A stretch of DNA of 64,000 bases from Escherichia coli O157:H7 (GTDB lineage: Bacteria > Pseudomonadota > Gammaproteobacteria > Enterobacterales > Enterobacteriaceae): NCBI RefSeq assembly GCF_013167455.1, contig NZ_CP038328.1. The stretch is one strand, 5' to 3'. Both the position numbers and the translations under genes were made by a program. The notes below the pieces were generated by a model. That model made no database searches, was not told the origin of the DNA, and saw only the letters and a list, made by a program, of their open reading frames with translations. Positions 1 through 64,000 of the stretch are shown in pieces; positions within the stretch are counted from its first letter, which is position 1, and the number at the start of each line of letters is the position of its first letter.

Positions 1-1536
1 AATCAGCGCCTTATCGAAACGGCGGATACCAGTCTGCTGGTGTTGCCGGAGTTTCTGGGATTATTGCTGCTGTTGATGGCAGTCACTCTCGGATCGCAAC
101 TGGCGCTCACCACTTTGGGGCATCACTTCGTTTACCGACTGCGTAGTGAATTTATCAAGCGGATTCTGGATACTCACGTCGAGCGCATTGAACAACTCGG
201 TAGCGCCTCGTTGCTGGCGGGATTAACCAGCGATGTGCGCAATATCACCATTGCTTTTGTGCGTCTGCCGGAACTGGTGCAGGGGATCATTCTCACTATC
301 GGTTCAGCGGCGTATCTGTGGATGCTGTCGGGCAAAATGTTGCTGGTAACGGCTATCTGGATGGCAGTCACCATCTGGGGCGGTTTTGTGCTGGTGGCGC
401 GGGTGTACAAACATATGGCGACCCTGCGTGAAACCGAAGACAAGCTGTACACGGATTTTCAAACTGTACTTGAAGGGCGCAAAGAGCTGACTCTGAACCG
501 GGAACGCGCCGAGTATGTGTTTAACAACCTCTACATTCCTGATGCGCAAGAGTATCGCCATCATATTATTCGCGCAGACACCTTCCATCTTAGTGCCGTG
601 AACTGGTCAAACATCATGATGCTGGGCGCTATCGGCCTGGTGTTCTGGATGGCGAACAGTCTCGGTTGGGCTGATACCAACGTTGCCGCGACCTATTCGT
701 TGACGCTTTTATTCCTGCGTACGCCGCTGCTTTCGGCGGTTGGCGCATTGCCGACGCTGCTGACGGCGCAGGTGGCGTTTAACAAGCTGAACAAATTCGC
801 GCTCGCGCCTTTCAAAGCAGAGTTTCCGCGCCCGCAGGCGTTTCCCAGCTGGCAAACGCTGGAGCTGCGTAACGTGACGTTTGCTTATCAGGATAACGCG
901 TTTTCCGTTGGTCCGATTAATCTCACCATCAAACGTGGCGAGCTGCTGTTTCTGATTGGCGGCAACGGTAGCGGAAAATCGACGCTGGCGATGTTGTTGA
1001 CGGGCTTGTATCAGCCACAAAGCGGCGAAATCTTGCTGGATGGCAAACCTGTCAGCGGCGAACAACCGGAAGATTATCGCAAACTGTTTTCGGCAGTGTT
1101 TACCGATGTCTGGCTGTTTGATCAACTGCTGGGGCCGGAGGGTAAACCCGCTAACCCGCAACTGGTTGAGAAGTGGCTGGCGCAGCTGAAAATGGCTCAT
1201 AAGCTTGAGTTAAGAAACGGGCGTATTGTTAACCTGAAGTTATCAAAAGGGCAGAAAAAACGCGTGGCGCTGTTGCTGGCGCTGGCAGAAGAACGCGATA
1301 TTATCCTGCTGGATGAATGGGCGGCGGATCAGGATCCACACTTCCGTCGTGAGTTTTATCAGGTGTTGCTGTCGCTGATGCAGGAGATGGGTAAAACTAT
1401 TTTCGCCATCAGTCATGATGATCATTACTTTATCCACGCCGACCGCCTGCTGGAAATGCGCAACGGGCAACTTAGCGAGCTGACGGGCGAAGAGCGCGAT
1501 GCCGCTTCGCGTGATGCCGTTGCCCGGACGGCATAA
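1..1536 (+). CDS. yojI: ABC transporter permease/ATPase YojI (microcin J25 efflux), 5'-truncated by window edge
   Basis: Frame-1 ORF running from window start; Walker [10 protein letters not shown] and ABC signature LSKGQKKR in translation; recalled YojI sequence continues upstream of position 1. Confidence 0.9.
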
Positions 1537-1547
1537 TATTACGACGC

Positions 1548-1575
1548 TGACCTGGCGGACTGCTGCCGCCAGGTC
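1548..1575 (+). terminator. Hairpin after yojI (10-bp perfect stem GACCTGGCGG/CCGCCAGGTC); no clear U-tract
   Basis: Inverted repeat read directly from sequence. Confidence 0.4.
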
Positions 1576-1741
1576 AATATGCTAAAAATCCCTTCATTTC
1601 TAATAACCCTATAATTAATCAACGAAATTATAATGTTTCTAAAATTAGAATATAATTTATAAACATTATTTAAATGTTGTTACTTAAGTGTTACCGTTGA
1701 TGCCGCGCAAATCTCACCTGCAATAAAGCGACTAAAAGTAA

Positions 1742-3400
<1,659 letters not shown>

Positions 3401-3404
3401 TGAT

Positions 3405-3545
3405 GTGCCACATCCGGCATGGTATGCCGGATGTGGCGTATGCTGATAAGACGCGCCAGCGTCGCATCAGGCAACCGGCTCGGGCGTTAGATGTCGGATG
3501 CGGCGTGACCGCTTTATCCAACCTACGGGGTGCCGCACTTCACGG
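3405..3545. repeat. REP (repetitive extragenic palindrome) cluster between convergent mqo and eco
   Basis: Repeated GCCGGATGCGGCGT-like palindromic units (tgccggatgtggcgta, gtcggatgcggcgtg). Confidence 0.6.
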
Positions 3546-3549
3546 CAGT

Positions 3550-4038
3550 TTAGCGAACTACCGCGTTGTCAATTTTCTCTTCCGCCTTCCAGACGCGGTA
3601 CTTCACATCTACATTGTCTGGCGTATACACCACGATCGGCAGCTTGCTGTTGTAACGCAGCATTCCAGTATCGCCCAGATACGCGGTGACAAATTTCTTC
3701 TCTTTCTTGCCATCCGGGCAGGCCATCATCGTGGAAACCGGCGAGCTAACTTTATCAAAGACATAATAATCATAGCCCCAGCCTTCCAGCGTTTTGCTTT
3801 CCAGCTTCCCGCCGAGACGATGCAAATTGCAATCGACTTCCAGCGTCTGACCGATTAACAGTTCTACTTTCAGGGTAGATTCATCTTCTTGCGGGGTTAA
3901 CTGAATCACCTGACGCTTCATGCCTTTTTCAGCTTGTGGATAAGGCGCGATTTTTTCCAGTGGCTGGACGCTCTCTGCCGCCCAGGCGGAAGTGGTGGCG
4001 AAAGCGGCAAACAATACTGCAGGTAGAATGGTCTTCAT
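3550..4038 (-). CDS. eco: Ecotin, periplasmic serine protease inhibitor
   Basis: 162-aa ORF with signal peptide; sequence matches recalled ecotin. Confidence 0.9.
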
Positions 4039-4220
4039 TTTTTGCTTTCCTTCTTCATTTATAGGTTTGCACCGATGATGTCGCTGAAGGTTAACATATT
4101 CATCAGATTTATTAATTTGCTTTATGAATAACTTAAAGAATATTCAGACAATTTTACCTGCTCTTTTAGTGTTAAATTCTGATGAGAGAGCAAACCAGCA
4201 GAAATATCTCTGGTGAATTA

Positions 4221-4331
4221 ATCGCTATATAAATATATTTATAACCATTTGAAATGTGAGCAAAAGCCCGTTTTTGCCACGCTTCCCGCCACTCTTTTGA
4301 TCCTGCTACAGGTTTTACCTCGATCGGGGTA
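4221..4331 (+). promoter_or_regulatory. napF control region: ModE-like site (4221-4246), FNR-like site TTGATcctgCTACA (4296-4309), NarP/NarL 7-2-7 site TACCTCG-AT-CGGGGTA (4316-4331)
   Basis: Motifs read from sequence; their spacing (about -135, -65, -44.5 relative to a predicted start near 4368) fits the recalled architecture of the napF promoter. Confidence 0.55.
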
Positions 4332-4444
4332 TGCATCTTTGACACATCCTTTAATATCTTAGCGGCTATAAAAATGGCTTATTAATTATGCGGTTTATTT
4401 GGTCGCTCTCAATTTTCAGAGCGCGTTAATGATGGAAGGTCAAT

Positions 4445-4939
4445 GTGAAGATTGATGCATCCCGTCGGGGCATACTCACTGGTCGCTGGCGCAAAGCCAG
4501 TAACGGTATCCGTCCGCCCTGGTCCGGTGATGAATCTCATTTTCTGACCCATTGCACCCGCTGCGACGCCTGTATTAATGCTTGTGAAAACAACATTCTG
4601 CAACGCGGCGCGGGCGGCTATCCGAGCGTTAATTTCAAAAATAACGAGTGCAGCTTCTGTTACGCCTGCGCGCAGGCTTGCCCCGAATCGCTATTTTCTC
4701 CGCGCCACACCAGGGCCTGGGATTTGCAGTTCACCATTGGGGACGCGTGCCTGGCGTATCAGTCAGTTGAATGCCGCCGCTGTCAGGATAGCTGTGAGCC
4801 AATGGCAATTATCTTTCGCCCGACGCTCTCCGGGATCTACCAGCCGCAACTTAATAGCCAACTTTGCAACGGATGTGGAGCATGTGCAGCCAGCTGTCCG
4901 GTATCAGCCATAACTGCGGAGTATCTCCATGCACACTAA
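4445..4939 (+). CDS. napF: Ferredoxin-type protein NapF (GTG start)
   Basis: 164-aa ORF with multiple CxxCxxCxxxCP iron-sulfur motifs; first gene of nap operon. Confidence 0.9.
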   Translation: MKIDASRRGILTGRWRKASNGIRPPWSGDESHFLTHCTRCDACINACENNILQRGAGGYPSVNFKNNECSFCYACAQACPESLFSPRHTRAWDLQFTIGDACLAYQSVECRRCQDSCEPMAIIFRPTLSGIYQPQLNSQLCNGCGACAASCPVSAITAEYLHAH

Positions 4940-5192
4940 CTGGCAAGTTTGCAGCCTGGTTGTGCAGGCCAAAAGCGAACGAATTTCAGACATCAGCACC
5001 CAACTGAACGCCTTTCCCGGCTGTGAAGTTGCTGTCAGCGACGCGCCGAGCGGTCAGTTGATTGTGGTGGTGGAAGCAGAAGACAGCGAAACGCTGATCC
5101 AAACCATTGAGTCAGTACGCAACGTAGAGGGCGTGCTGGCGGTGTCGCTGGTTTATCACCAGCAGGAAGAGCAAGGTGAGGAAACACCATGA
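4929..5192 (+). CDS. napD: NapA chaperone NapD
   Basis: 87-aa ORF overlapping napF end and napA start. Confidence 0.9.
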
Positions 5193-7675
5193 AACTCAGT
5201 CGTCGTAGCTTTATGAAAGCTAACGCCGTTGCGGCCGCTGCGGCGGCTGCCGGTCTCAGCGTGCCGGGCGTTGCCCGCGCCGTTGTTGGTCAGCAGGAAG
5301 CCATTAAATGGGATAAAGCGCCGTGCCGTTTCTGCGGTACTGGTTGCGGCGTTCTGGTCGGAACGCAGCAGGGGCGTGTGGTGGCCTGTCAGGGCGACCC
5401 GGACGCACCGGTTAACCGTGGCCTGAACTGCATTAAGGGCTATTTCCTGCCCAAGATCATGTACGGTAAAGACCGTTTGACGCAGCCGCTGCTGCGTATG
5501 AAAAACGGTAAATATGACAAAGAAGGCGAATTTACCCCAATCACCTGGGATCAGGCCTTCGATGTGATGGAAGAGAAATTCAAAACCGCCCTGAAAGAAA
5601 AAGGGCCGGAATCGATCGGTATGTTCGGTTCTGGTCAGTGGACTATCTGGGAAGGTTATGCCGCGTCCAAGCTGTTTAAAGCGGGCTTCCGTTCGAACAA
5701 CATCGACCCGAATGCGCGTCACTGTATGGCGTCGGCAGTAGTTGGCTTTATGCGAACCTTTGGTATGGATGAGCCGATGGGCTGCTATGACGACATCGAG
5801 CAGGCTGACGCGTTTGTGCTGTGGGGCGCAAACATGGCGGAGATGCACCCGATCCTCTGGTCACGCATCACTAACCGTCGTCTCTCTAACCAGGACGTCA
5901 CCGTGGCGGTGCTTTCAACCTACCAGCATCGTAGCTTCGAGCTGGCGGATAACGGCATCATCTTTACGCCGCAATCTGACCTGGTGATCCTGAACTACAT
6001 CGCCAACTATATCATTCAAAACAATGCGATAAATCAGGACTTCTTCAGCAAGCACGTTAACCTGCGCAAAGGGGCGACGGACATCGGCTACGGTTTACGT
6101 CCGACCCATCCGCTGGAAAAAGCAGCGAAGAATCCGGGTTCTGACGCCTCCGAACCGATGAGCTTTGAAGATTACAAAGCCTTCGTTGCTGAGTATACGC
6201 TGGAAAAAACCGCTGAAATGACTGGCGTACCAAAAGATCAGCTGGAACAACTGGCGCAGCTGTATGCCGATCCGAACAAGAAAGTCATCTCCTACTGGAC
6301 GATGGGCTTCAACCAGCATACTCGTGGCGTGTGGGCCAACAACCTGGTCTACAACCTGCACCTGCTGACCGGCAAAATTTCCCAGCCGGGTTGCGGTCCG
6401 TTCTCCCTGACCGGGCAGCCTTCCGCGTGTGGTACTGCGCGTGAAGTGGGCACCTTTGCTCACCGTCTGCCTGCGGACATGGTGGTAACTAACGAGAAAC
6501 ATCGTGATATCTGCGAGAAGAAGTGGAATATCCCGAGCGGCACCATTCCGGCGAAAATCGGTCTGCATGCGGTAGCACAAGACCGTGCGCTGAAAGACGG
6601 CAAGCTGAATGTTTACTGGACCATGTGTACCAACAACATGCAGGCCGGGCCGAACATTAATGAAGAGCGTATGCCGGGCTGGCGCGATCCGCGCAACTTC
6701 ATCATCGTCTCCGATCCGTATCCGACAGTCAGTGCGCTGGCCGCCGACTTGATCCTGCCGACCGCAATGTGGGTAGAAAAAGAGGGGGCTTACGGTAACG
6801 CCGAACGCCGTACTCAGTTCTGGCGTCAGCAGGTACAGGCGCCAGGCGAAGCGAAATCGGACCTCTGGCAGTTAGTCCAGTTCTCCCGCCGCTTCAAAAC
6901 TGAAGAAGTATGGCCGGAAGAGCTGCTGGCGAAGAAACCGGAACTGCGTGGCAAAACGCTGTACGAAGTTCTGTATGCCACCCCCGAAGTGAGCAAATTC
7001 CCGGTATCCGAACTGGCGGAAGATCAGCTGAACGATGAATCCCGCGAGCTGGGCTTCTATCTGCAAAAAGGGCTGTTCGAAGAGTACGCATGGTTTGGTC
7101 GCGGTCACGGTCACGATCTCGCGCCGTTCGATGACTACCACAAAGCGCGCGGTCTGCGCTGGCCGGTGGTGAACGGTAAAGAAACGCAGTGGCGTTACAG
7201 CGAAGGTAACGACCCGTACGTGAAAGCGGGCGAAGGCTATAAGTTCTACGGTAAACCGGATGGTAAAGCGGTGATCTTCGCGCTGCCGTTCGAACCGGCG
7301 GCGGAAGCACCGGATGAAGAGTACGACCTGTGGCTCTCTACCGGACGCGTCCTGGAGCACTGGCACACCGGCAGTATGACTCGCCGTGTGCCGGAACTGC
7401 ACCGTGCCTTCCCGGAAGCGGTCCTGTTTATTCACCCGCTGGATGCGAAAGCGCGCGATCTGCGCCGTGGCGACAAAGTGAAAGTGGTTTCTCGCCGTGG
7501 CGAAGTGATCTCGATTGTCGAAACGCGCGGTCGTAACCGTCCGCCGCAGGGCCTGGTGTACATGCCGTTCTTCGACGCCGCACAGCTGGTTAACAAACTA
7601 ACGCTGGACGCGACCGATCCGCTCTCGAAAGAGACGGACTTCAAGAAGTGCGCGGTCAAACTGGAGAAGGTGTAA
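5189..7675 (+). CDS. napA: Periplasmic nitrate reductase catalytic subunit NapA
   Basis: 828-aa ORF; Tat signal SRRSFMK; molybdopterin oxidoreductase with N-terminal Cys cluster. Confidence 0.95.
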
Positions 7676-7681
7676 GCCATT

Positions 7682-8377
7682 ATGTCCCGGTCAGCGAAAC
7701 CTCAAAATGGTCGCCGCCGCTTTCTGCGCGATGTCGTTCGCACAGCAGGCGGGCTGGCTGCCGTGGGTGTGGCGCTGGGGTTACAACAGCAAACCGCACG
7801 CGCATCTGGCGTGCGGTTGCGCCCGCCCGGAGCCATAAACGAGAACGCCTTTGCCAGTGCCTGTGTGCGTTGCGGTCAGTGTGTTCAGGCTTGCCCTTAC
7901 GACACCTTAAAACTGGCGACGCTGGCCTCTGGCCTGTCGGCGGGCACGCCATATTTTGTCGCACGGGATATTCCTTGCGAAATGTGTGAGGACATTCCGT
8001 GCGCCAAAGTGTGCCCGAGCGGTGCGCTGGATCGTGAGATTGAATCGATCGACGACGCGCGGATGGGGCTGGTGGTACTGGTGGACCAGGAAAACTGTCT
8101 CAACTTTCAGGGGCTGCGCTGCGATGTTTGTTATCGCGAATGCCCGAAAATTGATGAGGCCATCACCCTGGAGCTGGAGCGCAACACGCGTACCGGTAAG
8201 CACGCCCGCTTTCTGCCGACGGTTCACAGCGACGCCTGTACCGGTTGCGGTAAGTGCGAAAAAGTATGCGTGCTGGAACAACCGGCAATCAAGGTGTTAC
8301 CGCTGTCACTGGCGAAAGGGGAGTTAGGTCACCATTACCGCTTCGGCTGGCTGGAGGGGAACAATGGCAAATCGTAA
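7682..8377 (+). CDS. napG: Ferredoxin-type protein NapG
   Basis: 231-aa ORF; Tat-like leader; 4Fe-4S CxxCxxCxxxCP motifs. Confidence 0.9.
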
Positions 8378-9227
8378 ACGTGACGCCGGGCGCGAGGCGC
8401 TGGAGAAAAAAGGCTGGTGGCGCAGTCACCGTTGGCTGGTGTTACGTCGCCTTTGTCAGTTCTTCGTGCTGGGGATGTTTTTGAGCGGTCCGTGGTTTGG
8501 TGTGTGGATCTTGCACGGCAACTATAGCAGTAGCCTGTTATTCGACACCGTTCCGCTGACCGATCCGCTGATGACGCTGCAAAGTCTTGCCAGTGGTCAT
8601 CTGCCTGCCACGGTGGCGTTGACCGGTGCGGTGATTATCACCGTGCTCTACGCCCTGGCAGGAAAGCGATTATTTTGCAGCTGGGTCTGCCCGCTGAACC
8701 CGATTACCGACTTAGCGAACTGGTTACGCAGGCGCTTTGACCTCAATCAGTCTGCGACGATCCCTCGCCACATTCGCTACGTGCTGTTGGTGGTCATTCT
8801 GGTGGGATCAGCCTTAACTGGCACGCTCATCTGGGAATGGATCAACCCCGTTTCCCTGATGGGGCGTAGCCTGGTAATGGGCTTCGGCAGCGGCGCGCTG
8901 CTTATTCTCGCGCTGTTTTTATTTGATCTACTGGTCGTTGAACACGGCTGGTGCGGGCACATTTGTCCGGTTGGCGCGCTGTATGGCGTGCTGGGTAGCA
9001 AAGGTGTGATTACCGTTGTGGCCAGCGATCGGCAGAAATGTAACCGCTGTATGGATTGTTTTCATGTTTGCCCGGAACCGCATGTGCTACGTGCCCCGGT
9101 GCTGGATGAACAAAGCCCGGTGCAGGTCACCAGCCGCGATTGCATGACGTGCGGTCGCTGCGTGGATGTCTGTTCTGAGGATGTATTTACAATAACTACA
9201 CGATGGAGTTCGGGAGCGAAATCATGA
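8364..9227 (+). CDS. napH: Membrane-bound ferredoxin-type protein NapH
   Basis: 287-aa ORF; TM segments plus C-terminal Fe-S motifs. Confidence 0.9.
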
Positions 9228-9673
9228 AAAGCCATGACCTGAAGAAAGCGCTGTGTCAATGGACGGCGATGCTGGCCCTGGTGGTAAGCGGCGCGGTTTG
9301 GGCGGCTAATGGCGTCGATTTTAGCCAGTCGCCGGAAGTATCCGGGACGCAGGAAGGGGCCATTCGGATGCCAAAAGAGCAGGATCGGATGCCGCTGAAC
9401 TATGTGAATCAGCCGCCAATGATCCCGCATAGCGTTGAAGGTTATCAGGTAACGACCAATACCAACCGCTGCTTGCAGTGCCACGGTGTCGAAAGCTATC
9501 GCACCACTGGCGCGCCGCGTATCAGTCCTACTCACTTTATGGACAGCGACGGCAAAGTGGGCGCGGAAGTGGCTCCGCGTCGTTATTTCTGTCTGCAATG
9601 TCACGTACCGCAGGCCGATACCGCGCCAATCGTGGGGAATACCTTTACCCCATCAAAAGGTTACGGGAAATAA
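9224..9673 (+). CDS. napB: Dihaem cytochrome c NapB
   Basis: Starts MKSHDLKK (internal Met of the track ORF); two CxxCH haem motifs. Confidence 0.85.
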   Translation: MKSHDLKKALCQWTAMLALVVSGAVWAANGVDFSQSPEVSGTQEGAIRMPKEQDRMPLNYVNQPPMIPHSVEGYQVTTNTNRCLQCHGVESYRTTGAPRISPTHFMDSDGKVGAEVAPRRYFCLQCHVPQADTAPIVGNTFTPSKGYGK

Positions 9674-9682
9674 GAGGTTATT

Positions 9683-10285
9683 ATGGGAAATTCTGACCGT
9701 AAGCCTGGTCTGATTAAGCGCCTGTGGAAATGGTGGCGTACCCCCAGCCGTCTGGCGCTGGGGACGCTGCTGTTGATCGGTTTTGTCGGCGGCATCGTCT
9801 TCTGGGGCGGCTTTAACACTGGGATGGAAAAAGCCAATACCGAAGAGTTCTGCATTAGCTGCCACGAAATGCGTAACACGGTGTATCAGGAATACATGGA
9901 TTCCGTGCACTACAACAACCGTAGCGGCGTCCGTGCGACCTGTCCGGATTGTCACGTTCCGCACGAGTTTGTGCCGAAGATGATACGCAAGCTCAAAGCA
10001 AGTAAAGAGCTGTATGGTAAAATTTTTGGCGTTATTGACACGCCGCAGAAATTTGAAGCTCATCGTCTGACGATGGCACAGAATGAGTGGCGGCGCATGA
10101 AGGACAATAACTCGCAGGAGTGCCGTAACTGTCACAACTTCGAGTATATGGATACAACCGCCCAGAAATCGGTTGCCGCGAAGATGCATGACCAGGCGGT
10201 GAAAGATGGGCAAACCTGTATTGATTGCCATAAAGGGATAGCGCACAAGCTGCCCGATATGCGTGAAGTCGAGCCAGGTTTTTAA
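9683..10285 (+). CDS. napC: Tetrahaem cytochrome c NapC (NapC/NirT family)
   Basis: 200-aa ORF; four CxxCH motifs; N-terminal membrane anchor. Confidence 0.9.
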   Translation: MGNSDRKPGLIKRLWKWWRTPSRLALGTLLLIGFVGGIVFWGGFNTGMEKANTEEFCISCHEMRNTVYQEYMDSVHYNNRSGVRATCPDCHVPHEFVPKMIRKLKASKELYGKIFGVIDTPQKFEAHRLTMAQNEWRRMKDNNSQECRNCHNFEYMDTTAQKSVAAKMHDQAVKDGQTCIDCHKGIAHKLPDMREVEPGF

Positions 10286-10297
10286 CAGGGTTATTGC

Positions 10298-10921
10298 GTG
10301 GGTATGCTTGAAGTCAGAGAGTTACTTTGTGAGCGGGATGAACGAACCTTATTTAGTGGCTTGTCATTTACGCTGAACGCAGGAGAGTGGGTACAAATCA
10401 CCGGTAGCAACGGCGCGGGGAAGACAACGCTTCTCCGTTTGCTGACGGGGTTGTCTCGCCCTGACGCAGGCGAGGTTCTCTGGCAAGGGCAGCCCTTGCA
10501 TCAGGTACGCGACAGCTACCATCAAAACCTGTTATGGATAGGCCATCAGCCGGGGATCAAAACCCGGCTGACGGCGTTAGAAAATCTGCACTTTTATCAT
10601 CGCGATGGCGATACCGCACAATGTCTGGAAGCCCTGGCGCAGGCCGGGCTTGCCGGATTCGAAGATATTCCGGTAAATCAACTTTCTGCCGGGCAACAAC
10701 GCCGCGTCGCTTTAGCGCGTCTGTGGCTGACCCGTGCCACGTTATGGATCCTCGACGAGCCTTTTACCGCGATTGACGTTAACGGCGTCGATCGTCTGAC
10801 CCAGCGTATGGCGCAGCATACAGAGCAGGGGGGGATTGTGATTCTCACTACCCACCAGCCGCTCAACGTTGCTGAAAGTAAAATTCGCCGCATTTCACTG
10901 ACGCAAACGAGGGCCGTATGA
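10298..10921 (+). CDS. ccmA: Haem exporter ATPase CcmA
   Basis: 207-aa ABC ATPase; Walker [10 protein letters not shown]. Confidence 0.9.
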
Positions 10922-11580
10922 TGTTCTGGCGCATTTTCCGTCTTGAGCTGCGCGTAGCGTTTCGCCATAGCGCTGAAATCGCCAACCCGCTGTGGTTCTT
11001 CCTGATTGTAATTACCCTTTTTCCGCTCAGTATCGGTCCGGAGCCGCAACTGCTGGCACGTATTGCACCGGGCATTATCTGGGTTGCCGCGCTGCTTTCA
11101 TCCTTGCTGGCGCTGGAACGACTGTTCCGTGACGATTTGCAGGACGGCAGTCTTGAACAATTGATGTTGTTGCCGTTACCCTTGCCCGCCGTTGTGCTGG
11201 CGAAGGTGATGGCGCACTGGATGGTAACCGGTCTGCCGTTACTCATCCTTTCGCCACTGGTAGCAATGCTACTGGGAATGGATGTTTATGGCTGGCAAGT
11301 GATGGCGTTAACGCTACTGCTGGGAACGCCTACGCTTGGCTTTCTCGGTGCACCGGGCGTGGCGCTGACAGTGGGACTTAAGCGCGGTGGTGTGCTGCTC
11401 AGCATACTGGTGTTACCGCTGACTATCCCATTACTCATCTTTGCCACCGCCGCGATGGACGCGGCTTCTATGCATTTGCCCGTTGACGGGTATCTGGCAA
11501 TTTTAGGCGCGTTGCTGGCAGGCACCGCGACATTAAGTCCTTTTGCGACGGCGGCAGCGTTACGAATCAGCATTCAATAA
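10918..11580 (+). CDS. ccmB: Haem exporter permease CcmB
   Basis: 220-aa polytopic membrane protein; overlaps ccmA stop. Confidence 0.9.
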
Positions 11581-11621
11581 CGCTGGATTACTGATTTTTG
11601 TTCGAGTCTGGTATCGAAACT

Positions 11622-12359
11622 ATGTGGAAAACACTGCATCAACTGGCGATCCCACCACGGCTGTATCAAATCTGTGGCTGGTTTATACCGTGGCTGGCAA
11701 TTGCCAGTGTAGTCGTGCTTACCGTCGGCTGGATCTGGGGATTCGGCTTTGCTCCGGCTGATTATCAGCAGGGAAATAGCTACCGCATTATCTACCTGCA
11801 TGTGCCTGCGGCGATCTGGTCGATGGGCATTTATGCATCAATGGCGGTGGCGGCGTTTATTGGCCTTGTCTGGCAGATGAAAATGGCCAACCTGGCGGTG
11901 GCGGCGATGGCCCCCATTGGTGCCGTGTTTACCTTTATTGCCCTGGTTACCGGCTCTGCATGGGGAAAACCGATGTGGGGCACCTGGTGGGTATGGGATG
12001 CACGTCTGACTTCTGAACTGGTGCTGCTGTTTTTGTATGTGGGTGTGATTGCCCTGTGGCACGCCTTCGACGACCGCCGTCTGGCGGGCCGTGCGGCAGG
12101 TATCCTGGTGCTGATTGGCGTGGTGAATCTGCCGATTATTCATTACTCCGTGGAGTGGTGGAACACCCTGCATCAGGGATCAACGCGGATGCAGCAAAGT
12201 ATCGATCCGGCGATGCGTTCGCCGCTGCGCTGGTCGATTTTTGGCTTCCTGCTCCTCTCTGCCACGCTGACGCTGATGCGGATGCGTAATTTGATTTTGC
12301 TGATGGAAAAACGCCGTCCGTGGGTGAGTGAACTGATACTGAAAAGAGGCCGTAAATGA
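11622..12359 (+). CDS. ccmC: Haem lyase / haem exporter subunit CcmC
   Basis: Starts MWKTLHQLAIPP (internal Met of track ORF); WGxxWxWD tryptophan-rich motif. Confidence 0.85.
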   Translation: MWKTLHQLAIPPRLYQICGWFIPWLAIASVVVLTVGWIWGFGFAPADYQQGNSYRIIYLHVPAAIWSMGIYASMAVAAFIGLVWQMKMANLAVAAMAPIGAVFTFIALVTGSAWGKPMWGTWWVWDARLTSELVLLFLYVGVIALWHAFDDRRLAGRAAGILVLIGVVNLPIIHYSVEWWNTLHQGSTRMQQSIDPAMRSPLRWSIFGFLLLSATLTLMRMRNLILLMEKRRPWVSELILKRGRK

Positions 12360-12565
12360 CCCCTGCATTTGCTTCCTGGAATGAATTTTTCGCAATGGGC
12401 GGTTACGCCTTTTTTGTCTGGCTGGCGGTGGTGATGACCGTTATTCCGCTGGTGGTTTTGGTCGTGCACTCGGTGATGCAGCATCGCGCAATTCTGCGTG
12501 GTGTGGCGCAACAGCGGGCGCGTGAGGCGCGTTTACGTGCTGCGCAACAGCAGGAGGCTGCATGA
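12356..12565 (+). CDS. ccmD: CcmD
   Basis: 69-aa small membrane protein in ccm operon position. Confidence 0.85.
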
Positions 12566-13041
12566 ATATTCGCCGTAAAAACCGCTTGTGGATTGCCTGT
12601 GCCGTGTTGGCAGGGCTGGCGCTGACTATCGGTCTGGTGCTATATGCGCTGCGCTCGAATATCGATCTCTTTTATACGCCGGGGGAAATTCTCTACGGCA
12701 AGCGTGAAACTCAGCAGATGCCGGAAGTCGGTCAGCGTCTGCGCGTTGGCGGGATGGTGATGCCGGGTAGTGTGCAGCGCGATCCCAATTCGCTGAAAGT
12801 GACCTTCACCATTTACGACGCTGAAGGCTCAGTGGATGTCTCTTATGAAGGCATTTTGCCGGATCTGTTCCGTGAAGGGCAGGGCGTTGTGGTGCAGGGC
12901 GAGCTGGAAAAAGGCAATCATATCCTCGCAAAAGAAGTGCTGGCGAAACATGATGAAAACTACACGCCGCCAGAAGTTGAGAAAGCGATGGAAGCTAACC
13001 ACCGTCGCCCGGCGAGTGTTTATAAGGACCCAGCATCATGA
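12562..13041 (+). CDS. ccmE: Haem chaperone CcmE
   Basis: 159-aa ORF; operon position. Confidence 0.9.
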
Positions 13042-14981
13042 TGCCGGAAATTGGTAACGGGCTGCTGTGCCTGGCGCTGGGAATTGCGCTGCTGCTGTCC
13101 GTGTATCCGCTATGGGGCGTGGCGCGCGGAGATGCGCGCATGATGGCGTCTTCCCGCTTGTTTGCCTGGCTGCTGTTTATGTCTGTGGCTGGCGCATTTC
13201 TGGTGCTGGTCAATGCTTTCGTGGTCAACGACTTTACCGTCACCTATGTTGCCAGCAACTCCAATACCCAGCTTCCGGTGTGGTATCGCGTGGCGGCTAC
13301 CTGGGGCGCACATGAAGGCTCACTGCTGCTGTGGGTGCTGCTGATGAGCGGCTGGACCTTTGCGGTGGCGATTTTTAGTCAGCGTATTCCGCTGGATATT
13401 GTGGCCCGCGTACTGGCGATAATGGGGATGGTCAGTGTCGGCTTTTTGCTGTTCATTCTCTTTACCTCTAACCCATTCTCACGCACGCTGCCGAACTTCC
13501 CGATTGAAGGGCGCGATCTTAACCCGCTGTTACAGGATCCGGGGCTGATCTTCCATCCGCCTCTGCTTTATATGGGGTACGTGGGTTTCTCGGTGGCGTT
13601 TGCTTTTGCCATTGCTTCTTTGCTGAGCGGGCGTCTGGACAGCACTTATGCGCGTTTTACTCGTCCGTGGACGCTGGCAGCGTGGATCTTCCTGACGCTC
13701 GGCATCGTGCTCGGTTCCGCATGGGCCTATTACGAACTCGGCTGGGGTGGCTGGTGGTTCTGGGATCCGGTAGAAAACGCCTCGTTTATGCCGTGGCTGG
13801 TGGGGACTGCGCTGATGCACTCACTGGCGGTCACTGAACAACGCGCCAGCTTCAAAGCGTGGACATTACTGCTGGCAATCAGTGCCTTCTCGTTGTGTCT
13901 GTTGGGGACTTTCCTCGTGCGTTCCGGCGTGCTGGTATCGGTACACGCGTTTGCGTCTGATCCGGCGCGCGGTATGTTTATCCTCGCCTTTATGGTGCTG
14001 GTGATTGGCGGTTCGCTGCTGCTGTTTGCCGCGCGTGGACACAAAGTTCGCTCACGCGTAAACAATGCGCTGTGGTCGCGGGAATCTTTGCTGTTAGCGA
14101 ACAACGTTTTGCTGGTCGCCGCGATGCTGGTGGTGTTGCTGGGGACGCTGCTGCCGCTGGTGCACAAGCAACTGGGACTGGGCAGTATTTCGATTGGCGA
14201 ACCGTTCTTCAACACCATGTTTACCTGGCTGATGGTGCCGTTTGCGCTACTGCTGGGTGTCGGTCCTCTGGTGCGCTGGGGGCGCGATCGCCCACGTAAA
14301 ATCCGCAATTTATTGATTATCGCCTTCATCTCTACGCTGGTGCTGTCTCTGCTGTTGCCGTGGCTGTTCGAAAGCAAAGTTGTGGCGATGACGGTGCTCG
14401 GCCTGGCAATGGCCTGCTGGATTGCGGTGCTGGCAATTGCGGAAGCTGCGCTACGTATTTCACGCGGCACGAAAACCACCTTCAGTTATTGGGGGATGGT
14501 GGCGGCTCACCTGGGGCTGGCAGTGACAATTGTTGGCATTGCCTTTAGCCAGAACTATAGCGTTGAGCGTGATGTGCGCATGAAGTCCGGCGATAGCGTC
14601 GATATTCATGAATATCGCTTCACCTTCCGTGATGTCAAAGAGGTGACTGGCCCGAACTGGCGTGGCGGTGTGGCGACTATCGGCGTAACGCGAGAGGGTA
14701 AACCGGAAACGGTGCTGTATGCGGAAAAACGTTATTACAACACTGCCGGGTCGATGATGACCGAAGCGGCAATTGACGGCGGCATCACGCGTGACCTGTA
14801 CGCCGCGCTCGGTGAAGAGCTGGAAAACGGCGCGTGGGCTGTGCGTCTTTACTACAAACCATTTGTTCGCTGGATTTGGGCGGGCGGGCTGATGATGGCG
14901 TTGGGCGGACTGCTGTGTCTGTTTGATCCTCGCTATCGTAAGCGCGTGAGCCCGCAAAAAACTGCGCCGGAGGCTGTATGA
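13038..14981 (+). CDS. ccmF: Cytochrome c-type biogenesis protein CcmF
   Basis: 647-aa polytopic membrane protein; W-rich motif. Confidence 0.9.
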
Positions 14982-15535
14982 AGCGCAAAGTATTGTTAAT
15001 TCCGTTGATTATCTTCCTGGCGATTGCCGCGGCGCTGCTGTGGCAGCTGGCGCGTAATGCCGAAGGGGATGATCCGACCAATCTGGAATCGGCGCTCATT
15101 GGCAAGCCTGTGCCGAAGTTTCGTCTCGAATCACTGGACAATCCGGGGCAGTTTTATCAGGCGGATGTGCTGACTCAGGGCAAACCAGTGCTGCTTAACG
15201 TCTGGGCGACCTGGTGTCCGACCTGCCGTGCGGAACATCAATATCTGAATCAGCTTTCTGCGCAGGGCATCCGCGTGGTCGGCATGAACTATAAAGACGA
15301 TCGCCAGAAGGCAATCAGCTGGCTGAAAGAGCTGGGCAATCCTTACGCGCTAAGCCTTTTTGATGGCGATGGCATGTTAGGGCTGGATCTCGGTGTCTAT
15401 GGCGCGCCAGAAACGTTTCTTATTGACGGCAACGGCATCATTCGCTATCGCCATGCGGGCGATCTCAATCCTCGCGTCTGGGAAGAAGAGATCAAGCCGC
15501 TGTGGGAGAAATACAGTAAGGAGGCCGCACAATGA
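14978..15535 (+). CDS. ccmG: Thiol:disulfide interchange protein CcmG/DsbE
   Basis: 185-aa ORF; thioredoxin WCPTC motif. Confidence 0.9.
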   Translation: MKRKVLLIPLIIFLAIAAALLWQLARNAEGDDPTNLESALIGKPVPKFRLESLDNPGQFYQADVLTQGKPVLLNVWATWCPTCRAEHQYLNQLSAQGIRVVGMNYKDDRQKAISWLKELGNPYALSLFDGDGMLGLDLGVYGAPETFLIDGNGIIRYRHAGDLNPRVWEEEIKPLWEKYSKEAAQ

Positions 15536-16584
15536 GGTTTTTATTGGGCGTGCTGATGCTGATGATCTCCGGCTCAGCGCTGGCGACCATCGACGTGTTG
15601 CAGTTTAAAGATGAAGCACAGGAACAACAGTTCCGTCAGCTCACTGAAGAACTGCGCTGCCCGAAATGCCAGAATAACAGCATTGCCGATTCCAACTCGA
15701 TGATTGCCACCGACCTGCGCCAGAAAGTGTATGAACTGATGCAGGAAGGCAAAAGTAAGAAAGAGATTGTCGATTATATGGTGGCGCGTTACGGCAACTT
15801 CGTCACTTACGATCCGCCGTTAACGCCGCTGACCGTGCTGCTGTGGGTGCTTCCGGTAGTGGCTATTGGTATTGGCGGTTGGGTCATATACGCCCGTTCG
15901 CGGCGTCGGGTACGCGTGGTACCGGAAGCGTTTCCTGAACAAAGCGTGCCGGAAGGTAAGCGTGCCGGATATGTTGTTTATCTGCCGGGTATTGTGGTGG
16001 CGTTAATTGTGGCTGGCGTCAGCTACTACCAGACTGGCAATTATCAGCAGGTGAAAATCTGGCAGCAGGCCACGGCACAGGCTCCGGCGTTGCTGGACAG
16101 GGCGCTGGATCCGAAAGCCGATCCGCTCAACGAAGAAGAGATGTCGCGCCTTGCGCTGGGGATGCGTACTCAACTGCAAAAAAATCCGGGAGATATAGAA
16201 GGTTGGATTATGTTGGGTCGCGTTGGCATGGCGCTGGGTAACGCCAGTATCGCCACCGATGCATACGCTACTGCGTATCGCCTCGATCCGAAAAACAGCG
16301 ATGCCACACTGGGTTATGCTGAAGCGTTGACACGTTCATCTGATCCCAACGACAACCGCCTCGGCGGCGAACTGCTGCGCCAGTTGGTGAGAACGGACCA
16401 TAGCAATATTCGTGTGTTAAGCATGTATGCGTTTAATGCCTTTGAGCAGCAGCGATTTGGCGAAGCCGTTGCCGCGTGGGAGATGATGTTGAAACTCTTA
16501 CCTGCCAACGATACTCGCCGTGCGGTGATTGAACGTAGTATCGCGCAGGCGATGCAACATTTGTCGCCGCAGGAGAGTAAATAA
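15532..16584 (+). CDS. ccmH: Cytochrome c maturation protein CcmH
   Basis: 350-aa ORF; CPKC motif; TPR-like C-terminal half. Confidence 0.9.
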   Translation: MRFLLGVLMLMISGSALATIDVLQFKDEAQEQQFRQLTEELRCPKCQNNSIADSNSMIATDLRQKVYELMQEGKSKKEIVDYMVARYGNFVTYDPPLTPLTVLLWVLPVVAIGIGGWVIYARSRRRVRVVPEAFPEQSVPEGKRAGYVVYLPGIVVALIVAGVSYYQTGNYQQVKIWQQATAQAPALLDRALDPKADPLNEEEMSRLALGMRTQLQKNPGDIEGWIMLGRVGMALGNASIATDAYATAYRLDPKNSDATLGYAEALTRSSDPNDNRLGGELLRQLVRTDHSNIRVLSMYAFNAFEQQRFGEAVAAWEMMLKLLPANDTRRAVIERSIAQAMQHLSPQESK

Positions 16585-16589
16585 AAAGA

Positions 16590-16620
16590 GGCCCGATGGT
16601 GATGCCATCGGGCTATTTTT
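16590..16620. terminator. Bidirectional intrinsic terminator between convergent ccmH and narP
   Basis: Hairpin GCCCGATGG-tgatg-CCATCGGGC followed by TATTTTTA. Confidence 0.7.
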
Positions 16621-17266
16621 ATTGTGCCCCGCGTTGTTGCAGGAACAGAATGGTGGCTGCCACGCGTGAGCGGACATTGAGTTTGCGCAGTAGATTGCGA
16701 ATATGTACTTTTACTGTCTGCTCGGAAATATTCAACACCGAGGCAATCTGTTTATTTGACAGCCCCTGTGCCAGCTCGTGCAGAACATCCAGCTCGCGCT
16801 CCGTCAGCACGCTGAAGGGATCTTCTTCCGCGCCAAACATTTCACGTTCATGTAAGTACTGATTGACGCGTTCGCTAAAGACTTTGCTGCCTTTCGCTCC
16901 GGCACGAATCGCTTCCAGCAACACTTCCGGGTCGCTGTCTTTCAACAGATAACCGTCTGCGCCTGCGTCTATCAGTGCAAAGACATCGCTGGAGGCATCT
17001 GATACGGTCAGGATAATAATTTGCGCGGTAACGCCATCCCTGCGCAAGGCATTGAGGGTATCCAGGCCACTCATACCTTTCATATTGAGATCCAGCAAGA
17101 TCACGTCGATATCCAGTCTATTCGCCAGATCGATAGCACTCGCGCCGTCGCCCGCTTCGGCGACCACTTCAAAGCCAGGATCAAGCTCCAGTAACTGACG
17201 AACACCGCGTCGCATAAGTGGATGATCATCCACAATCATCACCTGAAAAGGCGTTGCTTCAGGCAT
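16619..17266 (-). CDS. narP: Nitrate/nitrite response regulator NarP
   Basis: Starts MPEATPFQVMIVDDHP; receiver domain plus LuxR-type HTH. Confidence 0.9.
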   Translation of the reverse strand: MPEATPFQVMIVDDHPLMRRGVRQLLELDPGFEVVAEAGDGASAIDLANRLDIDVILLDLNMKGMSGLDTLNALRRDGVTAQIIILTVSDASSDVFALIDAGADGYLLKDSDPEVLLEAIRAGAKGSKVFSERVNQYLHEREMFGAEEDPFSVLTERELDVLHELAQGLSNKQIASVLNISEQTVKVHIRNLLRKLNVRSRVAATILFLQQRGAQ

Positions 17267-17585
17267 AGTAGTCTCCTGAGGTTTTATTAGAATCATTATG
17301 TTTGAGCGTAGCGTTGGTAACGCTACCAGGCGCGTGAATGTTACCCCATTTTATGTATGGACATGTAGCGAAAACTACAACCTTGTCGTTCGCTTTGGCA
17401 TCATTTTCATTATAAAGACGGAATTTTGCATCAGCTTCTCATCAAGAAAAACAACTAAAAAATCAATCACAATACTTGTGCATTTCTTTAAACAGTTTTT
17501 AAAAACTGACTCCGGGTATGGAGCTATGGGTATTTTCTGTACCCAATGCTTTTAACTGCAATTAATTTCATAGGATGAAAGCTCA

Positions 17586-20177
17586 ATGCATCAATCTGGT
17601 TCTGTTTCTCTTTGTCGTTCCGCAATATCTGTTCTGGTAGCTACAGCGTTATATTCACCCATAGCATTGGCATCAACAGTTGAGTATGGTGAGACAGTTG
17701 ATGGTGTTGTCCTGGAAAAAGATATCCAGCTGGTTTATGGGACCGCCAATAATACGAAAATCAATCCTGGCGGAGAACAGCATATTAAAGAATTTGGTAT
17801 AAGTAGTAATACTGAAATTAACGGCGGGTATCAGTACATTGAAATGAATGGCACCGCAGAATACTCAGTATTAAATGATGGTTATCAAATTGTTCAAATG
17901 GGTGGCGCGGCAAACCAGACTACGCTCAATAATGGTGTGCTACAGGTTTATGGCGCAGCGAATGATCCCACGATTAAAGGCGGGCGCTTAATCGTTGAAA
18001 AAGATGGGATTACCGTCCTTGCCGCTATCGAAAAGGGAGGATTACTGGAGGTTAAAGAGGGGGGATTAGCGATTGCGGTAGATCAGAAAGCAGGCGGTGC
18101 TATTAAAGCAAGCACGCGGGTCATGGAGGTATTCGGAACAAACCGTCTCGGTCAGTTCGAAATCAAGAATGGTATTGCTAACAATATGCTGTTGGAAAAC
18201 GGCGGAAGTTTGCGAGTTGAAGAAAATGACTTCGCTTATAATACTACTGTAGATAGTGGCGGCTTACTGGAGGTTATGGATGGCGGGACTGCAACTGGCG
18301 TTGATAAAAAAGCAGGCGGAAAATTAATTGTCTCAACGAATGCGCTGGAAGTGAGTGGTACAAACAGTAAAGGCCAATTTAGTATAAAAGATGGTGTGTC
18401 AAAAAATTATGAACTGGATGATGGTTCCGGGCTTATTGTTATGGAGGACACGCAGGCCATTGACACTATCCTCGATGAGCATGCCACTATGCAATCGCTG
18501 GGAAAGGATACTGGTACGAGAGTGCAGGCAAATGCGGTATATGATCTCGGTCGATCAGATCAGAATGGAAGTATAACGTATTCCTCTAAAGCCATCTCTG
18601 AAAATATGGTTATCAACAATGGCCGCGCTAACGTCTGGGCTGGCACAATGGTTAACGTGTCAGTCAGAGGAAATGATGGCATTCTTGAGGTTATGAAGCC
18701 GCAAATAAATTATGCACCCGCAATGTTGGTGGGTAAGGTAGTGGTTTCTGAGGGCGCTTCTTTAAGAACGCATGGTGCCGTGGATACCAGCAAAGCGGAT
18801 GTTTCGCTCGAAAATAGCGCATGGACCATCATTGCCGATATCACTACGACGAACCAAAACACCCGCCTTAACTTAGCCAACCTTGCGATGTCTGGCGCAA
18901 ATGTGATTATGATGGATGAGTCAGTGACTCGTTCATCTGTGACGGCAAGTGCGGAAAATTTCACTACGTTGACCACCAATACCCTGTCGGGAAACGGCAA
19001 TTTTTATATGCGTACCGATATGGCGAATCATCAGAGCGATCAGCTCAACGTCACCGGTCAGGCAACAGGTGATTTCAAAATATTCGTGACGGACACCGGT
19101 GCCAGCCCGGCAGCAGGAGATAGCCTTACACTGGTAACAACGGGCGGCGGTGATGCTGCATTTACGTTGGGCAATGCCGGAGGCGTTGTTGATATCGGTA
19201 CGTATGAATATACCTTGCTGGATAATGGTAACCATAGCTGGAGTCTGGCAGAGAATCGCGCGCAAATTACCCCTTCAACCACTGATGTGCTGAATATGGC
19301 GGCCGCACAACCGCTGGTATTTGATGCAGAACTGGACACCGTGCGTGAGCGTCTTGGTAGCGTAAAAGGCGTTAGTTACGATACGGCGATGTGGAGTTCG
19401 GCAATTAACACCCGCAACAACGTGACCACTGATGCGGGAGCTGGTTTTGAGCAAACATTGACGGGCCTGACGCTCGGTATCGATAGCCGTTTCTCCCGTG
19501 AAGAAAGCAGCACAATTCGCGGCTTGTTCTTTGGTTACTCTCATTCTGATATTGGTTTTGATCGCGGCGGCAAAGGCAATGTCGATAGCTATACCCTGGG
19601 GGCTTATGCCGGTTGGGAGCATCAGAACGGTGCCTATGTTGATGGAGTGGTGAAAGTTGACCGTTTTGCCAACACCATCCATGGCAAGATGAGTAATGGG
19701 GCAACAGCGTTTGGCGATTACAATAGTAACGGCGCGGGTGCTCATGTCGAGAGCGGGTTCCGTTGGGTTGACGGATTGTGGAGTGTTAGACCCTATCTGG
19801 CCTTTACCGGCTTTACCACAGATGGTCAGGACTACACGTTATCAAACGGCATGCGCGCGGATGTGGGAAATACCCGGATATTACGCGCTGAAGCGGGAAC
19901 GGCGGTAAGCTATCACATGGACCTGCAAAACGGTACGACGCTGGAACCCTGGCTGAAAGCCGCCGTGCGTCAGGAATACGCCGATTCTAACCAGGTGAAA
20001 GTTAATGACGATGGCAAATTTAATAATGATGTGGCTGGAACCCGTGGCGTTTATCAGGCTGGGATAAGGTCATCGTTTACCCCGACGTTAAGCGGTCATT
20101 TGTCAGTCAGCTATGGCAATGGCGCAGGGGTAGAATCGCCGTGGAATACCCAGGCGGGTGTGGTCTGGACGTTCTGA
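17586..20177 (+). CDS. yejO: Autotransporter adhesin-like protein YejO (intact)
   Basis: 863-aa ORF; signal peptide, repetitive beta-helix-like passenger, C-terminal beta-barrel ending in WTF. Confidence 0.8.
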   Translation: MHQSGSVSLCRSAISVLVATALYSPIALASTVEYGETVDGVVLEKDIQLVYGTANNTKINPGGEQHIKEFGISSNTEINGGYQYIEMNGTAEYSVLNDGYQIVQMGGAANQTTLNNGVLQVYGAANDPTIKGGRLIVEKDGITVLAAIEKGGLLEVKEGGLAIAVDQKAGGAIKASTRVMEVFGTNRLGQFEIKNGIANNMLLENGGSLRVEENDFAYNTTVDSGGLLEVMDGGTATGVDKKAGGKLIVSTNALEVSGTNSKGQFSIKDGVSKNYELDDGSGLIVMEDTQAIDTILDEHATMQSLGKDTGTRVQANAVYDLGRSDQNGSITYSSKAISENMVINNGRANVWAGTMVNVSVRGNDGILEVMKPQINYAPAMLVGKVVVSEGASLRTHGAVDTSKADVSLENSAWTIIADITTTNQNTRLNLANLAMSGANVIMMDESVTRSSVTASAENFTTLTTNTLSGNGNFYMRTDMANHQSDQLNVTGQATGDFKIFVTDTGASPAAGDSLTLVTTGGGDAAFTLGNAGGVVDIGTYEYTLLDNGNHSWSLAENRAQITPSTTDVLNMAAAQPLVFDAELDTVRERLGSVKGVSYDTAMWSSAINTRNNVTTDAGAGFEQTLTGLTLGIDSRFSREESSTIRGLFFGYSHSDIGFDRGGKGNVDSYTLGAYAGWEHQNGAYVDGVVKVDRFANTIHGKMSNGATAFGDYNSNGAGAHVESGFRWVDGLWSVRPYLAFTGFTTDGQDYTLSNGMRADVGNTRILRAEAGTAVSYHMDLQNGTTLEPWLKAAVRQEYADSNQVKVNDDGKFNNDVAGTRGVYQAGIRSSFTPTLSGHLSVSYGNGAGVESPWNTQAGVVWTF

Positions 20178-20237
20178 TAACAGACAATAAACAGGCCCTG
20201 ATGTGTCGCGGTCTGTTTATCGAATTAAATGCAGATA

Positions 20238-20270
20238 TAAAAAAACCAACCTTTACGGTTGGTTTTTTTG
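20238..20270 (+). terminator. Intrinsic terminator after yejO
   Basis: aaaaaACCAACC-ttta-CGGTTGGttttttt. Confidence 0.7.
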
Positions 20271-20275
20271 GGATT

Positions 20276-20292
20276 TTTGGTCGGCACGAGAG
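20276..20292. repeat. attL: 17-bp direct repeat TTTGGTCGGCACGAGAG, a copy of the tRNA-Pro 3' end
   Basis: Identical 17-mer at 29850-29866 overlapping the tRNA-Pro 3' end. Confidence 0.85.
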
Positions 20293-20353
20293 TAGTTTAA
20301 TTGAGTATGTAACTACATGATTTTAAATAATATGCTTGATTCAACTTTTAAAC

Positions 20354-20377
20354 CGTATAACTAAACGTATAACTAAA
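20354..20377 (+). repeat. Two tandem CGTATAACTAAA motifs at left end (candidate integrase arm-type sites)
   Basis: Same 12-mer present four times near the right end (29665-29720). Confidence 0.5.
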
Positions 20378-20559
20378 ATCATTTGCTGAAAAAGTGTACA
20401 ATTTAAATGCGAGTTTTCCTGTGGTAAAAGCTCCAACCGTAACGATGTTCGTTATGGTTGCCTTGATGGTCTGCGTGGTCATTATGACCATTCAGGATTT
20501 GAAGGGTGACGCTTCCGACTTCCTCAAATTGAGGTTTCCGAAAATATCAGCGGGTTAGG

Positions 20560-20860
20560 CCAGAGTGCAAATTTGCACTCTGGAACAATTCCAACCAGTA
20601 ATCAGCGCAATTTTGCGCTTTGCTTTAAGTTCAGCGAGTAACCGAAGGCGGAATTACGCCCTCGGTACTCACATATGAGAAACGATATTTCTTCCACCGA
20701 TACCCTTTATTTGGGTATCGCGAGTAAGCCCCAAAATCTGGGTGTTACTCTTACTACCCAAACTACGGGTATTTTCCGTAATTTCATGGTCGAGTTGCAG
20801 ATCTGCAACTCACCCACCAGCCAACGCAATTTTGCGCTTTGCTTTAAGTTCAACCAGTTA
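20560..20860. other. Hairpin-dense non-coding left arm of island with duplicated composite element
   Basis: Perfect 24-bp palindrome CCAGAGTGCAAATTTGCACTCTGG (20561-20584); GAGTTGCAGATCTGCAACTC (20791-20810); near-identical direct repeats containing GCGCAATTTTGCGCTTTGCTTTAAGTTCA (20605-20633 and 20826-20853); further hairpins at 20641-20666 and 20698-20718; no ORF with RBS. Confidence 0.6.
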
Positions 20861-21139
20861 CCGCCGTAACCGCTCCGGCTTCTTCCAGTGGTACGTAATT
20901 TTTGCTTTTTCCCTGTACGTCTGCACGCGGCGACGGTAGGCCAGCATTTCAAGAACGCGGATCCGTATGTTGCGCATATCAACGCCATTAAGTTCTATAC
21001 CATCACGGCGCATCACCTCAGCAACCACACGCGCGTAATTTTCGGCGGTCACGCTGTACGGCTGCGCGGTTTTTTCGTCAGCCTGCTGGCTGATTCCGGC
21101 GACGCGGCGGATTAATCCCAGTATTTCGGCTTCTGTCAT
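20858..21139 (-). CDS. Hypothetical 93-aa protein, last gene of island packaging/capsid operon
   Basis: ORF with RBS AGGTGGAG 41 nt downstream of the capsid-like gene stop; no recognisable motif. Confidence 0.5.
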   Translation of the reverse strand: MTEAEILGLIRRVAGISQQADEKTAQPYSVTAENYARVVAEVMRRDGIELNGVDMRNIRIRVLEMLAYRRRVQTYREKAKITYHWKKPERLRR

Positions 21140-21180
21140 TTCTCCACCTGGTCAGCTATTAAACTGCGAAAATTTCGTAA

Positions 21181-22149
21181 TTATCCCGATACGGGGATCA
21201 CCATATCGGGATTGATGCCGGAAAAATCAGCTTTCGCCAGAACGGTGACGGCCTTATCGAGTTTTTGCCATCCGCAATAGGTGATTGCCCTGAACGCTGT
21301 AGCGTCATTCTGGAAAAGGCTAACCGCCCCTGATTCGGTTTTTATTACCGCCTCATCAGTTGGGGTTATAACCGTGGCTTCAACGTTAATAATCAGCTTT
21401 TGAGCGTCTATCAGCATCATGCGATCCGCCTGTTCGCTCACAATTACCGGTATTCTCAAAAGCTCTATCTGCCAGAACTCAGCATCAGTAAGCTGTAATG
21501 CGTTTTCTACGGGCAAGATTAGCGACGACGTGGAAAGCGTGTTACCGTTCGCTATGTGCTTTTTGAAAAGCTCTATGAAGTTTTCGGCCTCATCAGCACC
21601 ATTAAGCACGCCCTCAGGGGATACGCCAGCCACCTCCTGATCACTGGAAAGAAATTTTTTATCTATTTCTTTCACCGATTCCGATGTGATCAAGTCTCTG
21701 ATCGCTGAATTGGTGCCAGGGGTGCTAAATTTGATTAGCTCGTTATTCAGCATCACAATAGCGCCAAGTTTGCACAGTTTTAGCGCGCTTTCGTTTACTT
21801 CTCCCTCTTTGACAGGGATTTCTTCTGCTTCTTTAAGCCATTTACTACCCTTGCCTGATATTGACTGCAATTTTGCGCCAAACGGAAGATTAAGCGCGCT
21901 GCTGATTAGCTTGCCTGGTACAGACTGCGAAAAAATATATTCTCCAAGCTCTCTTACTATCGGCTCTGCCACCAGCGACGGCATATTATCCGTAGTCATT
22001 CCGGCAATAATGGATTTTTCAAGAAATTTCGATACTGCCGGATCATTTCTTTTCGTCATCTCTATAGCGTCTGCATGGCTGAATTTACACGATGTAAGCA
22101 CGCTGGCGGCGCGAACTGCCGAAACGCCTTTCATGTTTTTAGAAATCAT
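21181..22149 (-). CDS. Putative HK97-fold major capsid protein-like
   Basis: ~322 aa; segments GKGSKWLKEAEEIPVKEGEVNESALKLCKLGAIVMLNNELIKFS and EGVLNGADEAENF resemble conserved Phage_capsid (HK97 family) motifs from memory; start taken at second ATG (9 nt after GGAGG). Confidence 0.5.
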   Translation of the reverse strand: MISKNMKGVSAVRAASVLTSCKFSHADAIEMTKRNDPAVSKFLEKSIIAGMTTDNMPSLVAEPIVRELGEYIFSQSVPGKLISSALNLPFGAKLQSISGKGSKWLKEAEEIPVKEGEVNESALKLCKLGAIVMLNNELIKFSTPGTNSAIRDLITSESVKEIDKKFLSSDQEVAGVSPEGVLNGADEAENFIELFKKHIANGNTLSTSSLILPVENALQLTDAEFWQIELLRIPVIVSEQADRMMLIDAQKLIINVEATVITPTDEAVIKTESGAVSLFQNDATAFRAITYCGWQKLDKAVTVLAKADFSGINPDMVIPVSG

Positions 22150-22300
22150 CTTCTTCATCCTCCTGGAAGCACGGGTTTAGTGTTTCGTGAAAATATGGCA
22201 TCAGAACAGCGGCGGCCTGTAACCGTATTTCGGTCGGCTGCTGCTTGTCGTTCATGATTTCCGTGAGTACATCAATAGGGTCTGTGATGTATTCGCTCAT
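22139..22300 (-). CDS. Small acidic protein (53 aa) between terS-like and capsid-like genes; below ORF-track threshold
   Basis: ATG with GAGGT RBS 11 nt after terS stop; MSEYITDPIDVLTEIMNDKQQ...EDEEDDF; overlaps capsid-like gene start. Confidence 0.4.
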   Translation of the reverse strand: MSEYITDPIDVLTEIMNDKQQPTEIRLQAAAVLMPYFHETLNPCFQEDEEDDF

Positions 22301-22311
22301 AGTTCGCTACC

Positions 22312-22800
22312 TCAGTGTTTTAAGTCTGTTGGTGGCTTAGGGATGGGGAACCGATTTGAGTAGACACTAGCGGCATTGAGTTTTTTAACCTCTTTTTTCC
22401 CAATGCTGCCGATCTTGCGGTGGGTGAACTGGGCCAGCTTAAACGCGGCATCTAAAGCCAGTTTTGGATCTGTGTCCATGTTGTCAATCAGTATCCTGCC
22501 CATTGCTTTGATGGGGTCGGGTAGGCCGTTATCCATCATCTCAATGGTGTTAATTGATGCCCGTTCCGGTGTAACTTTTTCGGTAACTTTCTTTGTAACT
22601 TTTTTCGGTTTTGTAACCTGAAAAGTTACATCAGAAGTTACAGCCTTAAGATACTTTTTCACCTCAGGATCGTTGGATAGCTGCCAGCCTTTAACCCTTG
22701 CGGTCTTTTCGCTGTATCCAGCATGTATAGCGGCTTCCGTGGGATTTGCGCCCCTTGATAACGCATCAGCAAACCGCTTTTTTTTGGTCGTTAATGCCAT
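22312..22800 (-). CDS. Terminase small subunit-like protein (TerS)
   Basis: Starts MALTTKKKRFADALSRGANPTEAAIHAGYSEKTARVKGWQL, matching the recalled TerS HTH motif (Terminase_2-type); GAGG RBS upstream; the 46-aa N-terminal extension in the track ORF is rejected. Confidence 0.6.
   Translation of the reverse strand: MALTTKKKRFADALSRGANPTEAAIHAGYSEKTARVKGWQLSNDPEVKKYLKAVTSDVTFQVTKPKKVTKKVTEKVTPERASINTIEMMDNGLPDPIKAMGRILIDNMDTDPKLALDAAFKLAQFTHRKIGSIGKKEVKKLNAASVYSNRFPIPKPPTDLKH
22565..22643. repeat. Array of AAAGTTAC / GTAACTTT repeats inside terS-like gene (candidate pac/terminase recognition site)
   Basis: At least six copies in both orientations, encoding the KKVTKKVTEKVT peptide; similar copies upstream at 22821-22850. 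Confidence 0.4.
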
Positions 22801-22927
22801 GCAAAAACCTCGTTTTGAGGGGGTGTAACTTTTCGTGTAACTTTTTTGAAAAGCAAAATTTTCTACGAATGAGACGGGGGGCGGTGTCCAGGGCGATCGA
22901 CTTTCCGGCCGGAACACTCCCCCCCTG

Positions 22928-23089
22928 TCATTGCTCACCGAGTAACGAGATCAGGCCTTCAACTTCATCACTCAGCTTGTTTATTCGTGTCTCAAGCTCT
23001 GCGATCTTTTCCATCAATGGCGCTATGGTGTCTCTTGTTTCCTCGCCAATGGCTTTAATGATGCTTGCCTCGCGTTCTGTGATAGCCAT
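22928..23089 (-). CDS. Small coiled-coil protein (53 aa); below ORF-track threshold
   Basis: ATG with GAGG RBS 8 nt upstream, 3 nt after stop of preceding ORF; MAITEREASIIKAIGEE... Confidence 0.4.
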   Translation of the reverse strand: MAITEREASIIKAIGEETRDTIAPLMEKIAELETRINKLSDEVEGLISLLGEQ

Positions 23090-23092
23090 TGT

Positions 23093-23287
23093 TTACGCCT
23101 CACTTGTTGCAATGCCCAGGCGTTCGCGTAACAGTACGCGCGCAAGATGCCCTATTGTTGGTGTTGCCGCCCTGCCGTAGATACCTGATTCATTCATCCG
23201 GCGCACAATATCGAACTGCAACTTTTTAAGCTCGTTAAGGATTTCATGATCAATCATCACGGTAGCGCTTTGCTTTATCTCTTCCAC
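23093..23287 (-). CDS. Small hypothetical protein (64 aa, GTG start), first gene of packaging operon; possibly DNA-binding
   Basis: ORF with GGAG RBS; located just downstream of a terminator. Confidence 0.4.
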   Translation of the reverse strand: MEEIKQSATVMIDHEILNELKKLQFDIVRRMNESGIYGRAATPTIGHLARVLLRERLGIATSEA

Positions 23288-23374
23288 TTTGTTTTCTCCA
23301 GATACTTATCATTGCATAACCAGTATTTTCGATAGATTATCATTAATTAACCATCTTTGAAGATATATGAGATC

Positions 23375-23399
23375 GAAAAAAAGCCGGATTGCTCCGGCT
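23375..23399 (-). terminator. Intrinsic terminator ending the replication module
   Basis: Minus-strand AGCCGGAGCAATCCGGCT followed by TTTTTTT. Confidence 0.7.
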
Positions 23400-23417
23400 A
23401 TGTGCTCACTTCTTCGG

Positions 23418-23657
23418 TTATTCTCCAGCGCTTTTAACGTTGATGGTTGTTACCTGTTCCGCTTCGGCAATCTCCCGTTCTGTCAGCGTGGCAAAGTTTG
23501 CCGCCGCTGTGGTCATGAATGCGCTTATCAGTTCGGGATGTGCTTTCGCATATCCTTCCCCGGCGTTGCGGTCGATGATTTTTATCGACACCCTTAACCA
23601 GTGTTCCGTCAAATCAAGGGCGTGCGATTGTGATTTTTTTGTGTGCTTCGCTGTCAT
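23418..23657 (-). CDS. Hypothetical 79-aa protein downstream of origin
   Basis: ORF only; weak RBS. Confidence 0.4.
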   Translation of the reverse strand: MTAKHTKKSQSHALDLTEHWLRVSIKIIDRNAGEGYAKAHPELISAFMTTAAANFATLTEREIAEAEQVTTINVKSAGE

Positions 23658-23699
23658 AGGCTTTATCTCACAGCAGTAAATTAAAATTTTTGCGTTTTA

Positions 23700-23935
23700 A
23701 CCCTTCACCTGTTCACCTTTTGATATTTTATCTTTTAATTCATAATGTTAAGGGGTGAACAGTTTCACAAAAACTATTCACCAACTATTCACCACTGTTC
23801 ACCCTTGAAGCTCAATAAACAATCAAAAAGGTGAACAGTGAATAGTTTGGTGAACAGTTCATAAATAACTGTTCACCCTATAATATACTGATATAAAAGA
23901 TATTTATGACAGGGTGAACAGTGGTGAACAGTTAT
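23700..23935. repeat. Iteron array (GGTGAACAG / CTGTTCACC, with CTATTCACC variants) and AT-rich tracts: putative island replication origin
   Basis: At least 8 perfect 9-mers in both orientations plus variants, immediately 3' of the primase-helicase gene. Confidence 0.75.
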
Positions 23936-23944
23936 TCCATAAGT

Positions 23945-25762
23945 TTAATTTTTGCTATCGTCATTAGTGACCGATACACATGACGGCATCCAGTCTTCTG
24001 ATTCCTCCGTCAGTGTCACGTTTGAACGCAAACCGTGCTTCGTTTTCCGTTTCATATACTCCCTGCCATATTCCGCCATTGCCCCCGGCATATCTTTACC
24101 GAAGCGCGTCAGTGTTACAGGTTTACCGAATCCGTGTGCCCTCATATATGCCAGATAGGCGTGATAAAGATACCTGCGCGGACTGAACGGAATAATTTCG
24201 GCATTACCCACTAACAGACCATCACACATTACCGACGACATGAGATAGCCGCAGAAGTCCACCAGCGAATCGCCCTCGCGTTTTATCACCAGAGCTTCTT
24301 CTGATTTCTGCTGCTCATACAGCAGGCGTTTAGCTTCGTCCTGGTCAGAAAAACGAGTAAGCAGGTGGCGAATCACAACCGCCAGCTCTCCTTCTATTTT
24401 TTCTGCCAGCATGGGGTCGCGTTCGTTTTCCGGTACAACCTCCGAAAAATTGAATATCACCCGACGACGTGAAATCCCCCCGCTGCGGTCACTGAATGAC
24501 ATGGCGTTATTGTTCACCGCCAACACTACCGCCTGAATGCGTGTTGAGTAGGGGGCTTTATGCTTCGGGTCGATTGCCACCTTGTCACCGCCTGTAATGG
24601 CCTTAATTCCTGCGCCATCACCAGCGTAACGGGTCATATCCGGCATGATAATCAGCGAAAAGCCAACCACTAACGCGCGTTCCCTGGCATCTTCCAGCGC
24701 CTTCATGCTTGCCGATACCGTGTTGGCCTTACCCGCCAGCATGGTGCAAATCTCCGCCATCACGCTTTTACCACTTCCCCCTGGACCTGTTACCTCAATG
24801 AATAACTGCCAGTCGTACCGGTTCGCCAGCACCATGAATAATGCAGCCAGTACGCGATCCGCCTTGCGGTCATTCTCAGCCACCGAACGGCGTAACCACT
24901 TCCAGAAATTCGGCGCATGTGTTGCCAGCGTTTCCCCCTCTGCTGGTGGGCTGAAAGGTAATTCACTGGCAATTAACAACCAGTCGTTTTTGTTATGCTC
25001 CCGAAAATCGCCTGTCCGGGTATCAAAAACACCGTTACTGAATCCAATCAGGTTACGGGCTGTATTCCCCATTACAGGCAAACTTAACTTCATGGTATCG
25101 ACCGCCGATTTAATGGCGTTCTGCGAATAGCTGATCTCCGCATCAATGAAAATCTGTGCCATAGCTCGCTGTAATTCTTTATCCTGTACTGGCTCCCATA
25201 CAACGCCGTTGTAATAGTGAACAGTGTCAGAGTCAGCATGAATCGCCAGTTCACCGCCATAATGTGCCAGGAGAACTTCGCCGCGTTGACTTGCTCCCAT
25301 CTGGTTAAGCGCCAGTGATGAAGCGTTATCGTCTTTTACCCGCTCTTTTTTCTTTACAGGCAGTTCAACTACCTTTTTCTTTTCCGCCTGCTCTGCCCGT
25401 TCACGTTCCAGATATTCGCGCCAGTTCTCCCGTTTCTGGCTGTGCATTCCTTCAGGGTAATAATCAGCATCCCTGACACCTGCCGCTGCCAGTTTCTGCC
25501 CGATGGTATTAACAAGCCCCGAACGCAATAACCCCGCCTGATAGAGACGCACGCGATAGCGTCCGTCCGGTACGATTTGCAGGTTGTCCAGTTCGGCAAG
25601 TTGTTGCTCTCCAAGCCAGACAGGTGGCACGTTATCGCCAGCCAGTCGCCCGTCCTGTTCCTGCCACTGCTTCGCATGTGCCCACGCATCACTACCCGCA
25701 AAAATGATGACTTCCGTCATTTTGTCACGTGGCTGGTGTTTTAAATTTGGCGCTTTTTTCAT
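23945..25762 (-). CDS. Replication initiator primase-helicase (P4 alpha / D5-like)
   Basis: ~605 aa; Walker A VTGPGGSGKS in C-terminal half; N-terminal region consistent with a primase-type domain; ATGA start/stop overlap with upstream ORF. Confidence 0.8.
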   Translation of the reverse strand: MKKAPNLKHQPRDKMTEVIIFAGSDAWAHAKQWQEQDGRLAGDNVPPVWLGEQQLAELDNLQIVPDGRYRVRLYQAGLLRSGLVNTIGQKLAAAGVRDADYYPEGMHSQKRENWREYLERERAEQAEKKKVVELPVKKKERVKDDNASSLALNQMGASQRGEVLLAHYGGELAIHADSDTVHYYNGVVWEPVQDKELQRAMAQIFIDAEISYSQNAIKSAVDTMKLSLPVMGNTARNLIGFSNGVFDTRTGDFREHNKNDWLLIASELPFSPPAEGETLATHAPNFWKWLRRSVAENDRKADRVLAALFMVLANRYDWQLFIEVTGPGGSGKSVMAEICTMLAGKANTVSASMKALEDARERALVVGFSLIIMPDMTRYAGDGAGIKAITGGDKVAIDPKHKAPYSTRIQAVVLAVNNNAMSFSDRSGGISRRRVIFNFSEVVPENERDPMLAEKIEGELAVVIRHLLTRFSDQDEAKRLLYEQQKSEEALVIKREGDSLVDFCGYLMSSVMCDGLLVGNAEIIPFSPRRYLYHAYLAYMRAHGFGKPVTLTRFGKDMPGAMAEYGREYMKRKTKHGLRSNVTLTEESEDWMPSCVSVTNDDSKN

Positions 25763-26058
25763 TTCTGCTCTCTCCACGCGGCAATCATGTTTTTCAGTTC
25801 CTGTAGTTTTTTATCAACATCCATACATGGCACATGGTTATTTCTGGAAGGCGGGATTTCCCGCCTGAATCTGCTAATAAAGATCTCCACGTTCAGCGAA
25901 CTATGAAATGAATAGCCATCACGAATAAAATACACACGGTCAAACATCAGTTCTTTTACCGTTACTCTGTTACCGTTCTTATCCAGATAAATAGCGCCGG
26001 GGATAATTTTTGGGTGTGCATAACCGCTGGCAGTCAAGCCAGATAAATATGTTCTCAT
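25759..26058 (-). CDS. Hypothetical protein (99 aa), translationally coupled to primase
   Basis: ORF with RBS; its stop overlaps the primase start (ATGA). Confidence 0.5.
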   Translation of the reverse strand: MRTYLSGLTASGYAHPKIIPGAIYLDKNGNRVTVKELMFDRVYFIRDGYSFHSSLNVEIFISRFRREIPPSRNNHVPCMDVDKKLQELKNMIAAWREQK

Positions 26059-26064
26059 GATTAT

Positions 26065-26385
26065 TTATCCCCGATTTGAATCAGTATTCGCTTTCTTTAT
26101 GGCATTTAATGCATCTGTGGCATTTTCAATGGTGCACCGTAACGAAATATTAAACTGTCCAAGCATTGCCAGTAACAAACCGATATTACCCATATCAATG
26201 CGCATGACCTTTTCGTCATAGTCCTCATTTTCTGACGCATGCCACATCAGGCTACCAATTGACGCAACAGCCATTGATATATTGTCAGTAGCCCCATCCG
26301 CAGCGGAATAAACCTTTTTAGCAATATCATGCTCACAGTTAAAATGCGGATTAATCAGGTACTGGTAATTTGACATATCAGGCAT
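26065..26385 (-). CDS. Hypothetical protein (106 aa, starts MPDMSNYQY)
   Basis: Start overlaps upstream stop (ATGCCTGA); track ORF N-terminal extension rejected. Confidence 0.5.
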   Translation of the reverse strand: MPDMSNYQYLINPHFNCEHDIAKKVYSAADGATDNISMAVASIGSLMWHASENEDYDEKVMRIDMGNIGLLLAMLGQFNISLRCTIENATDALNAIKKANTDSNRG

Positions 26386-26935
26386 GGCACACCCCCTGAC
26401 GAATACGGGCGGCGAATACAGCAACACAACCGGACGGGCAACGGCTACGCGCTTCGCGTTCCGTCCAGGCGGTTACGTGGATGATTTGATGTTCTGACGC
26501 GCCAAAGATGATAAAGCGCCAGAGAAAGGCGGTTTGAGAATGTACAAGGGTAGGGATAGTAGCCATGTTGGCAGCCTCCTCAGTGTGGTTAAGATAACCG
26601 CCACCGGAAACGCCAATTTCGCTGGTGGCGGACTGTACAGGGTTGGCGTAACCGGACACTGAAGAAACCGGCGCGGATTGCTCCGCCCCCGTACAGCCCA
26701 CCATTGATAAGGTGTGACTATGCGGCACAAAAAAACACGCGGGGCGCGTGTTATGCGCTTCAGTTTTGCCCAGGACGCCAATCCCGGCACCCGTTTTATG
26801 AGGTGCGCGGGAATCATAGCTATTTTCGACACTGGCGATCAACTGGTTTTTTTCTCCGATATTCAGGGCCAGAAAACGCCACACAAAGGCCGTTTGTGTG
26901 TGTACAAGGTGTGGTATATGATTTACGGCAACCAT
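26378..26935 (-). CDS. Hypothetical protein with internal tandem duplication (possible Ash/Icd-like small-protein family); may be one 185-aa ORF or two in-frame cistrons
   Basis: AGGAG RBS before ATG at 26935; motif IPxLVHxQTAFxWRF occurs twice (N-terminus and at the internal Met at 26566, preceded by GAGGAGG); family name is an unverified recollection. Confidence 0.45.
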   Translation of the reverse strand: MVAVNHIPHLVHTQTAFVWRFLALNIGEKNQLIASVENSYDSRAPHKTGAGIGVLGKTEAHNTRPACFFVPHSHTLSMVGCTGAEQSAPVSSVSGYANPVQSATSEIGVSGGGYLNHTEEAANMATIPTLVHSQTAFLWRFIIFGASEHQIIHVTAWTEREARSRCPSGCVAVFAARIRQGVCHA

Positions 26936-26966
26936 AACGGCTCCTAGTTTACGTTGTTGGTTAGAA

Positions 26967-27008
26967 GCCCTGCGAGTGGTAACGACACTTGCGGGGCTTT
27001 GTCTTTTC
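26967..27008 (+). terminator. Plus-strand-specific terminator-like hairpin within the 5' leader region of the minus-strand replication operon
   Basis: 12-bp stem GCCCTGCGAGTG/CACTTGCGGGGC; both mismatches are G-U wobbles only in the plus-strand RNA; followed by TTTGTCTTTTC. Confidence 0.45.
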
Positions 27009-27026
27009 ATCGATTACCTTGATAAA

Positions 27027-27108
27027 GGTGTCAGCCACTATATTAGTAACAGGTGTCAGCCACGTCAATAGTGTTTTTCCGTTTTCTTGTGTGTATACTG
27101 TCAGCCAC
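27027..27108. promoter_or_regulatory. Divergent promoter region with three GTCAGCCAC operator-like repeats
   Basis: GGTGTCAGCCAC at 27027-27038 and 27052-27063, TGTCAGCCAC at 27099-27108 adjacent to a TATACT -10-like hexamer. Confidence 0.55.
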
Positions 27109-27129
27109 CTAATAACGAGGAAATCAGAT

Positions 27130-27309
27130 ATGGCAACAAAAGCAGTTAATGCAAAATCCAAAAAGCTTGAGGCTCGAGTACCACACGCAATAGCTGATGC
27201 TGTAGAAAATTTAAAGGAAGATGGCGAAAGTACAGGGCAATTTATCGTTTCGGCACTTGAAGGCGAGATCAAACGCCGCCAGCGCCGCAAGGCCAAAGAA
27301 TCAGAATAA
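27130..27309 (+). CDS. Small ribbon-helix-helix-like DNA-binding protein (candidate island repressor)
   Basis: 59-aa ORF with AGGAAA RBS; predicted beta-strand/helix/helix pattern typical of Arc/CopG-type proteins; divergent from replication operon. Confidence 0.5.
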   Translation: MATKAVNAKSKKLEARVPHAIADAVENLKEDGESTGQFIVSALEGEIKRRQRRKAKESE

Positions 27310-27366
27310 TCACTATCAGCGCCGTGGTGTGAGGTATTACGGCGCATTGCTATGCAGGACAACACA

Positions 27367-27540
27367 ATGACCGATAAAGAATTGACCAAAACATTATCAC
27401 CGGCACGGAAAAGACGGCGCAGAAAGATAGAGCATGAATCAGAAAGATTCGCACCATGTGCTTTTGCCCTTGAGCAATTCCTTAAAGAGTACAGGGAAAA
27501 GCGCTCATTGCAGGTATGGCAACGAACTGAACCAGACTGA
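27367..27540 (+). CDS. Small basic hypothetical protein (~57 aa)
   Basis: ORF with AGGA RBS; arginine-rich segment RKRRRRK. Confidence 0.35.
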   Translation: MTDKELTKTLSPARKRRRRKIEHESERFAPCAFALEQFLKEYREKRSLQVWQRTEPD

Positions 27541-27633
27541 TTGCATTGCCCACCAGCCTGATAGCGGCTATCATCCCCGTGCTTATGTTTGGGATCACAT
27601 ACACATAAGGCGCAGCGGGTTAATTGTTCAGAA

Positions 27634-27660
27634 AGGCGGCTCCATATCGGGGCCGCTTTT
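27634..27660 (+). terminator. Intrinsic terminator after plus-strand small genes
   Basis: 8-bp stem GCGGCTCC/GGGGCCGC (one G-U), loop ATATC, then TTTTTT. Confidence 0.7.
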
Positions 27661-27688
27661 TTCGTGTTTGTCATATCTGTGATACCCG

Positions 27689-27895
27689 TTAAGCAGCCGT
27701 TCCGCGTGCTTCCTCTTCGCGTTCTTTCTGCCAGGACAACACATCATCCTCATACCATCCGCGACGGCGTAAACCAACGCGAAAACCCTGCGGAAATTCT
27801 CCGGCGTTGATCATGCTTTGCAGCGTGCTGTCTGCCTTGATGTGGATAATTTTTTTTACTTCCTGGCGAAAGATAATTTTTCTGATTGCTTCCAT
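27689..27895 (-). CDS. alpA: AlpA-family phage regulatory protein / excisionase-like HTH
   Basis: 68-aa ORF; motif STLQSMINAGEFPQGFRVGLRRRGWYEDDVLSW resembles AlpA. Confidence 0.75.
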   Translation of the reverse strand: MEAIRKIIFRQEVKKIIHIKADSTLQSMINAGEFPQGFRVGLRRRGWYEDDVLSWQKEREEEARGTAA

Positions 27896-27912
27896 CGTGA
27901 TTTACCTTGTGA

Positions 27913-27930
27913 ATCCGGTGTATTCCGGTG
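27913..27930. promoter_or_regulatory. Two TCCGGTG motifs upstream of alpA (same motif repeated upstream of int)
   Basis: aATCCGGTGtaTTCCGGTGa; the same heptamer occurs about 5 times at 29743-29844. Confidence 0.4.
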
Positions 27931-28033
27931 ACAAATACGGTAAATCATCGGATATGGGTAAAAACAGTTCCCACCGTTTTTAAACGGTATACACCGTTTT
28001 TTATATTGATGATTTGAAATGGAATTATAAAAA

Positions 28034-28060
28034 AAGCGGCATTTCTGCCGCTTCCAGGAT
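28034..28060 (-). terminator. Intrinsic terminator after the 83-aa ORF
   Basis: Minus-strand GGAAGCGGCAGAAATGCCGC followed by TTTTTTT. Confidence 0.6.
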
Positions 28061-28062
28061 TG

Positions 28063-28314
28063 TTACCGCCATTTTTTGGGCCTGCCTCCGATCTTCATAG
28101 ATGCCGGACGTACGACCTTATCAATACTTACCGCCAGATTTCTGGAAGCGCCACGGGATACCAGAAAATCTACTACCTGTTTTTTTGATGGGGCCGTCGT
28201 TCTGTCCTCCGGATCGTAGGTTGACCAAAATTCATGCTGAACCATCAGGGCCAGTTGCAGCCCGTCGCAATTGCATCTGATATTTTTTTGCATCTTAACG
28301 GTTTCATGTTTCAC
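28063..28314 (-). CDS. Hypothetical 83-aa protein between int and alpA (CxC motif, basic C-terminus)
   Basis: ORF only. Confidence 0.4.
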   Translation of the reverse strand: MKHETVKMQKNIRCNCDGLQLALMVQHEFWSTYDPEDRTTAPSKKQVVDFLVSRGASRNLAVSIDKVVRPASMKIGGRPKKWR

Positions 28315-28391
28315 GGCCTTGTCGTTAAATTTGATGCAATTATACGACGGTTTTACATGGTTTTCGTAGTTTTTACTGGTTTTCTGTACAG

Positions 28392-29633
28392 CTACACGGC
28401 TCGGATACCCCTTTTACCACTGGCGAGGGTTACGCCCGTCGCCGCGGCCTCGACAAATTCGCCCCACCAGCGCATCAGCACGATGCGTTTTTCTATGTAG
28501 TTGCTCCGGTTGTATGCCCGTCTAACTTCGTTGGTGTCGACGTGGGCAAGTGCCGCCTCTATTACGTCCGGCTCGAATCCTTCCTCGTTCGCTGCTGTGC
28601 TGAATATGGCGCGTAATCCATGAGACACCAGCACGCCAGCGAATCCCATACGCCGCAATGCTGCGTTAGCTGTCTGGCTGTTCATCGGCTGCTGTGGGTC
28701 TTTCAGACTTGGGAAAACGTAATTGCGGTGGTGGCTGATTGGTTTCATGGCCTCCAGCACCGCCATAGCCTGACCGGAAAGCGGGATAACGTGATCCCTG
28801 CGCATCTTCATGCGTCCGGCAGGTATCGTCCATTGCTTCGCGTCCAGGTTGATTTCATCCCACCGCGTTGATGACGCTTCGGCGGGACGGGTTACGGTCA
28901 GTAACTGCCATTCAATCAGTAATCTGGTCTGCCGTTCTGTTGCCGATACTGATAAAGCCTGCATAAGCTCGGGCAGCTGTTCGGGGCGGATTGTTGGCAT
29001 ATGTTTTTTTACAGGTGAGGGAAACGCCTTACGCACATTCATAGCCGGATTGGCATCAATCAGCCCACTGTTGGCGGCGTAATCCATTACCTCATTAACG
29101 CGCTGTAAAACCCGCTTGAGTGTTTCCAGGTTGCCGCGCTCCTTGATGGGGGTAAGCACTTCAACGAACCTTCGGGCGGTGAGGGTATCTATTGGCGTGT
29201 TGCCGATGAACGGGAATACATATTTATCCAGCGAACGCCAGATGTCTTTAATCGTGTTGGGGGCCAGATTCTGGCTGATTTTCACCTGGTACCATGCCGC
29301 CGCCACATTTTCGAACGTGTTCCCTTGTCTTCGGGCCTCTGTCTCTCTTTTTTGCCTCTCGTGGTCCTGCGGGTCAGTTCCGGCACTGATTAACGTCCTG
29401 TACTCGCTACGGCGTTTTCTGGCATCAGCCAGGGAAACATCTTCAAGCGATCCAAAACTCAGCAATATTCTTTTTTTGTCCGATGGTCGGTAGTAGGAAA
29501 ATCTCCAGAGTTTTGATCCAGACGGTTTGACCAGGAGAAAAAGCCCTCCGCCGTCCTGCAGGGTGTACTCCTTTTGCGCTGGTCTGGCTGCTTTGATCTG
29601 CACTGTGGTTAATGGGTGTGTTTTTCTCGCCAT
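28392..29633 (-). CDS. int: Tyrosine recombinase, P4-family integrase
   Basis: ~413 aa from MARKTHPLT; N-terminal DGGGLFLLVKPSGSKLWRF arm-binding-like domain; catalytic HGLR and RAYNRSNY(Y) motifs; adjacent to tRNA. Confidence 0.9.
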   Translation of the reverse strand: MARKTHPLTTVQIKAARPAQKEYTLQDGGGLFLLVKPSGSKLWRFSYYRPSDKKRILLSFGSLEDVSLADARKRRSEYRTLISAGTDPQDHERQKRETEARRQGNTFENVAAAWYQVKISQNLAPNTIKDIWRSLDKYVFPFIGNTPIDTLTARRFVEVLTPIKERGNLETLKRVLQRVNEVMDYAANSGLIDANPAMNVRKAFPSPVKKHMPTIRPEQLPELMQALSVSATERQTRLLIEWQLLTVTRPAEASSTRWDEINLDAKQWTIPAGRMKMRRDHVIPLSGQAMAVLEAMKPISHHRNYVFPSLKDPQQPMNSQTANAALRRMGFAGVLVSHGLRAIFSTAANEEGFEPDVIEAALAHVDTNEVRRAYNRSNYIEKRIVLMRWWGEFVEAAATGVTLASGKRGIRAV

Positions 29634-29664
29634 ATGTCTATGATTCCACACGAAAAAACAGGGT

Positions 29665-40866: not shown

Positions 40867-41960
40867 TAACGTCCCTCAAAATCTATACGCGGATCGACCA
40901 GCGTATAGCTGATATCACTGACAATATTCAGCAGCAGGCCAATCAGGGTGAAAATATACAAGGTACCAAACATTACAGGATAATCGCGCGAGACGGTCGC
41001 TTCGTAGCCCAGTAAGCCAAGACCATTGAGTGAAAACATCACCTCAATCAGCAGCGAGCCGGTAAAAAACATGCTGATAAACGTCGCCGGAAAACCGGCA
41101 ATCACCAGCAGCATGGCGTTGCGGAACACATGTTTCCAGAGAATATTTTTTTCACTTACCCCTTTCGCACGCGCGGTCACCACGTATTGCTTGCGTACTT
41201 CATCAAGGAATGAGTTTTTTGTCAGCATAGTCAGCGCCGCAAAGCCACCAATCACCGTCGCCAGCACCGGCAGCGTGATATGCCACAGATAATCGGTGAT
41301 TTTCTGATACCACGGCAGCGAATCAAAGTTAGCGGAAACCAGGCCGCGTAGAGGGAACAGGTCGAAATAGCTGCCGCCTGCGAAGAAGACAATCAGCAGG
41401 ATGGCAAACAAAAAGGCCGGAATGGCGTAGCCGATGATGATAAATGCGCTACTCCAGACGTCAAAGCGGCTCCCATTATAAACAGCTTTGCGAATGCCTA
41501 ACGGAATCGACACCAGATAGATAATCAGCGTGCTCCACAATCCGAGGGTGATGGAAACCGGCAGACTGTCTTTAATCAGCGTCAGCACCGAGGCGCTGCG
41601 AAACAGGCTATCGCCAAAATCAAAGCGGATGTAGTCCCAGAGCATTTTGAAGTAACGTTCGTGGATCGGCTTATCGAAACCGTAGCGATGAGTGATCTCG
41701 GCGATCACTTCTGGATCTAATCCGCGTCCGCCACGGTAATTACTGTCGCTGATATTACCGACGCCCGTTTGCGCATGGCTGGCGCGAACGCCTTCACCGC
41801 CTGCGCCGGGTAATACTCCGGCATTACCAAACTCAATGGCGGCGATGGCCTGGTCGACCGGACCGCCAGGCGCAATTTGCACGATGAAAAAGTTGATAGT
41901 GATAATCGCCCATAACGTTGGGATCACCAGCAACAGACGGCGAATCAGATAAGCGCCCAT
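40866..41960 (-). CDS. yejB: ABC transporter permease YejB
   Basis: 364-aa membrane protein. Confidence 0.9.
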
Positions 41961-43781
41961 CTACTCTCCCTGTTGTCTGGCTGACGGCAGTTTGGCCGCT
42001 TTATTAACATCATACCACCAGGTATCGATACCCAGACTGTAAACAGGGCGCACAGCGGGTTGGGAGAATTTATCCCACCAGGCGAGACGGTCTTCCGCCA
42101 TGTACCACATTGGCAGCATGTAATAATTCCACGTTAATACGCGATCCAGTGCTCGCCCTAACGGCAGTAATTTTTCTTTATTTCCCTGCGCGGCAATAAT
42201 TTGGTTGATCAGCGAGTCGATAACCGGGCTTTGCACGCCGGGGGCATTATAAGTGGAATTGATATATTCCGATGACCAGGAAATCTGTAAATCGGAACTG
42301 GGCCACGGCATCGCCCGCCATAGGCGCGGCATCATGTCATAGTCGCGACTGCGCATGCGGTTGGTGATTTGCGAGTGATCCACCTTGCGAATGTCCATGT
42401 TGATACCCAGCCGTTGCAGGCTGTGCTGGAACGGCAATACCCACTGACTATTGCTGCTTGCAGGAAGCAATAATTCAAAGCTGAGCGGCTGACCCGTAGT
42501 GGCATTAACGCGTTGCTGACCTTTCAGCACCCAGCCCGCTTCGTTGAGAAGTTTGTCGGCTTTTAACAGGTTGTCACGATCGTAGCCATCGCCTTTCGAT
42601 ACCGGCGGCTGGTAGATTTGTGTGAAGACTTCTGGCGGTAAATCTTTTTTCATTGGTGCCAGAAGCACCAGCTCCGCGGCGTCGGGGTAATTTCTGGCCG
42701 CGTATTCGGTATTCTGAAAATAACTGTTCGTGCGACTCCAGGCATTGTAAAACAACGCCTTGTTCATCCATTCAAAGTCAAAGGCGAGGGTGATTGCTTC
42801 CCGGACCCGGCGATCGCTGAATACCGGACGTTGGATATTAAACGCCAGCCAGCGCGTATCCTGGGCTGATTCGTTCTTTTGCTCATCTTTGATGATGTAT
42901 TTTTTATCGAAATTTTTACCGCTATAGCGTGTGGCCCAGTTTTTGGCGTCGTTTTCCATACGCAAATCAAAGGCACCTGCTTTAAACGCTTCAAAGGCGA
43001 CATTATCATCGAGGTAATAATCGTAGCGAATGGTGTCGAAATTCCAGCGTCCACGGTTTACCGGTAAGTTTGCTGCCCAGTAATCTTTCACGCGGGAATA
43101 GACAATATTTTGCCCCATTTTCCAGGACGTAATTCGGTACGGACCACTGGCAAGCGGAGGCGTGGCGAGCGGATCGCTAAGTTTGTGATCCTTCCAGTAC
43201 TTTTCTGGAAATACCGGCAGCGAAAACAGACTCAACATATCTTCTTTGCCGGGTTTAGCTAACTCAATGCGCACGGTTAACGGCGCAATGGCTTTGACGG
43301 TGGTGCCTTTGTAGACCAGACGAAATTGCGGCACGCCTTCAGTCATAAATTTTTGAAAAGTAAACTCTACATCGCGGGCAGTAATGGGCGAACCATCATG
43401 AAAACGGGCGCGAGGATTAATAGCGACCTCCACCCAGGAATAATCGTCAGCATAGCGTGCGCTTTCAGCAATCAGCGGGTAATAACTGCCTGGTTCGTCA
43501 TCGGAAGTCGTAAATAGCGTGTCGTACAGCTGCTCGGTGCGTGCGCCCGGGTTGCCGCGCAGTGCATAGCGGTTGAAATTATCGAAGGTACCGAGGGCTG
43601 ACAACGTTATCTGCCCACCTTTTGGCGCGGCGGGGTTCACATAATCAAAATGGTTGAAATTAAACGCGTACCGGGGTTCGCCCAGCACGGCAAAGGCATA
43701 GCTTTCCTTGATAGCCTGCGCCTGCGCACCAAAGGTGAACAGAGCGATAAACAGCAGCAGTATGCGCACAATCATCTGCAA
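41961..43781 (-). CDS. yejA: Periplasmic substrate-binding protein YejA
   Basis: ~606-aa ORF with signal peptide; start may be the second Met. Confidence 0.9.
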
Positions 43782-43856
43782 CGGATTTCCTTTTACTCAT
43801 CATTAGCCGCAATCCGGCATGCTTTCACTATGAATAATAAGGGACGTAAGCACACC

Positions 43857-45413
43857 TTACCACTGCGGCGTATACGGTTTCTTCAGCCAGCGGACAAAAT
43901 CGTCCAGCGGTAACGGGCGACTAATCCAGTAGCCTTGCATGAAATTAACGCCGCGTTCGCTTAGCCATCGCGCCTGTTCCGGCGTTTCGACCCCCTCAGC
44001 AACCGTCAGCATATTGAGGCGTTTCGCCAGCGTCAGCACCGCGTCAAGTACGGGTGAAGTGATCGTTTCCGTACCGATGGCGTTGATAAATCCACGGTCA
44101 ATTTTCAGATAATCGAGCGTAAAACGCTCAAGATAGATAAGCGCGCTGTGCCCGGTGCCGAAGTCATCAATAGCAATTTCTACGCCGACCGAGTGCAGCC
44201 AGGCGAAGAGTTGTGTGGCTTCTTGCTCTTTCAGCATATCGCGCTCGGTAATTTCCAGCACAATCTGGAAATGGTGTGCGGGTAGGGAAGTGAGCAGTTT
44301 CTGGATATTTGCTTTAAAGCTTTCGCTGTGCAGATGGTCCGGCGCAATGTTAATGCCAAATTTGACGCCTACCGGCAGCACTTTTTCTAATTCTGCGGCA
44401 TCGCGGGCAATTAACTCAAACAGGTGCTGAGTCAGCGGCACAATCATCTTTTGCGATTCGGCAAAGTTAATGAAGGCATCCGGGGGAATTTCTCCCGCGA
44501 CAGGATGCCGCCAGCGTAGCAGTACTTCCAGGCCCGTTACTCGCAAAGCTTGTGTATCCACCACCGGTTGATACGCCACGTAAAATTGTTCGCGCTTGAT
44601 GGCGGTCATGATTTCTCTGCCGGGGCGCATACGTACGCTCATCAGGTAATAGCAGAGCAGGCCAACGACAGTTCCACTCATGCCGCCCAGTAAAAATGCG
44701 TACCACACATCGTTCCATGTCCAGTCATCTGCATAAAGCCGAACGGTCAGAGGAATGCCCGCAATTTTAGTTTCACGGACTGGCATGTCGGTTAATTCGT
44801 TAACGTTCATCAAACGTGAAGAAAAGGTAGATAGCGCAGTATTGCCAATAATGAGGGCGACGCCATCGTAATCTTCCTGCCGTGAGCTATAAAAGAGAGA
44901 AGGCGTCAGGTTGAGATTCAGAGCGGCAAAGACGCCGCTATTTTTCAGCAAAGGGTTGCGATACCAGATGACGATTGCGGGTTTGTTCGGCACCATCGGC
45001 GTGCCGGGTAAGATCGCCATATCGACATTTTTATTAATGTCGAGCGCAGGAATCAATTCATTGAGTGGAATGTCCATCTCACCGGTCGCAGATGAACAGA
45101 ATGTTTTTTTATCTTTCACCAGCACAAACGTTCGGACATTCATGCTAAACGCCGCGCGGGCGGTCAGTTCGGGGTTAGCTTGCTTGCATGTATCTAAGGT
45201 CAGCGGCTGGAGCCGGTCAGTAGTGGATTTCAGGTCGGCAAAATAGGTATCGAGATACTTTTGTACGTCGGTAATCAGTGTGTCGTATTTGACTTCGTGC
45301 TTATGCCAGGCCACTAAAAACTGAAGGCAGCTCACCAGTATCGCAATCATTACGCCTGCAACAATGCAGGTAAGCAGGAGCTTACGTCCAGAATTGGGAG
45401 CGCGTATGAACAT
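43857..45413 (-). CDS. pdeN: c-di-GMP phosphodiesterase PdeN (Rtn), CSS-EAL domain
   Basis: 518-aa ORF; N-terminal TM/periplasmic domain plus C-terminal EAL domain. Confidence 0.85.
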   Translation of the reverse strand: MFIRAPNSGRKLLLTCIVAGVMIAILVSCLQFLVAWHKHEVKYDTLITDVQKYLDTYFADLKSTTDRLQPLTLDTCKQANPELTARAAFSMNVRTFVLVKDKKTFCSSATGEMDIPLNELIPALDINKNVDMAILPGTPMVPNKPAIVIWYRNPLLKNSGVFAALNLNLTPSLFYSSRQEDYDGVALIIGNTALSTFSSRLMNVNELTDMPVRETKIAGIPLTVRLYADDWTWNDVWYAFLLGGMSGTVVGLLCYYLMSVRMRPGREIMTAIKREQFYVAYQPVVDTQALRVTGLEVLLRWRHPVAGEIPPDAFINFAESQKMIVPLTQHLFELIARDAAELEKVLPVGVKFGINIAPDHLHSESFKANIQKLLTSLPAHHFQIVLEITERDMLKEQEATQLFAWLHSVGVEIAIDDFGTGHSALIYLERFTLDYLKIDRGFINAIGTETITSPVLDAVLTLAKRLNMLTVAEGVETPEQARWLSERGVNFMQGYWISRPLPLDDFVRWLKKPYTPQW

Positions 45414-45520
45414 GATTCCGTTAATTTCCTGAAATTACGACAACATTTAAAAGATAACAATGACCGGACTATAGCCTGGATCAAGACGCGGAAACATCAT
45501 TTTCTCTGATGAATGAAAAC

Positions 45521-45550
45521 AAAAAAGCACTGCCTAAACAGTGCTTTCAG
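45521..45550 (-). terminator. Intrinsic terminator after mepS
   Basis: Minus-strand AGCACTGtttaggCAGTGCT followed by TTTTTTGTTTTC. Confidence 0.6.
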
Positions 45551-45593
45551 TTAACTCGTCAGGATAGCCAAGGGATTGCATCCAAACGGTTTA

Positions 45594-46160
45594 TTAGCTG
45601 CGGCTGAGAACCCGGCGTGCTTCGTTGTAACGCTTCTTCCAGTACGGTTCATTCATGCTGGAAATAATAACACCACTGCTGGTGGAAGCATGGACAAACT
45701 GATTGTTGCCGATATAAATACCGACATGGCGTCCCGTTGAACCGGCACGGAACAGAACTAAATCACCCGTACGCAAATTACTGCGGGAAACAGATTTACC
45801 CATTTCCTGCTGTTCGTAAGTCGAACGCGGAAGTTCTAAGCCAAATTGCTCACGGAATGTACGCTGTACGAAACCAGAACAATCGATACCTTTTTTAGTG
45901 CTGCCGCCCAGACGATAACGTACGCCTTTCCAGTCAGCATACTGATCCATAATTCGCGATTTTACGTCGACATTACGAACCAGGTTTTCAAATTCATCCT
46001 GAGAAGCTTGCAGTGATGATGTTTCACTACCCACTGCACGTGTCTCAGGATGCATATTCTTTGCGGTGTTATTTGCACTACATGCAGAAAGCAGAACCGC
46101 TACTGCAATCGCGGGGATCCCGCGCAAGATATATCTCAAAATCGGTTGAGATTTGACCAT
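45594..46160 (-). CDS. mepS: Peptidoglycan DD-endopeptidase MepS (Spr), NlpC/P60 lipoprotein
   Basis: 188-aa ORF; lipobox LSAC; NlpC/P60 Cys/His residues. Confidence 0.9.
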
Positions 46161-46572
46161 GTTGTTTGTTTTCCCTTGAAGTCCTTAACGACAAATATCG
46201 TTATAAAAAAAATGCCAAGCGACACGAGACTAATTACCAGGGCATGTTGAAACAATTCCTTAAGGCCAAATCTGTGGACTAACGCACAAAATTATATGCT
46301 GTGAGGATAATCTACCGCCGAGGCAAAACGAGTTCGAGATTACCCGATTGGTGCGGTCTTGGCGAGCGGTTTTACATGATTTTTTATAAGAAAAAGTGAT
46401 ACAGAAAGTTAATAAGCGGGATTGGTCAATTAAAGTACGATTGAGTGAAATGCATGCAATCCATTCATTTACTTAGAGAATGATTTTTGCTTTCGATGGA
46501 TGAAAGCACGGTGCGCATCATCAGGATTATCCTCACTATAAAAATAAACCTGATGATGTTAAGTACTGTGAG

Positions 46573-47286
46573 TTATTTGTTTTGGAAATGTTTGTTTTTT
46601 CCCGGTAGTGATTTGTCAAAAAAGGTGATTAATCGATCACTTAATGGCGTCAGCAACACCCAGGGCAAACCGATCAATATCACGGTCATCGAACCGACAA
46701 TGATGTCAGTAAACCAGTGTGCGCCAATCATTACTCTGGGAAACGCAAAAACCACAAAAATAATAAGGGCGATAAGACCTGCAACTTTGCCGAAATAACG
46801 CCACATGAATGCCGAAAAAATAAGCAGCATCATGCCGTGATCGCCGGGAAAGCTATCTCGTGAGGCATCTTTCGTGGGGACAGAGAGCAGTTCGCTGACG
46901 CGGTTAATATCGGTAAAAGTCAATGTTGGGCTGGCCCGTTTTACAGGAATTAATGCCTGACCCAGCTGGTTTAATACCACTGCAGTTAATAGCATGACCA
47001 GACCAATAATCACGATACGTCGTCTGCCTGGGGCGTTTTCTTTCAGCCAGAAACTCAGCATCAACATTCCCATTGCCAGCAGTGAACAACCGTCGAAAGC
47101 GCGATTGTTGGTCAATGCAACCAGCCACAAAAAGGCCTTACTTTCGACCAGTTTCTGATTAAAGAAATAAAAAATATCCGCATCAATCGGCAACCAGAAT
47201 CCATGATTAACGGGAATATACCAGGAAAGAAACAGCGCGAGGCCGACAATATTCAACAACACTATTTGCGGCAAATTTTTAATCAT
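46573..47286 (-). CDS. lpxT: Lipid A 1-diphosphate synthase LpxT (YeiU), PAP2 family
   Basis: 237 aa from MIKNLPQIV; track ORF extension rejected. Confidence 0.85.
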   Translation of the reverse strand: MIKNLPQIVLLNIVGLALFLSWYIPVNHGFWLPIDADIFYFFNQKLVESKAFLWLVALTNNRAFDGCSLLAMGMLMLSFWLKENAPGRRRIVIIGLVMLLTAVVLNQLGQALIPVKRASPTLTFTDINRVSELLSVPTKDASRDSFPGDHGMMLLIFSAFMWRYFGKVAGLIALIIFVVFAFPRVMIGAHWFTDIIVGSMTVILIGLPWVLLTPLSDRLITFFDKSLPGKNKHFQNK

Positions 47287-47324
47287 ATTTTCTCTAATTA
47301 TCTTACTGAAAAACGCAGGCAACC

Positions 47325-48311
47325 TTACGCGGTAGTCGCTAAACGAAGCTTCAACAGCGCGCTCTGCAAGGCATTCCAGTCAGCTTCGCTGCTGGAAATC
47401 AGCTCAATACGGCTGTCCGGTGGCGCAACGTTTTGCGTTTCAATGTGCAGGTCATCGCCCTGACGGTTGATTCGCACCAGCCCTTCGGGAATACGCAGCA
47501 CGCCTTTGACGCGTTCCACCGGTGCAAGTCGCGCCCATTCCAGAATGCCAATGGTGTCGAATACCGTATCAGCGTCGAATATCCAGCCGCAGGCCTGATG
47601 TCCTTGTCCACTGTTCAGACTGCGACGCCAGCGTTGATGCTCTGGCAGGCTTAACGCTGCTAACCCTTTTTTCACGACATGCTGATGAGAATGCGCGGCG
47701 CTGGCGGGCAACTCGGCTAAATTGTGACGCGGCAAATCCAGAAGATGACCGGCAACTTTCCCATGCTCACTGTGAATTAATTGCCGATCGCCACCATTTT
47801 GCTGCCACCAGCGCTGTAGCGCTTGCTCGCTTTCAGGTGTCGCACGGTCGGATTTATTGGCGACAATGATGTCTGCGGCAGCCAGCTGGTCACGGAAGTT
47901 TTCATTGCTGGCGCTTTTTTCGTCCAGCAGCAGGCGTGGATCGAGAATGCACAACGTGGCGCGCAGATCTATCCACGGTTCATAGACTGGTGCGGTTAAC
48001 AGATCGAGGATCTGTTTCGGATGGCCCAGCCCAGTCGGCTCTATCAACAAGCGGTCTGGTTTTCCCTGACGCAGTAAGGTATTCAACCCTACCTGCATGG
48101 GTAAACCATTAACGCAGCACATGCAGCCGCCGGGGATCTCTTTCAGCAGTGCGCCGCTATCGGCGAGCAAAGCACCATCAATTCCGACTTCCCCAAATTC
48201 ATTAACCAGTACCGCCCATTTTTCGTTGGGATCTTTATGGGCTAACAGATGAAGAATCGACGTGGTTTTCCCGCTGCCGAGAAAACCGGTGATGAGGTTG
48301 GTCCTGGTCAC
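47325..48311 (-). CDS. yeiR: Zinc-binding GTPase YeiR (COG0523 family)
   Basis: 328-aa ORF; GFLGSGKTT P-loop; CxCC motif. Confidence 0.85.
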   Translation of the reverse strand: MTRTNLITGFLGSGKTTSILHLLAHKDPNEKWAVLVNEFGEVGIDGALLADSGALLKEIPGGCMCCVNGLPMQVGLNTLLRQGKPDRLLIEPTGLGHPKQILDLLTAPVYEPWIDLRATLCILDPRLLLDEKSASNENFRDQLAAADIIVANKSDRATPESEQALQRWWQQNGGDRQLIHSEHGKVAGHLLDLPRHNLAELPASAAHSHQHVVKKGLAALSLPEHQRWRRSLNSGQGHQACGWIFDADTVFDTIGILEWARLAPVERVKGVLRIPEGLVRINRQGDDLHIETQNVAPPDSRIELISSSEADWNALQSALLKLRLATTA

Positions 48312-48428
48312 AACAGCTCCGCAATACTCTGGTAAGTTAACTGAGCGTTAATCCTGGCTAAAAACGGCAGAAAAGAGAAGGGGAGAGCGGACGAAGGCGA
48401 GCTTCATCCGCTTTAACCGCAGAAATCG

Positions 48429-49904
48429 TTAAATTTTGAGGGTGTTTAATAGCGCCTGATGCGCGCCGAATTGTGCGATTTGTTGCCGGGCTTGTTCGAT
48501 GGCCTGCACAAAATGCGGGTTATCTGGCAGATCATCACCGAAAACTTCACGCAGGGAAAGCAGGGCGGTGACGCGTTGCTCACTGATGCTGCCCGCAACA
48601 AGATCGCGAATTTTATCGCTAAGCGGATCGCGAACATCAATGGCATTTCCGGCATCATCAACGCCGCTGACGTAACGCATCCAGCCTGCAACGCCTAATG
48701 CCAGCAACGACCAGTCCGTTTCGCGCCCCAGATGTATGCGAATACCTGCCAGCATGCGTTGCGGTAATTTCTGGCTGCCATCCATCGCGATTTGCCAGGT
48801 CTTACGTTTCAGCGCCGGATTAGCAAAACGTGCAATTAACTTATCCGCATATTGTGTTAAATCGACATCTTTAATCCGCAGTGTCGGCGCTTGCTCATCC
48901 AGCATTAATGTTCTGGCGGCATGGCGAAATGCGCGATCCTGCATGCAATCACTGATATGGGCGAATCCTGAGAGGTAACCCAGATAAGCGAGAAAAGAGT
49001 GGCTGCCATTAAGCATCCGCAGTTTCATCTCTTCCCATGGCAGGACATCATTCACCATTTGTACACCTGCGACTTCCCAGGCAGGACGCCCAGCGACGAA
49101 GTTATCTTCCACCACCCACTGGATAAACGGTTCGCAGCTAATCGCGCAGGGATCATTTACCCCCAGATGCTGGCTGATTTCTGCCAGTGATTCGTCGGTT
49201 GCAGCCGGAACAATGCGGTCGACCATGGTTCCCGGAAAACTGACGTGTTCTTTTATCCACCCGGCGAGTTCTGGCGAACGTTTTTCTGCCATTCCCAGCA
49301 CCGCGTTTTTCACCACATGGCCATTGTCGGGAATATTGTCGCAGGAGAGCACGGTAAACGGTGTAAGGCCGCGCTCACGGCGGCGTTTCAGTGCTTCGAC
49401 GAGAATACCCGGTGCGGAGTGAGGTTCTTCAGGGGTTTGTAGATCGTGAATAATCCGCGGATTGCTGGTGTCGAGTGCACCGGTGGCCGGGTCAATACAA
49501 TAGCCTTTTTCGGTAATCGTCAGGGAAACAATTGCCACCTGTGGCTCGCAAAATTTCTCAATAATTGCCGCTAAGGAATCCAGTTTTGCATTCAGGCATT
49601 CGTGAACGGCACCGACAATTATCGCCTGATTGCCGTCCGCCCCTTTCTCCAGCACGGTATATAAATGGTTCTGTGCGCGGAGCTGGCTCATCAGTTGATC
49701 ACCGCTGAACAAGCTGATTTCACAGATCCCCCAGTCGCCGCCCTGGGCATTCAGCACACGATCGGTCAGTAACGCCTGATGTGCGCGGTGAAAGGCTCCA
49801 AAGCCAAAATGAACGATACGTGATTGCAACTGCTGGCGATCGTAGCGTGGAGCGTGTACATGATGCGGGAGCGTAACGGAGGCGATTGTATTCATAGGAG
49901 TCAT
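48429..49904 (-). CDS. yeiQ: Putative mannitol-dehydrogenase-family oxidoreductase YeiQ
   Basis: ~490-aa ORF. Confidence 0.85.
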   Translation of the reverse strand: MTPMNTIASVTLPHHVHAPRYDRQQLQSRIVHFGFGAFHRAHQALLTDRVLNAQGGDWGICEISLFSGDQLMSQLRAQNHLYTVLEKGADGNQAIIVGAVHECLNAKLDSLAAIIEKFCEPQVAIVSLTITEKGYCIDPATGALDTSNPRIIHDLQTPEEPHSAPGILVEALKRRRERGLTPFTVLSCDNIPDNGHVVKNAVLGMAEKRSPELAGWIKEHVSFPGTMVDRIVPAATDESLAEISQHLGVNDPCAISCEPFIQWVVEDNFVAGRPAWEVAGVQMVNDVLPWEEMKLRMLNGSHSFLAYLGYLSGFAHISDCMQDRAFRHAARTLMLDEQAPTLRIKDVDLTQYADKLIARFANPALKRKTWQIAMDGSQKLPQRMLAGIRIHLGRETDWSLLALGVAGWMRYVSGVDDAGNAIDVRDPLSDKIRDLVAGSISEQRVTALLSLREVFGDDLPDNPHFVQAIEQARQQIAQFGAHQALLNTLKI

Positions 49905-50117
49905 GTCTTAGTAACGATTAATTAACAATGACAGTGTAAAGTTATATGACAGCAATTGAAATTGGTCTGGATTGTTAATGCGATGAAGTGTGAGGGCGAT
50001 CAATCAACGAGTGAAAATTGAGGGCGTAAGGTGTTCAGGAAGCGCAAAATAGAAGATTGGTATAATAAATTAAAAAAGGGACAGCCTGAGCTATCCCTTT
50101 TCTGCATGCGGCTGAAG

Positions 50118-50690
50118 TTAGTCAGCACGCCCCATATAACGGCGTTCTTCGATATGGATACGAATTTTTTCGCCCGGGCTTAAGTATTCTGGTACCTGAA
50201 TCACCAGACCAGTGCTCAATGTCGCCGGTTTGTTACGGGCGCTGGCAGATGCCCCTTTGATGCCTGGTGCGGTTTCAACGATTTCCAGATCAACGGTCTG
50301 CGGCAGCTCAAGCGCCAGCAGTTGACCGTCCCAGGTCAGCACCTGCATGTCCGGCATGCCGCCCTCTGGCATAAACAGCAACTCTTCTTCAATCTGATCT
50401 TTGGTGAAGGTATACGGGGTATAGTCTTCTTTATCCATAAAGACATATTCGTTGCCATCGACATAGGAGAAGTCAACGTAACGGCGGGTCAGCGTCACGG
50501 TGTCAACGATATCATCTCCTTTGAAACGCTCTTCTACTTTCAGCCCGGTACGGACATCAGAAAAACGCATTTTGTACAGCGTAGCGGCACCGCGGGCAGT
50601 GGGCGACTGAATATCAATGTCCTTAACCAGCAGCAGTTTGCCGTTGTAATTCAGTACCATACCTTTTTTAATTTCGTTCGCTCTTGGCAT
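50118..50690 (-). CDS. yeiP: Elongation factor P-like protein YeiP
   Basis: 190 aa from [10 protein letters not shown]; 85-aa extension in track ORF rejected. Confidence 0.85.
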
Positions 50691-50844
50691 CGAAAAATTC
50701 CTGTAGTCGAAAATGTCAAAAATATCGCGACAAAGTACTCGCGACGAGCCTTTCGGGCAAGTGGTATTCGCACTTTTGCTGGTGCAAAAAAGGTGGTACT
50801 GTGCGCGCTCATCAATCCGGTGGTTAACCTTAAGAGAACAACGT

Positions 50845-51099
50845 ATGGAATGCCGTCCGGGTTGCGGGGCGTGTTGCACTGCCCCTTCAATTTCCAGCCC
50901 TATTCCCGGTATGCCAGATGGCAAGCCCGCCAATACGCCCTGCATTCAGCTTGATGAACAGCAACGCTGTAAAATTTTCACCTCGCCACTGCGGCCGAAA
51001 GTCTGTGCAGGCTTACAAGCCAGCGCTGAAATGTGCGGTAACTCGCGTCAGCAGGCAATGACCTGGCTTATCGATCTGGAAATGCTGACCGCGCCTTAA
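50845..51099 (+). CDS. yeiW: Cysteine-cluster protein YeiW
   Basis: 84 aa from [11 protein letters not shown]; internal start of track ORF. Confidence 0.8.
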
Positions 51100-52277
51100 A
51101 CATCTTTAATCCGCAGTAAGCAAAACAGAGTGGCGATAATCATCACCATCGCAAACCAGAACACAGCGTGATAATTCCAGATCTCGGCGACGATGCCCGC
51201 CACTGATCCCGCGATGATCCAGCCCACGCGCGACGTGTTGGTATAGAGCGTGGTGGCTGAACCTGCCTGACCGGGCATCAGATCCTGAAAATAGAGCATC
51301 CCGATACCGCCCAGAATGCCAATAAAAATAGCATTTAGCAGCTGCAAGCCCAACAGAATGACAGGAGAATGCGCCATCAGCATTCCTGCGTAAAAACAGA
51401 CGCCACCCACGGCAGCAACGCGCATTAAGAAACGCTTACCCAGACGTTTGGCGAAATATCCGGCAATCAACATGGTCGGGATTTCCAGCCCGGCGGCGGT
51501 CCCCATCATCACACCGGCCAGTTTCTCGGGAAGATGGAGTTCGTTGATAATAAATAGCGGCATGTTGATGATGTACAGGCTGTTCGAGCCCCACATCAAT
51601 GTACAAATGACAAACAGCAGCAGCGTATCGCGACGGTTACGGCGCGGCGCTTCAACCGTGCCGGTCGCCAGCGGAAGCTCTTTTTGCATCGACGGTAAAA
51701 ACAGCCACACCATCACGCCGCAAACAATAAATGCTACCGCTGCGCTCAGATACATTACCGTAAAGCTGAAACCCATCGCTAAGGCATAAGCCAGCGGTGG
51801 GCCAATGACCCATGCCAGTGAAACCTGAGCGCGTAAAAAAGAGCTGAACATCACCGCCTCACGTCCGGTTTTGTCGGCATGTTCACGGGCAAGGGCAAAC
51901 ATTTGCGGGTTAGCGGTCGAGCCAAAGCTGCTAAGAAAGACGCCAACGAATAGCAAAACAAAGTAGTTGCGATTCCAGGCAAAAAGGGTGCAGGCCAGCA
52001 CGCCTAACAGGCAGCAAAAGACAATCAGCGATTTGCGATCGCCGCGCTTATCAGAGCGCCCGGCGAGAAACTGACTCACCAGAACCCCAATGACAGCGCT
52101 GCCGGTAAAGAAGAATCCCACCATCGCCGGACGGGCATGTACTTCATCGGTAAGAAAAATACTGAGTGTCGGGGTTTGCAGAGCGCCCGCAATACCGGTG
52201 AGAAAGGCAACGATTAAAAACGCCGTCGAGGTCAGGTCAAACGATTTCGCGCTGGAGACTGCGGGGGAGTTATGCAT
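51096..52277 (-). CDS. setB: Sugar efflux MFS transporter SetB
   Basis: 393-aa, 12-TM MFS protein. Confidence 0.9.
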
Positions 52278-52542
52278 GCTGGTCGATCACTGGAAGAGGA
52301 AGACGCGGAGTTTACGCTGCTTGTCAGAAAATAAACAGACAGCGAAATCAAAAGCGCCACGAATAATCAAAATGCCATTTCACTGTTGCTGATTGGCTGC
52401 TGACGCTGCTGAAATGAAATTGCTGATAACGGATTTTCCCATCAGCAATTAGGAAAAATGACAAAAAATTGTGCAGCACATCAAACTTTTGCTCATAACT
52501 TTACGGCTTTCCTTGCGTGCTGAAACAGAAGTATTATGCTTT

Positions 52543-52630
52543 CTTGAAACGTTTCAGCGCGATCTTGTCTTTAACCCTAAGCCAGGTTGGCGCTTTTTTT
52601 CTCATAGAAGCTGAATCGTTTCAATTCAGC
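52543..52630 (+). promoter_or_regulatory. fruB promoter with two Cra (FruR) operator-like palindromes
   Basis: Perfect TGAAACGTTTCA at 52545-52556 and GCTGAATCGTTTCAATTCAGC at 52610-52630, matching the recalled Cra consensus. Confidence 0.65.
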
Positions 52631-52644
52631 AAGAGAGGAGAACT

Positions 52645-53775
52645 ATGTTCCAGTTATCCGTACAGGACATCCATCCGGGCGAAAAGGCCGGAGACAAAGA
52701 AGAGGCGATTCGCCAGGTCGCTGCGGCGCTGGTGCAGGCCGGTAATGTAGCAGAAGGCTACGTCAATGGCATGCTGGCGCGCGAACAGCAAACCTCAACG
52801 TTCCTCGGCAATGGTATTGCTATTCCACACGGCACTACCGACACCCGCGATCAGGTGCTGAAAACCGGCGTTCAGGTATTTCAGTTCCCGGAAGGCGTCA
52901 CCTGGGGTGACGGTCAGGTAGCGTACGTAGCGATCGGTATTGCTGCCAGCTCGGATGAGCATCTGGGCCTGCTACGCCAGCTGACCCACGTACTGAGCGA
53001 TGATTCCGTTGCTGAACAACTGAAGTCAGCAACAACAGCAGAAGAACTTCGCGCATTGCTGATGGGCGAAAAGCAGAGTGAGCAGCTGAAGCTCGACAAC
53101 GAAATGCTGACGCTGGATATCGTCGCCAGCGATCTGCTGACTCTTCAGGCGCTGAACGCTGCGCGTCTGAAAGAGGCGGGGGCAGTTGACGCCACTTTCG
53201 TCACCAAAGCCATCAATGAACAACCGCTGAACCTCGGACAGGGTATCTGGCTGAGCGATAGCGCCGAAGGCAATCTGCGTAGCGCAATTGCGGTAAGCCG
53301 TGCGGCAAATGCTTTTGATGTGGACGGCGAAACGGCAGCCATGCTGGTGAGTGTGGCGATGAATGACGATCAGCCCATTGCGGTTCTTAAGCGTCTCGCT
53401 GATTTGTTGCTCGACAATAAAGCTGACCGCTTGCTGAAAGCGGATGCGGCAACGTTGCTGGCGCTGCTGACCAGCGATGATGCGCCGACCGACGACGTGT
53501 TAAGCGCGGAGTTTGTGGTGCGCAATGAACACGGCCTGCATGCTCGTCCAGGTACCATGCTGGTCAACACCATTAAACAATTTAACAGTGATATTACCGT
53601 GACAAACCTTGATGGCACCGGCAAACCGGCAAACGGACGTAGTCTGATGAAAGTTGTGGCACTTGGCGTTAAGAAAGGTCATCGCCTACGCTTTACCGCC
53701 CAGGGTGCAGATGCTGAACAGGCGCTGAAAGCAATCGGCGACGCTATCGCTGCTGGTCTTGGGGAGGGCGCATAA
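52645..53775 (+). CDS. fruB: PTS fructose-specific multiphosphoryl transfer protein FruB (IIA-FPr)
   Basis: 376-aa ORF; first gene of fru operon. Confidence 0.9.
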
Positions 53776-54713
53776 TGAGCAGACGTGTTGCTACTATCAC
53801 CCTTAATCCGGCTTATGACCTTGTTGGTTTCTGCCCGGAAATTGAACGCGGCGAAGTGAACCTGGTGAAAACCACCGGTCTGCATGCGGCGGGTAAAGGC
53901 ATCAACGTGGCCAAAGTATTAAAAGACCTGGGAATTGATGTCACCGTTGGCGGCTTCCTCGGTAAAGACAATCAGGATGGTTTTCAGCAACTGTTCAGCG
54001 AGCTGGGCATTGCCAACCGTTTCCAGGTTGTACAGGGGCGCACCCGAATTAACGTTAAGCTGACGGAAAAAGACGGCGAAGTGACCGACTTCAACTTCTC
54101 GGGTTTTGAAGTCACCCCCGCCGACTGGGAACGCTTTGTGACTGATTCTCTGAGCTGGCTCGGTCAGTTCGATATGGTCTGTGTCAGCGGAAGCTTACCG
54201 TCAGGCGTCAGCCCGGAAGCGTTCACCGACTGGATGACTCGCCTGCGTAGTCAGTGCCCTTGCATTATCTTTGATAGTAGCCGTGAAGCGTTAGTAGCAG
54301 GTTTGAAAGCGGCACCGTGGCTGGTGAAACCTAACCGCCGCGAGCTGGAAATCTGGGCAGGCCGTAAACTGCCTGAAATGAAAGATGTGATTGAAGCTGC
54401 GCATGCGCTGCGTGAACAAGGTATTGCGCATGTCGTTATTTCACTGGGTGCCGAAGGCGCGCTTTGGGTTAATGCCTCCGGCGAATGGATCGCCAAACCA
54501 CCGTCAGTCGATGTCGTAAGCACCGTTGGCGCAGGGGATTCTATGGTTGGTGGCCTGATTTATGGCTTGCTAATGCGTGAATCCAGTGAACACACACTGC
54601 GTCTGGCGACTGCTGTTGCAGCCCTGGCGGTAAGTCAAAGCAATGTGGGTATTACCGATCGTCCGCAGTTGGCCGCAATGATGGCGCGCGTCGACTTACA
54701 ACCTTTTAACTGA
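53775..54713 (+). CDS. fruK: 1-phosphofructokinase FruK
   Basis: 312-aa PfkB-family kinase. Confidence 0.9.
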   Translation: MSRRVATITLNPAYDLVGFCPEIERGEVNLVKTTGLHAAGKGINVAKVLKDLGIDVTVGGFLGKDNQDGFQQLFSELGIANRFQVVQGRTRINVKLTEKDGEVTDFNFSGFEVTPADWERFVTDSLSWLGQFDMVCVSGSLPSGVSPEAFTDWMTRLRSQCPCIIFDSSREALVAGLKAAPWLVKPNRRELEIWAGRKLPEMKDVIEAAHALREQGIAHVVISLGAEGALWVNASGEWIAKPPSVDVVSTVGAGDSMVGGLIYGLLMRESSEHTLRLATAVAALAVSQSNVGITDRPQLAAMMARVDLQPFN

Positions 54714-54729
54714 CAGCAGGAGAGGCATA

Positions 54730-56421
54730 ATGAAAACGCTGCTGATTATTGACGCTAATCTCGGTCAGGCACGCGCCTATATGGCGAAGACCCTGCTGGG
54801 CGCGGCGGCGCGAAAAGCAAAACTGGAAATCATCGACAATCCGAACGACGCAGAAATGGCGATTGTTCTCGGTGATTCCATCCCGAATGACAGCGCGCTG
54901 AACGGTAAAAATGTCTGGCTGGGCGATATTTCCCGGGCAGTTGCGCACCCTGAGCTGTTCCTGAGTGAAGCCAAAGGCCATGCGAAACCTTACACTGCGC
55001 CGGTCGCTGCGACAGCACCGGTTGCCGCCAGCGGTCCGAAACGCGTAGTTGCGGTGACTGCTTGCCCGACTGGCGTAGCACACACCTTTATGGCGGCTGA
55101 AGCCATTGAAACCGAAGCGAAAAAACGTGGCTGGTGGGTGAAAGTTGAAACCCGTGGTTCTGTTGGCGCGGGTAATGCAATCACTCCCGAAGAAGTAGCC
55201 GCAGCGGATCTGGTGATTGTGGCGGCAGATATCGAAGTGGATCTGGCGAAATTTGCTGGTAAACCGATGTATCGCACCTCTACCGGTCTGGCGCTGAAGA
55301 AAACCGCGCAGGAACTGGATAAAGCGGTTGCTGAAGCAACGCCGTATGAACCGGCGGGCAAAGCTCAAACGGCGACCTCTGAAGGTAAGAACGAGAGTGC
55401 AGGCGCATACCGTCACTTGCTGACGGGCGTCTCTTACATGCTGCCGATGGTCGTTGCAGGTGGTCTGTGTATCGCGCTTTCTTTTGCTTTTGGTATCGAA
55501 GCGTTTAAAGAGCCGGGTACGTTGGCAGCGGCGCTGATGCAGATTGGTGGTGGTTCAGCCTTTGCGCTGATGGTGCCGGTACTGGCAGGTTATATTGCCT
55601 TCTCCATTGCCGATCGTCCGGGTCTCACGCCGGGTCTGATTGGCGGTATGCTGGCGGTCAGCACCGGTTCTGGCTTCATTGGCGGTATTATTGCGGGCTT
55701 CCTGGCTGGTTACATTGCGAAGTTAATCAGTACGCAACTGAAACTGCCACAGAGTATGGAGGCGCTGAAACCGATCCTGATCATTCCGCTAATTTCCAGT
55801 CTGGTGGTCGGTCTGGCGATGATCTACCTGATCGGTAAACCGGTTGCTGGCATTCTCGAAGGGTTGACTCACTGGCTGCAGACCATGGGGACTGCGAATG
55901 CGGTTCTGCTGGGGGCGATCCTCGGTGGCATGATGTGTACTGACATGGGCGGTCCGGTAAATAAAGCAGCGTACGCATTCGGTGTGGGTCTGCTGAGTAC
56001 TCAAACCTATGGCCCGATGGCGGCGATTATGGCGGCAGGTATGGTGCCACCGCTGGCAATGGGTCTGGCAACAATGGTGGCGCGTCGCAAATTTGACAAA
56101 GCGCAGCAGGAAGGTGGCAAAGCCGCTCTGGTTCTTGGTCTGTGCTTTATTTCGGAAGGTGCAATTCCTTTTGCTGCTCGTGATCCGATGCGTGTGCTGC
56201 CGTGTTGTATCGTTGGTGGGGCGCTGACTGGCGCAATCTCAATGGCGATTGGTGCGAAACTGATGGCACCGCACGGTGGTCTGTTTGTTCTGCTGATCCC
56301 TGGCGCTATTACGCCGGTACTGGGTTACCTGGTAGCAATTATTGCCGGTACGCTGGTGGCGGGTTTGGCCTATGCCTTCCTGAAACGTCCGGAAGTGGAC
56401 GCAGTAGCGAAAGCCGCGTAA
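54730..56421 (+). CDS. fruA: PTS fructose-specific EIIB'BC component FruA
   Basis: 563-aa ORF. Confidence 0.9.
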   Translation: MKTLLIIDANLGQARAYMAKTLLGAAARKAKLEIIDNPNDAEMAIVLGDSIPNDSALNGKNVWLGDISRAVAHPELFLSEAKGHAKPYTAPVAATAPVAASGPKRVVAVTACPTGVAHTFMAAEAIETEAKKRGWWVKVETRGSVGAGNAITPEEVAAADLVIVAADIEVDLAKFAGKPMYRTSTGLALKKTAQELDKAVAEATPYEPAGKAQTATSEGKNESAGAYRHLLTGVSYMLPMVVAGGLCIALSFAFGIEAFKEPGTLAAALMQIGGGSAFALMVPVLAGYIAFSIADRPGLTPGLIGGMLAVSTGSGFIGGIIAGFLAGYIAKLISTQLKLPQSMEALKPILIIPLISSLVVGLAMIYLIGKPVAGILEGLTHWLQTMGTANAVLLGAILGGMMCTDMGGPVNKAAYAFGVGLLSTQTYGPMAAIMAAGMVPPLAMGLATMVARRKFDKAQQEGGKAALVLGLCFISEGAIPFAARDPMRVLPCCIVGGALTGAISMAIGAKLMAPHGGLFVLLIPGAITPVLGYLVAIIAGTLVAGLAYAFLKRPEVDAVAKAA

Positions 56422-56577
56422 TAAAAGGTGTGTTACAGGGCAGAAATTTACTGCCCCGTATCATTGGATGAGCGCAAAGAGAATGACCGGTTTGTGAATG
56501 TAATTTTATGAATTTAAATGGTTTTATCTTTCAGTAGAAACCTGAAACGTTCATCAAACACTAAGGTTATTTCCTCA

Positions 56578-56604
56578 AGGGCAGATTCTTTTCTGCCCTT
56601 TTTT
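56578..56604 (+). terminator. Intrinsic terminator of fruBKA
   Basis: aGGGCAGattcttttCTGCCCtttttt. Confidence 0.75.
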
Positions 56605-56744
56605 AGTGTTCATGTTCTGTGCATCCCGTCACAAATTCCTCGCTTTTGTAATTCAGGCATTTAATCGCATTTTGTGAGCCTGCTCAAATCTGCCCGCTTT
56701 GCCTCTCTGGCGGCAATTTACTTTACGTAAAACATGCATACTAT

Positions 56745-56778
56745 GAGCACATGTTTAAATATGAACACATGTTTAAAC
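56745..56778 (+). promoter_or_regulatory. Tandem 16-bp direct repeats (GAgCACATGTTTAAAt / GAaCACATGTTTAAAc) upstream of psuK
   Basis: Read from sequence; 2-bp gap between copies; each contains palindromic ACATGT. Confidence 0.5.
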
Positions 56779-56844
56779 CGTCTTTGCAGTATCTATATCC
56801 TTGTGGATTGACAGGGTTGGTAATTTTTTACCAGAGGACGTGCT

Positions 56845-57786
56845 ATGCGCGAAAAGGATTATGTCGTAATTATAGGCTCGGCGAATATTGATGTCGCCGG
56901 ATATTCACATGAATCATTAAATTATGCGGATTCAAATCCAGGTAAAATAAAATTTACGCCTGGTGGGGTAGGGCGCAATATTGCACAAAACCTGGCGTTG
57001 CTGGGTAATAAAGCCTGGCTACTGAGCGCCGTAGGCAGTGATTTTTATGGCCAATCGCTGCTAACGCAAACCAATCAATCTGGCGTTTATGTCGATAAAT
57101 GCCTGATTGTGCCGGGAGAAAATACGTCGAGCTATTTATCATTACTCGATAATACCGGTGAAATGCTGGTTGCTATAAATGACATGAATATTAGCAACGC
57201 TATTACAGCTGAATATCTCGCACAGCACCGTGAATTTATTCAGAGGGCAAAGGTCATTGTCGCGGACTGTAATATCAGTGAAGAGGCACTGGCATGGATT
57301 CTGGATAATGCTGCCAACGTACCCGTATTTGTCGATCCGGTTTCCGCGTGGAAATGCGTCAAAGTACGCGAGCGATTAAGTCAAATCCATACTCTCAAGC
57401 CAAACCGCCTTGAAGCGGAAACCCTGAGTGGGATTGCGCTGTCAGGGCGTGAAGATGTGGCAAAAGTTGCTGCCTGGTTCCATCAACATGGCCTGAACCG
57501 ACTGGTATTGAGCATGGGCGGCGACGGCGTTTATTACAGCGATATCAGCGGTGAAAGTGGCTGGTCTGCGCCGATCAAAACCAATGTTATTAATGTTACC
57601 GGAGCGGGCGATGCCATGATGGCGGGACTTGCTTCGTGTTGGGTAGACGGAATGCCGTTTGCCGAATCTGTTCGTTTCGCACAGGGATGTTCGTCAATGG
57701 CGCTCTCCTGTGAATACACCAATAACCCCGATTTATCGATTGCCAACGTTATATCGTTAGTGGAGAACGCAGAATGTCTGAATTAA
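56845..57786 (+). CDS. psuK: Pseudouridine kinase PsuK (YeiC)
   Basis: 313-aa PfkB-family kinase. Confidence 0.85.
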   Translation: MREKDYVVIIGSANIDVAGYSHESLNYADSNPGKIKFTPGGVGRNIAQNLALLGNKAWLLSAVGSDFYGQSLLTQTNQSGVYVDKCLIVPGENTSSYLSLLDNTGEMLVAINDMNISNAITAEYLAQHREFIQRAKVIVADCNISEEALAWILDNAANVPVFVDPVSAWKCVKVRERLSQIHTLKPNRLEAETLSGIALSGREDVAKVAAWFHQHGLNRLVLSMGGDGVYYSDISGESGWSAPIKTNVINVTGAGDAMMAGLASCWVDGMPFAESVRFAQGCSSMALSCEYTNNPDLSIANVISLVENAECLN

Positions 57787-58712
57787 AAATTTCCCCTGAA
57801 TTATTACAAATTTCCCCGGAAGTGCAGGACGCTTTAAAAAACAAAAAACCGGTTGTGGCGCTGGAATCGACCATTATTTCTCACGGGATGCCGTTCCCAC
57901 AAAATGCCCAGACCGCAATTGAAGTAGAAGAAACTATTCGTAAACAGGGCGCAGTACCTGCCACTATCGCCATTATTGGCGGCGTGATGAAAGTGGGTTT
58001 AAGCAAAGAAGAAATTGAATTACTGGGTCGTGAAGGGCATAACGTGACTAAAGTTAGTCGTCGCGATTTACCTTTTGTCGTTGCCGCAGGAAAAAATGGT
58101 GCAACCACCGTGGCTTCAACGATGATTATTGCGGCGCTTGCCGGAATTAAAGTATTTGCCACCGGCGGAATTGGTGGTGTTCATCGAGGGGCGGAACATA
58201 CCTTCGATATTTCTGCCGATTTGCAAGAACTGGCAAATACTAATGTCACCGTTGTTTGTGCCGGGGCGAAATCTATTCTCGATTTAGGATTAACCACTGA
58301 GTATTTAGAAACCTTCGGTGTGCCGTTAATTGGCTATCAGACTAAAGCGCTACCTGCGTTTTTCTGCCGTACCAGCCCGTTTGACGTCAGCATTCGTCTC
58401 GACAGCGCCAGTGAAATTGCCCGTGCAATGGCGGTGAAATGGCAAAGCGGGCTGAACGGTGGCCTCGTGGTAGCGAACCCGATCCCGGAACAGTTTGCGA
58501 TGCCAGAACACACTATCAATGCGGTGATCGATCAGGCGGTAGCTGAAGCTGAAGCGCAGGGTGTTATTGGTAAAGAAAGTACGCCATTCCTGCTGGCGCG
58601 CGTTGCTGAGCTGACCGGCGGTGACAGCCTGAAATCCAACATCCAGCTTGTGTTCAACAACGCCATTCTGGCGAGCGAAATTGCCAAAGAATATCAGCGT
58701 CTCGCGGGTTAA
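57774..58712 (+). CDS. psuG: Pseudouridine-5'-phosphate glycosidase PsuG (YeiN)
   Basis: 312-aa ORF overlapping psuK end. Confidence 0.85.
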   Translation: MSELKISPELLQISPEVQDALKNKKPVVALESTIISHGMPFPQNAQTAIEVEETIRKQGAVPATIAIIGGVMKVGLSKEEIELLGREGHNVTKVSRRDLPFVVAAGKNGATTVASTMIIAALAGIKVFATGGIGGVHRGAEHTFDISADLQELANTNVTVVCAGAKSILDLGLTTEYLETFGVPLIGYQTKALPAFFCRTSPFDVSIRLDSASEIARAMAVKWQSGLNGGLVVANPIPEQFAMPEHTINAVIDQAVAEAEAQGVIGKESTPFLLARVAELTGGDSLKSNIQLVFNNAILASEIAKEYQRLAG

Positions 58713-58805
58713 TTTCTGACGGGCAGAAAGCCGTCGCCCGTACTCATCAAACATACCGAAACCTGGCGCTGACGCCGGGTTTACTGGCATGAAGGGAAAA
58801 TCATT

Positions 58806-60056
58806 ATGGACATAATGAGAAGTGTTGTGGGGATGGTGGTGTTACTGGCAATAGCATTTCTGTTGTCAGTGAATAAAAAGAGCATCAGTTTGCGTACGGT
58901 TGCAGCCGCACTACTGCTGCAAATTGCTCTTGGTGGCATCATGCTCTATTTTCCGCCGGGAAAGTGGGCTGTAGAACAGGCGGCATTAGGCGTTCATAAA
59001 GTGATGTCTTACAGTGATGCTGGTAGCGCCTTCATTTTTGGTTCGCTGGTCGGGCCGAAAATGGATGTCCTCTTTGACGGTGCGGGTTTTATCTTCGCCT
59101 TTCGCGTACTTCCGGCGATTATCTTCGTCACTGCGCTCATTAGTCTGCTGTACTACATTGGCGTGATGGGGCTGCTGATTCGCATCCTTGGCAGCATTTT
59201 CCAGAAAGCCCTCAACATCAGCAAAATCGAATCTTTTGTCGCAGTCACCACTATTTTCCTCGGGCAAAATGAGATCCCGGCGATCGTTAAACCGTTTATC
59301 GATCGCATGAATCGAAACGAGTTGTTTACGGCTATTTGTAGCGGGATGGCGTCCATTGCTGGTTCGATGATGATTGGTTATGCCGGAATGGGCGTACCAA
59401 TTGACTACCTGTTGGCGGCATCGCTGATGGCGATCCCCGGCGGTATTTTGTTTGCACGTATTCTTAGTCCAGCAACCGAGCTTTCGCAGGTCACGTTTGA
59501 AAATCTGTCGTTCAGCGAAACGCCGCCAAAAAGCTTTATCGAAGCAGCGGCGAGCGGTGCGATGACCGGGCTGAAAATCGCCGCTGGTGTGGCGACGGTG
59601 GTAATGGCATTTGTGGCAATTATTGCGCTGATCAACGGCATTATCGGCGGAATTGGCGGCTGGTTTGGCTTCGCCAATGCTTCTCTGGAAAGTATTTTTG
59701 GCTATGTGCTGGCACCGCTGGCGTGGATCATGGGTGTGGACTGGAGTGATGCCAACCTTGCGGGTAGCCTGATTGGGCAGAAACTGGCGATTAACGAATT
59801 CGTCGCTTACCTGAGTTTCTCCCCATACCTGCAAACGGGCGGCACGCTGGAAGTGAAAACCATTGCGATTATCTCCTTTGCGCTTTGTGGTTTTGCTAAC
59901 TTTGGTTCTATCGGTGTTGTCGTTGGGGCATTTTCGGCTATTTCGCCAAAACGCGCACCGGAAATCGCTCAGCTTGGTTTACGGGCGCTGGCAGCAGCAA
60001 CGCTTTCCAACCTGATGAGCGCGACCATTGCCGGGTTCTTTATTGGTCTGGCGTAA
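58806..60056 (+). CDS. psuT: NupC-family nucleoside transporter PsuT (YeiM)
   Basis: 416-aa membrane protein, paralog of nupX. Confidence 0.85.
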   Translation: MDIMRSVVGMVVLLAIAFLLSVNKKSISLRTVAAALLLQIALGGIMLYFPPGKWAVEQAALGVHKVMSYSDAGSAFIFGSLVGPKMDVLFDGAGFIFAFRVLPAIIFVTALISLLYYIGVMGLLIRILGSIFQKALNISKIESFVAVTTIFLGQNEIPAIVKPFIDRMNRNELFTAICSGMASIAGSMMIGYAGMGVPIDYLLAASLMAIPGGILFARILSPATELSQVTFENLSFSETPPKSFIEAAASGAMTGLKIAAGVATVVMAFVAIIALINGIIGGIGGWFGFANASLESIFGYVLAPLAWIMGVDWSDANLAGSLIGQKLAINEFVAYLSFSPYLQTGGTLEVKTIAIISFALCGFANFGSIGVVVGAFSAISPKRAPEIAQLGLRALAAATLSNLMSATIAGFFIGLA

Positions 60057-60065
60057 TGCTCAATT

Positions 60066-60112
60066 TGTAGACCGGATAAAACGCATCAAGCGTTGCATCC
60101 GGCAATCGCGCT
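60066..60112. repeat. REP-like palindromic element
   Basis: gaccggataaaacgcatcaagcgttgcatccggca. Confidence 0.5.
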
Positions 60113-60126
60113 ATTGCAAATAATTT

Positions 60127-60786
60127 TTACTGCATCATCCCGGAGAATTTATTCTCCGGGTCCATCTCCAGTGCCAGCCCTGACAACTGCTTTCTGTTTT
60201 TAATTAGATATCCTTTCTTGCTTTTAATTAATAAACCGTCGTGAATGAATTGCGCGAGAACATATAAAAGATGTCGATAAGAAACGCCTAAATACTCTGC
60301 CGCTTGCGTATGCTTTTCGTGATAAAGATCACCTTCTTGTGAGAGTAATATAAATGCTGCCAGGCGATTCACTAACGGAAATGATTGATTCTGAGTTAAA
60401 GAAACAATATTACGATAATTTTTATGACTTAAGGTGACGCAAAGTTTTCGTAAAAATAGGGTGTCGTTTAATAACAGCGGACGGTAATGTTTCATAGGGA
60501 GCGCAAGGCACCAACACTCTTCAATAGCCTGTACCGCACGCGGTTCATGGTCTTTATCGATTAACTCAATCTCACCAATAAAACAGGGGGCGGCAAAGAA
60601 ATCGATCAGCGACACGCGACCATTAGCTAGCGTGGCGTAAAGCCTGGCGCGGCCTCGCGTCAGGTAAAACAGCCAGGACGGCTGTTGCCCTTCCTGCACA
60701 ATGTAGTCACGCGCTAAAAAATGAAACAGCCGCGTATCGGCTGAAACATCCGTTAAAAAGCAATCCTTAAACGCGGATTCACTCAT
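60127..60786 (-). CDS. yeiL: Crp/Fnr-family transcriptional regulator YeiL
   Basis: ~219 aa from [10 protein letters not shown]; cNMP-binding-like domain plus C-terminal HTH. Confidence 0.8.
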
Positions 60787-60954
60787 CAATTGCTGCTTAA
60801 GATCATTATTGTGGATTTCTTTCACGATGTTTATCCGCTATGAGATTTCTCATATTTAGCATACGTACGCTGTTGTTAAGATTCAATCATCGGCCCGATC
60901 GAAATTTCTTTGCTGTAGAAAAAATAACGCAACTGGAAACAGAGGAAATAAACA

Positions 60955-61896
60955 ATGGAAAAGAGAAAAATTATTCTGGATTGTGATCCGGGTCATGATG
61001 ATGCTATTGCTATAATGATGGCGGCGAAACATCCGGCAATAGATTTATTAGGCATCACTATTGTAGCGGGTAATCAGACGCTTGATAAAACATTAATTAA
61101 TGGCCTGAATGTTTGCCAGAAACTGGAGATTAATGTTCCGGTTTATGCGGGGATGCCACAACCCATTATGCGGCAACAAATCGTTGCCGATAATATTCAC
61201 GGTGATACCGGACTGGATGGCCCGGTATTCGAGCCGCTGACCCGCCAGGCAGAAAGCACTCATGCGGTGAAATACATCATTGATACCCTGATGGCAAGCG
61301 ATGGCGATATCACTCTGGTGCCGGTTGGTCCGCTTTCAAATATCGCGGTGGCAATGCGTATGCAACCCGCGATCCTGCCCAAAATCCGTGAAATTGTGCT
61401 AATGGGCGGCGCTTACGGTACAGGCAACTTCACGCCATCTGCCGAGTTCAACATCTTTGCTGACCCGGAAGCCGCACGCGTGGTGTTCACCTCTGGCGTT
61501 CCATTAGTGATGATGGGCCTCGATCTCACCAACCAGACCGTTTGCACCCCGGACGTGATTGCACGAATGGAAAGGGCAGGCGGCCCTGCCGGAGAGCTGT
61601 TCAGCGACATCATGAACTTCACTCTCAAAACCCAGTTCGAAAACTACGGCCTGGCTGGCGGCCCGGTGCACGACGCCACCTGCATCGGTTATCTGATTAA
61701 CCCTGATGGCATTAAAACCCAGGAGATGTACGTCGAAGTGGACGTCAACAGTGGCCCTTGTTATGGGCGTACCGTCTGCGACGAGCTGGGCGTTCTTGGC
61801 AAGCCCGCTAATACCAAAGTCGGCATCACTATTGATAGCGACTGGTTCTGGGGCTTAGTCGAAGAGTGCGTGCGCGGCTACATCAAAACCCATTAA
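60955..61896 (+). CDS. rihB: Pyrimidine-specific ribonucleoside hydrolase RihB (YeiK)
   Basis: 313-aa ORF; N-terminal DCDPGHDD motif. Confidence 0.9.
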
Positions 61897-61995
61897 GTGT
61901 TGATAACAAGCCGGGCCGGTATCGCAAGATGCAGGCCTGGCTATTTCTGATGGGCAGAAAGCCGTCGCCCAATATGACATGAAGAGATAATCACT

Positions 61996-63246
61996 ATGGA
62001 TGTCATGAGAAGTGTTCTGGGAATGGTGGTATTGCTGACGATTGCGTTTTTACTGTCAGTAAACAAGAAGAAGATCAGCCTGCGTACCGTTGGCGCGGCG
62101 TTAGTGTTACAGGTCGTGATTGGCGGCATTATGCTTTGGTTACCGCCAGGGCGTTGGGTCGCTGAAAAAGTCGCTTTTGGTGTGCATAAAGTGATGGCGT
62201 ACAGCGACGCGGGTAGCGCATTTATCTTCGGTTCTCTGGTCGGACCGAAAATGGACACCTTATTTGATGGCGCAGGATTTATCTTTGGTTTCAGGGTATT
62301 ACCGGCAATTATCTTCGTCACTGCACTGGTGAGTATTCTCTACTACATCGGTGTGATGGGGATTTTAATTCGCATTCTCGGCGGTATATTCCAGAAAGCA
62401 TTAAATATCAGCAAGATTGAGTCATTCGTCGCGGTCACTACCATTTTCCTCGGGCAAAACGAAATTCCGGCGATTGTGAAGCCCTTTATCGATCGGCTGA
62501 ATCGCAATGAATTATTTACAGCGATTTGTAGCGGCATGGCCTCGATTGCTGGTTCGACAATGATTGGTTATGCCGCACTGGGCGTGCCTGTGGAATATTT
62601 GCTGGCGGCATCGTTAATGGCGATCCCCGGGGGGATCTTGTTTGCCCGCCTGCTAAGCCCGGCTACGGAATCTTCGCAGGTTTCTTTTAATAACCTCTCT
62701 TTCACCGAAACACCGCCAAAAAGCATTATTGAAGCCGCCGCGACAGGGGCAATGACCGGGCTGAAAATCGCCGCAGGTGTGGCGACAGTAGTGATGGCAT
62801 TCGTCGCCATCATTGCGTTAATTAACGGTATTATCGGCGGCGTTGGCGGCTGGTTTGGTTTTGAACATGCCTCGCTGGAGTCCATTGTAGGTTATCTGCT
62901 GGCCCCACTGGCGTGGGTAATGGGTGTTGACTGGAGTGATGCGAATCTTGCCGGGAGTTTGATTGGACAGAAACTGGCAATAAATGAATTTGTCGCTTAT
63001 CTCAATTTCTCACCCTATCTGCAAACGGCTGGCACTCTGGATGCTAAAACCGTGGCGATTATTTCCTTCGCGTTGTGCGGTTTCGCTAACTTTGGTTCTA
63101 TCGGGGTGGTGGTGGGGGCGTTTTCTGCGGTTGCGCCACACCGTGCGCCGGAAATCGCCCAGCTTGGTTTACGCGCGCTGGCGGCGGCGACACTTTCTAA
63201 CCTGATGAGTGCCACCATTGCCGGGTTCTTTATTGGTTTAGCGTAG
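61996..63246 (+). CDS. nupX: NupC-family nucleoside permease NupX (YeiJ)
   Basis: 416-aa ORF, highly similar to psuT. Confidence 0.85.
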   Translation: MDVMRSVLGMVVLLTIAFLLSVNKKKISLRTVGAALVLQVVIGGIMLWLPPGRWVAEKVAFGVHKVMAYSDAGSAFIFGSLVGPKMDTLFDGAGFIFGFRVLPAIIFVTALVSILYYIGVMGILIRILGGIFQKALNISKIESFVAVTTIFLGQNEIPAIVKPFIDRLNRNELFTAICSGMASIAGSTMIGYAALGVPVEYLLAASLMAIPGGILFARLLSPATESSQVSFNNLSFTETPPKSIIEAAATGAMTGLKIAAGVATVVMAFVAIIALINGIIGGVGGWFGFEHASLESIVGYLLAPLAWVMGVDWSDANLAGSLIGQKLAINEFVAYLNFSPYLQTAGTLDAKTVAIISFALCGFANFGSIGVVVGAFSAVAPHRAPEIAQLGLRALAAATLSNLMSATIAGFFIGLA

Positions 63247-63254
63247 TGTGCGAT

Positions 63255-63300
63255 TTATGAGCCGGATAAGATGCGGTCAAGCGTCGAATCCGGCAACATT
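63255..63300. repeat. REP-like palindromic element
   Basis: gagccggataagatgcggtcaagcgtcgaatccggca. Confidence 0.45.
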
Positions 63301-63301
63301 G

Positions 63302-64000
63302 TTACACCATTGGCACTAATGAAAGCGCGTTATCGGCAGACAGGGTAGGGTTGTTTAAGCTGCCGCTGGCGCGTGAAATTGCCGCGCAGGCCATCGCAAA
63401 ACGGGCGCTGTCACGGAAATTGTTTCCTTCCAGAAAGCTATATACCAGGCCCGCCATAAAACCATCGTCAGCACCAAAACTGTCTACTGTCGTATGCGCT
63501 GGTGCGGTCAGCAAAAATTGTTCTCCATCCTTTTCGCTGCAATAAACTGACTCATCGGGCAAATAAACAAACAGTTGCTGAACACCTTGCTGATGCAACG
63601 CATTCACTGCAGCATTACGGTCAGCATCGCTGGTGATCGCCTGTCCCCATAAAATTTCCAGCTCCGGTAAAGTGGGTTTCAGGGTGTGAATATGCGCCAG
63701 CCAGTGTTTGATTTTGCCCGCTTTGAATTCTGAAACGGTATCGACAAACACCGGGATCTCACCAGCGAGGGTAAAGACCCATTCCAGCGCCTCGGCTGTC
63801 AGGTTGCAATCAGCCAGTACCACGCCCGCATGACGAAGTAAATCGCGCGACCCGTTCAATAATTGCGGCGATAACTGTTCCAGCAGATGGGTATCGTTAA
63901 TCGCCAGCACGGTTTCATCGTCTCGATTGGCAATTGCCAGATACGTCGATGTGCTTTGACCATGTAAACGAACGCAGCCGGAGACATTCACGCCGGCGCG
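63302..64000 (-). CDS. yeiI: PfkB-family sugar kinase YeiI, 3' portion (5' end beyond window)
   Basis: Open frame continues to window end; paralog of psuK. Confidence 0.8.
   Translation of the reverse strand, partial: RAGVNVSGCVRLHGQSTSTYLAIANRDDETVLAINDTHLLEQLSPQLLNGSRDLLRHAGVVLADCNLTAEALEWVFTLAGEIPVFVDTVSEFKAGKIKHWLAHIHTLKPTLPELEILWGQAITSDADRNAAVNALHQQGVQQLFVYLPDESVYCSEKDGEQFLLTAPAHTTVDSFGADDGFMAGLVYSFLEGNNFRDSARFAMACAAISRASGSLNNPTLSADNALSLVPMV

Follow-up and report, generated by a model that had tools for sequence, protein, structure and literature searches.

A hairpin in the leader of the replication operon of a phage satellite, carried by Escherichia coli O157:H7, is probably (with a probability of roughly 0.7) the Rho-independent terminator of a plus-strand RNA of about 78 nt, which would act as a cis-antisense repressor of the translation of the first gene of the operon. 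This reading was reached by comparing the window, which is the whole stretch of 64,000 nucleotides analysed (contig NZ_CP038328.1), with related satellite islands. This comparison directly shows that the element has a strand-specific structure with covarying stems, where it lies with respect to the gene and that it is linked almost universally to one gene family. A cis-antisense RNA had already been proposed in a preliminary description of the same DNA, and all the sequence-level predictions of this proposal (conservation, T tail, -10 hexamer, fold and gene linkage) held in the present analysis.

The hairpin and its conservation

The hairpin, referred to below as SL2, and the tail that follows it occupy these positions:

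26964-27000, plus strand: SL2, putative intrinsic-terminator hairpin, with a 15-bp stem including wobble pairs and a loop at 26979-26985
27001-27008, plus strand: U-rich tail GTCTTTTC, which together with the basal TTT at 26998-27000 reads UUUGUCUUUUC

The core of the stem is formed by GCCCTGCGAGTG (26967-26978) and CACTTGCGGGGC (26986-26997), which enclose the 7-nt loop GTAACGA. Three extra pairs between 26964-26966 and 26998-27000, one of which is a G.U pair, lengthen this stem to 15 bp, and the extended arms on the plus strand read GAAGCCCTGCGAGTG-GTAACGA-CACTTGCGGGGCTTT (26964-27000), followed by GTCTTTTC. The plus strand directly 3' of SL2 is UUUGUCUUUU and the tail is TTTGTCTTTTC, whereas the minus strand continues after the hairpin as CTAACCAACAACG / CUAACCAACAACG and contains no U tract. 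The portrayal of 26967-27008 in the preliminary description as a GC-rich 12-bp stem with a 7-nt loop and a U tract on the plus strand only is accurate, the minus copy being weaker, and its reading of the two non-Watson-Crick positions, T26971.G26993 and G26974.T26990, is equally correct, as both are G.U wobbles in the plus-strand RNA and C.A mismatches in the minus-strand RNA. Folding with ViennaRNA gives -26.8 kcal/mol for the plus RNA of SL2 (z = -5.33; none of 200 shuffles folds as well) versus -16.3 kcal/mol for the minus RNA (z = -3.41), which carries two internal mismatches. The plus strand displays in this way two sequence features expected of an intrinsic terminator, a G+C-rich stem-loop and a U-rich tract that is found on that strand only. 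With 15 pairs, 8 of them G-C, SL2 also ranks first in a terminator scan of 23500-30000, a region in which 13 sites were found for 7.3 +/- 2.8 expected. The U tract is broken in several alleles, for instance in UUUCGUCGUUUC, so that termination may be leaky.

In one single sequence, two transition mismatches fall on the same strand with a chance of about 1 in 2, and the assignment to the plus strand is therefore convincing only in the light of comparative data. The 200 bp around the hairpin have a BLAST match in 798 of 5426 complete E. coli genomes (about 15%), with up to 4-6 related places in each genome, and these matches often stop exactly at either edge of the hairpin. A BLASTN search with 26880-27012 returned no match in the phage collection and, among plasmids, only 3 E. 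coli records together with marginal Xylella matches (E 2e-3). When eight islands were aligned directly, the stem proved to have changed in a compensatory manner. Further homologues, from Edwardsiella, Providencia, Photorhabdus and Xenorhabdus, came from motif scans, as did about 120 satellite-sized contigs of IMG/VR; a scan of 298 Gb of genome contigs with GTTGNTGGTTAGANGCC was too unspecific, since most of its 120 matches were due to chance and about 8 were true homologues. Homologous elements are found in about 130 distinct related islands of Escherichia, Edwardsiella, Providencia, Photorhabdus and Xenorhabdus. Loss of the hairpin in related islands without compensatory change, which would have spoken against the initial proposal, is not what is seen: in these five genera the hairpin is kept by compensatory changes.

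A covariance model, R1, was built from 24 diverse sequences and finds 105 elements in 100 sources, from which 75 distinct rows were analysed. In the window, the element scores 58.4 bits (E 7e-13) and is the sole significant match in the 64 kb with filters off. A second match at 22301-22389 (13.5 bits, E 0.17), which has an anti-SD and GTTGGTGG pairing and no terminator, was judged to be a non-member. RNAalifold predicts two helices, SL2 and an upstream stem-loop, SL1, described in the next section. Over all helices, 95.2% of the cells of the 75 rows pair and 11 of the 23 pairs change on both sides (104 cells); none of 500 shuffles reaches these pairing and covariation values, and sliding the partner by 1-3 columns leaves a pairing of 35-53%. 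In the 75 distinct aligned homologues, 96.1% of the cells of SL2 pair, with changes on both sides in 9 of 14 pairs, and the proportions for helices 1 and 2 of SL1 are 96.6% and 88.3%. Wobble pairs show on which strand this structure is maintained: G.U cells outnumber A.C cells by 330 to 13 overall, 160 to 2 in SL2 and 170 to 11 in SL1, which corresponds to an excess of about 25-fold for the plus strand over the minus strand. The alignment, being fitted to R1, somewhat favors the plus structure, and an alignment-free comparison agrees with it. Indeed, the plus strand is the more stable one in 44 of 46 unique hairpin alleles (a set in which two are probably chance motif matches), the difference averaging -4.8 kcal/mol, and the count of G.U pairs is 93 versus 16 in its favor. 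Among the homologues, the 12 nt after the stem contain 48% T and the 12 nt before it 8% A. Many of these homologues were gathered by the element's own motif and the sequences are phylogenetically non-independent, a circumstance to be kept in mind in reading all of these counts. Together, the covariation of the stem, the G.U asymmetry and the T tail argue that the hairpin is the selected structure of a plus-strand transcript with the anatomy of a terminator. The conserved and strand-specific secondary structure expected of an antisense RNA is therefore present.

The predicted antisense RNA and its target gene

The island that carries the element is 9.6 kb long and is bounded by a 17-bp direct repeat (20276-20292 and 29850-29866), which overlaps the 3' end of tRNA-Pro(GGG); its flanks are E. 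coli-like chromosome. It encodes a P4-type integrase and an AlpA-like excisionase/regulator, and also carries a small terminase and a capsid-like protein. Its minus-strand genes specify an Icd-like protein, a DUF4222 protein and a P4-family primase. This island is a phage satellite of the PICI type, located at tRNA-Pro. The features that surround the hairpin are the following:

26928-27006, plus strand: predicted cis-antisense RNA, about 78-80 nt, with two hairpins and a U tail
26930-26962, plus strand: SL1, in which AACCAUAACG pairs with CGUUG-U-UGGUU around the 12-nt loop GCUCCUAGUUUA
26953-26965, plus strand: conserved motif GTTGTTGGTTAGA, comprising the 3' arm of SL1 and the linker to SL2
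26917-26922, plus strand: predicted -10 hexamer TATGAT, in codons 5-7 of the opposite-strand ORF
26894-26899, plus strand: weak -35-like TTGTGT, 17 bp upstream of the -10 hexamer, read from the sequence
26933-26944, minus strand: Shine-Dalgarno sequence (SD, GGAG, 26944->26941) and start codon (ATG, 26935->26933) of the target, the first ORF of the operon
26378-26935, minus strand: Eta-like chimeric ORF of 185 aa, with Icd-like N- and C-termini on either side of a Phage_ASH domain
27040-27068, minus strand: promoter of the sense transcript, with TTGACG (27068-27063) and TAATAT (27045-27040) separated by 17 bp
26730-26806, minus strand: isrK, Rfam match
26621-26708, minus strand: C4 RNA (RF01695), Rfam match, 77.6 bits
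27130-27309, plus strand: divergent YlcI/YnfO gene, 59 aa, named by NCBIfam

The transcription of the antisense RNA and the positions of its ends are predictions: both ends are deduced from the -10 hexamer and the terminator, the 5' end being good to +/-2 nt and the 3' end lying inside the U tract. Such an RNA folds at -35.5 kcal/mol (z -4.7); the sense leader, with a z of -0.85, folds no better than its shuffles. SL1 exposes an anti-SD sequence, CUCC, in its 12-nt loop and contains CAU, the complement of the start codon, in the 5' arm of its stem. Its 3' arm and the linker form the motif GTTGKTGGTTAGA, which is kept beside three unrelated 5' halves. In the form GTTGTTGGTTAGA, this motif is invariant among the islands found by BLAST, and second copies of the element carry the variant ATGGTTTGGTTAGA; the invariance is partly built in, as the same motif served as search pattern. 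The 78-80-nt RNAs of the three sequence classes, with their different 5' halves, adopt the same two-hairpin shape, with z values of -4.1 to -6.0.

The preliminary description placed the start of the transcript within the first gene, and it is indeed predicted there, from the hexamer TATGAT (26917-26922) in the first codons of the opposite gene. A TAnnnT sequence is found at the same fixed offset in essentially all of the 126 unique elements, as TATGAT, TATTAT, TATAAT, TACGAT, TATATT, TATGCT, TACACT, TAGACT, TAAGAT or TAGAAT. Positions 1, 2 and 6 of this hexamer are fixed, and its middle positions vary across classes together with the residues they encode, which correspond to His, Tyr, Asn and Arg codons, all ending in T. 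The weak TTGTGT is retained in the relatives of class i, and the commonest class, class ii, has an extended -10, TGnTATGAT, in place of a -35 element. The combination TTGTGT-17-TATGAT, with 8 of 12 consensus matches, lies under the scan threshold of 9 of 12 and is considered here as a predicted promoter. In each class, the predicted start, 7 nt past the hexamer (at about 26928-26930 in the window), coincides with the base of SL1.

On the other strand, the SD and the ATG of the target are 20-30 nt beyond the hairpin, at the positions given for them in the preliminary description. The predicted RNA spans both (26941-26944 and 26933-26935) and is complementary to them. The chimeric nature of this target gene, like the P4-type immunity RNAs isrK and C4 encoded on the minus strand, had escaped the preliminary description. 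The first 24 residues of the ORF, MVAVNHIPHLVHTQTAFVWRFLAL, are identical to those of Icd-like proteins of related islands; residues 40-133 match Phage_ASH (PF10554, E 7e-17), and 26381-26566 corresponds to NCBIfam NF033153, "host cell division inhibitor Icd-like". The reading frame passes through isrK and C4 and shares its frame with the Icd-like gene beginning at 26566. With its 185 codons running through both RNAs and its Phage_ASH domain, the ORF recalls in its organisation the nested eta/kil genes of P4. The -35 element of the target promoter (plus-strand CGTCAA) does not vary among 8 islands. The sense transcript is predicted to start near 27033, so that its leader would hold the complement of the whole antisense RNA. 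Three copies of the operator-like repeat GGTGTCAGCCAC are located outside the hairpin, two of which overlap the operon promoter. The divergent 59-aa protein belongs to no Pfam family.

The linkage between the element and this gene family was examined at 80 loci that were pulled from IMG/VR by peptide patterns of Icd-like proteins, and not by DNA, 79 of which have upstream sequence. An opposite-strand R1 match is found at all 79 testable Icd-like loci, and it overlaps the start of the gene by 13 nt in 77 of these. The two loci L326 and L327 are arranged like the window: about 370 nt separate the upstream element from the gene, and isrK and C4 occupy this interval. These protein-anchored loci are close relatives (79-98% identity), and the result therefore demonstrates that the linkage is tight in this family, not that it is universal. 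Two copies about 750 bp apart are present in some islands, each of them at the start of an Icd-like ORF.

Alternative readings and comparable systems

The conserved hairpin could also be explained without a dedicated RNA gene. SL2 may be an insulating terminator that halts stray plus-strand transcription, begun at any point within the minus-strand operon, before it runs into the divergent promoter region, a short RNA being a by-product; SL2 has firm support as a plus-strand terminator, the proposed promoter is a poor match to the consensus, and transcripts from an upstream plus-strand site, TTGGCA-16-TAAGAT (26568-26595), would end here too. Such an insulator is nevertheless unlikely, as it leaves unexplained why a conserved and strand-specific SL1, with its anti-SD and anti-AUG sequences, abuts the terminator, why classes with unrelated 5' halves retain TAnnnT at a constant distance and why, in every one of them, transcription is predicted to begin precisely at the SL1 base. 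An RNA acting mainly in trans, through GUUGKUGGUUAGA or through the anti-SD loop, on mRNAs of satellites, helper phage or host, with a secondary role for the cis overlap, would account for the persistence of the motif beside three unrelated 5' halves, and the related places in each E. coli genome, 4-6 at most, make cross-talk possible. This motif is, however, base-paired within SL1 in every class, its invariance stems in part from the search pattern, and a second site complementary to it is absent within the 64-kb window, so that a primarily trans-acting RNA appears quite improbable.

The two other explanations do not require a plus-strand transcript. A functional structure in the leader of the minus-strand mRNA, either a stabilising 5' stem-loop or an attenuator or sensor for access to the SD, would fit with the location of the hairpin about 30 nt from the predicted mRNA start, with a mirror image of SL1 that could sequester the AUG, and with a minus hairpin that still folds (-16.3 kcal/mol, z -3.4). 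The wobble counts contradict it (160 versus 2 in SL2 and 170 versus 11 in SL1, in favor of the plus strand), since variation is tolerated exactly where it breaks the minus-strand helix; in addition, the minus fold is the weaker one in 44 of 46 alleles, the sense leader as a whole has a z of -0.85 and no U tract exists on that strand. A role of this kind can be regarded as very unlikely. No more credit can be given to an element acting as DNA, be it an inverted repeat bound by a protein (operator or recombination site) or a single-stranded hairpin for replication or packaging, in spite of the homology blocks that break at the hairpin edges as they do at module junctions, of the P4-type primase of the island and of the ability of G.T pairs to stabilise single-stranded DNA hairpins as well. 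The sequence of the stem is free to vary as long as pairing is kept, unlike that of a protein recognition site, and the real operator-like repeats GGTGTCAGCCAC are outside the hairpin. In islands with two copies, each copy sits at the start of an Icd-like ORF, which ties the element to the gene and not to an origin or a pac site. The T tail, the -10 hexamer and SL1 would also be left without explanation. Such a DNA-level function is most improbable.

The cis-antisense RNA, as predicted, resembles several known regulators. In the SymR/SymE and IS10 RNA-OUT/RNA-IN systems, a cis-encoded antisense RNA of about 70-80 nt is transcribed from a promoter just inside the coding region of its target; SymR and RNA-OUT cover the start codon and the SD and block the initiation of translation of a product that is harmful or kept at a very low level. 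The same arrangement is predicted for the element: its putative -10 hexamer occupies codons 5-7, the RNA is expected to begin 2-6 nt within the ORF, and the model overlaps the gene by 13 nt in the relatives. It differs from these RNAs by the absence of any sequence or model similarity, by its target, which is the first cistron of the replication operon of a satellite, and by its fixed two-hairpin form with a conserved linker motif. CopA of plasmid R1 and the ctRNAs are constitutive two-hairpin antisense RNAs from the leader of a replication operon, which block a small leader ORF to which the expression of the downstream replication gene is coupled. A further similarity with CopA is a small divergent protein that represses the operon promoter, for which the candidate here is YlcI/YnfO with the three operator-like repeats; unlike CopA, the island element is part of an integrated phage satellite and not of a plasmid. 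The Rfam model ctRNA_p42d (RF00489), which is the best match in Rfam 15, reaches only 14.4 bits at the element, for a gathering score of 50 (E 6.3). In the immI region of P22, the small antisense RNA sar is transcribed from a promoter at the start of ant and covers the RBS of this gene, and it adjoins small repressors of the ribbon-helix-helix type acting on the sense promoter. The island element is similar in that a putative promoter lies within the first codons of its target, the predicted RNA covers the RBS and a candidate for a small divergent repressor is adjacent; there is no homology, however, and the target of sar is the antirepressor gene of a lambdoid phage in another gene order. As for type I toxin-antitoxin systems, the target family matches the division inhibitor of NF033153, and the target in the window is the chimeric 185-aa ORF.

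A parallel as regards the target gene is found in P1 and P4, where the c4 and CI RNAs silence a first gene of the icd/kil type by pairing at or near its RBS (PMC12197685; PMC10111431). An RNA repressor would likewise act here on a first gene of this type, with a true C4 and isrK in the same leader. Unlike C4 and CI, which are cut from the sense transcript and have a short loop complementarity, the island RNA would come from the opposite strand, be fully complementary and possess its own predicted promoter and terminator. The hairpin was considered as a part of a P4-type CI/seqA system and rejected, being on the wrong strand, matched by no model and present without C4 or isrK. Membership in the C4 family was also rejected, because the structure and the tail are specific to the strand opposite the operon and C4 is an RNA of the sense leader; the Rfam C4 model has no match at 26923-27012, even at E <= 10. 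By Rfam, C4 and isrK are absent in 17 of 20 element-bearing relatives, and only three relatives that resemble the window have both. The element consequently stands alone in most islands and is no appendage of a P4 system. In the window, isrK and C4 sit 160-340 nt downstream of the antisense element, and the C4 loop UUCAGUGU is complementary to ACACUGAG, beside the SD of the Icd-like gene at 26566. Relatives of the seqA and CI RNAs of P4 had already been noted in Gram-negative PICIs (PMC10111431).

Possible role in the satellite

The effect of the antisense RNA on its target can be outlined as a prediction. A constitutive sigma-70 promoter, TTGTGT-17-TATGAT (26894-26922), probably drives the RNA which, being encoded in cis, would be perfectly complementary to the leader, the SD and the AUG of the Icd-like/Eta-like first gene. 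Pairing probably begins at the loop of SL1 and would then cover the ribosome-binding site. Once the first ORF is no longer translated, less of the DUF4222 protein and of the primase would be made, because of polarity or cleavage of the duplex, and the leaky synthesis of the Icd-like division inhibitor would be prevented, thereby protecting the host. The satellite would be held quiescent by this constitutive RNA, and the operon would escape only when the promoter at 27068-27040 outruns it, which would set a threshold for the induced sense promoter. In the window, the cis target is a rearranged gene, and a C4 RNA of its own accompanies the functional Icd-like gene, 370 nt further downstream, so that the antisense RNA may be partly redundant here. 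By analogy with P4, transcription may get past the isrK/C4 termination region only if the chimeric ORF is translated; the antisense RNA could then, as a speculation, still gate the whole operon.

A broader proposal is more tentative, and rather doubtful at present: the RNA may be the primary determinant of immunity and quiescence in Gram-negative satellites of the PICI type that have no P4-type CI RNA, polymorphic alleles of the SL1 loop and of SL2 defining orthogonal groups. If this were true, related satellites could coexist in one cell, each silencing solely its own replication operon, and the SL1/SL2 alleles would set the induction threshold for the helper phage. PICIs of Gram-negative bacteria and capsid-forming PICIs occur frequently, also in EHEC O157 (Sakai Sp7, with pchE), and they move virulence and defence genes; the silencing and the release of their replication operon are only partly understood. 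The antisense RNA, if confirmed, would add a post-transcriptional lock to the picture based on AlpA and repressors, and would explain how the Icd-like division inhibitor is tolerated.

In O157 Sakai, the homologue lies in Sp7, across from the start of ECs_1577, on the minus strand of NC_002695.2 at 1,597,423-1,597,512. The Hfq cross-linking (Hfq-CRAC) catalogue of this strain has no peak in Sp7, which is not decisive, since cis-antisense RNAs are often independent of Hfq. Scans of Rfam 15 by gathering score and by E-value found no described family at the hairpin, and searches of the literature, by text and with the motif as a sequence string, gave no description of the element; a preprint on the Pas sRNA was set aside, as it concerns sRNAs of Stx phages and is unrelated. 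Absent from Rfam 15, from the literature searched and from the Hfq-CRAC catalogue, the element appears to represent an undescribed RNA family of a well-known mechanistic kind. The model R1 and its alignment A3 provide a ready annotation resource for this family, which is absent from Rfam 15. The C4, isrK and int-alpA motifs of the same islands are present in Rfam.

Alleles and second copies of the antisense element

The terminator hairpin SL2 of the predicted antisense RNA is a mosaic junction when positions 26952-27009 of the window are compared with the relatives. BLAST matches stop at either edge of this hairpin, and one SL2 allele occurs with differing 5' halves and with differing downstream operator regions. 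SL2 circulates in six or more discrete alleles, and SL1, the 5' hairpin of the same RNA, in many loop variants.

A second copy of the element was found in several of the related islands (L numbers):

L004, 2243-2329
L161, 11862-11948
L174, 8026-8112
L202, 8367-8452
L205, 2318-2404
L172, 6315-6405

The first five of these form same-strand pairs in which the two copies lie about 750 bp apart; in L172, several kb separate the second match from the first. The second copies possess a different 5' half (class iii, with a TATGCT -10 box) and the variant motif ATGGTTTGGTTAGA, and the start of an unannotated Icd-like ORF is found opposite them. The relatives of class ii, the sequence class with an extended -10, display a conserved G+C hairpin CCCGCCCTTGCGGG directly upstream of this extended -10 of the predicted antisense promoter, at a position corresponding to codons 8-12 of the Icd-like gene, as illustrated by L134 (about 4180-4200, upstream of TGGTATGAT).

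Operator-like repeats and immunity module of the operon leader

In the window, the divergent promoters are overlapped by three copies of a short repeat:

27027-27038, (G)GTGTCAGCCAC
27052-27063, (G)GTGTCAGCCAC
27099-27108, (G)GTGTCAGCCAC

The predicted start of the mRNA falls within one copy; another is situated between the two boxes (-35 and -10) of the minus-strand promoter, and the remaining copy is found at the -10 box of YlcI/YnfO. Since the same positions are occupied in related islands by other repeats (GGTGTGGCCCAC, GGTGTAAGACAC and GGTAATTACCAT), the comparison of these sequences suggests that they are allele-specific operators, the putative ligand of which is perhaps the 59-aa YlcI/YnfO protein.

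The leader that contains the antisense element also holds a P4-type immunity module, with the following features:

26621-26806, minus strand, P4-type immunity module
26842-26813, minus strand, isrK promoter-like site (TTGATC-18-TATGAT)
minus strand, isrK, a seqA relative (66 bits)
26752-26734, minus strand, isrK terminator
after isrK, minus strand, C4/CI RNA (77.6 bits)
26378-26935, minus strand, Eta-like ORF of 185 aa (Phage_ASH)

The Eta-like ORF encloses both isrK and the C4/CI RNA, and the Icd-like gene starting at 26566 is in the same frame. The sequence ACACUGAG, directly 5' of the Shine-Dalgarno sequence of the latter gene, is complementary to the C4 loop UUCAGUGU.

Further plus-strand sites and distant matches

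Just upstream of the start codon of this second Icd-like gene (ATG at 26566, minus strand) stands a promoter-like site:

26568-26595, plus strand, TTGGCA-16-TAAGAT

Its TAAGAT sits within GTGTGGTTAAGA, which is similar to the conserved motif GTTGTTGGTTAGA. A transcript starting from this site would cross C4 and isrK in antisense and could end at SL2.

A weak match to the covariance model of the antisense RNA (13.5 bits, E 0.17) faces the start of a 53-aa ORF:

22301-22389, plus strand, weak match to the antisense-RNA model
22139-22300, minus strand, 53-aa ORF

This match shows the GCTACCTC ... GTTGGTGGCTTAG pairing of the antisense element, without the terminator hairpin, and may represent either a degenerate relative or just a generic SD/anti-SD pairing. 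Conjugative plasmids of Xylella fastidiosa (H68-H80), about 38 kb in size, match positions 26935-27009 marginally by BLASTN (76% over 75 nt, E 2e-3); they could carry a distant relative of the element or match by chance.

Boundaries and gene content of the island

The 9.6-kb PICI-type satellite is bounded by a 17-bp direct repeat, one copy of which overlaps the 3' end of tRNA-Pro(GGG):

20276-20292, TTTGGTCGGCACGAGAG
29850-29866, TTTGGTCGGCACGAGAG

Its genes encode int, AlpA-like, YlcI/YnfO, Icd-like, DUF4222, P4-family primase, small terminase and capsid-like proteins. The int-alpA RNA motif (Rfam RF02996) scores below threshold in the window and occurs in some of the related islands:

L131, 1236-1302
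L052, 8332-8401
L008, 10851-10917

Follow-up and report, generated by a model that had tools for sequence, protein, structure and literature searches.

A YlcI/YnfO-family protein with a predicted ribbon-helix-helix fold and its putative three-site operator at the replication promoter of a Gram-negative satellite island

A 59-aa gene of the YlcI/YnfO family (27130..27309, + strand) was located in a satellite island within the 64-kb window, that is, the whole stretch of DNA that was analyzed. Sequence comparison and structure modeling suggest that its product is very probably a small DNA-binding repressor acting on three matching sites. We consider it likely that this predicted ribbon-helix-helix (RHH) protein binds all three sites, blocks the promoter of the divergent leftward operon from sites 1 and 2, and, from site 3, curbs its own production. 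The layout of the locus and the co-variation of protein and sites among homologous loci constitute strong comparative evidence for a repressor/operator pair, whereas the actual binding, the regulatory sign, and the lifting of repression are what we infer from these sequences.

The island and its divergent control region

The island is ~9.6 kb long (~20285-29860) and lies between 32-nt repeats of the tRNA-Pro 3′ end (20269-20300 and 29843-29874), with the tRNA-Pro gene at 29852-29928, and it adjoins yejM. Reading from the tRNA, it carries a tyrosine integrase gene (28392..29651, − strand), an 83-aa ORF, an AlpA/Vis-type helix-turn-helix (HTH) gene (27689..27895, − strand), two small + strand ORFs, and a − strand operon. 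The AlpA/Vis-type gene showed a weak match to Pfam Phage_AlpA and a match to a PHROG excisionase/regulator, and it is named “AlpA family” or “helix-turn-helix transcriptional regulator” by PGAP. It has the orientation of the leftward operon and converges with the RHH gene. The features of a Gram-negative PICI are present, namely, an integrase gene, an AlpA-like gene, a primase gene, tRNA-Pro att repeats, the small size, and only the small terminase subunit gene (terS) and one capsid gene.

The leftward operon had been called a replication operon, and it does encode a D5/P4-type primase-helicase (23945-25777, − strand), but it starts with an “ash”/Icd-like leader. This leader and the first reading frames of the operon occupy 26378..26935 (− strand; Pfam Phage_ASH and PGAP names), including a 62-aa Icd-like ORF (26378-26566, − strand). 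They are followed on the − strand by a 120-aa ORF (26065-26427) and a DUF4222 gene (25759-26058), and terS and the capsid gene lie past the primase gene. The first ~25 residues of the Icd-like frame occur twice, once on each side of the two RNA elements of the leader that are described below (starting at 26935 and at 26566), similar to the repeated target sites of P1/P4 immunity.

Three copies of GTCAGCCAC on the + strand between the divergent operon and the 59-aa gene were confirmed as exact at 27030-27038, 27055-27063, and 27100-27108, and the third copy directly abuts the −10-like TATACT, as had been noted. In the rest of the window, exact GTCAGCCAC was found on both strands only at 10723 and 38795, each on the − strand. 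Because an arithmetic estimate puts the expectation at ~0.5 exact copies per 128 kb when both strands are counted, the occurrence of three copies within 79 bp is not a matter of chance. When up to one mismatch was allowed, 35 copies were found in the window compared to 12.65 expected from a shuffle control. Copies 1 and 2 share the longer 13-nt AGGTGTCAGCCAC with similar flanks. The true unit is 11 bp long, GTG-N5-CAC, starting at 27028, 27053, and 27098, and is longer than the repeat originally described.

The promoter scan identified a sigma-70 promoter for the leftward operon on the − strand (27040..27068), consisting of TTGACG (27068-27063), a 17-nt spacer, and TAATAT (27045-27040). It is near consensus and, from its sequence, appears to be strong and constitutive. 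Site 1 (GTGTCAGCCAC; 27028..27038, + strand) is a predicted operator at approximately −5 to +6 of this promoter, beginning one base past the −10 TAATAT and spanning the predicted transcript start near 27033. Predicted operator site 2 (GTGTCAGCCAC; 27053..27063, + strand) fills the promoter spacer and touches the −35. The promoter of the 59-aa gene has the −10-like TATACT (27094..27099, + strand) with a T-rich tract upstream and no good −35 in the + strand sequence, and the GAGG Shine-Dalgarno of the ORF is at 27117-27120. Predicted operator site 3 (CTGTCAGCCAC; 27098..27108, + strand) overlaps the last two bases of TATACT as well as the predicted start of the 59-aa gene transcript near 27106. 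The divergent control region with its three sites measures ~120 bp, and the predicted operators are single 11-bp sites 25 and 45 bp apart, out of helical phase. No further operator copy with two or fewer mismatches was found at any regulatory position of the island.

Immediately to the left of site 1, at 26964-27000, the + strand contains a long, GC-rich hairpin with a T run after it, and GGGGCTTTG, GGGCTTCG, or TTCGGGGCG-like segments sit likewise to the left of site 1 in most sister loci. On the − strand, the hairpin would form a 5′ stem-loop of the operon transcript, and on the + strand, it would keep antisense transcripts out of the control region.

Family and predicted fold of the 59-aa protein

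By sequence, the protein is a member of the YlcI/YnfO family. It scored 60.6 bits over residues 9-50 against NCBIfam NF041551 (YlcI_YnfO_N; cutoff, 30), PGAP gives the same YlcI/YnfO name in RefSeq genomes, and there was also a match to PHROG 949, which is, like YlcI_YnfO_N, without known function. The family is small in sequence space, with 96 representatives at 50% identity (E ≤ 1e-3), and matches to the module were found in 838 of 5426 complete E. coli genomes. YlcI (DLP12) and YnfO (Qin) of K-12 share the N-terminal domain NF041551, and a literature search found no functional paper on either. The ynfO gene of CFT073 adjoins a prophage terminase gene, unlike the 59-aa gene at its divergent replication promoter. 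A wider search of the literature on YlcI/YnfO, RHH proteins in PICIs, and Icd-like satellites revealed no functional study, nor any experiment in which binding or expression was examined for a member of the family. The family, which is named after two K-12 y-genes, would gain a testable function as sequence-specific repressors, together with a target site.

At the sequence level, neither a curated RHH family nor a solved RHH protein was matched. Pfam gave zero matches at E ≤ 0.1, and a profile search of PDB sequences gave nothing at E ≤ 10; the similarities that were seen were weak, comprising a PHROG “Arc-like” match (E value, 0.088) and hhalign probabilities of 10% for Arc and 5% for CopG. 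Foldseek also returned nothing. The AF2 monomer, modeled with 34 homologues, had a pLDDT of 88.8 and a beta-alpha-alpha order, with a strand at residues 10-18 within an extended N-terminus and helices at 19-28 and 35-58. This predicted order is that of the RHH superfamily (Arc/MetJ/CopG), in agreement with the RHH-like character originally proposed. A flexible-linker model of two copies, taken as a prediction, contained strands at 10-18 and 94-102 (pLDDT >90) and no other strands, as would be expected if both N-termini pair into a ribbon. The protein is assigned to the RHH superfamily by predicted fold and to YlcI/YnfO by sequence.

The hhalign alignment places K12, E14, and R16 onto Q9, N11, and R13 of Arc, which we take to be its base-contacting side chains. 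Across the aligned family members, R16 never changes, residues 13, 15, and 17 are without exception hydrophobic or small, and residues 11, 12, and 14 are variable, which is the pattern of a strand that turns one side to the core and the other to DNA. The basic C-terminal helix of the family, with the segment EIKRRQRRK, is invariant.

Co-variation of protein and operator among homologous loci

In a scan of one genome per species, homologues of the 59-aa protein were found to be encoded at 73 loci, including loci of Pectobacterium, Xenorhabdus, Yersinia, Serratia, Proteus, Edwardsiella, Klebsiella, Enterobacter, and others. Three related 11-mers were present at approximately −102, −77, and −32 from the ATG in 60 of the 73 loci, where the 95th percentile of shuffled controls was 7–8/11 matches, and the distance from site 2 to site 3 was exactly 45 nt in 54 of these 60. 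Among the resulting 180 sites, there is almost no variation at positions 2, 3, 9, 10, and 11, and the consensus reads (G/C)TG-N5-CAC. The N5 varies among loci, yet it is equal in all three sites of one locus, and while the inter-site spacers diverge freely, the sites themselves all change together. Several classes have site 1 in the opposite orientation to sites 2 and 3, which is permitted because the site is pseudo-symmetric.

A footprint of the same region was obtained by comparing 51 distinct homologous control regions without gaps. The best-conserved elements were the GTG/CAC arms, TCAA (−35), A...TA (TAnnnT −10), the T tract, GnGTATACTG, and the ribosome-binding site. TCAA next to site 2 is the conserved TTGA of the − strand promoter −35, and GnGTATACTG is nearly invariant in the 51 unique loci; the footprint retains exactly the bases that define both promoters.

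Each N5 is associated with a particular sequence of ribbon residues 11-15. The window class combines KKLEA with TCAGC, and other classes combine KRFDV with TCGGA, QTLAA with TTGAA, QKMSA with GCACC, QKIHA with TGTTC, QMTTV with AAATA, QQLNA with AATCG, QQIVS with AATGC, QSVTA with TCTTA, and LQVSV with AACAC. Altogether, 21 strand types and 19 cores occur in 24 combinations, which is near one-to-one, and further classes were found in other E. coli islands, such as strand QALKA with GTGTGGCCCAC. Operator core distance correlated with strand distance (r = 0.685), and still did so when the remainder of the protein was controlled for (partial r, 0.52; permutation p ≤ 5e-4); the corresponding partial value for the remainder of the protein was 0.39. 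Spacer DNA added nothing to the operator once the strand was given (partial r, 0.06). Because of the physical linkage between the gene and its sites, part of the co-variation is attributable to shared descent. A list of “most similar protein, different operator” pairs was not used because it was distorted by the truncated locus L073. The ~20 matched strand/operator pairs on a fixed scaffold may serve as a data set for RHH recognition rules and for the design of orthogonal repressors.

An E. coli copy with 93% identity has five substitutions in the 135-nt control region and none in the 33 nt of the sites. Loci of Xenorhabdus have an operator and a KKLEA strand identical to those of the window, while their integrase is just 20–23% identical and their primase ~50% identical, and no AlpA or orf62 match was detected in these loci. 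Conversely, loci whose primase is 74–86% identical to that of the window have other strands and other operators. As judged from these comparisons, operator identity tracks the 59-aa protein and not the primase, the integrase, AlpA, or the spacer DNA. Operator copies elsewhere in the loci, for example, at alpA, int, or the origin, numbered 4 compared to 7.2 by chance. Co-resident islands gave no signal of avoiding the same specificity class (3 same-class pairs out of 29, compared to 2.5 expected), and no claim of heteroimmunity is therefore made.

Several loci depart from the common layout. Xenorhabdus loci L014 and L072 have one operator left directly before the gene, apparently through deletion, and Xenorhabdus L007 has two left. 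Locus L074 of Klebsiella pneumoniae has an inverted pair, GTGCACCCCCAC and GTGGGGGTACAC, next to a gene for a 67-aa protein with strand AQKKI. Three genomes carry two RHH modules of different specificity 4.5–5 kb apart on the same contig (L002/L052, L028/L029, and L068/L069), which suggests tandem or nested satellites.

Proposed mechanism, relation to known systems, and alternative explanations

In the mechanism that we propose, the YlcI/YnfO RHH protein would act as a dimer or higher oligomer whose ribbon residues 10-18 read the 11-bp GTG-N5-CAC. Occupancy of sites 1 and 2 would shut the leftward Icd-like/DUF4222/primase promoter; bound protein should block RNA polymerase because these sites occupy the start point and the −35/−10 spacer. 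Site 3, over the −10 and start of the gene’s own promoter, would provide negative autoregulation, and in the quiescent island, the module would keep the replication operon silent. A point against this mechanism is that characterized RHH repressors usually bind adjacent repeats cooperatively, whereas here the sites are isolated 11-mers at separations of 25 and 45 bp. Autorepression and repression of the operon, both of which were part of the original prediction, are retained as predictions from comparative and structural evidence, with two sites on the operon promoter and one on the gene’s own.

Repression would most likely be lifted indirectly, by antisense transcription from the alpA side across the RHH gene into the operon. 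An intrinsic terminator of the RHH-orf62 transcript lies between the convergent RHH cassette and alpA (27630..27662, + strand), and on the − strand, its hairpin is followed by just three T residues, making it a poor terminator that way. AlpA-dependent transcription could thus cross the RHH gene, interfere with it, and enter the operon, since alpA and the operon are co-oriented and the RHH cassette is antisense between them. Bro/Ant-type proteins encoded next door in sister islands may lift repression in addition or instead; in sister E. coli islands, Bro-N and AntA/AntB genes are found in the alpA-side upstream transcription unit. Upstream of alpA in the window, an inverted repeat, AAACGGT-ATAC-ACCGTTT, was observed at 27982-27999 with a second AAAACGGTG beside it, and it is a candidate site for an activator of alpA (AlpA itself or a helper factor). 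Seven of 18 sister loci (L015, L019, L040, L047, L048, L064, and L069) have the Rfam int-alpA RNA (RF02996) in the interval from int to alpA; it was not found in the window island.

The same module was identified in EcCICFT073. In CFT073, the region 1377930-1388654 contains int, an HTH gene, a 57-aa ORF, and a YlcI/YnfO gene, then the divergent operon running from Icd-like to DUF4222 to primase, and beyond it are genes for SSB, PerC, a capsid protein, and a head-decoration protein. Of these, c1499 (capsid) and c1500 (decoration) have been described as part of EcCICFT073 (PMC6092414). Its YlcI homologue (WP_000190587) has strand QALKA and is preceded by two copies of GTGTGGCCCAC and one of CTGTCCCCCAC in the layout of the window. 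The 57-aa ORF (L081 40242-40415) is 100% identical to residues 6-62 of window orf62, and because the RHH classes of the two islands differ (KKLEA versus QALKA), a mosaic junction is placed at or near the RHH 3′ end. EcCICFT073 is a model E. coli satellite in which no repressor has been identified and the module has gone unremarked; the literature on YlcI/YnfO and PICI RHH proteins yielded no paper mentioning its small gene. As it carries the gene and the three-site layout, the repressor question can be tested in an existing system.

Induction of EcCICFT073 bears directly on the role of the module. The activator AlpA is required for induction and also suffices for it; expressed from a plasmid, it brings about excision and replication without a helper, and helpers act by switching alpA on (PMC6092414). 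The RHH protein is therefore not the sole or dominant switch, and current knowledge does not require that a helper inactivate it directly. The earlier suggestion of a master switch that a helper phage must inactivate is not supported; the window island, moreover, has a C4/CI-type RNA immunity layer. More broadly, the YlcI/YnfO RHH protein might be the missing quiescence repressor of Gram-negative PICIs, including EcCICFT073, with a swappable code of residues 11-15 and N5 that covers at least 19 specificities and with induction overriding it via AlpA-driven antisense transcription or Bro/Ant-type antirepressors. This extension is tentative, and in its full form, we lean slightly against it.

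The kind of system proposed here is known; what is new is the proposed function of the family, the recognition series, and the place in Gram-negative satellites. A close parallel in operation is P22 immI, where the RHH repressors Arc and Mnt act at the divergent Pant/Pmnt promoters. Features in common, as predicted for the module, are small RHH proteins, autoregulation, operators in the −35/−10 interval and across the start of the strong promoter facing the repressor’s own, and control of an “anti-immunity” or early function in a temperate element. The profile similarity to P22 Arc is weak, at the hhalign probability given above; the window has one protein instead of two and three separated GTG-N5-CAC units instead of one symmetric operator of 21 or 17 bp, and the controlled operon carries satellite Icd-like and primase genes. 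With the Stl/Rpr master repressors of Gram-positive PICIs (SaPIs), the module shares a regulator divergent from the excision/replication operon and a proposed silencing role. Stl and Rpr are larger helix-turn-helix proteins, in contrast to the RHH protein here, and are relieved by direct binding of helper proteins. Unlike in those systems, the 59-aa gene points away from int and is not co-oriented with it, and the model island is induced through AlpA (PMC6092414). By analogy, the module would work like Arc/Mnt control of Pant and is positioned like Stl/Rpr, and it is a sequence-family member of neither. The plasmid RHH repressors omega of pSM19035 and CopG of pMV158 also use short repeated units, direct or inverted, but omega needs contiguous 7-bp heptads, unlike the widely spaced units here, and the 59-aa protein belongs by sequence to neither family.

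Directly downstream of the controlled promoter, the window island further resembles P1/P7 immI (c4-icd-ant) and P4 immunity (CI RNA, seqA/seqC) in having a C4-family RNA, an isrK/seqA-like element, and Icd-like ORFs. As in P4 (PLE/PLL, Vis), alpA is upstream and co-oriented, in the manner of vis, and TGTTCACC repeats lie beside the primase gene. These systems differ in that no homologue of the 59-aa protein was found by tblastn among 50,697 phage records, P4 presumably among them, and in that the RNA layer is missing in the 18 RHH-bearing sister loci tested. The lambdoid copies of YlcI/YnfO are too distant to be found with the 59-aa query.

In the strongest alternative, the RHH protein is a true site-specific binder acting as a homeostatic or dual regulator and not as the maintenance repressor, with quiescence resulting mainly from the absence of AlpA and, in this island, from the C4/CI-type RNA. 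A precedent is Mnt of P22, a repressor at one promoter and an activator at its own. Site 2 is centered ~48 bp upstream of the predicted RHH transcript start at a −35-less promoter, which is an activator position, and the operon leader contains both an isrK/seqA-like element (26730-26806, − strand; Rfam isrK, 66 bits) and a C4/CI-type antisense RNA (26621-26708, − strand; Rfam C4, 77.6 bits). The C4 and isrK Rfam models detect P4 CI RNA and seqA relatives in Gram-negative PICIs (PMC10111431). The necessity and sufficiency of AlpA in EcCICFT073 also favor this alternative (PMC6092414). Against it, two of the three sites lie on the near-consensus leftward promoter in a layout that fits repression, and the C4/isrK RNA layer is absent in 18 of 18 sister loci tested, all of which retain the RHH module. 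The RNA layer was consequently rejected as a part of the conserved module; its absence from these loci marks the protein switch as the conserved core and the RNA as an add-on. We regard this alternative as less likely than the repressor reading. Under the preferred reading of a repressor on three sites, the C4/CI-type RNA of the window island would be a second lock downstream of the promoter. The original prediction of operators and autoregulation stands, but its regulatory picture was incomplete, as it missed both this RNA layer and the strong − strand promoter. An “ash family protein” ORF overlaps both RNA elements (26621-26806, − strand), and a weak c4-a1b1 target match was observed at 26767-26819.

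Binding of the sites by another island protein, such as the AlpA/Vis-type regulator, the primase (as iterons), or the Icd-like product, is improbable. P4 Vis acts at the P4 early promoter region, and primases of the D5/P4 type bind repeated sites, yet operator identity does not track AlpA, integrase, or primase similarity, and no operator copy lies near att or the origin. The primase gene has its own adjacent cluster: just downstream of it (23710..23930), TGTTCACC, which is unlike the operator repeat, occurs eight times in one or the other orientation, and 11 copies were found in the window compared to 1.6 expected. The repeat is what we take to be the octamer of the P4 origin, and 23710-23930 is the probable P4-type replication origin of the island. 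P4-type iterons were accordingly rejected for the GTCAGCCAC sites, which do not track the primase. The att arms hold a different repeat, GTATAACTAAA, observed in six copies, two at the left end (20355-20377) and four at the integrase end (29665-29720), two of them inverted; these are probably arm-type sites for integrase or excisionase, unrelated to the operator repeat.

Less probable still is that the 59-aa protein is an RHH antitoxin with orf62 as its toxin, the repeats being the autoregulatory operator of the pair. The idea draws on the position of orf62 (62 aa, phrog_21027; 27352..27540, + strand; the probable true start at 27367 would give 57 aa) as a small ORF downstream in the same direction. 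However, orf62 matches no toxin family, and two of the three sites are on the other promoter. It is also missing from all 73 homologous loci, where mostly the RHH gene alone lies between convergent alpA and the divergent operon, which places orf62 outside the conserved module and removes the toxin-antitoxin reading; type II antitoxin membership was rejected, as there is no conserved co-transcribed toxin partner. Chance or a recent local duplication without function, as the tandem-like resemblance of copies 1 and 2 and their flanks might suggest, has hardly any probability, being contradicted by a three-site layout kept across genera and by copies that change together while their spacers diverge.

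Two other sets of repeats were observed in the island. Near its left end, a 53-nt direct repeat (20592-20644 and 20811-20863) is 83% identical between copies 219 nt apart, and short GTAACTTT-type repeats are present at 22568-22847 in the region of the small terminase gene.

Follow-up and report, generated by a model that had tools for sequence, protein, structure and literature searches.

The tandem repeat in front of psuK in Escherichia coli O157:H7 probably represents two palindromic operators seated on the start of the psuKGT operon, and on balance the winged-helix protein YeiI appears to be the repressor that would act on them, with repression relieved by pseudouridine or its phosphate. 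The element would be of an ordinary kind, an operator, and its candidate regulator is an unstudied one. The window analyzed here is a stretch of 64,000 nucleotides (contig NZ_CP038328.1, assembly GCF_013167455.1) in which the genes run in the order fruB, fruK, fruA (ending at 56421), psuK, psuG, psuT, yeiL, rihB, nupX, and yeiI. yeiL and yeiI lie on the minus strand, and the window holds only the 3′ part of yeiI, which extends past its edge. The intergenic region 56422-56860 is 100% identical to that of E. coli O157:H7 genomes, and the intrinsic terminator of fruA sets the upstream limit of the psuK control region.

A first-pass annotation of this DNA had described two 16-mers at 56745-56778, separated by a 2-bp spacer and lying about 70-100 bp upstream of psuK. 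Both 16-mers are present at these coordinates, and the distance agrees as well, the repeat lying 68-103 bp from the psuK ATG (56845). The direct repeat is real but larger than claimed, an 18-bp head-to-tail tandem, and because the 18-bp units abut directly, the bases taken for a spacer belong to the unit. TATGAGCACATGTTTAAA and TATGAACACATGTTTAAA are identical at 17 of 18 positions. Tandem Repeats Finder reports, for 56742-56777, a period of 18, 2.0 copies, 94% matches, and a score of 65. When up to three mismatches are allowed, the 18-mer occurs in the 64 kb at these two sites only (0.09 sites expected from shuffles), and by our own arithmetic an adjacent 17/18 repeat would be expected by chance about 5e-5 times per 64 kb. 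The repeat is identical in K-12 MG1655.

Table 1. Features of the psuKGT control region and its surroundings, in window coordinates
Feature	Position	Strand	Evidence and remarks
fruA intrinsic terminator	56577..56600	+	9-pair GC-rich stem followed by a T run
CRP-like site TGTGAgcctgcTCAAA	56673..56688		At about -70.5 from the predicted start, a class I position; assigned from resemblance to the consensus
-35 hexamer TTTACT	56717..56722	+	Conserved in the enteric alignment; base 56719 is the adaptive T>G site
-10 hexamer TACTAT	56739..56744	+	Predicted; conserved as TAyyAT/TACAGT in enterics; 16-nt spacer to the -35
Repeat unit 1	56742..56759	+	TATGAGCACATGTTTAAA; repeat search and Tandem Repeats Finder
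Box 1 GAGCACATGTTT	56745..56756		Palindromic candidate operator; conserved in all genera; ranks third in the 64 kb by matrix score (16.6)
Repeat unit 2	56760..56777	+	TATGAACACATGTTTAAA; repeat search and Tandem Repeats Finder
Box 2 GAACACATGTTT	56763..56774		Palindromic candidate operator, 18 bp from box 1; conserved in all genera; matrix score 18.1, best in the window
Hairpin TGGTAA-TTTT-TTACCA	56818..56833	+	Directly 5′ of the psuK Shine-Dalgarno; compensatory changes across genera
psuK	56845-57786	+	NCBIfam equivalog match for PsuK
psuG	57774-58712	+	Named psuG in RefSeq genomes
psuT	58806-60056	+	NupC-family match
psuKGT operon	56845..60056	+	Taken as controlled by the repeat region
yeiI, 3′ part	63302..64000	-	PfkB domain in the window; RefSeq name yeiI; full-length orthologues carry HTH_24 and PfkB

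The promoter assignment is supported by an adaptive SNP within the -35 hexamer, discussed below, and the last three bases of the -10 hexamer TACTAT are the first three of repeat unit 1. Transcription is predicted to start at about 56750-56753, some 7 nt past the -10 and underneath box 1, so that the E. coli boxes would span roughly -6 to +24, a classical position for a repressor and not for an activator. Box 1 directly follows the -10 hexamer in E. coli, Citrobacter, and Salmonella. The site does not sit 5′ of the promoter but on the predicted -10 and transcription-start region, and this placement points to repression. In the CRP-like site farther upstream, which has the form TGTGA-N6-TCA[A/T]A, the TGTGA and TCA.A elements are invariant among the 13 enteric sequences aligned; no entry for the psuK locus was found among the entries listed in the portion of the Footprint-seq CRP list consulted. 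A literature search found no EMSA, footprint, or ChIP data for the psuK promoter.

Phylogenetic footprinting supports the earlier suggestion that the element is a regulator-binding site for the pseudouridine operon. A PsuK-based scan with one genome per species covered four Escherichia, four Citrobacter, two Buttiauxella, and one MAG, and the 245 bases 5′ of psuK were aligned for 13 enteric sequences. Four blocks are conserved amid diverging sequence, namely the CRP-like site, the -35, the -10, and two boxes 18 bp apart, and both boxes hold the same promoter-relative position in all 13 sequences. The unit kept in all of them is an imperfect 12-bp palindrome, GA[A/G]CA-YR-TG[T/C]T[T/C], present twice per promoter, and it replaces the 16-bp direct repeat as the candidate functional unit. 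Comparison of Escherichia, Citrobacter, Buttiauxella, Enterobacter, Salmonella, Affinibrenneria, Aliivibrio, Aquitalea, and one Clostridial genome gives the consensus rAACA-N2-TGyTy, the spacing between boxes being 18-19 bp. Within the box the AACA/TGTT arms are kept and the central YR varies; the ACATGT core emphasized by the first-pass annotation is indeed found in both E. coli copies, but other genera conserve its two central bases less than any other part of the site. In sequences from outside the main E. coli lineage, only 12-13 of 18 positions match between the two 18-mers; the boxes read GAACATGTGTTT / GAACATGTGCTC in Citrobacter braakii and GAACATGTGTTT / GAACATATGTTC in Escherichia albertii. 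As for conservation in other species, which had been named as a check on the binding-site reading, the boxes are kept across the enterics and the same motif lies 5′ of psu operons in distant taxa.

Within the 64-kb window no other intergenic match to the box was seen, the yeiL, rihB, and nupX promoters included. One further, exact copy of box 2, GAACACATGTTT at 41124-41135, falls inside a 364-aa minus-strand ORF (40866-41960) that, judging from its position, is probably the ABC-transporter permease gene yejB; this copy was treated as chance because no second box lies 18-19 bp away. The sites of several known regulators (ArgR, RutR, KdgR, CytR, TyrR, and GntR) were compared from their familiar consensus sequences and set aside, as their arms or spacing do not match, and a reading of the intergenic region 56422-56844 revealed no LexA/SOS box of the form CTGT-N8-ACAG.

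The motif was then challenged in independent loci. A symmetrised 12-bp matrix, built from the Escherichia, Citrobacter, and Buttiauxella boxes only, was applied to nine loci of 7-15 kb retrieved via homologues of a protein in which a winged helix is joined to a PfkB domain (wHTH-PfkB). The best single match of the whole locus falls within the 300 bases 5′ of the first psu gene in six of them (Aquitalea, Aliivibrio, Enterobacter, Salmonella, Affinibrenneria, and Faecousia) and ranks 2-3 in the remaining three, while the best two-box match (gap 18-19) lies in the psu upstream region in 7/9 loci, in most cases with a clear lead (for example, 24.4 vs 7.5 and 23.9 vs 6.2). Since this region makes up about 2-4% of each locus, such placement is far beyond chance. 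The most distant case is a Faecousia sp. MAG, from a Clostridial Firmicute, where, at 860-900 of that locus, AAACATATGCTT comes immediately after a perfect sigma-70 promoter sequence, TTGACA-17-TATAAT, 5′ of a wHTH-PfkB-psuG operon, with a weaker box 19 bp upstream of AAACATATGCTT and within the -35/-10 spacer; the geometry of a box following the -10 is common to Faecousia and E. coli. The two-box model fails in Xenorhabdus, where a single perfect 14-bp palindrome, CATGTTcaAACATG, with the half-sites in the opposite order, lies just downstream of a promoter-like TTTACT-N17-TAAAAA. The matrix scan showed no box 5′ of yeiI where yeiI has its own promoter.

Gene content was examined in 12 loci from outside Escherichia, and in each of them a wHTH-PfkB gene adjoins or heads the psu cluster; across phyla, no other DNA-binding function in the loci examined goes along with the motif. 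A search with PsuG yielded only close enteric relatives. In Citrobacter, Buttiauxella, Enterobacter, Salmonella, and Affinibrenneria, yeiI lies directly after psuT in convergent orientation and encodes a protein of 362-364 aa with an N-terminal winged helix (Pfam HTH_24, HTH_11, and MarR_2) and a PfkB kinase domain; in Salmonella and Affinibrenneria, psuKGT and yeiI stay together although the genes around them are unrelated. A separate psuK is missing from Xenorhabdus, Aquitalea, Aliivibrio, Faecousia, and two metagenomic proteobacteria, and in these the wHTH-PfkB gene comes first in the operon, followed by psuG. In E. coli, yeiI is 3.2 kb from psuT. yeiL, rihB, and nupX (60127-63246) separate the two genes only in Escherichia, and because yeiI directly follows psuT in other enteric genera, these three genes look like an insertion into an older psuKGT-yeiI cluster.

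The kinase domain of YeiI carries features that would suit a sensor. Among solved structures, the wHTH-PfkB protein is most closely related to E. coli PsuK, and none of those found includes the winged helix. A protein alignment shows that S30, N143, and K170 (PsuK numbering) are invariant in PsuK, YeiI, and the fused kinases; these residues have roles in pseudouridine binding and affinity and in the substrate-induced closure or conformational switch (PMC9061257). In enteric YeiI the PfkB motif GAGD has become GADD/GADE and KPNRLE has become KPTQKE, whereas the single-copy fused kinases retain both the GAGD and the KPNRLE (NxxE) motifs. This pattern fits a duplication in which a bifunctional kinase-repressor would have given rise to the enzyme PsuK and the sensor YeiI. 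We found no literature on the function of YeiI, which is called uncharacterised or a hypothetical transcription factor, nor any that links a pseudouridine kinase to a helix-turn-helix or describes a psuKGT regulator.

Among E. coli strains, the repeat-type promoter is found in about 4,228 of 5,426 complete genomes, leaving about 1,200 without it. psuG is present in 5,402 and yeiI in 5,422 E. coli genomes, and nearly all of those that lack the repeat-type promoter retain both, so that the notion of psuK being absent from some 1,200 genomes is wrong. The one such genome examined, that of strain PAR, has a divergent allele (5690-5961) with an albertii-like promoter, TATGAACATGTGTTTAAA TCTGAACACGTGCTCTAA, in which there are two boxes and no exact direct repeat, the units being 13/18 alike; the sequence 3′ of box 2 is still homologous between the alleles. 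Given the two unlike boxes of the PAR allele, the near-perfect 18-bp identity is best read as a lineage-specific homogenisation of box 2 towards box 1. Copy number was searched with synthetic one-copy and three-copy queries. Two units are present in about 99% of 4,227 repeat-type E. coli genomes; strain UC4224 has one, strains 210205630 and VCSW5 have three (both confirmed by alignment), and at least six more records with a one-piece match of 251-253 bases are three-copy candidates. The homogenised array is mildly unstable, being prone to gain or loss of a unit. We also observed that nupX is truncated in strain PAR and that the yeiI matches form two classes by identity, one of 2,060 genomes lying at 80-90%.

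The psuK promoter has also been a target of selection in the laboratory. An A>C change at NC_000913.2 2257444, between psuK and fruA, is recurrent in several evolution studies and rises repeatedly in the mouse gut (PMC7518454, PMC9509342, PMC6731689, PMC10340439), and an A>C “psuKp” allele, which may or may not be base 2257444, appeared in three long-term stationary-phase populations (PMC7858067). With an offset of +1978 from NC_000913.2 to NC_000913.3, checked on the reported srlR L25S change, 2257444 maps to window position 56719, where T>G on the psuK strand (A>C on the K-12 plus strand) converts the -35 from TTTACT to TTGACT. The SNP is predicted to give a better -35 to the psuK promoter, 23 bp upstream of the repeat. 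In the portions of the mouse-gut evolution work covered here, the authors assign the SNP to the psuK promoter and describe altered growth, Supplementary Data 7 flags the psuK/fruA target as not an adaptive loss, and many repressor knock-outs served to open other catabolic operons in these experiments; no yeiI or yeiL mutations appear among the gut-adaptive changes in that portion of the supplement. That the psuK operon was altered via one promoter SNP and not via yeiI knock-outs counts against a simple repressor, and for the SNP to fit a repressor model, the gut would already have to contain pseudouridine and promoter strength would have to be limiting. PsuG and PsuK are in addition among the most reduced proteins in recA mutants under ciprofloxacin, with log2 fold changes to -6, beside SOS proteins (PMC11039860); this RecA effect may be indirect, for example through pseudouridine freed by RNA breakdown or lysis.

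The mRNA leader contains a hairpin of its own, just before psuK, whose stem varies as GGTAA/TTACC, as GGCAA/TTGCC in Citrobacter, Buttiauxella, and Enterobacter, and as GGCAT/ATGCC in Salmonella, with a G-U intermediate in E. albertii; control of translation or stability is a possible role. A sigma-54 reading of the TGGCAA-N-TTGCC element near the Shine-Dalgarno was rejected, as only 3 Citrobacter sequences have the correct spacing and the covariation of the element is that of a hairpin.

The boxes themselves might work at the RNA level, the 3′ half of box 1 pairing with the 5′ half of box 2 so that the psuK transcript carries a hairpin at its 5′ end, one that affects stability, translation, or access of the sRNA RprA. 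RNAalifold predicts a 10-pair inter-box hairpin in nine genera, folding of the E. coli leader is more favorable than that of shuffled sequences (z = -2.95), and contacts between RprA and psuK have been reported by RIL-seq and TRIC-seq (bioRxiv 10.1101/2025.09.11.675593). We nevertheless give this explanation little credence. Two neighboring palindromes that share their arms will always produce such a hairpin; conservation is just as strong in the outer half-sites, which the hairpin leaves unused; its two central pairs show no covariation, being mismatched in 2-3 of 9 sequences and only G-U wobbles in 3-4 of 9, E. coli having a 2x2 mismatch; and the second Faecousia box, between the -35 and the -10, would escape transcription. 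Moreover, Rfam returned for the leader only four sub-threshold chance matches, none of them on the repeat, and an RprA-leader duplex computed with RNAduplex was equalled by 56 of 300 shuffles. Still less probable, in our judgment, is that slippage produced the 18-bp repeat as a neutral duplication that itself has no function. Its exact identity is confined to one Escherichia lineage, the copies range from 1 to 3 among strains, and the units of the albertii-like PAR allele are no more than 13/18 alike, all of which a slippage origin would accommodate; the two boxes, however, are older than the homogenisation and are conserved at fixed geometry across genera and even phyla, and nearly all repeat-type genomes keep two copies. 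Neutrality survives only as the narrow claim that the perfect identity of the units, unlike the boxes, is not itself selected.

If the boxes are a real operator, the bound protein might be something other than YeiI, either YeiL, of the CRP/FNR family, or an unlinked factor. The position of yeiL directly downstream of psuT in E. coli speaks for this, as does the lack of yeiI mutations in the covered part of the gut supplement, and the papers found name no targets for YeiL. We regard it as unlikely, since Citrobacter, Buttiauxella, Enterobacter, Salmonella, Affinibrenneria, Aliivibrio, Aquitalea, and Faecousia have the boxes and no yeiL-like gene beside the operon, and a wHTH-PfkB gene is present in all of them. 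The 5-N2-5 layout of the box is also unlike the 5-N4-5 or 5-N6-5 layouts known for FNR/CRP-type sites. Two features of the DNA do count against the YeiI model: the half-site centers are only 7 bp apart, and a box spacing of 18-19 bp corresponds to a non-integral number of helical turns. Both are unusual for winged-helix dimers and misfit a simple same-face model.

Taken with these reservations, the model in which YeiI represses psuKGT can be set out as follows. The pair of palindromic operators, with centers 18 bp apart, would begin right after the -10 and cover the start, and a dimeric winged-helix protein on each box would block RNA polymerase. Binding of pseudouridine or its 5′-phosphate in the PfkB domain would release the repressor and turn the operon on, while the CRP-like site at about -70 would add catabolite control. 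In most bacteria the regulator would be the pseudouridine kinase itself, equipped with an N-terminal winged helix. In the Enterobacteriaceae the gene would have been duplicated, yielding PsuK, an enzyme with no DNA-binding domain, and YeiI, which has kept the DNA-binding domain, has altered catalytic motifs, and is the proposed repressor. The near-perfect identity of the units in most E. coli would stem from recent homogenisation of two older, unlike boxes.

In its widest form, which to us stands about evenly between being right and being wrong, the proposal is that wHTH-PfkB proteins are uncharacterised, kinase-derived one-component regulators that sense pseudouridine, a modified nucleoside freed by RNA turnover, and repress psu operons via paired boxes from Clostridia to Proteobacteria, that an enteric duplication split a bifunctional ancestor into PsuK and a degenerate YeiI, and that one-, two-, and three-box alleles together with the -35 SNP tune escape from repression. 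Few targets of adaptation recur as reliably as the psuKGT promoter during mouse-gut colonisation by E. coli, and an SNP in the -35 beside a conserved two-box candidate operator offers a concrete model of what selection acts on. The orphan YeiI and the widespread wHTH-PfkB architecture would gain a testable function as a pseudouridine-responsive repressor; the box motif could be used for annotating psu regulons; and the natural one-, two-, and three-operator alleles are ready-made experimental variants. Strains engineered for pseudouridine production, the subject of several papers, could benefit as well.

The proposed switch shares elements with several known systems. The ARG boxes of ArgR are 18-bp imperfect palindromes 3 bp apart (a 21-bp period) with TGAAT/ATTCA arms; the psuK site resembles them in having two adjacent palindromes that overlap the promoter, but its period is 18 bp and its arms are AACA/TGTT. 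The “Cheo box” of Gram-positive LexA is GAAC-N4-GTTC, in contrast to the CTGT-N8-ACAG of E. coli LexA, and the psuK box, which reads GAAC-N4-GTTy, is similar to it. The RecA dependence of PsuG and PsuK levels (PMC11039860) extends this likeness; unlike a LexA site, the psuK-box motif tracks psu genes and not SOS genes.

Closer parallels are found among regulators built from enzymes. BirA, acting on bioO, and NadR are bifunctional enzyme-repressor proteins. Like BirA, the wHTH-PfkB protein would place an N-terminal winged helix on a pathway enzyme and use a palindromic operator on the promoter, and YeiI matches the BirA-type Pfam family HTH_11; BirA, however, uses its product as corepressor and one 40-bp operator, whereas psuK has two 12-bp boxes and inducer logic would be expected. 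The ROK repressors NagC and Mlc join a helix-turn-helix to a sugar-kinase fold that senses the ligand, and active kinase paralogues with no DNA-binding domain coexist with them. The wHTH-PfkB system is comparable in its kinase-fold sensor, in the active-type paralogue without a DNA-binding domain in the same genome, and in candidate operators that overlap a catabolic promoter. It differs in that the fold is PfkB/ribokinase instead of ROK/ASKHA and the ligand would be a modified nucleoside, and in that the fused wHTH-PfkB protein, with GAGD and NxxE kept, still looks like the only kinase of the pathway in most taxa.

Follow-up and report, generated by a model that had tools for sequence, protein, structure and literature searches.

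What is the short sequence that precedes two related transporter genes of Escherichia coli, each in a different catabolic operon, and at what level would it act? The genes, psuT and nupX, belong to one clade within the NupC family (CNT) of transporters. Next to nothing is known of their expression, and their substrates are still debated; NupX transports uridine and cytidine weakly, and none of the nucleosides tested is transported by PsuT (PMC11241209). Both lie within the stretch of DNA analysed here (64 kb in full; hereafter the window), of which a 121-nt piece matched an O157:H7 chromosome at 100% identity. The genes are arranged as follows:

upstream of psuK, plus strand: fruK and fruA
56845-57786, plus strand: psuK
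57774-58712, plus strand: psuG (stop codon TAA at 58710-58712)
58806-60056, plus strand: psuT
60127-60825, minus strand: yeiL
60955-61896, plus strand: rihB
61996-63246, plus strand: nupX

Two copies of the 28-mer ATTTCTGAYGGGCAGAAAGCCGTCGCCC, and no more, are present in the window: one at 58712-58739 (Y=C) and one at 61943-61970 (Y=T), both on the plus strand. The initial annotation had noticed this segment before psuT and nupX; the repeat is real, and its coordinates needed correction by 2 nt at psuT and 1 nt at nupX. No third match with up to 3 mismatches is present in the window, and none of 100 dinucleotide-shuffled windows contained two matches when 3 mismatches were allowed. Copies detectable by BLAST with a 40-nt query number two (median) per E. 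coli genome. The two copies are identical at 27 of 28 positions, while the psuT and nupX coding sequences are 78% identical overall and 51% identical at third codon positions. Since only 8 of 1224 28-nt windows in the coding sequences reach 27/28, the two copies of the element are far more alike than neutral change would leave them. The leaders become homologous precisely where the element starts and are so again at the ribosome-binding site; 41 nt of the psuT leader are missing from that of nupX. Neither intergenic gap carries any annotation in the K-12 RefSeq record. The parts of the two leaders, with the common hairpin designated HP1 and a second hairpin HP2, are:

58712-58718 (twin at 61943-61949), plus strand: 5' flank ATTTCTG, common to the Escherichia paralogues only in a 50-leader alignment and outside the conserved element
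58719-58741, plus strand: HP1, psuT copy (ACGGGC 58719-58724, loop AGAAAGCCGTC 58725-58735, GCCCGT 58736-58741; 6 bp)
58742-58758, plus strand: C/A-rich linker ACTCATCAAACATACCG (consensus ATATCAGACATACCAAAA in other genera)
58759-58782, plus strand: HP2, terminator-like (AAA and CCTGGCG 58762-58768, loop CTGA, CGCCGGG 58773-58779 and TTT)
58792-58808, plus strand: psuT ribosome-binding region (AAGGG 58792-58796, 9-nt spacer, ATG 58806; GAAGGGAAAATCATTATG conserved in the alignment)
61909-61942, plus strand: strong hairpin 3' of the rihB stop, abutting the ATTTCTGA flank of the nupX HP1
61951-61971, plus strand: HP1, nupX copy (TGGGC 61951-61955, loop 61956-61966, GCCCA 61967-61971; 5 bp)
61982-61998, plus strand: nupX ribosome-binding region (AAGAGA, spacer, ATG 61996)

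The psuT copy of HP1 begins 7 nt past the psuG stop codon and the nupX copy ends 25 nt before the nupX ATG. Scored against a covariance model built from 40 hairpins, they reach 36.4 and 33.9 bits, respectively. As first described, the 11-nt loop is the same in both, and the stems differ by an exchange of C-G for T-A that keeps the pairing; the description of the second stem as "GCCCAT-like" was likewise accurate, for its outermost position is an A·A mismatch with A61950 and A61972 unpaired. The absence of a U-tract after the element is equally correct. The hairpin at 61909-61942 may be a rihB 3' hairpin or a partial terminator; unrelated hairpins occupy the post-rihB position in other genera, the one in Pluralibacter (L036, ~2905-2935) being a canonical terminator with T6. 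These hairpins raise the question of the route by which nupX is transcribed. At the other end of each transporter gene, REP-like palindromes lie directly 3' of psuT (60070-60134) and nupX (63260-63305), with weak matches to naRNA4 (31 and 20 bits), so that the duplicated unit appears bounded by HP1 on one side and by REP on the other.

A survey taking one genome per species yielded 59 loci, 48 of them from Enterobacterales. The genera represented are Escherichia, Citrobacter, Klebsiella, Enterobacter, Kosakonia, Phytobacter, Pseudocitrobacter, Buttiauxella, Kluyvera, Superficieibacter, Entomohabitans, Salmonella (arizonae), Pluralibacter, Izhakiella, Pantoea, Ewingella and Hafnia, together with a metagenome-assembled genome labelled Raoultella. 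The core hairpin was found in all 48 Enterobacterales loci (approximately 18 genera), always on the coding strand and in the gap before the transporter gene, which follows psuG in 33 loci and rihB in 15; the location after psuG or rihB noted in E. coli holds in every one of them. Read across these loci, the arrangement shows HP1 to be part of the predicted transcript of the upstream enzyme gene (psuG or rihB) and to move with the transporter gene independently of which enzyme gene stands upstream. When more distant homologues were sought at the protein level, every relative recovered was at least 87% identical, and no new leaders were gained. The yeiL-rihB-nupX segment forms an invariant module, yeiL (a CRP/FNR-family regulator gene) being divergently paired in every rihB-linked locus (L021, L025-L038, L051). 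Downstream of psuK-psuG-psuT there is usually a yeiI-like kinase gene in the opposite orientation. At one locus (L046; Citrobacter koseri NCTC10786, ~2080-3980) psuG and psuT align in fragments, indicating frameshifts or assembly errors; the hairpin before psuT is intact despite the fragmented genes (36 bits).

The conserved core, YGGGC-AG-NNN-GC-N-GUC-GCCCR, spans 21 nt. Mean pairwise identity is 0.81-1.0 at 15 of 19 core positions, 0.31-0.48 at the four N positions of the loop and 0.27-0.49 in the flanks; at third codon positions of the adjacent gene it averages 0.53, and only 6% of these positions reach 0.9. The contrast of the core with its flanks and with third codon positions shows that the stem and most loop bases have evidently been under strong purifying selection in otherwise neutral surroundings. 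Thus the core of the repeat first noticed is conserved, and the 28-mer is too long as a description of it: outside Escherichia its opening 8 nt (ATTTCTGA) are free to vary, and so are AAA and C in the loop, which fill the NNN and N of the core. At the remaining loop bases, A, G, G, C, G, U and C, pairwise identity is still 0.81-1.0 over a span that reaches from Escherichia to Pantoea and Ewingella. A hairpin with another loop sequence is found in Hafnia, Izhakiella and Pluralibacter, that of Hafnia having a perfect 13-bp stem; the loop motif is therefore not indispensable. Between HP1 and the start codon lie 25 to ~65 nt, and on the 5' side of HP1 most genera have an A/U-rich flank (TAATTTCTGA, GATAAAAAACC, TAAAAACTC). 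The linker is mostly deleted in five Citrobacter-lineage loci of the leader alignment (L023, L024, L044, L046, L048). HP1 is never lost.

Does the core pair as RNA? RNAalifold, run without guidance on a 184-column leader alignment, predicted the HP1 stem and an inner G-C pair above a bulged A. HP1 as so defined consists of a 5-bp G+C stem (YGGGC/GCCCR), the bulged A, the G-C pair and an 8-nt loop, NNNGCNGU. Over the hairpin, 89.6-91.7% of alignment cells hold standard pairs, versus 33-51% when the partners are shifted by 1-3 columns, and none of 500 shuffles reached the observed pairing, number of double changes or covariation score. The pair adjoining GGGC/GCCC, singled out at the outset from the two E. 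coli copies, is indeed the one that covaries across Enterobacterales: C-G in 34 leaders (24 in alignment A4, as pair 7/27), U-A in 9, U·G in 3 and broken in 4, namely three Enterobacter with C·A and L021 with U·U. When the coding sequences are placed in a tree by neighbour joining, the U-A state turns up in at least three separate places, and a Buttiauxella psuT with U·G stands next to two U-A lineages (L030, L031), in agreement with C-G to U·G to U-A as the path to be expected. The three G-C pairs and the C-G pair of the GGGC stem are nearly invariant, with double changes to U-A in Enterobacter sichuanensis (L019) and to A-U in Hafnia (L033). The inner pair is G-C in 42 leaders, G·U in 6 and A-U in 1, never A·C. 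The outer (sixth) pair is present in about half of the lineages (A-U 13, G-C 11, G·U 1, unpaired 25). Of the 7 pairs, 5 show one or more double changes, most events falling in one pair; covariation support amounts to one or two pairs and a handful of independent events. HP1 would on this evidence qualify as a structured cis-regulatory RNA in the general sense, with pairs kept by compensatory change across species. The pair adjoining GGGC shows no preference between strands, U·G and C·A being found three times each; the assignment to the plus strand follows from the inner G·U pairs and from the neighbouring HP2.

The thermodynamic stability of HP1 in single sequences is unremarkable (z = -0.7 to -1.3). 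The minimum free energy fold of the E. coli psuT leader has GACGG/CCGUC, together with pairing to the end of psuG, in place of HP1, a species-specific structure; a short nupX fragment prefers UUCUG/CAGAA. For the 106-nt nupX leader that includes the hairpin at 61909-61942 (z = -3.8), the minimum free energy fold contains exactly HP1, with A61956 bulged and the pairs G61957-C61966 and A61958-U61965. Because the z-scores are modest and the folds found only in E. coli are unconserved, the case for the structure is comparative rather than thermodynamic. Three other pairings were considered and rejected. A TTTCTG/CAGAAA helix, forming a pseudoknot with the HP1 stem, is paired in 42.6% of cells, no better than shifted controls, and is species-specific. 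So is GACGG.C/GCCGTC, with 70.8% of cells paired versus 73% in a shifted control and its key pair broken in 27 of 40 sequences. A pseudoknot of the loop with the tail or with the start codon (GUC/GAC) has only 3 bp and is absent from E. coli psuT.

Part of the near-identity of the two Escherichia copies requires a separate explanation. At Escherichia-type loci the paralogous hairpins match at 26-28 of 32 positions of the element; in Citrobacter amalonaticus and Phytobacter they differ at the free positions, with 24/32 and 15/32 identical. The gene tree does not cleanly separate psuG-linked from rihB-linked copies: the rihB-linked transporter genes of Buttiauxella and Salmonella arizonae (L030, L031) cluster with the psuG-linked ones of Buttiauxella (L018, L041) and not with other nupX genes, a placement that suggests concerted evolution between paralogues. 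The idea that the stem-loop was simply retained after duplication fits the core, present in every Enterobacterales locus, and is too simple for the rest, since the duplication is older than the split of the genera and paralogues elsewhere have diverged at the free positions. What the Escherichia copies share beyond the core (ATTTCTGA, AAA and C) is better explained by exchange between paralogues or by parallel change than by mere retention.

HP2 lies 20 nt downstream of HP1. Its extended imperfect stem (58752-58791), in the minimum free energy fold, pairs the 3' part of the linker with 58785-58791 and ends 1 nt before the Shine-Dalgarno sequence AAGGG. The pair cells of HP2 are 93.4% paired, and one position is U·G in 29 leaders, C-G in 5 and U-A in 1; on the opposite strand this U·G would be a C·A mismatch, which argues that the leader is constrained as plus-strand RNA. 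The U-tract has only 3-4 U and the hairpin was not called by a terminator scan. RNAalifold applied to psuT-type leaders alone gave no clean HP2 consensus, the Klebsiella group being shifted in the alignment. HP2 is kept in all psuG-linked leaders and is missing from many nupX leaders, including that of E. coli. A single rihB-linked leader has it, that of Klebsiella spallanzanii (L026), in which HP1, linker and HP2 are all kept; it follows that the whole leader probably belonged to the transporter gene before the duplication and that several nupX lineages later lost the linker and HP2. The initial annotation had offered an attenuator as one role for HP1, a reading that fails for HP1 by itself: the terminator-like hairpin, which had escaped notice, is the one 20 nt downstream, and of the two E. 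coli leaders only that of psuT has it. Pairing of HP1 with HP2 as an antiterminator was rejected as well, for it is limited to CGCC/GGCG (4 bp), with no mutually exclusive pairing. A small upstream reading frame, ATGAAGGGAAAATCATTATGGACATAA (58789-58815, ATG 58789, MKGKSLWT and stop), is out of frame with psuT and overlaps its start. Its ATG is found in many genera, the frame having only 3 codons in nupX; as a candidate it was discarded because the ATG is missing in Klebsiella, Pantoea and other leaders.

Searches for known families, further copies and partners were largely negative. No Rfam 15 family scored at its gathering threshold over HP1 when 56000-64000 was scanned with cmscan (E <= 10); the only overlap was isrJ at 58709-58783 (19.3 bits, threshold 37, E = 6), with no match at the nupX copy. 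HP1 does not have the form of an intrinsic terminator: it is followed by GTACTCAT in psuT and AATATGAC in nupX, its 3' flank is not U-rich across genera, and the terminator scan did not call it. Nor does it belong to the REP/BIME elements: its copies number two (median) per E. coli genome, and naRNA4/REP matches lie downstream of the genes. Riboswitch architecture was not recognised, only the 21-nt hairpin being conserved, with the tail deleted in several lineages and HP2 often absent. The geometry is likewise not that of a BglG/SacY-type RAT, with HP1 ending at 58741 and the HP2 stem starting at 58759-58762. Within 3 kb on either side no antiterminator gene was found in the 48 loci, and the loci hold no RNA-binding protein gene nearby and no conserved complementary segment. 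The covariance model found only the two window copies in the window and, in 404 kb of other loci (468 kb altogether), only the leader of the second paralogue. Within 414 kb of K-12, including nupC, nupG, xapAB, deoCABD, udp, cdd, rihA, rihC, yegT and carAB, it again found only the two known copies, the next best match (19 bits) lying inside the rsfS coding sequence. A metagenome scan for GGGCAGNNNGCNGTCGCCC gave at least 120 matches; among the matches listed, 117 were chance occurrences in G+C-rich, apparently coding DNA and 3 were Escherichia psuT/nupX. The stem of the intrinsic terminator 3' of fruA (56577-56600; AAGGGCAGA...TCTGCCCTT and then TTTTT) contains GGGCAG by coincidence and gives no covariance-model match. 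A resemblance to the RfaH ops site (GCGGTNGC) depends on a freely varying position and was set aside, and a minus-strand terminator, made of the hairpin and a T-run from the A-rich 5' flank, fits several genera and not Escherichia and was rejected as a conserved function. Published 3'-end maps (Term-seq supplements) have no entry in either gap, the operons having presumably been almost silent in the conditions chosen; a single transcript end listed as antisense to nupX (NC_000913.3, 2253044, plus strand) falls within the coding region and not in the leader (PMC7815308, supplementary table). No description of the element or of regulation through the psuT or nupX leader was found in the literature searched. 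The element is thus absent from Rfam 15 and from that literature; its kind, a conserved cis-regulatory leader hairpin, is one already known. This absence, along with conservation in ~18 genera, makes it probably a small, undescribed control element in mRNA.

What, then, would HP1 do? Our preferred reading, to which we give a probability of roughly 0.4 and which is put forward tentatively, is that HP1 is a cis-acting RNA recognition hairpin in the leaders of the psuT/nupX clade, setting the yield of transporter from the operon transcript. From the nearly invariant loop bases we infer that HP1 acts as RNA and is recognised sequence-specifically. The stem-loop originally proposed stands as regards the stem; it is incomplete in that these loop bases point to such recognition. 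The partner would most likely be a general protein of the RNA machinery or a dedicated RNA-binding factor and, less likely, a small ligand; it would set how much of the operon transcript yields transporter. The partner might act through termination, processing or stability at HP2, next to the Shine-Dalgarno sequence, in psuT-type leaders; in those of nupX type from which HP2 has been lost, it would work directly, by altering how the mRNA is processed, how stable it is or how it is translated.

Possible, if somewhat doubtful, is an mRNA element that works by structure alone, a processing or stability hairpin that sets the enzyme:transporter ratio without any dedicated partner. RNase E might cut in the A/U-rich 5' flank and leave HP1 as a 5'-terminal stem-loop protecting the transporter cistron; alternatively, HP1 might shield the upstream enzyme cistron from 3' exonucleases. 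The intercistronic position, the A/U-richness of the flank in most genera and the variable distance to the start codon all agree with this, as do the three genera that keep the hairpin and replace its loop, and the absence of a second target from the DNA searched. A hairpin selected for its shape should, however, let its loop drift, and here the loop bases stand at 0.81-1.0 identity; moreover, the GGGC/GCCC stem is almost invariant instead of freely covarying.

The same invariance of the GGGC/GCCC arms and interior bases would be expected from base-specific contacts in DNA, that is, from an operator (CGGGC-N11-GCCCG as duplex) at which a transcription factor would block or tune the transcription that enters the transporter gene. 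The covarying pair, in which U·G and C·A are equally frequent, leaves the strand unfixed, and the regulator gene yeiL is an invariant neighbour of rihB-nupX. We nevertheless regard an operator as unlikely. Its 5-bp arms would lie 11 bp apart (16 bp centre to centre) around an asymmetric interior, a poor fit to the site geometry of CRP/FNR, LysR, LacI or GntR regulators. Symmetric exchanges of C-G for T-A by way of wobble intermediates are predicted by RNA pairing and not by a fixed half-site, and at the inner G-C the only substitutes are G·U and A-U, A·C being absent. The site would also be internal to an operon, at no fixed distance from the start codon and with no recognisable promoter, and genomes that have only psuT carry HP1 without an adjoining yeiL.

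Improbable in our estimation is a minimal hairpin riboswitch in which HP1 and the A-rich tail bind a nucleoside (pseudouridine, uridine) or a related metabolite and HP2 serves as expression platform. Its attractions are a size and layout like those of preQ1-I, which in psuT include a terminator-like hairpin beside the Shine-Dalgarno sequence, an association with nucleoside transporter genes only, and the conserved loop bases. Against this, intact HP1 hairpins are found without most of the tail in E. coli nupX and in several Citrobacter-lineage leaders, loop and tail share no conserved complementarity beyond the 3-bp GUC/GAC, HP1 and HP2 have no mutually exclusive pairing beyond the 4-bp CGCC/GGCG, and no Rfam riboswitch model scores even at E <= 10. 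We know of no validated aptamer with as few as 21 conserved nucleotides. A bolder and rather unlikely reading would make HP1 the sensor of a hitherto unrecognised, very small class of regulatory RNA dedicated to CNT-type nucleoside transporters in Enterobacterales, either a minimal nucleoside (e.g., pseudouridine or uridine) aptamer or the site of an RNA-binding regulator, which ancestrally controlled read-through at HP2.

Finally, that the element has no function of its own and that its identity in E. coli is a by-product of recent gene conversion is hard to credit: the features that only the paralogues of Escherichia have in common (ATTTCTGA, and AAA and C at the free loop positions) and the mixing of psuG-linked and rihB-linked copies in the gene tree do suggest exchange, yet conversion would account for at most the extra 8-12 identical positions in Escherichia and leaves unexplained a core kept in ~18 genera and in both contexts while neighbouring positions are neutral.

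The pseudouridine (psuKG) and pyrimidine ribonucleoside (rihB) operons both carry HP1 before the transporter cistron. Its presence in two different catabolic operons suggests that one post-transcriptional device, common to both, controls the dose of transporter whatever the promoter control of each operon. If the loop is a recognition site, it offers a handle on the partner, and HP1 would be a cis-regulatory RNA not yet catalogued in E. coli, a species in which few are left to describe; if HP1 is only a stability hairpin, it is an ordinary one.

Among known systems, the protein-binding leader hairpins come closest. Like boxB in the lambda nut sites, the BglG-type RAT and the PyrR loop, HP1 has a G+C stem of about 5 bp and conserved loop bases; its place is an untranslated leader, with a terminator-like hairpin further downstream in the psuT lineage, and it is apparently recognised sequence-specifically. 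To our knowledge it has no sequence similarity to the boxB (GCCCUGAAAAAGGGC), RAT or PyrR loop consensus sequences. It differs from lambda boxB/nut in having no boxA-like partner element, and from BglG-type RAT in that it does not overlap a terminator arm, no antiterminator gene is nearby and HP2 is missing from many nupX leaders. Stabiliser and processing hairpins, such as the ompA 5' stem-loop and intercistronic REP/BIME elements, resemble HP1 in their intercistronic place between enzyme and membrane-protein genes, their A/U-rich flank and their variable distance to the ribosome-binding site. They have no need of conserved loop bases, however, and REP is multi-copy with a consensus of its own, whereas HP1 is present twice per genome and has no REP/naRNA4 match. 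Like the small hairpin-type riboswitches (preQ1-I), HP1 has a 5-bp stem, an 11-nt loop and an A-rich 3' tail in ~40 nt and is linked to a transporter of a related class of metabolite; it differs in that its tail is dispensable and that it has no conserved pseudoknot and no Rfam hit. With intrinsic terminators and attenuators the likeness lies in HP2, which has the A-tract, G+C stem and U-tract layout of a bidirectional terminator and stands in a leader; the differences are the lack of a U-tract after HP1, the run of only 3-4 U after HP2, and the lack of antiterminator pairing between the two hairpins.
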